NCBI GenBank assembly: GCA_021324445.1
Contig: JAJPJC010000335.1
Location: forward strand, 1-18,210
From: Isosphaeraceae bacterium
GTDB taxonomy: Bacteria; Planctomycetota; Planctomycetia; Isosphaerales; Isosphaeraceae
Reading direction: 5' to 3'
DNA length: 18,210 nt
The translations under genes and the position numbers were made by a program. This document shows positions 1 through 18,210 of the stretch, piece after piece; the first letter of the stretch is position 1, and each line of letters opens with the position of its first letter. The notes under the pieces are model-generated. The model ran no database searches. It saw nothing but the letters and a program-made list of their open reading frames with translations, and had not been told where the DNA came from.

Positions 1-340
1 CCAAACACAACTCGGCCTCGGACCACCGTGGGGACGCCCCGAGCTTACCGCGCGGCGGCTCTGTTTTCATCGGACGGGGTGCCGCGCAGCGGCATGACGG
101 CTCCTCTTGAAGGTGGCCTATTGCGGGGTCGCGTTCTGGTACTGGTTCACGGCCGGCATTCCCGGCTTATGGAAGCCGTTTGCCGTGGCTGACCTCGTGA
201 TGGCGGTCCGCTTCGTGTTATCCTATCGGATGCTGGAGGCGCGGACCGGCGGGGCCGTGGTGAGGTCCTCGATGGGATCCTGAGCTCCGGCGACACGACC
301 GCGGACCCTCTTCCCGCATGGCACTGGCAGGGCGAATCTC

Positions 341-856
341 ATGGACCCCGCGCGCAGTGAACCGCCGGTGGAAACCCGCGCTGCTCCCCAAACGGAGGCC
401 GCTCCGGGGGCCGAACCAGCCGCCCCGGCGGCGCCGGAGCCGGCCCCGGCGGGGGTGGTCTTGGGCCGCGACTTGATCTTCACAGCCAAGGTGCGCGGCA
501 CGGCGGCCGAGCTGGGCTACCGGATGCTGGTGGCCAGCGAGATTGGCATGGCCCGGATGCGCATACAGAAATGCCGGCCGCGGGTGGTCTTCATCGACCT
601 GACGGCGCACGACCTGGCCGCCCCGGCGGCCCTGGCCGCCTACCGGCAGGCCACGGGTCCCGACACATGGTTCGTCGCTGTCGGACCGCATGTCCAGGCC
701 GATGTCCTGGAAGCGGCCAGGACGGCCGGCTGCCAGGTGGTCTTGCCCCGCAGCAAATTCGCCGCCGAATTGCCCGCCCTGATGCGGCACTATTTCAGCC
801 AGCCACCAGGAGAGAGTCGTCAGTCGTCCGGGGTCGGAGGTCAGGAAGAATCGTGA
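341..856 (+). CDS. CheY-like receiver (REC) domain protein, possibly atypical; Pro/Ala-rich N-terminal extension
   Basis: Seen: the ORF has high GC3. The core VVLGRDLIF...VVFIDLTAHDL...FVAVGPH...VVLPRSKF...LMRHYF matches the spacing of the CheY beta1/D57/T87/K109 elements. The phospho-acceptor Asp (FIDLT) is present. The first acidic-pocket position is RD, not DD, and the T87 position is Gly. The start is uncertain: the PA-rich first ~40 aa may not be translated, and an alternative GTG lies near 455. Confidence 0.55.
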   Translation: MDPARSEPPVETRAAPQTEAAPGAEPAAPAAPEPAPAGVVLGRDLIFTAKVRGTAAELGYRMLVASEIGMARMRIQKCRPRVVFIDLTAHDLAAPAALAAYRQATGPDTWFVAVGPHVQADVLEAARTAGCQVVLPRSKFAAELPALMRHYFSQPPGESRQSSGVGGQEES

Positions 857-920
857 CCAAAGAACGGCCCTGTCATGGTCTAGGTCTGTTCTGACCACGG
901 CCCACGGCCCACTGCGCAGA

Positions 921-1412
921 TCAGGCGGGGCTTTGCGAACGGGAGCGACCGCGGCGGATCGGCTCGATCTCCCGCGCCGGGGCATAGTTGGACGGGTCCC
1001 CCGCAGCAGGCGGGGGGATAATCGGCAGGAGCCGGAACGACTCCTCGACGATCCGGGCGACGCCTTCGGCCAGCGGCGAGCCGAGGAGCACGCGGAACTT
1101 CTCCATCAGTTCTTCGGCGCGGTCAGCGCTGGGAACGCGTCCCAGGGCCACCGGGGGCAGGGCCGGGGCCGTCGCCTCGGAGGGTTCTCCCACCGATCCT
1201 CCGGTCGACAGCGGCGTGATGTCCAGAAGAGCCTCCAGCGGCACCCCCAAGGCCCGGGAAATCCGCCTCAAGGTCCCGGCCTGGGGCTTGCTCGTATTGC
1301 CCCGCTCGATCTGGTACAAAGCTGTCCGGGAAATCTTGGCACGACTCGCCAACTCATCCGGGCCCCAACCCTTCGCATAACGAAGGTCCCGGATCCGTTT
1401 CGATAACTCCAT
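921..1412 (-). CDS. XRE-family helix-turn-helix transcriptional regulator with ~90-aa C-terminal extension
   Basis: Seen: N-terminus MELSKRIRDLRYAKGWGPDELASRAKISRTALYQIERGNTSKPQAGTLRRISRALGVPLEALL is the canonical XRE/Cro-C1 HTH signature (Q-x-E-x-G, L-x-x-I-A-x-A-L). It is convergent with the REC gene; its upstream region is the low-GC island. Confidence 0.8.
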   Translation of the reverse strand: MELSKRIRDLRYAKGWGPDELASRAKISRTALYQIERGNTSKPQAGTLRRISRALGVPLEALLDITPLSTGGSVGEPSEATAPALPPVALGRVPSADRAEELMEKFRVLLGSPLAEGVARIVEESFRLLPIIPPPAAGDPSNYAPAREIEPIRRGRSRSQSPA

Positions 1413-2500
1413 CGCTGACCTCGCTTCTTCTCGATGCGGATGGCCGATCGAAAGCGACTCTCAATTTCGCGGTACCATCCCACTCACGCTGTCTCTTCGT
1501 CGTCCTGACCCGTCCCGCCGGGGATGTGAGCCTCGAATCGAAGACCCGCAGACCCCCCTCGCCCCTCCGCCGATTCGCGGGAGAACCGAACCCAACCAAG
1601 ATGGTTTTCGAATTACATCGAGAACTCCCGACGAAAAATGATCGGAAACCGCGACCTCTTGGACCCGGTCGCCGAGAACTCGGGAAAAACCTCACGGTCC
1701 GCATTTTGAAGAGAATCCGAGAAAAATCGACCAAAATCGGACCGATCCAGGAGCTTTGGTGGTTACCAACGGCGAAGGTTTACAATTCTATTGTTAGCAA
1801 AAGCCTTCAGACTGTCAAGTTACGACGGAACCCAAGGGTTGTGATACCGCATCGAGAATTCCGACCTCCCGGCCGATCATGCTGATCCCACCCGCGACTC
1901 CGCGCCTCACCCCTCCGATCCACCTCGACCGTTGAACTGCACCCGATCATGCACTCGATGTAAACCTGTTTGCAGCGCGACCACCTGGATGCGGGGAAGC
2001 CGGCTCTGGGAAAAACGCGGGCCGGACTTAAAAAAGAAGCTATCAGCCAGATTATGCGGCACAACCTCCCACACCTGCCGAACGTCACAGCACAGGTGCA
2101 TGCAATCAACTATGCATAGAATTGACATCATCTCGGAAAAAAATGCGCATGGCCGAGCGACTCTCTTGCGGTGGGCTCTCCACCGACTATACTCATAGCC
2201 TGAGTTCATCCGCTGGTGATTGGATCGTCCCTTGGCCGATTGCACAGATCCCTGATACCGCTCAGGGCTCGACCCGCAGCGGCGACTCGGATTCGGTTCC
2301 CAGACCCCTCACGGGTGCCGTCGGCGCAATCCTGGGTCGACCCACGATTGCATGGATTAGCCGTAAGCAGGGATGGTCGATGAGGGGAGATCGTAGCTGA
2401 TCCTCAGCACAGGACCTGATTGGTTATCGGAAATGAGGGTTGGACCTCCAGCCTCAGGGCGGACGAGTGAATTCGTCACCCGCAGGGACGGTGGCGGCGC
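1413..2500. other. ~1.1 kb low-GC non-coding island (no ORF with host codon signature)
   Basis: Seen: a hand count of a 60-nt sample (1601-1660) gives ~47% GC, against ~70% in flanking genes. A-runs (gaaaaatga, ggaaaaaaatg, ttaaaaaagaag) occur nowhere else in the window. All ORFs in the track here are Arg/Cys-rich with poor GC3. A TTGACA hexamer lies at 2123-2128 and a TAGAAT at 2117-2122. Confidence 0.5.
1581..1861 (+). repeat. Five direct copies of GAGAAYYC(S) motif (iteron/operator-like array); two copies extended to ATCGAGAAYTCCGAC
   Basis: Seen: GAGAACCG at 1581, GAGAACTC at 1620, GAGAACTC at 1674, GAGAATCC at 1711 and GAGAATTC at 1854. All are on the same strand, spaced 39/54/37/143 bp, each followed by an A-run or GATC. 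The extended 12-mers ATCGAGAACTCC (1616) and ATCGAGAATTCC (1851) are quasi-palindromic. A 7-bp inverted repeat CGAATCG (1533-1539) / CGATTCG (1570-1576) lies just 5' of the array. Confidence 0.45.
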
Positions 2501-2530
2501 GGATCGCTCGTGGACTTTCAGGGAGAAGCG

Positions 2531-3145
2531 ATGAAGCAGTCCCAAGATTTCCCGCAGGCTGACTCGACGCAGACCTACCCTCGTGGGCGGATGCACCAGC
2601 GGGTCGTCCCTGCCTATCGGGTCGGTGAGCTGTTCCATCCGGACCACCGCCTGTGGCCGGAGGGGGCCCAATTCAACTGCGGTCCGGGGCATTACGAGCT
2701 GGTGTTGTTCCATGCCGAGATCGGCGCGGATCTGGTGGAGGCCGTCCGCCGCGGCCCGGCCGAGTTCGCGCTGATCGTGGAACCCCAGGTGATCGTGCTG
2801 GCGTATCGCTTCGGGGAGTTGATCCCCTGGCAGGACATCCCGTACTCGTGGCACTTGCAGCCGGCAGCGCGGCAAGTGATCCCCTCCGTGGTGCCCTCGT
2901 CCGAGGCCCGGTCCTTGCTCTGGATCACGATGGTCGGAGCCCGGGATGGGATCATCCACGCCCAGCGGGGAATGACCTTGTCTCCCTCGTTCACCCGCAC
3001 GCTCCACACCGCCATCCGGGATCAGGCCGCGCGGAGTTTCGATCCGGAGGAATGTACCGGGGCGATCTCGAGCATCTACCTGGAATATCCCCACACGGTC
3101 GACCGCCTCTCGATTGCCGCGGCGCGGACCATGGGCAATGCCTGA
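2531..3145 (+). CDS. hypothetical protein (204 aa), no recognised domain
   Basis: Seen: uniform high GC3. A Shine-Dalgarno GGGAGAAG sits 6 nt before ATG 2531 (the track ORF begins at 2510; the internal ATG with the SD is preferred). There is no signal peptide and no motif I can assign. The stop is TGA at 3143-3145. Confidence 0.6.
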   Translation: MKQSQDFPQADSTQTYPRGRMHQRVVPAYRVGELFHPDHRLWPEGAQFNCGPGHYELVLFHAEIGADLVEAVRRGPAEFALIVEPQVIVLAYRFGELIPWQDIPYSWHLQPAARQVIPSVVPSSEARSLLWITMVGARDGIIHAQRGMTLSPSFTRTLHTAIRDQAARSFDPEECTGAISSIYLEYPHTVDRLSIAAARTMGNA

Positions 3146-3147
3146 GC

Positions 3148-3272
3148 GAGTACGCAGGACGCAGGACGCAATGAAGACTTGAGCTCATGCCGACCGGCTC
3201 TTGAGCATTCCTACCAAGGACCTTGTGGCTTCCCCCAACGGCGTATTGCCTACTGCGTACTGCGTCCTGCCG
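3148..3272. repeat. Inverted pair of tandem-heptamer motif (K-ACGCAG)n flanking a 67-bp spacer between convergent stops
   Basis: Seen: 3148-3180 reads gagTACGCAGGACGCAGGACGCAAtgaagactt. The reverse complement of 3246-3272 reads cgGCAGGACGCAGTACGCAGTAGGCAA. The left copy begins 3 nt after the TGA of 2531..3145. The right copy overlaps the last 7 codons and the TAG of the GT4 gene. Confidence 0.55.
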
Positions 3273-4437
3273 TGAGGCCATAGCCGAGCACCCCGGCCCA
3301 GAGTCGCTCGTAGGCCGCGACGGTGCTCTCGATCGAGAATTCGCGCTCGACGCGAAGGCGGGCCGCCGCGCCGTAGCGGCGGCAGCGCTCGGGGTCATCC
3401 ACCGCTTCGAGGAGGGCCTGGCTGAGCGCGGCGGGGTCGCGGGGTGGGACGAGCCAGCCGGTCTGGCCGGGAACGACCAGGTCCTCGGTTCCCTCGACGG
3501 CCGTGGCGACGACGGGCCGTCGTGCGGCCATGGCCTCGAGCACGACGTTGGGCATGCCTTCCCAGTGCGAGGCGAGCACCAGCAGGTCGGACGCCTTGAG
3601 CAGGCCGGGCATGTCCGCCCGCGGGCCCAGCCAGTGGACCCGGTCGCGCAGGGTGGGCCGGTGCTGGAGCTGCTCCCGCAGCCAGCCGCGCTGGGGACCG
3701 TCGCCGGCCATCACCAGGTGCCATCCGGGGCGGCGGGCGATCACCCGCTCGGCGGCCTCCAGCAGGTCGGGCAGTCCTTTCTGCGGATCGAGCCGGCCGG
3801 CGTAGAGGACCAGGTGTGCGTCGACCGGAACACCGATGGCCGCGCGCGGGACCGGCTCCGCGAGATCATACGGCGCGGGGTCGATCCCATTCGGGATCAC
3901 GGTCAGCCGCGCCGGGTCGAGCCCGGCGACATCCCGGCTGAAGTTCCGCACCCCCTGGGAGACGCAGACCGATCCGGTCGACAGCCGCGCCGTCAGGCGA
4001 TCCAGGACCCGGTGCCAGCGCTTCTGACGCTCGGCGACCCGCAAGCCGCCCAGGACCCACGGCCGGCCCGCCCAGGGCGCCGCCAGCCGCGACGCCAGGT
4101 TGGCGTGGAACAGGAAGCTCTGGACCAGCTCCGGGTCGAACCGCCGCAACCGGACCGCCAGCCGCGCAATGGCCGCCATGGGGTTCCTCCGGCCGACGCC
4201 CAGGCATTCGCAGGGAATGCCGGCACTGCGGATGACCGCGGCCAGGGCGCCCGGACCCCCCAGGCAGAAGACACCCGGGCGCCATCGCGCCGGATCCAGC
4301 CGGGTTGCCAGCGCGGTCAAGGCCCGCTCGGCACCCCCGACATCCAGATCGGTGATCACCAGCGCCAGGCCGACCGGACGGCCCGGCCAGGGACGAGAGG
4401 GAGCCGCGGCCAGGCGTTCGCGGAGGCTCGGTTGCAC
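3250..4437 (-). CDS. GT4-family (GT-B fold) glycosyltransferase
   Basis: Seen: the N-terminal sugar-donor region LALVITDLDVGGAERAL, plus the C-terminal conserved region EGMPNVVLEAMAARRPVVATAVEGTEDLV (an E-x7-E-like motif) and YAGRLDPQKG, match GT4 hallmarks. Confidence 0.85.
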   Translation of the reverse strand: MQPSLRERLAAAPSRPWPGRPVGLALVITDLDVGGAERALTALATRLDPARWRPGVFCLGGPGALAAVIRSAGIPCECLGVGRRNPMAAIARLAVRLRRFDPELVQSFLFHANLASRLAAPWAGRPWVLGGLRVAERQKRWHRVLDRLTARLSTGSVCVSQGVRNFSRDVAGLDPARLTVIPNGIDPAPYDLAEPVPRAAIGVPVDAHLVLYAGRLDPQKGLPDLLEAAERVIARRPGWHLVMAGDGPQRGWLREQLQHRPTLRDRVHWLGPRADMPGLLKASDLLVLASHWEGMPNVVLEAMAARRPVVATAVEGTEDLVVPGQTGWLVPPRDPAALSQALLEAVDDPERCRRYGAAARLRVEREFSIESTVAAYERLWAGVLGYGLTAGRSTQ

Positions 4438-4754
4438 GGAAGTATCGCGCAGGCGTCTGGCCTACCCTCCTTCATGGCATGTGGTGAACCTCCCAGAGAG
4501 CTTTCACCCGGCAATCCCATTATGCACCGGTCCGGTGCTTGGTACGCATTCCACGACCGGACCTCGGGTCGGAGTGGATTCGCCGACGGGAATCGTCTCT
4601 TGAGATTCGCGCCCCGTCCTTGGAAATCGCGGTGGCGGTGTGCGATGTAATCGGAGACTCGAGGCCCGTGATTGACCTGGCGACGGTCTGGGGCAGGGGC
4701 AACCACATTCAACTCCACTGTGAACGGCTACCCCGGGCCGAGGCCCGGCGGCCC

Positions 4755-4800
4755 AGACCGAAGGGGGCGGCACGATGCCGCCCGGTCTTTCCCCTTCGGG
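4755..4800. other. GC-rich nested stem-loop (possible U-tract-less terminator or structured RNA element)
   Basis: Seen: outer 9-bp stem CCGAAGGGG (4758-4766) / CCCCTTCGG (4791-4799). It encloses an inner hairpin GCGGCA-CGA-TGCCGC (4767-4781). An alternative outer pairing is AGACCG (4755-4760) / CGGTCT (4783-4788). It lies in the 546-bp gap between the stop of the secreted-protein gene (4984) and the GT4 start (4437). No U/A tract flanks it on either strand. Confidence 0.4.
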
Positions 4801-4983
4801 ATTGGCACGGCGGCGGCAAATCGACCCGATCTGTTCTGGTGTCCACTCCACTTTATCTCCCGACCCCGATTTCTCCATTTCACACTGAACCAGCACACGT
4901 TCAGCGCGCTCGAGATGGGGATGAACACCAGCAGCCAGTTCAGCTTCATCGTTGCTCGCGTCCAAACCCCGCGCCGCCTCGCC

Positions 4984-6810
4984 TCACCTGGAGAAGCTCA
5001 GTCCCGGGTCGTCGGGGCCGTCGCCGGCCACCCGGAACGTCATGTGTTCGGCGTCCTTCCAGCTCAGGCGACCGACCAGCGGGGGGCCCTTGTCCTGGAC
5101 CAGAGTCAAGATGCCCGCCCCGTAGGTCGAGGTCCCGGTGAAGTGCTGCGCCTTGCCTTTCTGGTTGACCTGCCAGGTGAACTGGCCCCCGGGCTGGATG
5201 GTCAAGCCGATCTCGGTGTCCGCGGTCGGATGAGCCTTCCAGGTCCCGGCCATCGACGCGCCCTGGGGCGGGGTCGTGTCGACCGGGGCAGGCTCGGGAG
5301 CGGTGGCCGTCGTGGTCTGGTCCTTGGGCACATCGAGCTGGCGGAGCAACTTCGCCGACAGCGTATCGCTGGGCATCAGCGCCACCACCTGCTTGAGCAC
5401 GCTCACGGCCGCATCGATGTAGCCTTCGGTCAGGTAGTGGTAGCTGAGAACGAACCGGGCCGCGGCCGAGTTGGGGTTGGCCGCGCAAGAGTCTTCCAGC
5501 GCGCGGAGCTGCGCGGTGTAGACGTTGACGTCGGGGTAGAGGCTCACCAGCGTCGGCCAGTCCCAGCCGGGTCCGATCGAGAGCACGGCATAAAGGGTTG
5601 CGGCCGCGGCCTCATACTGCTTCAGGGCGAACTGGCAGAGCGCACGGAACTCGTGCAGGGCCGTGTCGTTGGGCAGCTTGGCCAGGGCGTCGTTGGCCTG
5701 CGCCAGGGCCTGCGTGTAGTTGCCTTGCTTGAACGAATCCCGCGCGGCGTCGAATGTGGCGATCGCGGGGTCGGCGACCGCATCGCCCGCGGGCGCAGTG
5801 GTGGTGTCGATCGGCTGCGCGTAGTCGTAGGGCACGGCAGCCGCGGATTGATCGACGAAGGCCACCGGGGCGGCGTAGTAGGGGTTGGAGTACGGCAGGT
5901 AGCCCATCCCATACAGCGCCGACCCGTAGCCCCAGGACGCCAGGCCGTAACCCAGGCCCATCCCCAGGCCCAGGCCCATCCCCCAGCCCCAGCCGCCCCA
6001 GTAGGGTCCACGCCAGGCCCAGGCGGCGTTGTTGTGTCCGTTCCAGTAGCCGTGGACCCAGCCGGCGTGATAGGCCCCGTAGGCGTTGTTCCCGTAGGCG
6101 CGATACCCGGCGGCGCCGCCGCGAGATCCGACGGCCGCTCCCCCGGCACCGACCGCCGCGCGGCCGCGCTCGCCGCCGGCGACGACGCCCCCGGGACCGG
6201 CTGCGAATCCACCGCGCGAGCCCGCGACGGCGGTCCCGCGCGGTCCGGCGGCGGCGGCCACGTTCGAGCGACCACCCACCGCGTTTCCAGCCGGCCCCAC
6301 GGCACCCCCGGCCCGGCCCACGTCCGTGAAGGTCCGCCCACCCGCCGTCGTCACCTGGGCCCCGGCGACCCCGCGACCGGCCATCCCGCCGCCGGGTCCG
6401 ACCACTCCACGCCCCGCGGCGCCGTAATCGATCGTCCCGCCCCGTGCGGTGGTGTCGGAGCCGGTCCGCGCTCCCGTGGCCATGCCGCCGCCGGCGTACG
6501 GGTTATATCCCCGAAACTCGCCACCCCCCCGATCGAACGTCCCGGCCGAGCTGAAGGAGGGCGTCCGGCCGAACGAGGAGGCGCCGCCGTAACCGCCGCG
6601 AAAGCCCTCGGCGCCGCCGGAGCGCATGCCGCCCATCTCGCCCCCGCGGAAGCCGCCCATCTCGCCCCCGCGGAAGCCCCCAGAACCGCCGGCTCGGACG
6701 CCGCCGCCGCCACGGAAGCCGCCTCCGCCAAACCCGCGCGCCAGGGCCGACCCACCGGAGAGAGCCACCGTCAGGCACGTCAAGACAAGGATCGTCCAGT
6801 TGCGAGTCAT
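4984..6810 (-). CDS. secreted protein: signal peptide, ~280-aa Gly/Arg/Ala low-complexity region with FRGG/RGG repeats and a Trp/Tyr/Gly-rich segment, TPR-like helical region, C-terminal beta-rich domain
   Basis: Seen: MTRNWTILVLTCLTVALSGGSALA signal peptide. Repeats GGFRGGEMGGFRGGEMGGMRSGG. The segment YWNGHNNAAWAWRGPYWGGWGWGMGLGLGMGLGYG. A TPR-like region QGNYTQALAQANDALAKLPNDTALHEFRALCQFALKQYEAAAATLYAVLSI...LSYHYLTEGYIDAAVSVLKQVVALMP. A C-terminal domain GTWKAHP...FTWQV...LTLVQDKG. The ATG at 6808-6810 overlaps the TGA of the upstream gene (ATGA). Confidence 0.8.
   Translation of the reverse strand: MTRNWTILVLTCLTVALSGGSALARGFGGGGFRGGGGVRAGGSGGFRGGEMGGFRGGEMGGMRSGGAEGFRGGYGGASSFGRTPSFSSAGTFDRGGGEFRGYNPYAGGGMATGARTGSDTTARGGTIDYGAAGRGVVGPGGGMAGRGVAGAQVTTAGGRTFTDVGRAGGAVGPAGNAVGGRSNVAAAAGPRGTAVAGSRGGFAAGPGGVVAGGERGRAAVGAGGAAVGSRGGAAGYRAYGNNAYGAYHAGWVHGYWNGHNNAAWAWRGPYWGGWGWGMGLGLGMGLGYGLASWGYGSALYGMGYLPYSNPYYAAPVAFVDQSAAAVPYDYAQPIDTTTAPAGDAVADPAIATFDAARDSFKQGNYTQALAQANDALAKLPNDTALHEFRALCQFALKQYEAAAATLYAVLSIGPGWDWPTLVSLYPDVNVYTAQLRALEDSCAANPNSAAARFVLSYHYLTEGYIDAAVSVLKQVVALMPSDTLSAKLLRQLDVPKDQTTTATAPEPAPVDTTPPQGASMAGTWKAHPTADTEIGLTIQPGGQFTWQVNQKGKAQHFTGTSTYGAGILTLVQDKGPPLVGRLSWKDAEHMTFRVAGDGPDDPGLSFSR
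6628..6675 (-). repeat. perfect 24-bp tandem repeat x2 (encodes EMGGFRGG x2) plus a degenerate third copy upstream
   Basis: Seen: GCCGCCCATCTCGCCCCCGCGGAA at 6628-6651 and again at 6652-6675, in frame within the low-complexity region. Confidence 0.7.
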
Positions 6811-7874
6811 CGGGGGCTCCTGGTCGGGTTCGGGGACGTGGAAGGCCCCGCCTGGACTCTCGGCGGAGTTCGCGGCGGGGGCGGGACGCGGACCATGACG
6901 TACGCTTGGGCCCCGGGGATCGAGGCCTCCCCGAGCACGCGGTCGGTCGAGGACCAGCGCACCAGGTCGGATCGCTCCCGGATCAGGATGTTGGTCGACG
7001 AGGCAGCGACCCCCTCCGGTCGGGCGCCGGTGTGCTTGACGAGCCAGCGGTCGCCGTCACGGCTCCAGGTCCCCTCGCCGAAGCCGCCTTCGGAGTCGAA
7101 TTCCCAGGACCGGATCCGCCGGGCCAGCGGGTCCCAGCCGATGCGCTGGGAGACCGTCATCACCGGCTTGCCCTGCTGCCTGACCGTGAACGAGCGGATG
7201 AGGAAATTCCCGTCCTCCGACCAGCGGCAATTGACCCGGACCTGCGAATCGGAGGCCTCGTCGACCCAGTCGCCGATCATCCATTCGAGATCCTTGAGCC
7301 GATCGTGGGGCCGGACCAGCGGGTCGGCCTCCTCGCGGACGCTGGAAATGAGCCAGCGCCCGCCGCGCTTGACATACAAAACTGTGTACGGCTGGGCCAG
7401 GCGCGTATCCTGGGTCGGCCTGACGATCGTGCGGCCCTCCTCCTGGGCGACATCCGGGCTGAGGAACCGGATCGATCCGATCTCCAGCGCGATCGTCACC
7501 CCCGGGCTGGCGGCGAAGGTGTCGGCGAGACGGCGTTCGATCTGGTCACGTCCCTGAAGATGGTCGCCTTCGGCCTCGACGGCCTCGGCATCCTCGGTGA
7601 AGAGGGCCGCCAGGGCCTTGCTGTCGCCCTGGTTATAGGCGCGGACAAAGGCCTCATCGACGGCGCGGACGGCCTGCTCGTCCGCGGATTGGCCTGGACG
7701 GCTCGCCGCGGTTCCGTCCCCTCTGGTGGACGGGTTCGCCCGCGGCGGCTCCGGCTGGGACGAGACCTCGGCCCCGACCTGGGAGCGGGCCAGGCCGGGC
7801 CCGAGGATGGTCCCGAGCAGGGCGATGACCGCCAGCGGACCGACCACGCGGAATGTCCTGTTTTGAGAGATCAT
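6807..7874 (-). CDS. exported protein with two tandem NTF2-like (SnoaL/DUF4440-like) domains
   Basis: Seen: N-terminal hydrophobic segment RVVGPLAVIALLGTILGPGLA. Domain 1 is VRAVDEAFVRAYNQGDSKALAALFTEDAEAV...GRDQIERRLADTF...RGGRWLI. Domain 2 is LEWMIGDWVDE...VRVNCRWSEDGNFLIRSF...DGDRWLV. Both follow the NTF2-like pattern of an N-terminal helix with Asp/Glu, an aromatic cluster and a C-terminal W-L-hydrophobic sheet. A Pro-rich tail follows. The stop overlaps the downstream start. Confidence 0.75.
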   Translation of the reverse strand: MISQNRTFRVVGPLAVIALLGTILGPGLARSQVGAEVSSQPEPPRANPSTRGDGTAASRPGQSADEQAVRAVDEAFVRAYNQGDSKALAALFTEDAEAVEAEGDHLQGRDQIERRLADTFAASPGVTIALEIGSIRFLSPDVAQEEGRTIVRPTQDTRLAQPYTVLYVKRGGRWLISSVREEADPLVRPHDRLKDLEWMIGDWVDEASDSQVRVNCRWSEDGNFLIRSFTVRQQGKPVMTVSQRIGWDPLARRIRSWEFDSEGGFGEGTWSRDGDRWLVKHTGARPEGVAASSTNILIRERSDLVRWSSTDRVLGEASIPGAQAYVMVRVPPPPRTPPRVQAGPSTSPNPTRSPR

Positions 7875-8140
7875 GAGACGAGCATGCTCCCGGGCTAACG
7901 AGTTGATGACGGACGCCGGTTGCGGCCCGAGTTGTCAAGCGAACGCGAATCGGGGGCCTCTTCGTCCCCGTGTTGAGTTGGCTGGCTGCTCGCGGCCATC
8001 CTCCGCGCCCGATCCCCGGGGGTTGGGTGCCACGATCCGACCATGCGATCAGCCGCACAGCGGGAACGTCCTGCGCCGAATCCGGATCGGCCGACGTCTG
8101 CGATCACGGTCCTGAGACTACTCGCCGCGACTCACAACAG

Positions 8141-8776
8141 TCAAGGTCCAGGAGCGGCAGCGCCGGCTGAGGGAATGGCCGCGACGGGGCGGTCGCCCGC
8201 TGGAGCGGAGGACGGGTCCTTGGGGCGTGCTTCCAGGAGCATCCGCAGGTAAGACCGGGGCTCCACCTCGGTCAAGCCCAGCTCGGCGGCCAGGGCGAGC
8301 ACGGCGGCTTGCGCCGCGGGGAGCTGGGACTCATCGGCCACCAGGATCTCGATCTCGGCGAAATCGCCCAGGTGCTCGGCGCGGTCGAGCGACACCTCGA
8401 GCCCGTGCGGTGGATCCACCAGGTGGAAGGTCGTCCGTGTCTTGCGGACCGTGGCGACCGGGCGGAATCCCAGGATCTCGAAGAGCCGCGCGAGCTGCGC
8501 AAAGGCGTCGGCGCCCGGGGCGAGTGGGAGCTCGATCTCGGTGCGGGTCTTGGTCGGACCCTGCCGCCGGGGACCCTTGTAGGTGATCCGGTTCTCATCA
8601 CCAATCCGCCGCAGCCGCATCGCCTCATGGGTCGCGGCGAAATCGCGGGAGGGATGGTTCAGATAAACGTCTTCCTGGATGACCGGCGCCGCGGCGGCCG
8701 CACCCCGCTCGAGGAGCCGCCGCCGGAGCTGGTCGTGATCGACCGATCGGTACTTGACCTCCACTTCGAAACTCAT
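8141..8776 (-). CDS. CYTH-domain protein (triphosphate tunnel metalloenzyme / class IV adenylyl cyclase-like)
   Basis: Seen: MSFEVEVKYR (the E-x-E-x-K CYTH signature at the N-terminus), followed by QEDVYL...MRLRRIGDENRITYKGP...TRTEIELP...FHLV...EVSLD...GDFAEIE. The start is chosen at the internal ATG 8774-8776, which gives the canonical CYTH N-terminus; the track ORF extends to 8878. Confidence 0.7.
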   Translation of the reverse strand: MSFEVEVKYRSVDHDQLRRRLLERGAAAAAPVIQEDVYLNHPSRDFAATHEAMRLRRIGDENRITYKGPRRQGPTKTRTEIELPLAPGADAFAQLARLFEILGFRPVATVRKTRTTFHLVDPPHGLEVSLDRAEHLGDFAEIEILVADESQLPAAQAAVLALAAELGLTEVEPRSYLRMLLEARPKDPSSAPAGDRPVAAIPSAGAAAPGP

Positions 8777-8997
8777 GGACCCAGCGTAGGCCGCAGGTCC
8801 GGACCGGTCAACCGCCAGTGCCGCGCGCGCGGCCGGATTGTCCCGAATATTCCCTCCGGGCGACGAATAACCGTCCACTCCGGGGATTGAACCACTCCGG
8901 TGACCCGGCTGATCGGGTAATCTTTGCGGGACCGAGGCCCCGGGCGGGATGGGCCGTCCGGAGCGGTCATCGCGTTCGTTCGCAGAGGAGCGTCGCT

Positions 8998-11277
8998 GTG
9001 GGGAGCCTGTTCTGGGTGTTGGCCATCGTCGCCATCGTGGTGATCGGATGTGAGCTCACCGGCTTGCGCTACATCGCCAACAACCGAGTCGGAATCGTCG
9101 AGAAGCTCTGGTCCGTGAAAGGGTCGGTGCCCGAGGGGCGGATCATCGCGCTGGAAGGTGAGGCCGGCTTCCAGGCCGAGGTGCTCCGCGGTGGCATGCA
9201 CCTCGGCTACTGGCGATGGCAATACCGCATCCATCGCGTCCCCCTGGTCACCATCTCCCAGGGCAAGATCGGTTACGTCTATGCCCGCGACGGCGAAGCC
9301 CTCCAACCCAGCCAAACCCTGGGGCAGGTGATTGCTTGCAATCACTTCCAGGATGCACGGCGGTTCCTGGGGGGCGTGGGGGTGAGTCCCGAACAGGAGC
9401 CGCTGGTCGGGCAGCGGGGCCGCCAGCGGGCGATCCTGCGTGAGGGCGTTTACGCCATCAACCTGGCGCTGTTCATGGTGATCACCGAGGAGGCGGTGTA
9501 TCGGCTGGAGACCGGCGGCTCGAAGGAGCTCAAGGCGCTGGTCAACTGGCAAAACGAGCTGGGCCAGATCGAAGGGTTCAGCCCGGTGATCATCGGTGGG
9601 CCGGTCGAGGCGCCGGACCCACTCAATCCTGGCAAGACCACCCTGGTCGACAGCACGGGAATCGTGACGGTGCATGACGGTCCGTCGCTGCCGCCGGGCG
9701 AAATCATCGCGCCGGCGGTGGGGTGCGACCGCAACGACAAGGACTTCCACAACAACTATCAGGATCCCGAGGCGTTTCTCCGCGCCGGGGGGCGCCGGGG
9801 CTTGCAGTACGTCCCGCTGACCGACGGCACCTACTTCATCAACCGTTGGTTCGCCACCATCGAGTCGATCCCCAAAACGATCGTACCGATCGGTTACGTT
9901 GGCGTGGTGGTCAGCTACTATGGCCGGAGTGGGCAGGACATCTCGGGGCAGGCGTTCCGTCACGGCGAGCGAGTCGGGGAGGGGGAGCGCGGCGTCCAGG
10001 AGAAGCCGCTGGGCCCGGGCAAGTATGCGTTCAATACCTACGCCGGGAACATCATCCTGGTCCCCACCACCAACTTTGTCCTGCACTGGGTGACCGGGCG
10101 CACCGAGGCGCATCGCTACGACGAGAGCCTCCGCTCGATCGACCTGGTGACCAAGGATGCCTACGAGCCGACCCTGCCCCTGTCGGTCGTCGTCCATATC
10201 GACTATCAGAAGGCGCCCAACGTCATCCAGCGGTTCGGCGACGTCAAGAAGCTGATCACCCAGACGCTCGACCCGATGCTCAGCGCCTACTTCCGTGACG
10301 TGGCGCACAAGCGGACGATGCTGGCGTTGCTCCAGGACCGCGATTCGATCCAGCACGAGGCGACCGAGGAACTCGGCCGCAAGTTCCACATCTTTGACAT
10401 CGAGTGCGTCGACGTCCTGATCGGCAAGCCCGACACCGAATCGGCCGGCGGCAAGATCGAGACCCTGCTCGAGCAGTTGCGGCTGCGGCAACTGTCGTTG
10501 GAGCAGGTCGAGACCTACTCGAAACAGGTCACGGCCGCCCAGACGCTGCGCACACTCAATGAGGCCCAGGCCCAGGCGCAGATGCAAACCCAACTGTCGA
10601 ACTCGATGGTGCAGATCCGCATCGCCGAGAACGAGGCGGAGGCGCAGCTCGCCCGGGCGCGCAAGCAGGCCGAGCAGGTCGTTGTCACGGCCGAGGCCGA
10701 GAGCCAGCAGCGCATCCTGGCCGGTCGCGGCGAGGGCGCGCGGGTGCTCCAGGAGGGCCTGGCCGAAGCGTCGGTGTTGCTCCGGAAGATCAACTCGTTC
10801 TCCGATCCGCGGCTCTATGCGCTCTCGGTCGTGGCCGCCAACCTGGCCAAGTGCACACAGCCGCTGGTGCCCGAGCGCGTCTTCATCGGCGGTGTCGGGG
10901 GCGGCAACGGCGCCCCGGGTGAGAACCCGCTCACCGCCGGGGGCGGCGCGGCGGCCGGGAGCGGGCTCTTCGGCCTGCTGCTGAGCCTGCTGGTCGCCGA
11001 GAAATCGGGCTTCCAGCTCGCCGAGCACCCCGCGGAATCGGAGCTCCGCGCCTTCACCGAGAAGGTCACGCGCCAGGCGATGGAGTCAATCCAGCAGTCG
11101 CTGGGACCGGTCAAACGCCCCAAGAATCCTCGGCTTCAACCGCAGGCGATGGACTCGATCCAGCAGGTCGTGGGCGAGGAGGGTTTCGCGCCGGAGCCGC
11201 GCGGCGACGCCGCGCCGCCTCCGACCACCACGGCCGCGCGCCTCGACGGCCTCGATGGCGGTCGCGCCGCCACCTGA
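8998..11277 (+). CDS. SPFH/band-7 (flotillin-like) membrane protein with long Ala/Gln/Glu coiled-coil C-terminal region
   Basis: Seen: GTG start at 8998 with SD AGAGGAG about 8 nt upstream. N-terminal TM helix LFWVLAIVAIVVIGC. A band-7-like core (GVVVSYYGRSG...KYAFNTYAGNIILVPTTNF...LPLSVVVHIDYQ). A flotillin-type EA/Q-rich coiled coil (QAQAQMQTQLSNSMVQIRIAENEAEAQLARARKQAEQVVVTAEAESQQRILAGRGEGARVL). The Gly/Ala-rich tail precedes a final segment ESELRAFTEKVTRQAMESIQQSLGPVKRPKNPRLQPQAMDSIQQVVGEEGFAPEPRGDAAPPPTTTAARLDGLDGGRAAT. The antisense ORF 8773..11028 is rejected. Confidence 0.65.
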   Translation: MGSLFWVLAIVAIVVIGCELTGLRYIANNRVGIVEKLWSVKGSVPEGRIIALEGEAGFQAEVLRGGMHLGYWRWQYRIHRVPLVTISQGKIGYVYARDGEALQPSQTLGQVIACNHFQDARRFLGGVGVSPEQEPLVGQRGRQRAILREGVYAINLALFMVITEEAVYRLETGGSKELKALVNWQNELGQIEGFSPVIIGGPVEAPDPLNPGKTTLVDSTGIVTVHDGPSLPPGEIIAPAVGCDRNDKDFHNNYQDPEAFLRAGGRRGLQYVPLTDGTYFINRWFATIESIPKTIVPIGYVGVVVSYYGRSGQDISGQAFRHGERVGEGERGVQEKPLGPGKYAFNTYAGNIILVPTTNFVLHWVTGRTEAHRYDESLRSIDLVTKDAYEPTLPLSVVVHIDYQKAPNVIQRFGDVKKLITQTLDPMLSAYFRDVAHKRTMLALLQDRDSIQHEATEELGRKFHIFDIECVDVLIGKPDTESAGGKIETLLEQLRLRQLSLEQVETYSKQVTAAQTLRTLNEAQAQAQMQTQLSNSMVQIRIAENEAEAQLARARKQAEQVVVTAEAESQQRILAGRGEGARVLQEGLAEASVLLRKINSFSDPRLYALSVVAANLAKCTQPLVPERVFIGGVGGGNGAPGENPLTAGGGAAAGSGLFGLLLSLLVAEKSGFQLAEHPAESELRAFTEKVTRQAMESIQQSLGPVKRPKNPRLQPQAMDSIQQVVGEEGFAPEPRGDAAPPPTTTAARLDGLDGGRAAT

Positions 11278-11351
11278 GAGCCCGCGGATGACGCCAGGAC
11301 GCCATCCGGGGTTGGTGGTCCAGCCAGAGCGGGCGCATCCACCCTCCCTGA

Positions 11352-11372
11352 CCCCCCCTGATCAAGGGGGGG
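11352..11372 (+). terminator. C7-TGATCAA-G7 hairpin (possible factor-independent terminator after the flotillin-like gene; no U-tract)
   Basis: Seen: CCCCCCC (11352-11358), loop TGATCAA, GGGGGGG (11366-11372). It lies 75 nt after the stop at 11277 and is followed by AAAGGGAGG, not a T-run. Confidence 0.35.
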
Positions 11373-11440
11373 AAAGGGAGGACCCCGACCGGATACCGAT
11401 TAAATTCCTTGATATATTTTTCTTACTGATTCTCTCGGGC

Positions 11441-11469
11441 TTGATCCCGCGTCGATCCTCGGCTAGAAT
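11441..11469 (+). promoter_or_regulatory. sigma70-like promoter for rpsR: TTGATC -N17- TAGAAT
   Basis: Seen: -35 TTGATC at 11441-11446, a 17-bp spacer, and -10 TAGAAT at 11464-11469. It sits in the only AT-rich patch (11395-11440) upstream of rpsR and predicts a ~95-nt 5' leader. Confidence 0.5.
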
Positions 11470-11565
11470 CTGGGTTTCGCGTCCGGGCCGCCGGGAGTGG
11501 CCAGGCCCAGTGACGCACCCTCCCTGAGTGATCATCCAGCGCAACTGACTGAGGTAAACGGGTTT

Positions 11566-11808
11566 ATGCCGAGGAAGAAGTTCGGACGCAACCGCAAGAA
11601 TCGTTGCCGTTTCTGCACACCCGAGGGTTGCCCTCGGCCGGCCTACGTCGACTACAAGGACGTCGGCCTGCTCAAGAAGCTCTGCACCAATCAGAACAAG
11701 GTCTTTTCCCGCAAGCGCAGCGGCAGTTGCGCGGCCTTTCAGCGCGCCGCCAGCGCAGCGGTCAAGCGCGCCCGCTTCATGGCGTTGCTGCCGTATGTCG
11801 GGGAATGA
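11566..11808 (+). CDS. rpsR: 30S ribosomal protein S18
   Basis: Seen: MPRKKFGRNRKNRCRFC...VDYKDVGLLKKLCTNQNKVFSRKRSGSCAAFQRAASAAVKRARFMALLPY matches the S18 family signature (CRFC, IDYKD-x-LL, KRAR-x-ALLPY). SD GAGGT lies 8 nt upstream of the ATG. It is monocistronic here, with no rpsF or rplI in the window. Confidence 0.9.
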   Translation: MPRKKFGRNRKNRCRFCTPEGCPRPAYVDYKDVGLLKKLCTNQNKVFSRKRSGSCAAFQRAASAAVKRARFMALLPYVGE

Positions 11809-11831
11809 GCCGCCGGTAGCCGGATCTCCCC

Positions 11832-13436
11832 CTACGGGCCGGGCACGGTCCGGATTGAGCCGCCCCGACCCGGCGGGTTCACCCTGGGCTGCGGCTCGCG
11901 GTGCCGGGCGCCGCCACGACCGTCCTTGAGGAAGGAAAGGAGCTGGGCCTCGAGAGTGGCGTACGGCTGACCCAGGCGATCCTGGAGCGATCGGCCGGTC
12001 GTGCGCTTGATCCGCCCGCGGTAGGCGTCGCGGACATAGTCGAGGAAGCCGTCGCGATAGGTCCCCTGGCGGGCCTGCATCAAGAAGACGGTCAGGGCCA
12101 TGCCTTCCTGGTAACGGAGGTAAATGCCGGAATCGTCGCGCTTGAAGGCGTCCTCGCCGAGGGCGACGAACTGGGCCAGCGGGATCGCCCGGCCCTGGTC
12201 CACCAGGGCTTTGATCGCTTCGGCGATCCGGGGCCCGACCAGGCCCCCGACCTCGATCGAGCCGTCGGGCTGCGGCTCGACCGTCTCGAAGTAGGTGCCC
12301 AGCCCCTCGAAGACCCAGTAGTTGCCGTAGTTCTTGGTGTACTGATTGGGCCCAGCCATCTCGAAGAGGAGCTGATGCGAGACTTCGTGGTAGAGATTGG
12401 CCGTGACCGGGAGCTGCCCTCCGGGGTCGTGGAAGAAGTAGGCCGGTGCCCGGCCGCCCCGTCCGGGCCTGGGGGGGTCGTAAAAGCCGAGGCTTTGCGC
12501 GATCTCGGCCCCGTACCTGGGACTGAGGTGTTCCGCGTATTCGTCCTTGGACCCGAAATAGTAAACCAGATGGGGCTTCGACGTGGGCTCGCCCACCAGG
12601 GCCGGATCGCGGAACCGGCGGGCTAAGGGGAGGTTGTCACCGAGCAGATCCGCCATCAGGGCCGAGAACAGGTCGTGGAAGGCTTCCAGTCGGCGGCCGA
12701 AGCTGATCGCTTCGGCCAGGGGAAGATTGGTCTGGACCTCGAAGTGCTCGGTGAAGATCTGCCAGGGGGGTTTCCAACCGGCTCGGAGGCGGTCGGCATC
12801 CACGGCCGCCAGCCATCGCACCTTCTGGCCCCGGACCTGCGGCGCGGGCAGCTCGCCGCGATCCAGGTGTGGCAGCCAGTCGGACTTCACCCAGCCGAAG
12901 ACCGGATGATCGACCAACCCGTTCTGAAGTTGTCCCACGGCAAAGGGCCTGGCCCAGCCGCCGGCATGCGGCACGTACCCCAGCAGCCGGCGCGCCTCGG
13001 GGTGATCGGGCTGCCGCTCCAGGACCCCGCGCAGGCACCGGTCGGCCAGCGCGTACCGCGGCGGTTGCGCGTGGGCGGCCCGCTGGGCCAGCGCGAACAG
13101 CTCGGACGCAAACCGCCCCTGGATCGCCGCGAGCTGGGACCGCCACGCCGCCACTTCCCCCTTGGGACGGGGCCCGACCACATCCGGCAAGGGGACGAAC
13201 TGCGTCGGTCCATCCGGGGCCACCTCCCGGGGAAGCCGCCCGCGCACCTCCCGGGCCGCCTGCACATTCCCCGTCCCGGCCAGCCGGTCGGCCAGCTCGC
13301 TCAAGTCCGCCGCCTCGCTCGCCAGGATCGCCCGTCGGGAGGTTTCGAGCTCACGCGCAACCGCTTCGCCCGTCAGCGGCCGCGGAACCTGACCCACAAC
13401 CCCCAGCAACCCGACGAGACACCATGAGCAGGACAT
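11832..13436 (-). CDS. secreted HExxH zinc-metallopeptidase-like protein (gluzincin-like; resembles Planctomycete DUF1570 family)
   Basis: Seen: signal peptide MSCSWCLVGLLGVVGQVP. The motif HEVSH with Glu residues 9 and 28 residues downstream (LLFEMAG...WVFEGLGTYFE). SD AAGGGAG lies 6 nt upstream of ATG 13436. The track ORF extends to 13532, but the signal peptide and SD favour 13436. Confidence 0.75.
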   Translation of the reverse strand: MSCSWCLVGLLGVVGQVPRPLTGEAVARELETSRRAILASEAADLSELADRLAGTGNVQAAREVRGRLPREVAPDGPTQFVPLPDVVGPRPKGEVAAWRSQLAAIQGRFASELFALAQRAAHAQPPRYALADRCLRGVLERQPDHPEARRLLGYVPHAGGWARPFAVGQLQNGLVDHPVFGWVKSDWLPHLDRGELPAPQVRGQKVRWLAAVDADRLRAGWKPPWQIFTEHFEVQTNLPLAEAISFGRRLEAFHDLFSALMADLLGDNLPLARRFRDPALVGEPTSKPHLVYYFGSKDEYAEHLSPRYGAEIAQSLGFYDPPRPGRGGRAPAYFFHDPGGQLPVTANLYHEVSHQLLFEMAGPNQYTKNYGNYWVFEGLGTYFETVEPQPDGSIEVGGLVGPRIAEAIKALVDQGRAIPLAQFVALGEDAFKRDDSGIYLRYQEGMALTVFLMQARQGTYRDGFLDYVRDAYRGRIKRTTGRSLQDRLGQPYATLEAQLLSFLKDGRGGARHREPQPRVNPPGRGGSIRTVPGP

Positions 13437-13450
13437 CGCAGCTCCCTTGC

Positions 13451-13617
13451 GCGTACGCAGTACGCAGTGAAGACCGACCGAGAGCGAGGCAACACGGAGA
13501 GACACCCGGGAATGCGAGTTCCTCTGTTCCACTCCTATCGCCGATCGACGAGATCCTCAAGATCTTATTCGCCCGGCCCCGCTTCCAGAAGCTCTTCACT
13601 GCGGATTGCGTACGGCC
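13451..13617. repeat. Second inverted pair of the (K-ACGCAG)n...TGAAGA motif, flanking ~113 bp in the peptidase-gene leader/promoter region
   Basis: Seen: 13451-13480 reads GCGTACGCAGTACGCAGTGAAGACcgaccg. The reverse complement of 13594-13617 reads GGCCGTACGCAATCCGCAGTGAAGAG. The left copy sits at -15 to -44 from the peptidase start codon and abuts its SD. The same motif occurs at 3148-3180. Confidence 0.5.
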
Positions 13618-13723
13618 TGAATGATCTGGACGCCACCCGGAGATCGTCGCACAATGCAGGCCCTGGGTGGGGGTCGATCCCTGGGGCGGTCCGCGTTTGG
13701 CCCACGTATTGGAGGCGACGATC

Positions 13724-14278
13724 ATGGATGTCCCGCGCTCGCGCATTCCCACGGCGGTGGTGCTGCTGGCGGGTGTGGCTCTGGGGTGGCTGCTGGCGAG
13801 TTTCCGACTGGCCCCGGCTCGGGCCGGGGCCGGGGACCGGTCCGGCGAGAGCATCGTGGCGACCGGACCGGTGCTGGTACGCTTCGACGAAGGGGCCAAG
13901 GCGGCAATCCCGCTCGACGCCTTGTATTTCCTCGACTACAAGGGGGGCCGGCTGATCGCCACGGTCCCCGCGTTTCGCCAGACCGGTGCGGTACCGCACC
14001 TGATCGACACGTTCGCCGAGCGCGACCTGGCGGTCGACTTTCAGCTCAGACTGGAAAGCGGCCCGCGTCCCCACTTCCTGATGACCACCGGCTCCCTCGG
14101 CGCCTACAGCGCGGGCTGGGCTCCGCTTTATGTCTTGGAGACGACCACCAACCAACTGGGGATCTATCGAATGCAGACTTCCCAGACAGCCGGGACGATC
14201 TCGCGGCCTCGGCTCGACCTGGTCGAGCTGCGGTCCTACACCCGGCCGCTGAGTCCCGCGCCGCCGGCTTCTCCTTGA
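13724..14278 (+). CDS. hypothetical membrane-anchored protein (N-terminal TM helix, ~150-aa extracytoplasmic domain)
   Basis: Seen: SD GGAGG lies 8 nt upstream of ATG 13724. The TM segment is TAVVLLAGVALGWLLASF and the composition is balanced. The overlapping frame 13621..14481 is Arg/Gly/Pro-rich and rejected. Confidence 0.5.
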   Translation: MDVPRSRIPTAVVLLAGVALGWLLASFRLAPARAGAGDRSGESIVATGPVLVRFDEGAKAAIPLDALYFLDYKGGRLIATVPAFRQTGAVPHLIDTFAERDLAVDFQLRLESGPRPHFLMTTGSLGAYSAGWAPLYVLETTTNQLGIYRMQTSQTAGTISRPRLDLVELRSYTRPLSPAPPASP

Positions 14279-14323
14279 GGCGCGGAGCGGCCGGGCCGCG
14301 GCCGGATTGGTCCGCTCGGCGGC

Positions 14324-15070
14324 TCAGCCCGGTCCACGACGGCCGCCGGGACCTCCGGGCCCAGGCGGTCCGCCCCCCATGGCCGGCGCGGTGCCTGGGG
14401 CGGCGCCGCCGGCGCCCTCGACGGCTCCCTCCTCGGGCAGCAAGTGTTCGTCGCCATACGGCCGGGCCTCGAAATGATTGAGGAGCCACTCCGCGCGCGG
14501 ATCGAAGACCTGCACCGGCTCCCGATTGTTTCCCCAAACCCCGTAGGTCCCGAACGGATCGCGCGCTCCCCTGCCATACTGAGCGAACACATCCCCCGTC
14601 TGGTACTGGAAGAAGCCCAGCCACTGATGATCGAGCCCCAGTCCGAAGGGTGGCTTCGTCTCGTGATCGATCACCGTAAAGATCTTCTTGTGCACCGGCG
14701 CCGTGTGGAAGGCCAGGATGACGATCGCCATGGTCACCAGCGCCCCCCCCAGGCCGAAGATCAGCCGGCCAAGATGGAAGATCGGGGTGGGGAATCGCAC
14801 CATGGCCGGGGCGATCGTCTCGGTCGTCATCCGCAGGAGCACCACTGAGACGCAGAACAGTCCCAGCAGGCAGAGCGTGTCCGAAAAACCCCAGGGGATG
14901 CCGGTCCGATCGAGGAGCTGAGCCAGCGGCTCGTAGAAGTTGAAGGCGATCATCCCGCCGAACAGGACGTTGAAAAACATCAAGGCCGCGCCCCAGAGCC
15001 CCTCGCTGATCAGGGCATACCACAAGCCGAGGATCAGCACCACAATGATCAGGTTGATGACCGCATACAT
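14324..15070 (-). CDS. CvpA-family-like polytopic membrane protein with Gly/Pro-rich C-terminal tail
   Basis: Seen: MYAVINLIIVVLILGLWYALISEGLWGAALMFFNVLFGGMIAFNF..., then 3 further hydrophobic helices. The first-helix pattern (I-D/N-hhhhhhh...G-h-x-E) resembles CvpA/colicin V production protein. SD GAGGGA lies 7 nt upstream. The assignment is from memory of the family and is moderately confident. Confidence 0.5.
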   Translation of the reverse strand: MYAVINLIIVVLILGLWYALISEGLWGAALMFFNVLFGGMIAFNFYEPLAQLLDRTGIPWGFSDTLCLLGLFCVSVVLLRMTTETIAPAMVRFPTPIFHLGRLIFGLGGALVTMAIVILAFHTAPVHKKIFTVIDHETKPPFGLGLDHQWLGFFQYQTGDVFAQYGRGARDPFGTYGVWGNNREPVQVFDPRAEWLLNHFEARPYGDEHLLPEEGAVEGAGGAAPGTAPAMGGGPPGPGGPGGRRGPG

Positions 15071-15174
15071 GAGACTTCCCTCAAAAGACGAAATCGGGCG
15101 ATCGACGGCGGAGGGTCGGGAGACGGGCCGGCCGCACCGGCATCCCGGAGTCGGCGCGGCCCTCGGCTCCGGCC

Positions 15175-16932
15175 TCATTTCACGACGCGCAGCAGCTCCT
15201 CGATCGAGGTTCGGCCCTGGATCACCTGACGCAGGCCGTCTTCCTGGAGGTAGATCATCCCATTCTTGCGAGCCTCGGCCTTGATCTTGTTGATCGACGG
15301 ATTCTCGCGGATCATGTCCCGCAGCGCCTCGGTGATGATCAGGAGCTCGTAGATTCCCGTCCGGCCGAAATAGCCGGTGCCGCCGCATTGCTGGCAGACC
15401 TGTTCCGGGTTCTCGGGACGGCGGTAGAAGACGTCCACCTTCTCGGCGGGCAGGTTGGCCTTCTTGAGGAATTCGGGCTTGGGCTTGTACGGCTCCTTGC
15501 AGGATTCGCAGAGGATGCGGACCAGCCGCTGGCCCAGGACCGCCGAGAGGGCTGAGGCGATCATGAACGGCTCGACACCCAGATCGAGCAGGCGGAACAG
15601 CGCCGTCACGGCGTCATTGGAGTGTACCGTCGAAAAGACCATGTGGCCGGTGTTGGCCGCCTGGCAGGCGATCGAGGCGGTTTCCTGGTCGCGGATCTCG
15701 CCGATCATGATCACGTCGGGGTCTTGACGCAGGATCGACCGCAAGGCGGTCGCGAAGGTCTGCCCGGCCTTGGTGTTGACCTCCATCTGGGTGACGTTGT
15801 CCAGGTGGTACTCGATCGGGTCTTCCACGGTGATGATGTTCTTCTGGTAGCGATCGATCTCGCGGAGCGAGGCATACAGCGTGGTCGACTTGCCCGCCCC
15901 GGTCGGGCCGCAGCAGAGGAACATCCCGTGCGGCTGGGTCACCAGGTTGCGCACCTGCTCGACCAGCTTGGGCCGCATGCCCAGCTCCTCGAGCTTGGTG
16001 ATCGAGGCGCTGTTGTCCAGGATGCGCATCACCAGCTTCTCGCCGGCCTTGGATCCCGAGGTGGCCACGCGGAAGTCCAGGTCCCGGGCCTGGAGCTTGG
16101 CGCCGAAGGAGCCGTCCTGGGGCTTCCGCTTCTCGGAGATGTCCATGGCCGCGAGGACCTTGAAGACGTTGACCACCGCATCGCCGGTCGGCCGGTCGAA
16201 CGGCTCGGCGGCGTGGAGGATGCCGTCGATCCGATACCGCACCGAGAGCTGCTCGGTCGACGGCTCCAGGTGGATGTCGGTCGCCCGGCGGAGCACGGCG
16301 TCATAGACCAGCTCCTTGGCCGCCATGTAGGACCGCGATTCCTCGGCCCGGCGCACCCGATCGGGATCCTCCTTGGCCGAACCCTGACTCTTGCCGACGA
16401 AGGTGATCGGCGGACCGGCCCGGTCCACCGGCGTGACGTCGCGGTTGAACAGCGGCCGCATCCCCAGCTTGAACAACAGGTCGTTGGCGACCTCGCCCAG
16501 GTGGTAGGGCGTCATCACCTTCTGGTCGTCGGGCACCATCTGGTTGCGGTTGTAGATGTAAATGAACAGCGGGATGAAATAGGCCAGGAGCAACAGCGCC
16601 AGGCCGATCAGGAAGAACCGGCCCCAGGGCAGCGCCAGCATCACGACCAGCCCGAGGACGCCGGAGAAGAACACGACGCTATTCCACAGGCCGAAGCGCG
16701 GGTTGTTCAGCTCCTGGGTGTCGTGCTCGACCCAGTCGGTGGTCCACACCCAGAGCAGGTAGATCAGCACGACCGGGATGAACTTGAAGAGGTTCAGATA
16801 GAGTCCCGGCCCCCGCACGACGGTTTGCGACTGCGCGAGCAGGACCGGGAGAACCTCGGCGGCTTCGGCGGCGCCGGCACCGCCGAGGAGCAGGATCAGC
16901 GTGGTCGCGAGCAGCAGGGACGGGCGAATCAT
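15175..16932 (-). CDS. GspE/PilB-family secretion ATPase with N-terminal 4-helix transmembrane domain replacing the N1 domain
   Basis: Seen: the hydrophobic segments are LLLATTLILLLGGAGAA, FIPVVLIYLLWVWTTDWV, VVFFSGVLGLVVMLALPW and FFLIGLALLLLAYFIPLFIYIY. An N2-like domain follows (ATDIHLEP...VRYRIDGIL...KPQDGSF). Walker A is GPTGAGKST. Other family motifs are ITVEDPIEY (Asp box), DVIMIGEIRD (Walker B) and TGHMVFSTVHSN (His box). The tetracysteine is CESC...CQQCGG. The whole ORF is continuous with uniform GC3. SD GAAAGG lies upstream. Confidence 0.85.
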   Translation of the reverse strand: MIRPSLLLATTLILLLGGAGAAEAAEVLPVLLAQSQTVVRGPGLYLNLFKFIPVVLIYLLWVWTTDWVEHDTQELNNPRFGLWNSVVFFSGVLGLVVMLALPWGRFFLIGLALLLLAYFIPLFIYIYNRNQMVPDDQKVMTPYHLGEVANDLLFKLGMRPLFNRDVTPVDRAGPPITFVGKSQGSAKEDPDRVRRAEESRSYMAAKELVYDAVLRRATDIHLEPSTEQLSVRYRIDGILHAAEPFDRPTGDAVVNVFKVLAAMDISEKRKPQDGSFGAKLQARDLDFRVATSGSKAGEKLVMRILDNSASITKLEELGMRPKLVEQVRNLVTQPHGMFLCCGPTGAGKSTTLYASLREIDRYQKNIITVEDPIEYHLDNVTQMEVNTKAGQTFATALRSILRQDPDVIMIGEIRDQETASIACQAANTGHMVFSTVHSNDAVTALFRLLDLGVEPFMIASALSAVLGQRLVRILCESCKEPYKPKPEFLKKANLPAEKVDVFYRRPENPEQVCQQCGGTGYFGRTGIYELLIITEALRDMIRENPSINKIKAEARKNGMIYLQEDGLRQVIQGRTSIEELLRVVK

Positions 16933-17088
16933 CGCTTGCAGACCTTTCTTCGGAGCGAAGCCATTCCTCGGGCGAGAGGGAGCGGGTTCTTGCGGGCCGG
17001 ACCCGCGGCGTTGATCTCGTCGTCGACCCCTGATCGCACCCGGCGGACCGCCCGGGCATACCGCCGCGATCGCCTGCGCCGGGACGAG

Positions 17089-18210
17089 TTAGAGGATGCC
17101 CTGTTCGGGCAGGGTGATCCCCTTGAGCACCATCCGCAGAGTCTCCGGGTTGGGGGCGAATTCGAAGGCGACGGCGCGCTCGATCTTCTCCGCGACCACC
17201 AACTGGCGCAGGCTCTCGGTGAAGTCGACCATCCCCTCTTCCTTGCCCAGCCGGATGGCCTGGGCGAGCTTGAGGTCTTCCTCGTTGAGGATCAGCTTCT
17301 TGACAGTCGGGTTCATCCGCATGACCTCGACCAGCGGGACACGGGTCCGGCCGGTCGCCGCGGCATAGTCCTTGGTCGTCGGCAGCAGCTTCTGAGCGAC
17401 GATCGCCTTGAGGTTGAATGCCAGGTTCTGCCGCATGGCCGAGTGCATGTCCTTGGGAAACAGGTCGAGGATCCGGCTGATGGTCGACGGGGCGCTCGAG
17501 GCGTGGATCGTGCAGAAGACCAGGTGGCCGGTCTCGGCGGCGTGCATGGCGGCAAGGAAGGTGTCGCGGTCGCGCATCTCGCCGACCAGGATGATGTCGG
17601 GATCCTGGCGCACGGCGTGCTTCAGCGCGACGTCCCAGTTGACGACGTCGATCCCCACCTCCCGTTGATTGATGATACACTTGTCATCCTTGAAAGTAAA
17701 TTCGATCGGGTCTTCGATGGTGACGATGTGGCAGCGCTCGCGTTGATTGACGTACTGGAGCATGGAGGCGATGGTGGTCGACTTGCCGCTGCCGGTGACC
17801 CCGGCCAGGATGATGATCCCCTGGTCGTGGCTGGCGATTTCGCCCAGGACCGGGGGCAGGCCGAGGCCCTCGAAGTCGGGGATCGAGGTATTGACGCGGC
17901 GGGCGACCAGGCTGAGCCGGCCGCGCTGCCGGAACAGGTTGACGCGGAAGCGGGTCTCGTCGCCGTTGGGGTCGACGATGATGTGGGCGAAGTCGACCCC
18001 ACCGGTCTCCTCCAGGATGTCCTTCTGGCGGGGCGACAGCAGCGGGAACATGAGCCGATCCATGTCGTGGGTGGTCAGGACCGGCAGTTGCATCATCCGG
18101 AGCACGCCGGCCAGCCGCATGGCGGGGGGCAGCCCGACCTTCAGGTGCAGGTCGGACCCCTTGTACTTCATGACCATCCGGAAGAGCTTGTTCGCCTCCG
18201 GCTCGTTGGG
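17089..18210 (-). CDS. pilT: PilT-family (type IV pilus retraction-type) hexameric ATPase, 5' end truncated by window edge
   Basis: Seen: GSDLHLKVGLPPAMRL, Walker A GVTGSGKSTT, IVTIEDPIEF, ILVGEMRD, GHLVFCTIHASSAPSTISRILDLFP. These align with canonical PilT. The frame stays open to 18210 with no in-frame ATG, so the true start lies beyond the window. Confidence 0.85.
   Translation of the reverse strand, partial: PNEPEANKLFRMVMKYKGSDLHLKVGLPPAMRLAGVLRMMQLPVLTTHDMDRLMFPLLSPRQKDILEETGGVDFAHIIVDPNGDETRFRVNLFRQRGRLSLVARRVNTSIPDFEGLGLPPVLGEIASHDQGIIILAGVTGSGKSTTIASMLQYVNQRERCHIVTIEDPIEFTFKDDKCIINQREVGIDVVNWDVALKHAVRQDPDIILVGEMRDRDTFLAAMHAAETGHLVFCTIHASSAPSTISRILDLFPKDMHSAMRQNLAFNLKAIVAQKLLPTTKDYAAATGRTRVPLVEVMRMNPTVKKLILNEEDLKLAQAIRLGKEEGMVDFTESLRQLVVAEKIERAVAFEFAPNPETLRMVLKGITLPEQGIL

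Follow-up and report, generated by a model that had tools for sequence, protein, structure and literature searches.

Positions 1413-2530 of the DNA studied here probably constitute a control region common to two divergent genes, one for an XRE-family HTH regulator and one for a hypothetical protein, P205, and carry two sigma70-type promoters. The DNA is an 18,210-nt stretch from an Isosphaeraceae bacterium, referred to throughout as the window. An earlier note on it had singled out 1413-2500 as a low-GC, ORF-free island and had offered a regulatory hub, an unannotated ncRNA locus, an integration scar of foreign DNA, or a decayed gene as explanations. The first of these fits best with what we found: the divergent control region is conserved, as are two promoter-like elements and leader blocks within it. 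The gap between the two genes is unusually long for its genome, yet it is ordinary in kind.

The left flank is formed by the XRE gene (921-1412, minus strand). Its 163-aa product matches the Pfam families HTH_19, HTH_31, and HTH_3 with E values of 5e-12 to 8e-11, and its best NCBIfam scores fall far under every family cut-off. On the right lies the gene for P205 (2531-3145, plus strand), a 204-aa hypothetical protein with a third-position GC (GC3) of 0.84. Since Met1 is invariant among its 253 homologues and nearly all of them are 204 to 206 aa long, we place the P205 start at 2531. Shine-Dalgarno (SD)-like motifs precede both start codons by 5 to 6 nt, GCGAGG at 1424-1419 on the minus strand and AGGGAG at 2520-2525 on the plus strand. 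The P205 family, in which 48 columns are invariant among 31 members, seems to be restricted to Isosphaeraceae and related Planctomycetota. Profile searches of Pfam, NCBIfam, and the PDB returned no relative of P205, and an AlphaFold2 model built from 31 sequences was too poor to be used in a fold search (pLDDT of 42.7). In some genomes there is a second P205 copy that lacks an XRE neighbour (L010 and L016 share a contig, and L006 and L019 share a MAG).

Beyond P205, on the opposite strand, is a gene for a GT4 glycosyltransferase. We found the same succession of XRE, gap, P205, and this glycosyltransferase gene in 29 further loci of Isosphaeraceae, namely, 26 genome loci and the metagenomic loci L073, L074, and L075. 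The related loci came from genomes of Isosphaeraceae and other Planctomycetota, Paludisphaera among them. The XRE and P205 orthologues are divergent neighbours in all 26 genome loci, with gaps of 745 to 1661 bp; the metagenomic gaps measure 1106 bp (L073), 1403 bp (L074), and 1739 bp (L075). Across these syntenic loci the flanking proteins have diverged to about 50% identity, and in 28 of the 28 loci with measured GC the gap lies 5 to 15 points under the rest of its locus. In nearly every locus examined it is also the longest low-GC noncoding interval, a ranking made with a crude gene caller, so that the distribution is indicative only. The earlier note had proposed aligning syntenic regions to tell a conserved island from an insertion; the gap is conserved between the same genes in relatives and is not an insertion. 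Because the same low-GC, noncoding gap has been kept in 29 other loci, we conclude that it is native, old, and vertically inherited, and neither an insertion nor a pseudogene.

We then aligned the gap with that of its closest relative, L073, whose P205 is 85% identical. Conservation was confined to islands at 1413-1530, 1606-1655, 1766-1834, 2181-2270, and 2440-2530, which were 70 to 97% identical, while the DNA between them was 33 to 50% identical, roughly the level of alignment noise. As a near-neutral benchmark we used the four-fold degenerate sites of the XRE and P205 genes, which are 70% identical between the window and L073. Since these sites are only 70% identical, the best islands, at 90 to 93%, are under purifying selection. 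The two promoter-like elements described below lie in conserved islands, and the spacer between them (1835-2135) is A-rich and essentially unconserved, matching L073 at 37 to 57% of positions apart from 1965-1994, where identity peaks at 67% (about alignment noise). A-runs occur in it at 2011 and 2030, and in relatives the corresponding inter-promoter spacer is 330 to 660 bp long. A sub-clade (L006, L010, L030, L038, L074, and L075) shares a further conserved block in this spacer, GTGGAAATGTCCAAACCAYGATGAATGAATGCCGAAGAAAATGGA, some 200 nt ahead of the P205 −35; its counterpart in the window is faint (about 2005-2040).

The same spacer holds the two hexamers to which the earlier note had drawn attention. 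TAGAAT is at 2117-2122, as claimed, and TTGACA is at 2122-2127, one base from the claimed coordinate, and overlaps TAGAAT. We rejected this pair (2117-2127) as a plus-strand promoter: the hexamers are in the wrong order and are unconserved in L073.

A better candidate on the plus strand is P_205, a promoter-like element at 2164-2193 that faces P205. It comprises the motif TCTTGC (2164-2169), a −35 hexamer TTGCGG (2166-2171), a 16-nt spacer, and a −10 hexamer TATACT (2188-2193). Mean pairwise column identity over nine sequences was 0.89 in the −35, 0.36 in the spacer, 0.96 in the −10, and 0.48 in the +1 region. Conserved hexamers around a drifting spacer are the footprint expected of a promoter. 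The element occurs in one clade of nine sequences only, and other clades differ in sequence there. The predicted start is near 2200, which would give P205 a leader of about 330 nt; the distance from the −10 to the P205 ATG is 317 to 381 nt in eight of the nine sequences. An A7 tract (2137-2143, plus strand) precedes the −35 by about 23 nt, in an UP-element-like position. Most of eight aligned clade members have an A-rich run at the same position upstream of the −35, and it is weak in L006.

Immediately downstream of the predicted start lies a conserved block at 2205-2259 (plus strand) that would be transcribed early. It has the form TTCATC..TGGTGATTGGATCG..TTG.CCG..GCAC and is 90 to 93% identical to L073, with a column identity of 0.81 for its core over nine sequences. 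Within it is an imperfect inverted repeat, ATCCGCT-GGTG-ATTGGAT (2208-2225), at +8 to +25 relative to the predicted P_205 start. This pattern has a single match in the window and nothing like it at P_xre, the minus-strand element described below, and no motif is shared by the two elements. The block is a candidate operator or leader element. Farther down the P205 leader there is a 26-nt GC-rich palindromic hairpin (2326-2351, plus strand) with a local fold of −18 kcal/mol, an unconserved sequence, and no U-tail; L073 carries a different hairpin near this position. The leader ends in a proximal block (2440-2530, plus strand) that includes the SD-like AGGGAG and is 63 to 80% identical to L073. 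nhmmer matched this block in L073 and L041, and no consensus structure emerged.

On the minus strand, the promoter-like element P_xre (1773-1828) faces the XRE gene. Its −35 hexamer, TTGACA (1818-1813), sits within the 8-mer AACTTGAC (1822-1815) and is separated by 17 nt from a −10 hexamer, AACAAT (1795-1790). P_xre was the sole match of a promoter scan over 1200-2700, agreeing at 10 of 12 positions overall and at just 4 of 6 in the −10. The predicted start is near 1783, so that the XRE leader would be about 370 nt long.

Conservation of P_xre was most evident in comparisons across loci. Iterated nhmmer searches recovered the P_xre block in 16 loci, and the motif AA[GC]TTGAC was present on the XRE-facing strand in 20 of 28 gaps, 309 to 713 nt upstream of the XRE ATG, compared with about 1.5 gaps expected from its background of 0.049 per kb per strand. 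In relatives this motif is always followed, after 16 to 18 nt, by a −10-like hexamer (TAGAAT, TAAACT, TAAAAT, or TAATAT). Column identities at P_xre were less clear-cut, 0.64 for the spacer and 0.62 for the −10. Just after the −10, at the predicted start, nine relatives have the palindrome TGTTAACA, which is degenerate in the window. A second clade with different flanking sequence has kept the same P_xre layout. Its members (L022, L023, L025, L027, L028, L035, and L036) share the AACTTGAC −35 and have conserved flanks of their own, including an inverted repeat, CATCCTCCC..GGGGATG, upstream of the −35 (gap positions about 440-640) and a palindrome, GGAATTA-TACG-TAATTCC, located some 45 nt upstream of the XRE start (gap positions 1-170). 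These two are candidate clade-specific operators.

Two conserved blocks lie in the XRE leader. The proximal one (1413-1510, minus strand), which contains the SD-like GCGAGG, is 70 to 97% identical to L073, and nhmmer matched it in L073, L006, L010, L030, and L038. It includes a stem-loop with arms GGATGG and CCATCC (1438-1443 and 1475-1480 in the alifold model). The stem is conserved in sequence, yet alifold found no compensatory changes, and L010, L074, and L075 have uncompensated breaks in it. The other block (1606-1655, minus strand) is 83 to 90% identical to L073, the only locus in which nhmmer matched it. The gap has a single terminator-like site (1656-1640, minus strand), which is within the chance expectation of 1.6.

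Both elements thus have a −35/−10-like hexamer pair spaced by 16 to 18 nt, with A2 and T6 in the −10, and we infer that P_xre and P_205 are active promoters with the predicted starts. A literature search on planctomycete transcription start sites, promoters, and intergenic regions found nothing relevant. According to the model that we favor, transcription would proceed outward from two sigma70-type promoters separated by about 350 bp of drifting A-rich DNA. P_xre would fire from about 1783 (minus strand) and P_205 from about 2200 (plus strand). Both transcripts would have a long 5′ leader (XRE, about 370 nt; P205, about 330 nt) that ends in a conserved SD-proximal block. The XRE protein would control its own gene as well as P205 by binding the imperfect palindrome at 2208-2225, just downstream of the P_205 start, and, in other clades, the TGTTAACA palindrome where XRE transcription starts. 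The gene arrangement and the inverted repeat make the XRE protein the obvious candidate to bind 2208-2225. P205 is most likely the gene controlled by the XRE regulator. Leaders of 330 to 370 nt are long for bacteria, and, alternatively, there may be proximal promoters nearer the XRE and P205 starts.

The arrangement resembles XRE/Cro-CI-type regions such as those of SinR/SlrR, ClgR, and phage CI/Cro, in which a small HTH regulator is divergent from a neighbouring gene. The resemblance extends to back-to-back sigma70-type promoters and to an imperfect inverted repeat near a predicted start that is a candidate operator. Divergent regions between an HTH regulator and its target are typically 50 to 300 bp long, with overlapping or adjacent promoters. 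The gap differs from XRE/Cro-CI-type regions in that its predicted promoters are about 350 bp apart and its leaders exceed 300 nt each. Taken together, the two elements offer a comparative picture of sigma70-type promoters in Isosphaeraceae, AACTTGAC with a TAGAAT-like −10 and TCTTGC with TATACT, the latter with an upstream A-tract, and they draw attention to XRE and P205 as a conserved, putative regulator-target pair.

Of the other ways to read the gap, an unannotated ncRNA deserves the most consideration, and we regard it as unlikely. It could be a cis-acting leader (a riboswitch, an attenuator, or a protein-binding element) or a small RNA that would start near 2200 and include the 2205-2259 block or would be made from the minus-strand promoter near 1783. 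A conserved promoter followed directly by a 55-nt block more conserved than four-fold sites would suit such an RNA, as would the near-constant length of the P205 leader noted above, the sequence-conserved stem-loop of the XRE leader, and one pair of a hairpin at 2213-2234 that occurs as GC and as UA in three sequences each. In its long predicted leaders, conserved 5′-proximal block, and hairpins, the gap does resemble known cis-regulatory RNA leaders such as riboswitches and attenuators. Unlike them, it matches nothing in Rfam, folds no more stably than shuffled sequence, and shows neither convincing covariation nor a terminator/antiterminator pair.

Neither Rfam nor the leader folds nor alifold gave positive evidence for an ncRNA. 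At the gathering threshold, Rfam 15 matched neither the window nor any of 12 related loci, and when E values up to 10 were allowed for 1300-2650, the sole match was to a model of a fly lncRNA, which scored 13 bits where its threshold is 50. The folding energies of the leaders were those of shuffled sequences (z scores of 0.05, 1.10, and −0.9). Consensus folds of the islands had alifold energies of −2.7 to −13.7 kcal/mol, tiny values, with zero to two covarying pairs and other pairs broken without compensation; with a depth of just six to nine sequences per element, the power of this comparison is low. What is conserved is a set of short sequence-specific blocks rather than extended helices. 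Finally, in none of nine P205 leaders did a U-tailed hairpin, and hence a terminator of that kind, follow the 2205-2259 block.

A narrower version of the RNA reading gives the conserved 55-nt element at 2205-2259 a function of its own, as a new protein- or ligand-responsive motif of the roughly 330-nt P205 leader, with the XRE leader harboring a second. We judge this to be quite improbable, together with the broader idea behind it, that the family has kept a noncoding interval of more than 0.75 kb on account of an undescribed regulatory RNA. If it were true, an RNA leader motif absent from Rfam would control the Planctomycetota-specific P205.

It is very unlikely that a small protein or upstream ORF has been missed in the gap. 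The best example is a GTG-initiated ORF at 2216-2383 (55 aa), which overlaps the conserved block. Its first 12 or so codons, MIGS[SAT][LIV].R.H, look similar across relatives, the same GTG opens the frame in seven sequences, and codons 5 and 6 seem to have changed conservatively. Against this, the length of the ORF ranges from 17 to 55 aa among relatives, with unrelated sequence past codon 12 or so, and the third positions of codons 2 to 4 are invariant in five of the seven sequences, compared with 70% identity to L073 at the four-fold sites of the real genes. In L074 the GTG is replaced by GTT. The ORF also has no SD-like motif ahead of it, indels that are not multiples of three lie just upstream, and its product has no Pfam match. 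With its early third positions unchanging and its GTG missing from L074, the ORF is constrained in its nucleotides and not as a protein, and we rejected 2216-2383 as a small ORF on this substitution pattern together with the loss of the start codon.

The claim that the gap contains no ORF of the host type was borne out. No frame of 1413-2520 has host-like GC3, and an independent gene caller found nothing there. Third-position GC enrichment is strong in the flanking genes (GC3 of 0.80 to 0.92) and absent from 1413 to about 2520. Public gene calls in five assemblies of the same sequence contain nothing between XRE and P205, and our crude GC3-based caller predicted genes at 921-1412 (minus strand) and 2510/2531-3145 (plus strand) with none in between. 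Seven ORFs of 55 to 126 aa from the gap had no match in Pfam at E values up to 1. The homologous gaps behave in the same way. A conserved protein-coding gene in relatives would have overturned the description of the gap as ORF-free, and we found no coding signal in 26 homologous gaps; none of the longest ORFs in the gaps of relatives has coding-type GC3. In L075 the gap contains two gene calls with GC3 values of 0.58 and 0.67, compared with 0.80 to 0.92 for the flanking genes, and neither has a Pfam match. Comparison of the gap with the 26 homologous gaps by tblastx and blastn gave only short islands, and the translated matches were short and weak.

The drop in GC is also real. GC content is 57.3% in 1413-2500 and 67.9% in the remainder of the window, and the lowest-GC interval of 1088 bp starts at 1351 (56.4%, compared with a median of 67.2% for all such intervals). 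The 47 to 55% given by the earlier note is too low for the interval as a whole and is reached only by four 100-bp subwindows, the only ones at 43 to 49% GC: 1701-1800 (43%), 1751-1850 (47%), 2051-2150 (47%), and 2101-2200 (49%). These minima coincide with the two promoter-like elements, the lowest 100 bp lying on the minus-strand element. A-runs, which had been described as unique to the region, are enriched there without being confined to it; six of the nine A or T runs of at least 5 nt in the window are inside the gap, and all six are runs of A on the plus strand.

Two premises behind the suspicion of foreign origin did not survive. The genome is not as compact as had been assumed, crude gene calls covering about 78% of the window, a lower bound; the GC3-based caller misses some genes, 8141-8878 (minus strand) being an example. 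To call the gap compositionally foreign is likewise a misreading. Genes in the window have a GC3 of 0.77 to 0.92 and a second-position GC of just 0.37 to 0.62; they gain their GC of about 70% through a GC3 of 0.8 to 0.9, and the gap is low in GC because it is noncoding. Another intergenic stretch, 11401-11700, is also low in GC (56.7%), and low GC is therefore general for noncoding DNA here. In this lineage, low GC and the absence of ORFs are a mark of native regulatory DNA and not of foreign DNA, and the main value of our analysis lies in this correction. The stretch just mentioned belongs to a second low-GC region (11278-11831), located 3′ of a gene for an 819-aa SPFH/Band-7 protein (8818-11277, plus strand), with a T5 run at 11417 and a weak 103-aa ORF (11497-11808, plus strand, GC3 of 0.76).

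It is thus extremely improbable that the gap arose as a decayed gene or through horizontal acquisition of DNA of foreign composition, whether as a scar or as an insert. The GC below that of the flanks, the negative GC skew, and the A-runs would fit such an origin, but 29 other loci, with flanking proteins that have diverged to about 50% identity, have a noncoding low-GC gap in the same place, and other noncoding DNA of the window has the same GC. Neither the gap nor the 26 homologous gaps contain coding-type ORFs or translated similarity beyond short, weak tblastx matches, and the seven ORFs from the window's gap have no Pfam match. The gap does share with low-GC islands and integration scars a deficit of about 10 points of GC and the lack of host-like ORFs; it is unlike them in being syntenic across the family and in having no tRNA, integrase, repeats, or mobile genes. 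A scan of the window detected no tRNA or tmRNA. Comparison of the gap with the remaining window gave only chance matches of 13 to 21 nt, and the direct repeats flanking the gap were short and at chance level.

Two further candidates were discarded. The whole window contains no DnaA box (TTATCCACA-like, allowing up to one mismatch), which rules out a chromosomal replication origin. A 16-nt inverted repeat, 1327-1342 and 2539-2554, with 15 of 16 positions complementary in the window, has only 6 to 12 of 16 in five relatives and is probably due to chance. Its left arm is inside the XRE coding region, and its right arm is inside that of P205.

Several other features of the window and its relatives were recorded. 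The longest ORF of the window, 4672-7557 (plus strand, 961 aa), has no Pfam match and is probably a shadow ORF; the strand opposite it carries 4984-6810 (minus strand) and 6807-7874 (minus strand, DUF4440/SnoaL-like), with GC3 values of 0.87 to 0.88. The interval 7875-8817 (about 940 bp) was empty in the GC3-based caller. We rejected it as a second noncoding island, its GC being normal (68.7%) and the ORF at 8141-8878 (minus strand, 245 aa, GC3 of 0.80), which overlaps the start of 8818-11277 (plus strand), being probably a real gene. In L073, two TIR-domain genes (201-1060) lie just past the o171 gene that adjoins the XRE locus, and the window sequence ends short of the equivalent position. 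At the other end of the window, and unrelated to the gap, are two adjacent type II/IV secretion-system ATPase genes, 15175-16932 and 17089-18177, both on the minus strand, which match T2SSE with E values of 2e-119 and 1e-42, respectively.

What the first reader, a model, noticed from the sequence alone, without database searches (positions are those of the whole stretch)
3148..3272. Inverted pair of tandem heptamer (T/G)ACGCAG repeats bracketing a 67-bp spacer between two convergent genes
The left arm carries three consecutive heptamers (TACGCAG GACGCAG GACGCAA) followed by TGAAGAC. It starts 3 nt after a stop codon. The right arm, in reverse complement, carries GACGCAG TACGCAG TAGGCAA and overlaps the last codons of the GT4 gene. 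The arms could pair as a ~14-18-bp imperfect long-range stem, acting as a bidirectional terminator. Alternatively they could be two half-sites for a DNA-binding protein. The same motif family recurs 10 kb away at 13451-13617, again as an inverted pair. This argues for a dispersed repeat family (REP/BIME-like or MITE-like termini, or a shared regulator site) and against chance.
Basis: seen in the sequence. Interest (0 to 1): 0.6.

Follow-up and report, generated by a model that had tools for sequence, protein, structure and literature searches.

The report
Heptamer-repeat hairpins between planctomycete genes
The finding is real: it is one of several long hairpin-forming elements in an Isosphaeraceae (planctomycete) genome whose two stem arms are inverted runs of 7-base repeats; related species keep such a hairpin at the same gene junctions but with different 7-base units, as in the poorly understood 'STRR' heptamer hairpins of cyanobacteria.

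Summary
Element A (3150-3272) and element B (13452-13616) are inverted pairs of tandem (T/G)ACGCAG heptamers, mostly with an inner TGAAGAC/G unit. The core motif occurs 5 times against 0.12 expected.

The window is a whole contig of an Isosphaeraceae MAG. The exact motif is not a widely dispersed family.

The architecture does recur. In about 150 kb from this and related genomes, period 7 is the only enriched repeat period that is not a multiple of three (12 arrays against about 1 expected). Almost all of these arrays lie in complementary inverted pairs.

At the orthologous 205-aa-gene/GT4 junction, relatives carry stop-to-stop hairpins built from TGGTCAT, TGGTCAG or TGGCAAG. The HAD-GT4 junction carries three further heptamer types. 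Element B's ortholog keeps its interior but shows compensatory changes in the arms.

This argues against fixed protein-binding half-sites and against a classical MITE or REP. It fits a structure-maintained hairpin like cyanobacterial STRR hairpins. My best guess for function is a transcript-end or RNA-stability element, bidirectional at locus A. That function is untested.

I rate it a new variant of a known kind, of moderate interest.

The parts
3150..3178 (+). Element A, left arm: G TACGCAG GACGCAG GACGCAA plus the inner unit TGAAGAC (3172-3178).
   Evidence: Pairs with 3243-3272 in the RNAfold structures. Arm duplex -31.9 kcal/mol on the + strand and -37.9 on the - strand.
3179..3242 (.). 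Element A, spacer. Contains an inner small hairpin (TTGAGC...GCTCTTGA, about 3179-3204) whose right half, CTCTTGA, resembles the inner unit of the other right arms.
   Evidence: Not alignable to the spacer of B or to the ortholog in L122.
3243..3272 (-). Element A, right arm (reverse complement CGGCAG GACGCAG TACGCAG TAGGCAA TAC). Encodes the non-conserved C-terminal tail TAGRSTQ and the stop codon (3250-3252) of GT4.
   Evidence: The conserved GT4 C-terminus ends at ...AAYERLWAGVLGYGL. In each species the tail and stop codon come from that species' own heptamer arm or from its spacer.
2531..3145 (+). 204-aa conserved hypothetical gene, convergent with GT4. Its stop codon is at 3143-3145.
   Evidence: Exact product called on 9 contigs. 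More than 250 homologs, with no Pfam family.
3250..4437 (-). GT4-family glycosyltransferase gene.
   Evidence: Glycos_transf_1, E 1.9e-38; Glyco_transf_4, E 5e-18. Called as 395 aa.
13452..13474 (+). Element B, left arm: CG TACGCAG TACGCAG TGAAGAC. It starts 15 nt upstream of the DUF1570 start codon (13436, minus strand). The intervening sequence carries the SD-like AAGGGAG.
13475..13591 (.). Element B, interior of 117 nt. Conserved with the ortholog L125 (for example CGAATAAGATCTTGAGGATCTCGTCGATCGGCGATAGGAGT).
13592..13616 (-). Element B, right arm (reverse complement GCCG TACGCAA TCCGCAG TGAAGAG).
   Evidence: Arm duplex -36.3 kcal/mol on the + strand and -31.9 on the - strand.
812..916 (.). 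Degenerate third pair between the convergent 171-aa gene (341-856, +) and the HTH gene (921-1412, -): AGTCGTC AGTCGTC ..GGTCGGAGGTCAGGAAGAAT ... GTTCTGACCACGGCCCACGGCCCAC. The ortholog in L122 (1780-1866) is a clean GGGTCAG TGGCCAG / TGACCA CTGACCC pair.
   Evidence: The window copy folds weakly (z -2.35); the L122 copy gives z -4.0.

Best explanation
Elements A and B are two members of a class of intergenic long hairpins. In this class each stem arm is a short tandem array of heptamers, and the two arrays lie in inverted orientation around a spacer of 25-135 nt. In planctomycetes of the family Isosphaeraceae this is the counterpart of the cyanobacterial STRR heptamer hairpins.

What is maintained is the stem, not its sequence. 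At a given gene junction the hairpin persists across species, while the heptamer unit and often the spacer are replaced or drift, and the two arms stay complementary.

At locus A the hairpin fills the gap between two convergent genes from stop codon to stop codon. Transcripts from either side must therefore end in it or read through it. The most likely role there is a bidirectional transcript-end element, acting as a U-tract-less terminator, a pause hairpin, or a barrier to 3' exonucleases. In tandem (intercistronic) and divergent (5'-UTR, as in B) settings, the same kind of hairpin would instead affect processing, stability or translation of the adjacent mRNA.

The co-variation of the arms is most simply explained by three processes. 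Replication slippage would homogenise units within an array. Hairpin-templated strand switching or gene conversion would copy changes between the arms, and occasionally between loci, which would explain why A and B share TACGCAG...TGAAGAC.

Shown: the anatomy, the pairing, the positional conservation with sequence turnover, and the period-7 enrichment. Inferred: action at the RNA level, the termination/stability function, and the slippage and template-switch mechanism.
For: 1. Pairing.
- Searches give the whole-element folds. One search gives arm duplexes of 12-31 bp and -20 to -59 kcal/mol for all 12 pairs.

2. Same junction, different heptamer (205-aa gene -> <- GT4).
- Window: TACGCAG / GACGCAG.
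- L122 (protein 85% identical): TGGTCAT x2 / AATGACT AATGACC, z -5.0.
- L123 (67%): TGGTCAG x7 + TGAAGAC / CTCTTGA CTGACCA x3, -98.4 kcal/mol, z -7.35.
- L124 (66%): TGGCAAG x2 / CTTGCCA x4 + GTCTTCA.
- Sources.
- The flanks of the window and L122 align closely, but the roughly 120 nt between the stop codons is unalignable.

3. The HAD->GT4 junction carries pairs in three species, each with a different unit.
- L124: TGGTCAT / TAGTCAT. L123: GGTGGCG / GGTGACG. L130: TAGTGGC.

4. Element B against its ortholog L125.
- The interior and both arms are homologous. The arms differ by paired changes: GTACGCA...TGCGTAC in the window against GGAGGCA...GCCTCC in L125.

5. The cross-complementarity matrix of 12 left arms against 12 right arms is diagonal-dominant. 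Off-diagonal matches appear only between elements that share a heptamer class.

6. Period scan of 107 kb pooled from these genomes.
- Period 7 gives 12 exact arrays against 1.05 expected. It is the only enriched period that is not a multiple of three.
- 10 of 13 arrays sit in inverted pairs, and there are more.
- A random 16-mer finds a partner matching at 14 of 16 or better in only 0.75% of trials.

7. A third clean pair exists in the source species: TGTTCAG x3 ... CTGAACA x4 at L086 671-838.

8. Literature.
- 7-bp STRR repeats form hairpins between hupS and hupL and upstream of hoxW in Nostoc and Anabaena. Transcript stability, translational coupling or termination have been proposed as roles (PMC2670836).
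- The Nostoc 7120 hupS-asr0689 spacer carries ttgtcag x3 and ccactgactactgac (PMC2408588, Table 3).
- The Nostoc trnL intron P6b stem is built from heptamer motifs, and one motif class has repeatedly been replaced by another (PMC4476775).
Against: - There is no transcript data, so the RNA-level function is entirely inferred.
- Neither element is followed by a T/U tract, and the consensus terminator scan found nothing.
- The loops are long (64-117 nt), unlike canonical intrinsic terminators.
- Pairs occur in convergent, tandem and divergent contexts, so no single function fits all of them.
- G-U wobble asymmetry does not favour the transcribed strand. Three of four pairs in minus-strand tandem contexts pair better on the plus strand. 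Selection on RNA rather than DNA is therefore not demonstrated.
- Two relatives lack a heptamer hairpin at locus A. L129 has 29-30-nt tandem repeats there, and L130 has only a 10-nt gap. L126 lacks element B. The hairpin is therefore dispensable.
- Persistence at a junction could reflect mutational bias at pre-existing hairpins rather than selection.
- Only about 33 kb of the source species could be examined.
Confidence: 0.5

Rival explanations
1. Selfish or purely mutational hairpin repeats with no host function. Heptamer arrays arise and turn over by slippage and by quasi-palindrome template switching at any pre-existing intergenic hairpin. They are tolerated because they lie outside conserved coding sequence.
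For: - They occur in every intergenic context: convergent, tandem and divergent.
- They are absent from some orthologous sites.
- There is no strand asymmetry in wobble pairs.
- The C-terminal tails they add to GT4 are not conserved.
- The function of the cyanobacterial counterparts is still unknown after decades (PMC2670836, PMC4679880).
Against: - The same two junctions keep a hairpin in 4 of 6 and 3 of 3 sampled genomes, despite complete sequence turnover.
- Stems are kept long and nearly perfect.
- Elements A and B are invariant in 9 and 4 independent assemblies respectively, so they are not visibly unstable.
Confidence: 0.25
2. A non-autonomous mobile element (MITE- or REPIN-like) with heptamer-repeat terminal inverted repeats. 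It is mobilised in trans and inserts preferentially at gene ends.
For: - A and B, 10 kb apart, share 22-29-nt termini including the TGAAGAC/G inner unit.
- The TGAAGAS unit also flanks arrays in L123 and L124: 5 sites in arms against 0.2 expected, P about 2e-6, although the arm boundaries were drawn post hoc.
- At locus A the whole element is replaced between genomes whose flanks still align closely. This implies some copying or replacement between loci.
Against: - The interiors of A and B are unrelated.
- No target-site duplication is visible.
- B's arms and interior are homologous to those of its ortholog and diverged by substitution, so B was not inserted recently.
- No plasmid matches.
- No transposase or RAYT-like gene was seen in the Pfam scan of the 10 largest ORFs of the window.
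Confidence: 0.12
3. Arrays of binding sites for a sequence-specific protein. This could be a DNA-binding regulator recognising heptamer direct repeats, with the two inverted arrays looping the DNA, or an RNA-binding protein with one protomer per heptamer.
For: - Heptamer direct repeats are bound by some regulators and by cold-shock-domain proteins (discussed in PMC4679880).
- A protein partner has been postulated for Nostoc heptamer repeats (bioRxiv 10.1101/2022.06.06.494920).
- Element B lies in a divergent promoter region.
Against: - The unit differs between orthologous sites and between neighbouring loci of one genome. L124 has TGGCAAG and TGGTCAT/TAGTCAT 1 kb apart; L123 has TGGTCAG and GGTGGCG.
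- The arms co-vary, which points to pairing rather than recognition of a fixed sequence.
- Element A lies between two stop codons, where no promoter is expected.
Confidence: 0.05

Closest known systems
Cyanobacterial STRR (short tandemly repeated repetitive) heptamer sequences and the hairpins they form, for example the hupS-hupL spacer, upstream of hoxW, and the hupS-asr0689 spacer in Nostoc/Anabaena
   Same: - Tandem 7-nt units in intergenic DNA, often as two arrays in opposite orientation that can form a long hairpin (PMC2670836; PMC2408588 Table 3: ttgtcag x3 and ccactgactactgac).
- Placed near gene ends or between cistrons.
- Several unit types occur per genome.
- Units in the relatives (TGGTCAG, TGGTCAT, TAGTCAT) are nearly the same as the Nostoc units. 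TGGTCAT is a rotation of STRR2 TTGGTCA; the STRR2 unit is quoted from my memory of Mazel et al. 1990.
- The function is unknown, with the same proposals on the table: stability, translational coupling, termination.
   Different: - Different phylum (Planctomycetota, Isosphaeraceae) and a 67% GC genome.
- The window's unit (T/G)ACGCAG is GC-rich, and I have not seen it described.
- An inner TGAAGAC/G unit recurs at the loop-proximal end of many arms.
- Copy number per genome could not be measured.
Heptamer-built P6b stem-loop of the Nostoc tRNA-Leu(UAA) group I intron. A related case is the STRR-extended helix in cyanobacterial RNase P RNA (Vioque 1997), which I know by title only, from the reference list of PMC4046671.
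   Same: - A stem whose two strands are made of complementary heptamer repeats.
- Length changes occur in 7-nt steps on both sides.
- At one orthologous position, one repeat motif class has been repeatedly replaced by another while the stem is kept (PMC4476775).
- This is the same evolutionary pattern seen here at the 205-aa/GT4 and HAD/GT4 junctions.
   Different: Those stems are parts of known structured RNAs. The stems here are free-standing intergenic hairpins that overlap the 3' ends of protein-coding genes.
REP/BIME and REPIN elements of proteobacteria
   Same: - Intergenic, hairpin-forming, and often located between convergent genes.
- Known to stabilise upstream mRNA and to attenuate transcription (established knowledge).
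- The functional analogy is close.
   Different: - A REP is a roughly 35-nt imperfect palindrome present in hundreds of near-identical copies and linked to RAYT transposases.
- Here each arm is a direct tandem array and is not self-complementary.
- Copies share architecture, not sequence.
- No RAYT gene was seen.
TAACTGA heptamer direct repeats of Beggiatoaceae, cyanobacteria and Bacteroidetes (PMC4679880)
   Same: Abundant intergenic tandem heptamers of unknown origin, spread across distant phyla, and often abutting start or stop codons.
   Different: Those are almost always single direct arrays upstream of start codons (169 direct sets against 1 inverted). The arrays here are nearly always in inverted pairs.
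Intrinsic (Rho-independent) bidirectional terminators
   Same: A GC-rich stem placed between convergent genes.
   Different: There is no U/T tract on either side. The loop is 64 nt or longer, not 3-8 nt, and the stem overlaps coding sequence.

Membership tests
STRR-type heptamer repeats | Tandem repeats with a 7-nt unit | tested here: met
   A has 3 units per arm and B has 2 per arm. Period 7 is enriched 12 against 1.05 in pooled related DNA.
STRR-type heptamer repeats | Two arrays in inverted orientation able to form a hairpin in intergenic DNA | tested here: met
STRR-type heptamer repeats | Many dispersed copies per genome (of the order of 100 in Nostocales; figure from memory) | tested here: inconclusive
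   About 33 kb of the source species holds 3 clean pairs and 1 degenerate pair. The whole MAG could not be fetched. The exact TACGCAG...TGAAGA end was found at only one locus in the metagenome scan.
STRR-type heptamer repeats | Canonical units (STRR1 CCCCAGT, STRR2 TTGGTCA, STRR3 CAACAGT; from memory) in a cyanobacterial host | tested here: not met
   The host is an Isosphaeraceae MAG. The window's unit is (T/G)ACGCAG. Only relatives carry TGGTCAT, a rotation of TTGGTCA.
MITE | Terminal inverted repeats flanked by a target-site duplication | tested here: not met
   Inverted termini are present, but there is no direct duplication. The flanks are GAGCGA / GTGAGG for A and CTTGCG / CCTGAA for B.
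MITE | Copies in one genome share the internal sequence | tested here: not met
   The interiors of A and B are not alignable.
MITE | Presence/absence (empty sites) between close relatives | tested here: inconclusive
   B is homologous in L125 and absent in the more distant L126. The A site is occupied by different hairpins in L122, L123 and L124, by 30-nt repeats in L129, and by nothing in L130.
REP/BIME/REPIN | Each unit is itself an imperfect palindrome of about 20-40 nt | tested here: not met
   The arms are direct tandem arrays. In the folds each arm pairs only with the other arm.
REP/BIME/REPIN | Hundreds of near-identical copies and an associated RAYT (IS200/IS605-like) gene | tested here: inconclusive
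   There were no extra copies in the metagenome scan. No such domain appeared among the 10 largest ORFs of the window.
Intrinsic terminator | A GC-rich stem with a short loop followed by a U tract | tested here: not met
   The scan found 0 terminator-like sites in 2900-3500 and in 13300-13850. The loops are 64 and 117 nt.
Intrinsic terminator | Transcript 3' ends map at the hairpin | not testable with these tools
   No RNA data were available.
Known Rfam RNA families | Match to a curated covariance model | tested here: not met
   No hit at the gathering threshold over the window, and none at E<=1 over either element.

The most novel reading that the evidence does not exclude
The heptamer arms may not be made by ordinary slippage. 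They could be written or homogenised by a dedicated templated process. Possibilities include an RNA- or DNA-templated repeat-adding or repeat-converting activity that acts at hairpins, or very small mobile 'arm' units such as the SDR elements proposed for Nostoc.

Such a process would explain three observations:
- Unlinked loci in one genome share the same unit and the same inner TGAAGAC/G unit.
- Orthologous loci in sister genomes carry different units.
- Nearly the same units (TGGTCAG, TGGTCAT, TAGTCAT) appear in Isosphaeraceae, Nostocales and, as single arrays, in Streptomyces.

If true, this would be an undescribed genome-writing mechanism shared across phyla.
Probability: 0.07. Interest if true: 0.9.

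Novelty: new variant of a known kind. Interest (0 to 1): 0.55.

Why it matters
Tandem heptamer repeats have been known in cyanobacteria since 1990 and in Beggiatoaceae since 2015. Neither their origin nor their function is understood.

A second, distant, high-GC phylum now shows the same inverted-array hairpin architecture. It occurs at orthologous gene junctions, the repeat unit is completely replaced between species, and the arms change in a compensatory way. Two consequences follow:
- The stem, not the sequence, is what persists.
- There is now a comparative system (many Isosphaeraceae MAGs and several cultured genera) in which function and turnover mechanism can be tested.

There are also practical points for annotation:
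- These hairpins supply the stop codons and the variable C-terminal tails of flanking genes.
- They are probably the transcript-end signals in genomes where U-tract terminators are not found.
- Terminator predictors tuned to short loops will miss them.

Tried and rejected
1. Genome-wide count of the motif. All were single hits in unrelated taxa, and the two planctomycete hits I read were chance matches. The source genome was not among them, so the scan says nothing about copy number in this organism.

2. Metagenome scan with ACGCAGKACGCARTGAAGA. It gave 27 hits, of which only L120 (the same locus A) was real.

3. Extending the source genome. Look-ups are allowed only for window proteins. They added about 15 kb and one further pair. 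Two closer relatives had no DNA available.

4. Rfam. There were no matches at the gathering threshold or at E<=1. There are no tRNA or tmRNA genes.

5. Consensus promoter and terminator scans found nothing.

6. Using G-U wobble asymmetry to decide which strand, or RNA against DNA, is under selection. There was no consistent bias.

7. Looking for slippage polymorphism among independent assemblies of the same species. There was none.

8. Isosphaera pallida plasmid pISOP01. It has only a direct GGAGTGA/G array near coordinate 1 and no inverted pairs.

9. BLAST of A and B against plasmids gave no match.

10. Literature search for the same feature in Planctomycetes found nothing. The Vioque 1997 paper was not held. 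The canonical STRR unit sequences could not be verified in the held library and are quoted from memory.

11. The attC, CRISPR and IS-end ideas were considered from the sequence and dropped. There is no matching core site, no repeat-spacer array and no transposase.
Full report
**1. The observation**

Element A:
- The left arm (3150-3178) reads G TACGCAG GACGCAG GACGCAA TGAAGAC. It begins 5 nt after the TGA stop (3143-3145) of a 204-aa gene.
- The right arm (3243-3272) reads, in reverse complement, CGGCAG GACGCAG TACGCAG TAGGCAA TAC. It encodes the last seven codons and the TAG stop (3250-3252) of a GT4 glycosyltransferase.

Element B:
- The left arm (13452-13474) reads CG TACGCAG TACGCAG TGAAGAC.
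- The right arm (13592-13616) reads, in reverse complement, GCCG TACGCAA TCCGCAG TGAAGAG.
- It is the longest inverted repeat in the window.

The core ACGCAGKACGCA occurs 5 times against 0.12 expected. Both elements fold into long hairpins on either strand, with z-scores from -2.3 to -4.7.

One contextual point needs correcting. A lies between convergent genes. B lies between divergent genes, 15 nt upstream of the DUF1570 gene's start codon, and the SD-like AAGGGAG sits in those 15 nt.

**2. Source**

The window is an entire 18,210-nt contig of an Isosphaeraceae MAG. Its T2SSE protein is HZW30974.1, named 'Isosphaeraceae bacterium', and a DUF1570 domain is present. The same organism turns up in several soil metagenome assemblies. 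Element A is base-for-base identical in 9 of these assemblies, and element B in 4.

**3. Is it a dispersed sequence family?**

It is not demonstrably one.
- The metagenome scan gave 27 hits, of which only this same locus A is genuine.
- The interiors of A and B cannot be aligned.
- There is no target-site duplication.
- Rfam has no match.
- Plasmid BLAST has no match.

**4. What relatives show**

I found homologs of the two flanking proteins and fetched their contigs.

*Junction of the 205-aa gene and GT4 (convergent).* The same architecture is present at this orthologous junction, but with other heptamers:

| Locus | Protein identity to window | Left arm | Right arm | Fold |
|---|---|---|---|---|
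| L122 | 85% | C TGGTCAT TGGTCAT T | AATGACT AATGACC AG | -70.8 kcal/mol, z -5.0 |
| L123 | 67% | (TGGTCAG)5 TGTTCGG TGGTCAG TGAAGAC | CTCTTGA (CTGACCA)3 CTGATCA | -98.4 kcal/mol, z -7.35 |
| L124 | 66% | (TGGCAAG)2 GAAAAGAGAC | GTCTTCA (CTTGCCA)4 | z -3.4 |

- In each species the conserved GT4 C-terminus ends at ...AAYERLW-x-(V/I)LG.... The remaining tail comes from that species' own arm, and the stop codon comes from the arm or, in L124, from the spacer.
- The coding flanks of the window and L122 align closely. The roughly 120 nt between the stop codons cannot be aligned at all.
- Two more distant genomes differ. L129 has 29-30-nt tandem repeats there, and L130 has only a 10-nt gap.

*Junction of the HAD gene and GT4 (tandem).* Three species carry an inverted heptamer pair here, with three different units:
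- L124: TGGTCAT / TAGTCAT (z -7.5).
- L123: GGTGGCG / GGTGACG.
- L130: TAGTGGC.

*Element B.* The ortholog L125 (85%) is homologous across the interior and both arms. The arms differ by paired changes: GTACGCA...TGCGTAC in the window against GGAGGCA...GCCTCC in L125. The more distant L126 lacks the element.

*Other pairs.*
- The source species has a third clean pair about 1.2 kb left of the window, at L086 671-838: TGTTCAG x3 CGGAAGAT ... CTGAACA x4.
- The window has a degenerate pair at 812-916. Its L122 ortholog is a clean GGGTCAG / TGGCCAG pair.

**5. Statistics of the class**

- In 107 kb pooled from these genomes, exact period-7 arrays number 12 against 1.05 expected. Period 7 is the only enriched period that is not a multiple of three; periods 6, 9 and 12 reflect coding repeats.
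- Ten of 13 arrays lie in inverted pairs, and further pairs appeared in added loci.
- A random 16-mer finds a partner matching at 14 of 16 or better within 300 nt in 0.75% of trials.
- A matrix of 12 left arms against 12 right arms is diagonal-dominant. Cross-matches occur only between elements that share a unit class, for example winA with winB.
- Arm duplexes are 12-31 bp, with energies of -20 to -59 kcal/mol.
- The unit TGAAGAC/G sits at the loop-proximal end of 5 arms in three genomes, against 0.2 expected (P about 2e-6). The arm boundaries were drawn post hoc, so this is only a lead.

**6. Interpretation**

- A sequence-specific protein site is unlikely. The unit differs between orthologous sites, and between loci 1 kb apart in one genome, while the two arms always match each other.
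- A classical MITE or REP is unlikely. The interiors are unrelated, there is no duplication, the arms are not self-palindromic, and B diverged in place.
- The data fit a hairpin whose stem is maintained while its sequence turns over.
- At locus A the hairpin runs from stop codon to stop codon between convergent genes. The most likely role is a bidirectional transcript-end element: a terminator or pause hairpin without a U tract, or a barrier to 3' exonucleases. This is consistent with the report that high-GC species have short U tracts and long terminator stems (PMC13613805).
- In tandem contexts, and in the 5'-UTR context of B, the effect would be on processing, stability or translation.
- Within-array homogeneity suggests slippage. 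Arm co-variation suggests hairpin-templated switching or gene conversion.
- The identity of the ends of A and B, combined with a TGGTCAK-type hairpin at locus A in relatives, implies that arm sequence has been copied between loci at least once. That mechanism is not explained.

*Caveats.*
- There are no RNA data.
- No U tracts are present.
- G-U asymmetry does not favour the sense strand.
- Some orthologous sites lack the hairpin.
- Only about 33 kb of the source species was available.
- A non-functional, mutation-driven origin remains a serious rival.

**7. Comparison with what is known**

The closest known kind is the cyanobacterial STRR heptamer repeat.
- 7-bp repeats form hairpins between hupS and hupL and upstream of hoxW. 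Proposed roles are transcript stability, translational coupling or termination (PMC2670836).
- The Nostoc 7120 hupS-asr0689 spacer carries ttgtcag x3 together with ccactgactactgac. By my reading these are TTGTCAG and TAGTCAG/TGGTCAG units on opposite strands about 85 nt apart (PMC2408588, Table 3).
- The Nostoc trnL intron P6b stem is built from heptamer motifs, and one motif class has repeatedly replaced the other (PMC4476775). This is the same evolutionary behaviour as seen here.
- TAACTGA heptamer repeats in Beggiatoaceae, cyanobacteria and Bacteroidetes are almost always single direct arrays (PMC4679880).

My searches of the held literature found no description of such hairpins in Planctomycetes. 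This rests on the held library only.

The differences from STRRs are:
- the phylum;
- the GC-rich (T/G)ACGCAG unit;
- the recurrent inner TGAAGAC/G unit;
- the stop-to-stop placement.

**8. Verdict**

This is a real feature. It is a new variant of a known but unexplained kind, and it is moderately interesting. Its main value is as a comparative handle on the heptamer-repeat problem.

Noticed in passing
window 1413-2530: A gap of about 1.1 kb with no coding signal lies between the HTH gene and the 204-aa gene. There are stops in all six frames and GC3 is only 0.52-0.61. The gap is also present in relatives. Within it, a 72-nt patch (about 2188-2259) is 93% identical to L122 and partly conserved in L129. 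This could be a promoter/leader or an unannotated small RNA. There is no Rfam or tRNA hit.
   Followed up: partly
L124 10625-11075: Several small hairpins with a C-UGAA-G loop lie in the long spacer upstream of the heptamer pair: ccacccggaCTGAAGtccggtgg, ccactgggtCTGAAGacccgtgg, ggcCTGAAGccc. The motif CTGAAG/TGAAG also appears in the 14-mer repeat of L129 (GGCTGAAGGATGAG) and resembles the inner TGAAGAC unit of the heptamer arms.
   Followed up: no
L124 13460-13580; L126 15740-15787: REP-like palindromes GTCAGGCTGGAAAGCCTGAC occur in inverted pairs in related genomes. One copy starts with GTAG. This is a second, different intergenic repeat class.
   Followed up: no
L129 10640-10850: At the orthologous 205-aa/GT4 junction this genome has 4-5 tandem copies of a 29-30-nt unit (gtcgatcgccggacggagccggctcctcca) instead of heptamer arms. 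Each copy holds the palindrome GGAGCCGGCTCC.
   Followed up: no
L127 1498-1530; L128 1500-1560 (Streptomyces and Streptantibioticus linear plasmids): Single direct (CTGACCA)n arrays, the same unit as in L123. In L128 the array lies just after a stop codon. In this orientation the unit puts TGA in all three frames. No inverted partner was seen.
   Followed up: partly
L132 1-4870 versus L086 1-1824 (about 146 nt left of window position 1): Two assemblies of the same species are identical to the window up to this point and completely different beyond it. This is either a strain-level rearrangement or a chimeric contig. No heptamer array lies at the breakpoint.
   Followed up: partly
L131 (Isosphaera pallida plasmid pISOP01) 6-62: A direct array of GGAGTGA/GGAGTGG heptamers sits at the start of the plasmid record. 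It may be iteron-like. There is no inverted partner.
   Followed up: no
window 5939-5999: A period-6/12 repeat (CCCAGGCCCATC...) lies inside the TPR protein gene on the minus strand. It is a coding low-complexity repeat and is unrelated to the finding.
   Followed up: no

Follow-up and report, generated by a model that had tools for sequence, protein, structure and literature searches.

The cohesive domains of PEX13 (YG) and of FG nucleoporins conserve their composition and leave the position and number of their aromatic residues free (PMC9795577). The ECF56 sigma factor SigG1 has a SnoaL_2 extension and the partner RsfG (PMC7730460; PDB 7qh3). Peptide-binding TPR modules such as Hip, RPAP3, STUB1/CHIP, SGT and MamA have three to four TPRs plus a capping helix, and the RGG/GAR and aromatic-Gly domains of FUS and hnRNP combine Gly spacers with stickers that are Arg or aromatic residues. 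The SgcJ/EcaC family (TIGR02246; DUF4440/SnoaL) has no established activity to our knowledge, and we likewise know of no function for TIGR03066, a paralogous domain family of Gemmata obscuriglobus. Low-complexity Arg/aromatic/Gly tails of the eukaryotic style have, as far as we know, hardly been described in exported bacterial proteins.

Here we describe a gene pair and compare it with these systems. It lies in a window of 18,210 nucleotides (the whole stretch of DNA analysed) from an Isosphaeraceae bacterium. The pair consists of gene A and, downstream of it, gene B, with the following features:

6807..7874, minus strand: gene A, predicted exported NTF2-plus-beta-domain partner, 355 aa (GC3 0.87; stop 6807-6809)
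7788..7874, minus strand: predicted signal peptide of gene A, residues 1-29, ending in GPGLA before RSQ (KD19 maximum 2.04 at residues 10-28)
7332..7685, minus strand: domain 1 of protein A, NTF2-like (SgcJ/DUF4440), residues 64-181 (TIGR02246 and DUF4440 HMM matches)
6885..7310, minus strand: domain 2 of protein A, all-beta, 11 strands, residues 189-330 (AF2 pLDDT >90)
6810..6884, minus strand: Pro-rich C-terminal tail of gene A, residues 331-355, after V-R-V (conserved residues)
6817..6821, minus strand: Shine-Dalgarno sequence AGGAG for gene B, within gene A (read directly; 6-nt spacer to the ATG)
6807..6810, minus strand: ATGA stop/start overlap of gene A and gene B (4-nt overlap also in about 27 related loci)
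4984..6810, minus strand: gene B, predicted exported TPR protein with a Gly/Arg/aromatic tail, 608 aa (GC3 0.87; stop 4984-4986)
6739..6810, minus strand: predicted signal peptide of gene B, residues 1-24, ending in ALA before RGFGGGG (KD19 1.86)
6481..6738, minus strand: FRGG/MRGG/YGG low-complexity segment, residues 25-110 (G 50% in residues 25-80)
6631..6678, minus strand: perfect 24-bp tandem duplication, GFRGGEMG twice, residues 45-60 (copies 6631-6654 and 6655-6678)
6103..6480, minus strand: degenerate 16-18-aa repeats, residues 111-236 (about G-P-x-G-x-A-V-x-G-x-R)
5872..6102, minus strand: aromatic-Gly block, residues 237-313, YHAGWVHGYWNGH...GMGLGLGMGLGYGL...YGMGYLPYSNPYY (the family-wide core begins here)
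5785..5871, minus strand: linker with an invariant PYDYxQPI motif, residues 314-342 (conserved residues)
5335..5784, minus strand: TPR domain, residues 343-492, nine predicted helices, about four repeats (Pfam TPR_19, TPR_16, TPR_14)
5257..5334, minus strand: Thr/Pro-rich linker, residues 493-518 (composition; pLDDT 57-70)
4987..5256, minus strand: C-terminal 8-strand beta domain, residues 519-608 (AF2 pLDDT 86-97; TIGR03066-like by transitive homology)

Protein A was a 100% match to P0121, an 'SgcJ/EcaC family oxidoreductase' of an Isosphaeraceae bacterium, and had 1378 homologues. Protein B differed by one residue from P0001, a 'tetratricopeptide repeat protein' from the same source name; 509 homologues were found, and its architecture is kept in more than 500.

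The preliminary description of this DNA had taken the ATGA at 6807-6810 to imply coupled expression. The overlap was verified and is preserved in related loci, four more of which have ATGATG in its place (about 31 in total). An ATGA overlap by itself is common among bacteria; the predicted coupling is well backed by the internal Shine-Dalgarno sequence, carried by the last codons of the Pro-rich tail of gene A, by an overlap maintained throughout the orthologue clade (paralogues instead have 25-70-nt gaps), by synteny and by co-divergence. Gene A lies directly upstream of gene B in 66 of the 79 related loci, orthologues and old paralogues alike, and it also precedes a 33%-identical outlier. 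The pair is syntenic in other genomes, so that the lack of synteny named in the preliminary description as a refutation does not apply, and the orthologues retain the ATGA-coupled NTF2 partner. The identity matrices of the two proteins are correlated (r 0.79, Mantel 0/999), and paralogue pairs within one genome are 41-48% identical compared with 81-83% to the best match at another locus. No other neighbour is conserved: no further gene family occurred in more than 12 of the 79 loci, among which conserved adhesion, secretion or polysaccharide genes beside the pair were not found. The surface location and the holdfast or condensate role raised in the preliminary description are conjectural. The two genes form a self-contained operon, predicted to be translationally coupled, which has been duplicated and passed on as one unit. 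Each genome has two to five paralogous copies, whose tail chemistries differ.

Long spurious ORFs rich in Gly, Arg, Ala and Pro arise in high-GC genomes, and a 961-aa example lies antisense at this locus (GC3 0.74 vs 0.87 in genes A and B). The Gly-rich part of protein B might likewise be a shadow or a misassembly, with the true start near residue 236, the point before which no homology to paralogues begins. We give this reading a negligible chance. The signal peptide and the Gly-rich region are in frame in every full-length homologue, and these come from many independent assemblies, complete genomes included. The Shine-Dalgarno sequence and the ATGA are located at the annotated start of gene B. 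Codon position 3 changes 0.54 per site in the segment 25-110 as against 0.25-0.26 at positions 1 and 2, and over the Gly-rich part third positions vary 2-2.5 times as often as the other two, an excess equal to that of the folded domains. The in-frame conservation and this codon pattern refute an artefact; the region, whose absence or frameshift in close relatives the preliminary description had named as a refutation, is present there and in frame. Judged by its codons, the low-complexity region is held in frame under purifying selection.

Protein A had been described as two NTF2-like folds behind an export signal. The signal peptide is predicted at residues 1-29 and recurs in orthologues, which have classic short ones, e.g. 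MKTAVLWTGLMLGGVGLAMA before QD. Domain 1 is a genuine NTF2 domain of the SgcJ/DUF4440 type, with 70.8 bits for TIGR02246 (cut-off 33.95) and 49.6 bits for DUF4440 (cut-off 25.2), both over residues 65-178. Its alpha+beta cone fold is like that of SgcJ/EcaC proteins, and its nearest structural neighbours were SgcJ, ketosteroid-isomerase-like proteins, limonene epoxide hydrolase and designed steroid binders. The second NTF2 fold did not survive: domain 2 is modelled as all-beta, with two short helices besides its 11 strands, was unlike domain 1 in a profile comparison (hhalign probability 0.4%) and had no Pfam match in 18 aligned member sequences. In fold searches with protein A, domain 2 was not isolable. 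Unlike SgcJ/EcaC proteins, protein A is predicted to be exported, carries, fused to its NTF2 domain, a poly-Pro tail and this unrelated all-beta domain, and is obligatorily paired with a TPR protein. Conservation reaches at least 90% in 117 sequences at V326, V328, R329, V330, P331, P332 and P334. Neither catalytic residues nor a ligand could be assigned to protein A; its oxidoreductase name is annotation only, and the sequence does not reveal an activity.

In sequence, domain 2 resembled RsfG (7qh3) only weakly, with E 0.0014 for the single sequence and 0.28 for the profile. The likeness to SigG1/RsfG, an NTF2/SnoaL-type domain associated with an RsfG-like sequence, is marginal; A and B, in contrast, are both predicted to be exported, and a sigma factor is absent.

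Protein B has a predicted signal peptide, MTRNWTILVLTCLTVALSGGSALA before RGF, with an A-x-A site, and the junction A-(R/H)-G followed by FGGGG is conserved family-wide; neither a lipobox nor a membrane anchor was found in the protein. Residues 25-313 contain 34% G, 15% A, 8% R and 36 aromatics (12.5%), and no Lys, which bears out the earlier account of a signal peptide followed by some 280 residues dominated by G, R and A. The FRGG/RGG repeats attributed to a perfect 24-bp duplication are also there; TRF gave period 24 with 96% matches, and the copy number varies across relatives, with 0 to 6 RGGEM units among orthologues. In the segment 25-110 the orthologues have a gap fraction of 0.23-0.30 and 0-8 aromatic-(R/H)GG motifs. 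The 16-18-aa repeats number six to eight and, though degenerate, are conserved among orthologues (mean top-residue frequency 0.65); they are absent in paralogues and divergent members. Disorder, suspected from the composition, is predicted: pLDDT was <50 over residues 18-290 of the monomer model, including the segment 25-110 and the short hairpins of the repeat region (117-129, 151-162 and 186-195), and the folded head was modelled confidently. Disorder in an AlphaFold monomer leaves an ordered oligomer possible.

The tails of 81 orthologues contain 1593 Arg and 17 Lys (94:1), compared with 778:797 in the folded part. They have 35% G, 15% aromatics, 7.3% R and 0.08% K (folded part K 3.5%) and a median net charge of +13. 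Composition is conserved, and length (164-308 aa) and repeat number are variable. Because of the codon pattern of purifying selection, the Arg:Lys bias and the conserved composition, the tail is functional and not junk. Paralogue tails are chemically very different, with His/Gly-, Asn/Pro- and even Asp-rich versions; homology common to the whole family is limited to residues 236-608, and the tail is fast-evolving.

The resemblance to eukaryotic RGG domains suggested earlier is well founded, since the sticker-spacer grammar is matched. Like these domains, the tail is predicted to be disordered, nearly excludes Lys and varies in repeat number. Unlike FUS and hnRNP, it lies behind a predicted Sec signal peptide, would be extracytoplasmic and has no RNA context. 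It is a compositional resemblance, not homology. A cytoplasmic or nuclear nucleic-acid-binding context was rejected on the family-conserved N-terminal Sec-type signal peptide.

The aromatic-glycine block noticed at the outset is present at residues 237-313. Its 77 aa include 20 aromatics, set apart by spacers that average 2.8 residues, and two Arg; acidic residues are absent. It is common to only 104 cluster representatives in 1.84 billion. Its mean top-residue frequency of 0.80 equals that of the TPR domain, and many W, Y and G are invariant. Residues 291-310, at its C-terminal end, had pLDDT 73-87, unlike the remaining tail. A transmembrane segment was rejected: KD19 peaked at 0.74 (family median 0.86, maximum 1.47), AF2 gave no long helix and pLDDT was <50 at 249-290. 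In the linker that follows, Y328, Y330 and I334 are invariant and Q332 and P333 at least 90% conserved.

As in PEX13 YG and cohesive FG nucleoporins (PMC9795577), where aromatics stand 2-4 small uncharged residues apart, the aromatics of this block are closely spaced and only two charges occur. On this analogy, the tail, with its GFGGGG/FRGG repeats and the W/Y-Gly block, might form an extracytoplasmic selective phase that is cohesive in the FG/YG manner, for example at envelope pores or within the enlarged periplasm of planctomycetes, and the NTF2 partner might bind Phe/Tyr-Gly and modulate or traverse it. If true, a prokaryote would have an extracytoplasmic counterpart of FG-nucleoporin/NTF2 or PEX13-YG/PEX5. 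We consider it a long shot: the resemblance is one of composition and fold, and a phase 'receptor' role for the NTF2 partner is speculation. In contrast to PEX13 and FG domains, the positions in the block are as conserved as those of the TPR domain and the model of part of it is of good confidence; a membrane-anchoring helix is absent, and divergent family members lose the Gly-rich character. Positional conservation is more in keeping with a defined fold or interface than with a fuzzy phase.

The TPR-like helices noted earlier form a TPR domain (TPR_19 40.9 bits, cut-off 25; TPR_16 39.2, cut-off 32.7; TPR_14 27.9, cut-off 23.5) modelled at pLDDT 90-98. Foldseek matched generic 3-4-TPR peptide-binding modules, among them Hip, RPAP3, STUB1/CHIP, SGT, MamA and consensus TPRs, at E about 1e-4 and 15-21% identity (for the five named modules). 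The likeness is one of generic repeats, and the same holds for weak NCBIfam hits to YbgF, PilW and PrsT. Those modules lack the PGWDW loop, invariant in protein B, as well as its aromatic cap at the N-terminal side and its C-terminal beta domain; protein B is also predicted to be periplasmic.

A and B most likely work as partners in the periplasm or the cell envelope. We tentatively propose an exported 1:1 A-B complex in which the folded head docks and the tail, cationic and multivalent, associates with itself or with polyanions of the envelope; this is our best guess, though less likely than not. The operon would yield two Sec-exported proteins in roughly equal amounts. The head of protein B, the sole part homologous across all paralogues, comprises the aromatic cap, some four TPRs and a small beta domain of putative planctomycete type. 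Its TPRs may be the docking element, with the VRVPPPP tail of A or the repeats of B itself as candidate ligands, and protein A may be a stoichiometric holder or ligand-binding subunit. The tail would make many weak contacts, with itself and/or with anionic envelope polymers, which would allow the complex to assemble, or to enter, a gel-like layer of the envelope or matrix. As paralogue tails are of divergent chemistry, the family as a whole cannot function by cationic polyanion binding. The pair is not assignable to any enzymatic or transport activity. Small hydrophobic ligands are the commoner partners of NTF2 and small beta-barrel folds; this habit counts against a model based on tail contacts, as do the positional conservation of the aromatic block and the absence of conserved neighbours that indicate a pathway.

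The neighbours of domain 1 are ligand-binding or enzyme scaffolds, both proteins have predicted export signals and paralogues do not conserve tail chemistry. A periplasmic carrier or sensor of a hydrophobic small molecule or lipid (lipid, hopanoid, carotenoid) would fit these points, with the cone of the NTF2 domain and two beta domains (A domain 2 and B C-terminal) binding it, the TPRs as adaptor and the tail as a mere flexible spacer. We think it unlikely, however. A mere spacer needs no 94:1 Arg:Lys ratio, conserved aromatic block or repeats under purifying selection, conserved biosynthetic or transport genes were not found nearby in the 79 loci, and protein A offers neither catalytic residues nor a ligand. 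Somewhat less likely still is a tether or regulator that spans the periplasm, like LpoB, TonB or TolA; its head would bind an envelope enzyme or outer-membrane component and its long disordered tail would bridge the enlarged planctomycetal periplasm. TPR proteins are frequent periplasmic scaffolds, the long N-terminal disordered region beside a TPR head suits such a layout and tail length is variable, as might suit a tether. The tail N-terminus would nevertheless be free after signal-peptide cleavage, and nothing fixes its far end; the protein has no lipobox or membrane anchor (block KD19 <=1.47), and no envelope-synthesis genes are conserved as neighbours.

The repeats and the alternating (Gly-hydrophobic)n stretch GMGLGLGMGLGYGL could also stack in cross-beta or silk-like fashion, giving a secreted structural fibre or functional amyloid with sheets outside the cell, for which protein A would be an anti-aggregation chaperone in transit. 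Orthologue conservation of the repeats, the short AF2 hairpins and a stoichiometric partner predicted to be co-translated agree with this, but the hairpins have pLDDT <50, and the degenerate repeats, which may or may not be strand-turn-strand units of the curli kind, are missing from paralogues and divergent members. Moreover, curli-, Fap- or chaplin-like secretion, nucleator, chaperone or channel genes were absent nearby, the NTF2 partner being the only conserved adjacent gene in the 79 loci, and no Pfam amyloid or repeat family matched. We regard a fibre as improbable.

The A/B pair is a real, conserved, clade-restricted family, always co-inherited, and has so far been seen only in Isosphaeraceae (Planctomycetota) and related planctomycete MAGs, all named hosts being Isosphaeraceae. 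Current annotation masks it under the generic names 'tetratricopeptide repeat protein' and 'SgcJ/EcaC family oxidoreductase'. In the tail of protein B, eukaryote-style low-complexity sequence is under clear selection, purifying on the frame and strongly biased to Arg over Lys. With a dedicated co-inherited partner, paralogues of varied tail chemistry in each genome and several culturable hosts, the family may offer a tractable natural system for the role of disordered sticker-spacer sequences in the bacterial envelope and their handling by a partner. If the function is ordinary scaffolding, the value would be chiefly better annotation.

The compact C-terminal domain foreseen for protein B is an 8-strand structure with AF2 pLDDT about 90, and has no direct Pfam or NCBIfam match (TIGR03066: none at E <= 5). 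Its divergent homologues do match TIGR03066, at E 4e-10 to 8e-4 and all below the curated cut-off of 93.25 bits (P0403 39.7, P0405 30.8 and P0402 19.4 bits). Homologue P0403 aligns with protein B via this domain (E 8e-71) and itself matches TIGR03066 at 4e-10.

Genes A and B lie in high-GC DNA (about 67%) from an Isosphaeraceae planctomycete, and each matched an identical or nearly identical public entry from an Isosphaeraceae bacterium MAG. The features of the pair, all on the minus strand, are as follows.

6807-7874, minus strand: gene A, ORF of 355 amino acids, GC3 0.87
4984-6810, minus strand: gene B, ORF of 608 amino acids, GC3 0.87
6807-6810, minus strand: ATGA, the TGA of gene A overlapping the ATG of gene B, read from the sequence
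Within the last codons of gene A, 6 nt upstream of the start of gene B, minus strand: AGGAG, Shine-Dalgarno sequence for gene B, read from the sequence
6631-6654 and 6655-6678, minus strand: perfect 24-bp tandem duplication encoding GFRGGEMG twice

When the sequence was re-read, the ORFs, the ATGA and the duplication stood exactly as the preliminary description had reported them. Codon 13 of gene B (6772-6774), within the signal peptide, encodes Leu in the window and Pro in the public protein P0001. No conserved promoter motif was present upstream of gene A among 20 orthologous loci, and sigma-70 and terminator scans gave no matches. A 961-amino-acid ORF (4672-7557, plus strand, GC3 0.74) with an Arg/Pro/Gly-rich translation runs antisense to both genes. 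It is a high-GC shadow ORF, and its equivalents in related loci have the same cause.

A genome scan, taking one genome per species, gave 292 relatives, and the best 80 of the 292, representing 79 distinct loci, were examined. The hosts of these 80 were all labelled Isosphaeraceae or Isosphaerales, or were MAGs assigned more broadly at the Planctomycetota level; the named genera (Tundrisphaera, Tautonia, Paludisphaera, Aquisphaera and Singulisphaera) are all Isosphaeraceae. Typically two to five copies occurred per genome among these best matches. A homologue of A adjoined that of B in 66 of the 79 loci, directly upstream on the same strand in 65, and the loci lacking it were mostly on truncated contigs. 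The adjacency held in orthologues (about 60% identity), in old paralogues (about 45%) and in tandem arrays of pairs, and a B outlier of 33% identity also had a SnoaL/DUF4440 gene upstream. The orthologue clade kept either the overlap of 4 nt (about 27 loci) or an ATGATG (4 loci); paralogue pairs had spacers of 25-70 nt. Judged from these junctions and the internal AGGAG, the coupled expression originally proposed for the two genes appears right. Pairwise identities of A and B were correlated (r 0.79; Mantel 0/999), and paralogue pairs within one genome were 41-48% identical, compared with 81-83% for the best match in another locus; A and B have thus been duplicated and inherited together. None of the 79 loci contained the other genes of the window (CYTH, GT4, SPFH, DUF1570, T2SSE and others), and de novo clustering of flanking ORFs gave no family in more than 12 loci.

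The public protein P0099 (944 amino acids, SnoaL plus TPR) looked like a Rosetta-stone fusion, but was rejected as evidence of interaction. At its locus, in a MAG assembly, the NTF2 match is split over two reading frames and a proper ATGATG junction lies downstream. P0252, P0334 and P0342 were likewise rejected as garbled gene calls caused by frameshifts. Such calls either join the partner to the TPR protein or contain Arg/Pro-rich out-of-frame stretches, and they create false "fusion" architectures in protein databases.

The segments of the two proteins, both encoded on the minus strand, are listed below.

Protein A, residues 189-330: second domain, confidently predicted as 11-strand all-beta
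Protein B, residues 1-24: predicted Sec-type signal peptide, ending at ALA before RGF
Protein B, residues 25-110: FRGG/MRGG/YGG low complexity, from the sequence
Protein B, residues 111-236: six to eight degenerate repeats of 16-18 residues, about G-P-x-G-x-A-V-x-G-x-R
Protein B, residues 237-313: aromatic-Gly block, 20 W/Y per 77 residues, mean spacer 2.8

Protein A begins with a predicted signal peptide, after which comes a disordered linker about 30 residues long; its orthologues have classic short signal peptides. The first domain is of a known kind, SgcJ-like NTF2. The preliminary description had read a second NTF2 fold behind it, which is wrong, since residues 189-330 are predicted as all-beta, do not resemble domain 1 in a profile comparison (hhalign probability 0.4%) and have no Pfam match. 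Their sole match was RsfG (PDB 7qh3), and it was marginal. The C-terminus after the beta domain is a proline-rich tail with a conserved V-R-V-P-P-x-P. DUF2950 and DUF3300, two proteobacterial families that neighbour each other and of which one has a Gly/Arg tail, were dropped as a lead: A gave a single 45-residue DUF2950 match (E 0.16) and B no DUF3300 signal.

In an AlphaFold2 model of B built from 89 input sequences, residues 18-290 had pLDDT below 50, and the head was confident, with short helices (291-301), TPR helices (343-492) and an eight-strand beta domain (522-607). Pfam confirmed the TPRs, and a Foldseek search of the PDB returned only generic peptide-binding modules of 3-4 TPRs for this region. 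Profile searches with the C-terminal beta domain gave no direct family match; divergent homologues whose alignment with B covers everything from residue 236 onwards (E 8e-71) match, below its cut-off, the NCBIfam model TIGR03066 for a paralogous domain of Gemmata. The aromatic block was considered as a transmembrane segment and rejected (KD19 0.74 in the window, family maximum 1.47), the AlphaFold2 model also being against it. A lipoprotein was rejected as well, Cys12 being unconserved and outside any lipobox.

The Gly-rich region of B is real, as in-frame retention, codon-position pattern, Arg:Lys contrast and conserved composition with variable length all indicate. Among the best 120 homologues, which come from many independent assemblies, every full-length sequence had a signal peptide and an in-frame Gly-rich region, and the A[RH]G-FGGGG junction after the signal peptide recurs across the whole family. 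In codon alignments of B with ten orthologous loci, third positions of the Gly-rich parts changed 2-2.5 times as often as positions 1 and 2 (0.54-0.56 vs 0.20-0.26), with the same excess in the folded domains. The tails of 81 orthologues contained 1593 Arg and 17 Lys (median net charge +13), compared with 778 Arg and 797 Lys in the folded part of the same proteins, so GC content cannot explain the bias. Composition was kept among orthologues while length (164-308 amino acids) and the number of RGGEM units (0-6) varied, which fits the recent duplication in the window. In contrast to the rest of the tail, the aromatic block had a positional conservation of 0.80, equal to that of the TPRs, and at the N-terminal side the core that is homologous across the family begins with it. 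That the Gly-rich part is an artefact is scarcely credible.

In a set of 1.84 billion proteins, no more than 104 cluster representatives carried the aromatic block. Paralogue tails were all Gly-rich (16-43% Gly) and otherwise diverse: His/Gly-, Asn/Pro-, Phe/Arg- and even Asp-rich. Tail chemistry is lineage-specific, and the head and the partner are the constant features. Right after the signal peptide, paralogues (e.g. at L040, L042, L051 and L065, and P0405) have Asn/Pro-rich stretches, acidic GGDGG stretches, or HGGGHGGGG repeats that by analogy recall the His/Gly repeats which bind metal. In 8 related loci, L002 among them, another predicted exported Gly/Trp-rich protein is encoded a few kb downstream of the pair; that of L002 (386 amino acids; 11373-12533, plus strand) contains AQAQYGGWGGWGGGVGTAQGNMARGAGV. 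This suggests that several low-complexity proteins of the secreted Gly/aromatic kind are present in Isosphaeraceae.

As read from sequence, two proteins with predicted export signals are encoded by a coupled operon and are strictly co-inherited; the folded head of B is conserved, and its tail is selected, predicted to be disordered and multivalent in Arg, aromatic residues and Gly. The best explanation, a tentative one, is a complex with a sticky tail in the envelope. A and B would form a stoichiometric complex with docking at the TPR head, which may receive the poly-Pro tail of A, and A may be the holder or a ligand-binding subunit. The tail of B would make many weak contacts, through RGG/aromatic-type self-association or binding of anionic envelope polymers, and so might have a part in a gel-like layer of the envelope or matrix. 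The holdfast or condensate role suggested in the preliminary description stays hypothetical. That the pair carries a small ligand, the tail serving as a spacer, seems unlikely, and we are more doubtful still of a tether or regulator spanning the periplasm. It is improbable that B is secreted to form a fibre or amyloid, chaperoned by A. For anti-phage defence, PADLOC gave no match.

In addition to the NTF2 domain of A, the TPRs and the TIGR03066-like domain of B are of known kinds. The tail of B resembles eukaryotic RGG domains, and its aromatic block is similar in composition to the PEX13 YG and FG-nucleoporin domains, for which positional freedom of residues is a criterion (PMC9795577). Unlike those domains, the block lacks such freedom and sits behind a signal peptide. 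These likenesses are analogies, not memberships. The A-B pair is genuine: a conserved module of two genes, restricted to one clade and with named hosts so far only in Isosphaeraceae, whose exported low-complexity tail is unusual. The module carries generic annotation only, and our literature search found no paper on the A-B family or on TIGR03066.

The window as a whole had no Rfam match and no tRNA. Positions 1413-2500, possibly an island of foreign or non-coding DNA, have a GC content of 0.57-0.61, compared with about 0.67 elsewhere; no ORF there shows a convincing codon-position bias, and Rfam and tRNA searches found nothing in it. Under the longest-ORF rule, a CYTH-domain ORF (8141-8878, minus strand) and an 819-amino-acid SPFH/Band-7 ORF (8818-11277, plus strand) overlap head-to-head by 61 nt; their true starts are probably further in. 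A gene for a T2SS/T4P-type ATPase (15175-16932, minus strand; PF00437, E 2e-119) shares about 214 nt at its 3' end with a weak CvpA-like ORF (14324-15388, minus strand), and the start of this downstream ORF is probably mis-set.

Follow-up and report, generated by a model that had tools for sequence, protein, structure and literature searches.

Dispersed intergenic heptamer-array inverted repeats at two loci of an Isosphaeraceae-like planctomycete

Results

An inverted pair of heptamer arrays between two divergent genes

The window, i.e. the whole stretch of 18,210 nucleotides that was analysed, has a GC content of 67% and derives from an Isosphaeraceae-like planctomycete that is represented by metagenome assemblies only. 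An inverted pair of heptamer arrays at 13451-13617, hereafter element B, occupies the intergenic region between two divergent genes, a peptidase gene on the minus strand and a gene for a 184-aa protein on the plus strand. The features of the locus are the following.

11832-13436, minus strand: DUF1570 / HExxH peptidase gene, 534 aa, ATG at 13436
13442-13448, minus strand: Shine-Dalgarno-like AAGGGAG of the peptidase gene; on this strand the proximal arm ends 2 nt before it, and the ATG at 13436 follows after 5 nt
13451-13474, no strand assigned: proximal arm of element B; plus strand GCGTACGCAGTACGCAGTGAAGAC, i.e. GTACGCA twice and then GTGAAGA; minus strand (peptidase sense) GTCTTCA, CTGCGTA, CTGCGTA, CGC
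13475-13593, no strand assigned: interior (loop) of element B, 119 nt, without similarity to the interiors of other family members
13531-13571, minus strand: core inside the loop, 41 nt, CGAATAAGATCTTGAGGATCTCGTCGATCGGCGATAGGAGT
13594-13617, no strand assigned: distal arm, the inverted partner of the proximal arm; plus strand CTTCACTGCGGATTGCGTACGGCC; minus strand GTACGCA, ATCCGCA, GTGAAGA
13626-13656, plus strand: conserved box adjoining the distal arm, TGGACG (13627-13632), 17-nt spacer, CACAAT (13650-13655)
13724-14278, plus strand: divergent 184-aa gene, without Pfam match, syntenic in orthologs

Each arm of element B is a short tandem GTACGCA array that ends in GTGAAGA, and both arm sequences quoted in the first-pass annotation of this DNA are present where it had placed them. 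On the plus strand, 13452-13473 (CGTACGCAGTACGCAGTGAAGA) and 13593-13614 (TCTTCACTGCGGATTGCGTACG) can be paired along 22 positions, of which 20 are Watson-Crick pairs, one is a G·T pair and one an A/G mismatch, so that the earlier description of the arms as near reverse complements is borne out. The distances given with it are not exact: the gap between the copies is 119 nt and not ~113 nt, and the proximal copy ends 2 nt before AAGGGAG and not 4 nt, the latter being the distance to GGGAG. A looser extension yields 39-nt arms (13452-13490 and 13576-13614) with 77% complementarity, which are the longest among the 436 inverted pairs of the window. A ~20-bp stem beside the ribosome-binding site had been predicted, and folding indeed puts both strands into the long-range stem, at −74.6 kcal/mol (z = −5.2) for the plus strand and −85.4 kcal/mol (z = −2.3) for the peptidase-sense strand. 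In the minimum-energy fold of the peptidase-sense strand, the Shine-Dalgarno AAGGGAG lies outside the helix.

The TGGACG-17 nt-CACAAT box is kept in most orthologous loci and is a candidate promoter of the divergent 184-aa gene. The core inside the loop, which is conserved better than the arms when the window is compared with the orthologous locus L004, is a candidate promoter or leader element of the peptidase gene. Scans for consensus promoters found none at either this locus or the sister locus described below, and the transcription start of the peptidase gene could not be placed; some effect of element B on the peptidase mRNA may therefore remain. Consensus terminator scans of both loci gave no short GC-rich hairpin with a T-run, the form of an intrinsic terminator. 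Searches of Rfam with the whole window (gathering score) and with the element B locus (E ≤ 1) returned no match.

A sister element between convergent genes

The motif family had been said to recur at 3148-3272, and a related inverted pair, hereafter element A, is indeed found there (arms 3150-3178 and 3241-3270), with the following features.

2531-3145, plus strand: 204-aa gene; the left arm of element A begins 4 nt past its stop codon
3150-3178, no strand assigned: left arm of element A, GTACGCA, GGACGCA, GGACGCA, ATGAAGA, C
3241-3270, no strand assigned: right arm of element A; minus strand GCAGGAC, GCAGTAC, GCAGTAG, GCAATAC
3250-4437, minus strand: GT4 glycosyltransferase gene, whose last codons and TAG stop (3252-3250) lie inside the right arm

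The stem of element A spans 17 nt with one mismatch and its arms enclose a loop of 62 nt; the folds have z = −3.6 and −2.7. Both loci of the window use the unusual unit GTACGCA or GGACGCA. Tandem repeat analysis by TRF and pattern scans detected a period of 7 at 3152-3170, 3241-3270 and 13453-13468, and the double heptamer TACGCAGTACGCAG, allowing up to three mismatches, occurs seven times in the window, every time within these two loci, against 0.76 expected in the shuffled window (seven occurrences were reached in 0 of 200 shuffles). Element A is flanked by convergent genes, one of whose stop codons it overlaps. With a gene end on either side it is no part of a leader, and a function as leader or operator is inapplicable there.

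Both sites in related genomes

We compared the two sites across related loci; the comparison of DNA excludes the peptidase relatives P0002 (80%) and P0003 (76%) at site B, and the GT4 relative P0122 (89%) at site A. The window is identical to L001, L002 and L003 at site B and to L006 and L007 at site A, these being independent assemblies of the same organism, and the arrays are thus not hypervariable. Site A is occupied in L144 and L146, where the GT4 protein is ~80% identical, with three CAGTAGG units facing three to four CTACTGC units in L146, and five GAGTGGG units facing three CCCACTG units in L144. In the window, L144 and L146 alike, the array begins directly after the common GT4 C-terminus (...LWAGVLGY) and supplies the stop codon, the tails being unrelated.

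At site B, an element was found in 4 of ~45 upstream regions of peptidase orthologs. The closest of these, L004 (peptidase 85% identical), has the arms GGAGGCA, GTGGGCA, GGAAAGA and TCTGCTC, TGCCTAC, GCCTCC, although its fold is no better than that of shuffled sequences (z = −1.4). L145 (62% identical) carries a five-unit proximal array that abuts the ribosome-binding site, as do the proximal arrays of the window and L004, together with a classical GTAG-headed REP hairpin at the position of the distal arm, and L043 (64% identical) carries the distal half only. Nothing was found at site B in ~40 orthologous loci, including L005 (68%) and L008 (66%), and two orthologous loci carry unrelated tandem-unit hairpins at this site. 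Related genomes thus keep the family at both sites, across roughly 62-85% protein identity, while the sequence of the units and their copy number change.

The arms also remain complementary through changes on both sides. A global alignment of the window with L004, in which the arms were matched unit by unit, shows 12 stem pairs unchanged and four altered on both sides with pairing kept. Pairing is not always maintained, as site A of L144 has a G/G mismatch in every unit pair, and homogenisation within an array can evidently outrun it. The genome that holds L144 and L145 favours GTGGGCA, which, together with the unit common to both loci of the window, hints at genome-wide homogenisation. No CAGT-type array was found outside sites A and B in ~75 kb of loci chosen by protein match.

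A dispersed family of heptamer arrays

Both loci of the window and the ortholog L043 share the arrangement (GCAGNAS)n-GCAG(T/C)GAAGA, and the degenerate 21-mer GKASGCARKASGCARYGAAGA was chosen on this ground for a scan of 185,579 species, one genome per species, in a collection that does not contain the source genome. The pattern misses more degenerate copies, the distal arm of element B among them. The scan gave 87 matches, 48 of which are a single variant, GTAGGCAGTAGGCAGTGAAGA, among 128 possible variants; the remaining matches fall one or two to a variant, as for a chance background of roughly 35, and ~57 matches were assigned to the family. They are found in Planctomycetota (Isosphaerales, Pirellulales, Tepidisphaerales and others) and Acidobacteriota (Pyrinomonadaceae and Vicinamibacterales), with one genome each in Chlorobiaceae, Omnitrophota, Hyphomicrobiaceae, Roseiarcus, Desulfobacteraceae and a betaproteobacterium, the last of which has the window's GTACGCA variant and an inverted partner.

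The canonical unit of the family is GTAGGCA and the source genome has mostly GTACGCA or GGACGCA. Arrays comprise 2 to ~10 units each, and an inverted partner array lies 10-167 nt away in 27 of the 57 family matches, a range in which the loops of the window (62 nt at A and 119 nt at B) are long. Whenever two arrays are close to each other their arrangement is convergent, (GCAGTAG)n ... (CTACTGC)n, and the purine-rich GTGAAGA-like end points inward. An all-against-all BLAST of the 160 nt inside each half showed nothing conserved family-wide; the similarities listed are accounted for by partner arrays, by segments duplicated within a single genome and by one low-GC pair that is unrelated. The copies L071 and L130, which belong to one genome, have common sequence just inside GTGAAGA.

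The family is almost always intergenic, occurs in any gene-orientation context and has no tie to a gene class or gene end. With an approximate gene caller, two of ~80 sites were intragenic, both of them chance-like, and the paired arrays were distributed over 14 tandem, 4 convergent and 2 divergent contexts. Many array pairs occupy the entire spacer between two genes, and the neighbours of the largest arrays are housekeeping genes, e.g. sucA/sucB, trpB, ferrochelatase and coaX. Arrays abut the ribosome-binding site upstream of sucA (L071) and of a GT2 gene (L111) as well, and arrays in the CTACTGC orientation abut the start codons of several unrelated genes. Within 8-kb flanks, no transposase or regulator adjoins the largest arrays, except for one IS110 ~1 kb away in L086. 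Classical GTAG-headed REP hairpins (GTAGGG type) are present on the same contigs as arrays. No Rfam family overlapped the arrays at 16 family loci. In arms between co-directional genes, 7 mismatches are G·U on the sense strand and 5 are A·C there, which makes them G·U on the antisense strand, an uninformative difference that provides no evidence of strand-specific RNA selection.

Discussion

Comparison with described heptamer repeats

A literature search for GTAGGCA or GTACGCA arrays in all registers, and for heptamer repeats of Planctomycetes, found no paper outside subscription journals, which it did not cover, and this family of tandem-heptamer hairpin elements is apparently undescribed. 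The closest described system is the GGGAATC set of Xanthomonas (Rehm et al. 2015, PMC4692102), which consists of intergenic tandem 7-nt units. About 40% of its sites are two convergent arrays on opposite strands, capable of forming a stem-loop or cruciform, and there are 70-75 convergent pairs per genome; they lie in aligned gene contexts and, with 16% against 7-8%, in convergent more than in divergent ones (PMC4692102). Position and type (single or pair) are kept between related species, whereas length and sequence vary (PMC4692102). The present family is alike in having head-to-tail heptamers and convergent pairs, in being intergenic in all contexts, and in keeping its site with changed units. 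It differs in that the Xanthomonas units are G-rich and were studied as G-quadruplex formers (PMC4692102), a property of G-tracts that was studied in Nostoc too, whereas neither GTACGCA nor GGACGCA contains three consecutive G; without G-tracts, the G-quadruplex idea does not transfer. It further differs in its conserved inner GTGAAGA and in the occurrence of the same 21-mer in several phyla, while the Xanthomonas set belongs to one genus.

The direct TAACTGA repeats found in marine Beggiatoaceae, cyanobacteria and Bacteroidetes (MacGregor 2015, PMC4679880) comprise 2-6 units, more in some species, and are intergenic, often a few nt upstream of start codons; a role of these repeats in translational regulation was proposed. 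Their sporadic spread across phyla suggests horizontal transfer, with no evident mechanism (PMC4679880). Both they and the present family are intergenic heptamer arrays that cross phyla, and an ACTG core is common to TAACTGA and CTACTGC. However, TAACTGA repeats are almost always direct (one of 170 sets is inverted) and have a sense-strand bias at start codons (PMC4679880), whereas the present family has no strand bias and is commonly paired. The heptanucleotide repeats of cyanobacteria known as STRRs (Mazel et al. 1990, cited in PMC4692102) are tandem, dispersed and intergenic; the present family occurs in other phyla with other units, and STRRs are not known to form inverted pairs that have a defined inner end. 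With REP, BIME and REPIN elements the family has in common that it is dispersed and extragenic and forms hairpins from inverted doublets, as well as its long-term persistence, a mild preference for gene 3' ends and GTAG in the canonical unit; unlike REPs, each of which is a fixed-length imperfect palindrome, its arms are variable tandem arrays, and the variant in the window has GTAC and not GTAG. Among other candidates, HutP- or TRAP-like RNA-binding repeats were dropped for the lack of strand bias and the wrong taxa, integron attC sites for the absence of core sites, and CRISPR for the absence of spacers.

Alternative explanations

The first-pass annotation had put forward, as candidates for element B, a control element of the peptidase leader, the paired operators of a regulon or the signature of a mobile repeat. 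Its last suggestion comes closest, since the family is dispersed over many genomes and phyla, while a device specific to the peptidase gene gains no support. An RNA element in which both arms lie in the peptidase mRNA and a ~20-bp helix controls translation or stability is nevertheless suggested by the stable long-range stem of the peptidase-sense strand, by the L004 stem that survives four double changes at the same place, and by the proximal arrays that abut the ribosome-binding site in L004 and L145. In addition, the conserved box of the ortholog L008 starts no more than 52 nt before the ATG, so the peptidase promoter may be at or upstream of the box, in which case both arms would be in the leader. 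We nonetheless consider such a role quite unlikely, because the similar element of the window lies between convergent genes and copies elsewhere occur in all contexts, most of the ~45 orthologous leaders have no element, the Shine-Dalgarno is outside the helix, the L004 fold is not above shuffles, and there is neither a G·U strand bias nor an Rfam match. The core, moreover, exceeds the arms in conservation and could be the promoter in its own right, in which case the distal arm would not be transcribed. Among the features of cis-regulatory leaders, we found no orthologous conservation, no sequestration of the ribosome-binding site, no terminator or antiterminator and no curated RNA family. Heptads in direct or inverted orientation are the binding sites of omega, the ribbon-helix-helix repressor of pSM19035, and by analogy a DNA-binding protein that reads 7 bp might occupy both arms and regulate the divergent promoters. 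The 7-bp periodicity, both direct and inverted, would fit this, as would the position of the arms, which bracket the conserved core and adjoin the promoter-like box of the divergent gene, and the apparently genome-specific unit variant, which is expected if units co-evolve with a reader protein. Against it, site A has no promoter and lies between two gene ends, members in tandem, convergent and divergent contexts stand between unrelated housekeeping genes, often leaving 2-20 nt on each side, no regulator gene is nearby and the 184-aa neighbour has no match to a DNA-binding domain, and operators have no need of strong arm complementarity. A small regulon whose promoters carry the arrays, and a gene for the matching repressor, as in the omega system, were not observed, and operators of this kind appear very unlikely. 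By analogy with the hmw1A promoter of H. influenzae, where 7-bp repeats are given as an example of phase variation (PMC8262952), slippage of the heptamers could also switch peptidase expression, and the arrays do lie in the promoter or leader region and differ between orthologs, from 2 to 5 units. Such a contingency locus would be scarcely credible, however, with only two units per arm, with assemblies that are identical (the window and three others at site B, the window and two others at site A), and with similar arrays at the 3' ends of genes.

Two further explanations concern the family as a whole. If the halves were the ends of a non-autonomous element of the REPIN or MITE type that is acted on in trans by a transposase, e.g. 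a REP-associated tyrosine transposase, the spread within genomes and across phyla would be explained. The same 21-mer in distant phyla favours this reading, and so do the GTAG in the canonical unit GTAGGCA, GTAG being reportedly the head motif of REPs, the GTAG-headed REP hairpins on the same contigs (in L145 at the very site of the distal arm), the likeness just inside GTGAAGA of the L071 and L130 copies from one genome, and the unusual unit that the window genome repeats at both loci. The arms are, however, direct arrays of 2-10 units with no internal palindrome, and neither REPs, with their short imperfect palindromes of fixed length, nor fixed terminal repeats are built in this way. GTAG is found in every canonical unit, and the window units have mostly GTAC or GGAC. 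The arms are inverted, although their outer ends vary in unit number, no target-site duplication is evident at A or B, no clean filled-versus-empty site was seen, and copies have no conserved internal sequence. The arrays also stay at orthologous sites over long divergence, which is unlike recent insertion, and apart from the IS110 ~1 kb off in L086 no transposase adjoins the examined arrays. On balance, we regard a mobile element of this type as unlikely. It is conceivable, though doubtful, that (GTAGGCA)n-GTGAAGA is the recognition module of an undescribed sequence-specific system in Planctomycetota, Acidobacteriota and others of soil and peat, either a new element mobilised in trans or arrays that a conserved nucleic-acid-binding protein recognises. 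Unit variants that differ between genomes would in that case evolve jointly with their reader, and post-transcriptional action would have long kept the arrays at gene boundaries, i.e. start and stop codons. Cyanobacterial STRR units are said to contain CAGT in two of three, and the ACTG/CAGT core of TAACTGA, STRRs and the present family would reflect a common mechanism. The 21-mer that crosses phyla, the units shared within a genome, the GTAG and the abutment on start codons keep both the mobile element and the reader protein in contention.

A probable generic hairpin-forming array

The explanation that we favour, with a confidence only somewhat above even, is that element B represents a family of dispersed heptamer-array inverted repeats in intergenic DNA, which would have generic effects on its neighbours and be maintained by slippage together with arm-to-arm correction or selection for pairing, and that it is not a switch that responds to a ligand or protein and is dedicated to the peptidase. 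The half-element is a tandem 7-nt array followed by a purine-rich end, GTGAAGA or similar. Two such halves are usually opposed, with 10-170 nt of unconserved spacer between them, so that either strand can fold into a hairpin of 15-42 bp. Arrays would grow and shrink by slipped-strand mispairing, and the likeness of the arms would be restored either by intramolecular template switching on the hairpin, i.e. quasipalindrome correction, or by selection for the stem. Quasipalindrome correction by template switching is established in E. coli. Heptamers have been reported as the commonest, over-represented unit of long bacterial simple-sequence repeats (Mrazek 2007, as cited in PMC4679880). The effect on neighbours is likely generic: any transcript running through the element would contain a long helix, or the DNA would form a cruciform or hairpin. 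At site A this would fall on two convergent genes at their 3' ends. For site B, transcription of both arms would make the helix a 5' clamp, with the ribosome-binding site left free; if the core is the promoter, the outcome would instead be an upstream DNA structure and a short 5' array.

Some observations sit less easily with generic arrays. The same 21-mer in several phyla is hard to obtain by local slippage alone, and would call for horizontal spread or a shared trans-acting factor. Persistence at two sites with no further CAGT-type arrays in ~75 kb could mean a site-specific function and not neutrality. The abutment on ribosome-binding sites (in the window, L004 and L145, and before sucA in L071 and GT2 in L111) resembles that of TAACTGA repeats, and the G/G mismatch of each unit pair in L144 speaks against consistent maintenance of pairing.

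The first intergenic heptamer arrays became known from cyanobacteria in 1990; those of Xanthomonas and Beggiatoaceae followed, and what such arrays do has yet to be explained. To these the present family adds a sharply defined half-element, an array with a GTGAAGA end, the same 21-mer across phyla, and two sites that are traceable through genus-level divergence while both arms change together. Inverted repeats of this kind should not be taken for gene-specific riboregulators in annotation, and the arrays can supply stop codons and spurious C-terminal tails, e.g. in the GT4 gene of the window. The interest of the family rests on its cross-phylum identity and on the traceable co-evolution of its arms, and not on regulation of the peptidase; it offers a tractable system in which to distinguish between selfish arrays, by-products of replication, and functional RNA or DNA hairpins.

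Genes flanking the heptamer arrays

The element whose inverted heptamer arms lie between the divergent peptidase and 184-aa genes is followed by a conserved box, which most orthologous loci also carry 5' of the 184-aa gene (approximately 50-85% protein identity). This box is probably the promoter of the 184-aa gene.

13626-13656, conserved box: minus strand CATTGTGCGA...GTCCAG; plus strand TGGACG, 17 nt, CACAAT

At the sister element, the reading frame of the GT4 glycosyltransferase enters the heptamer array, as it does in two other genomes (loci L146 and L144), and in all three the array supplies the stop codon. The resulting C-terminal tails, GLTAGRSTQ, SRQ and LEWGVGSGGWGVGNPS (window, L146 and L144, respectively), are mutually unrelated.

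Window 3250-3272, overlap of GT4 frame and array
L146 4160-4180, same overlap
L144 11140-11190, same overlap

Half-elements, tandem 7-nt units with a GTGAAGA-like end, were also found within longer duplications. At locus L100 (2300-2460) a 74-nt segment containing one (CAGTAGACAGTACGCAGTAGGCAGTGAAGAC...) is tandemly duplicated, and one Isosphaeraceae genome has a repeat of approximately 740 nt at L085 3179-3920 and L111 4673-5370, in which the half-element lies 15-55 nt 5' of paralogous glycosyltransferase-like genes. Short CCAGGCCCATCC repeats with 6/12/18-nt periodicity, at 5939-5999 of the window in the TPR-protein gene region, are probably ordinary coding repeats.

Other repeats

Four compared loci, L145 (2795-2870), L024, L035 and L050, contain REP-like hairpins of the classical type with a GTAG head, such as CGTAGGGTGGGTGAAACCCAC / GGGTTTCACCCACCCTACCG. 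The L145 hairpin takes the place of the heptamer arm distal to the peptidase gene and terminates in GTGAAAC, resembling the GTGAAGA end of the arrays. Loci L045, L048 and L049 carry a different, very abundant hairpin repeat of tandem units of approximately 11 nt (CACGGATGGAA), with four copies within 5.7-6.9 kb in some planctomycete contigs; one of the four is on the upstream side of the orthologous peptidase gene. The 9-nt-unit hairpin at L022 has ACGCAG in common with the window heptamer.

L049 1570-1635 and 2337-2431, example copies of the approximately 11-nt-unit hairpin repeat
L022 2816-2893, hairpin of 9-nt tandem units (ACGCAGATT), 5' of the orthologous peptidase gene

An ACTG/CAGT core recurs in several unrelated bacterial heptamer-repeat families, namely TAACTGA, STRR1 (CCCCAGT), STRR3 (CAACAGT) and the present family (CTACTGC, GTACTGC), whereas the Xanthomonas GGGAATC unit lacks it.
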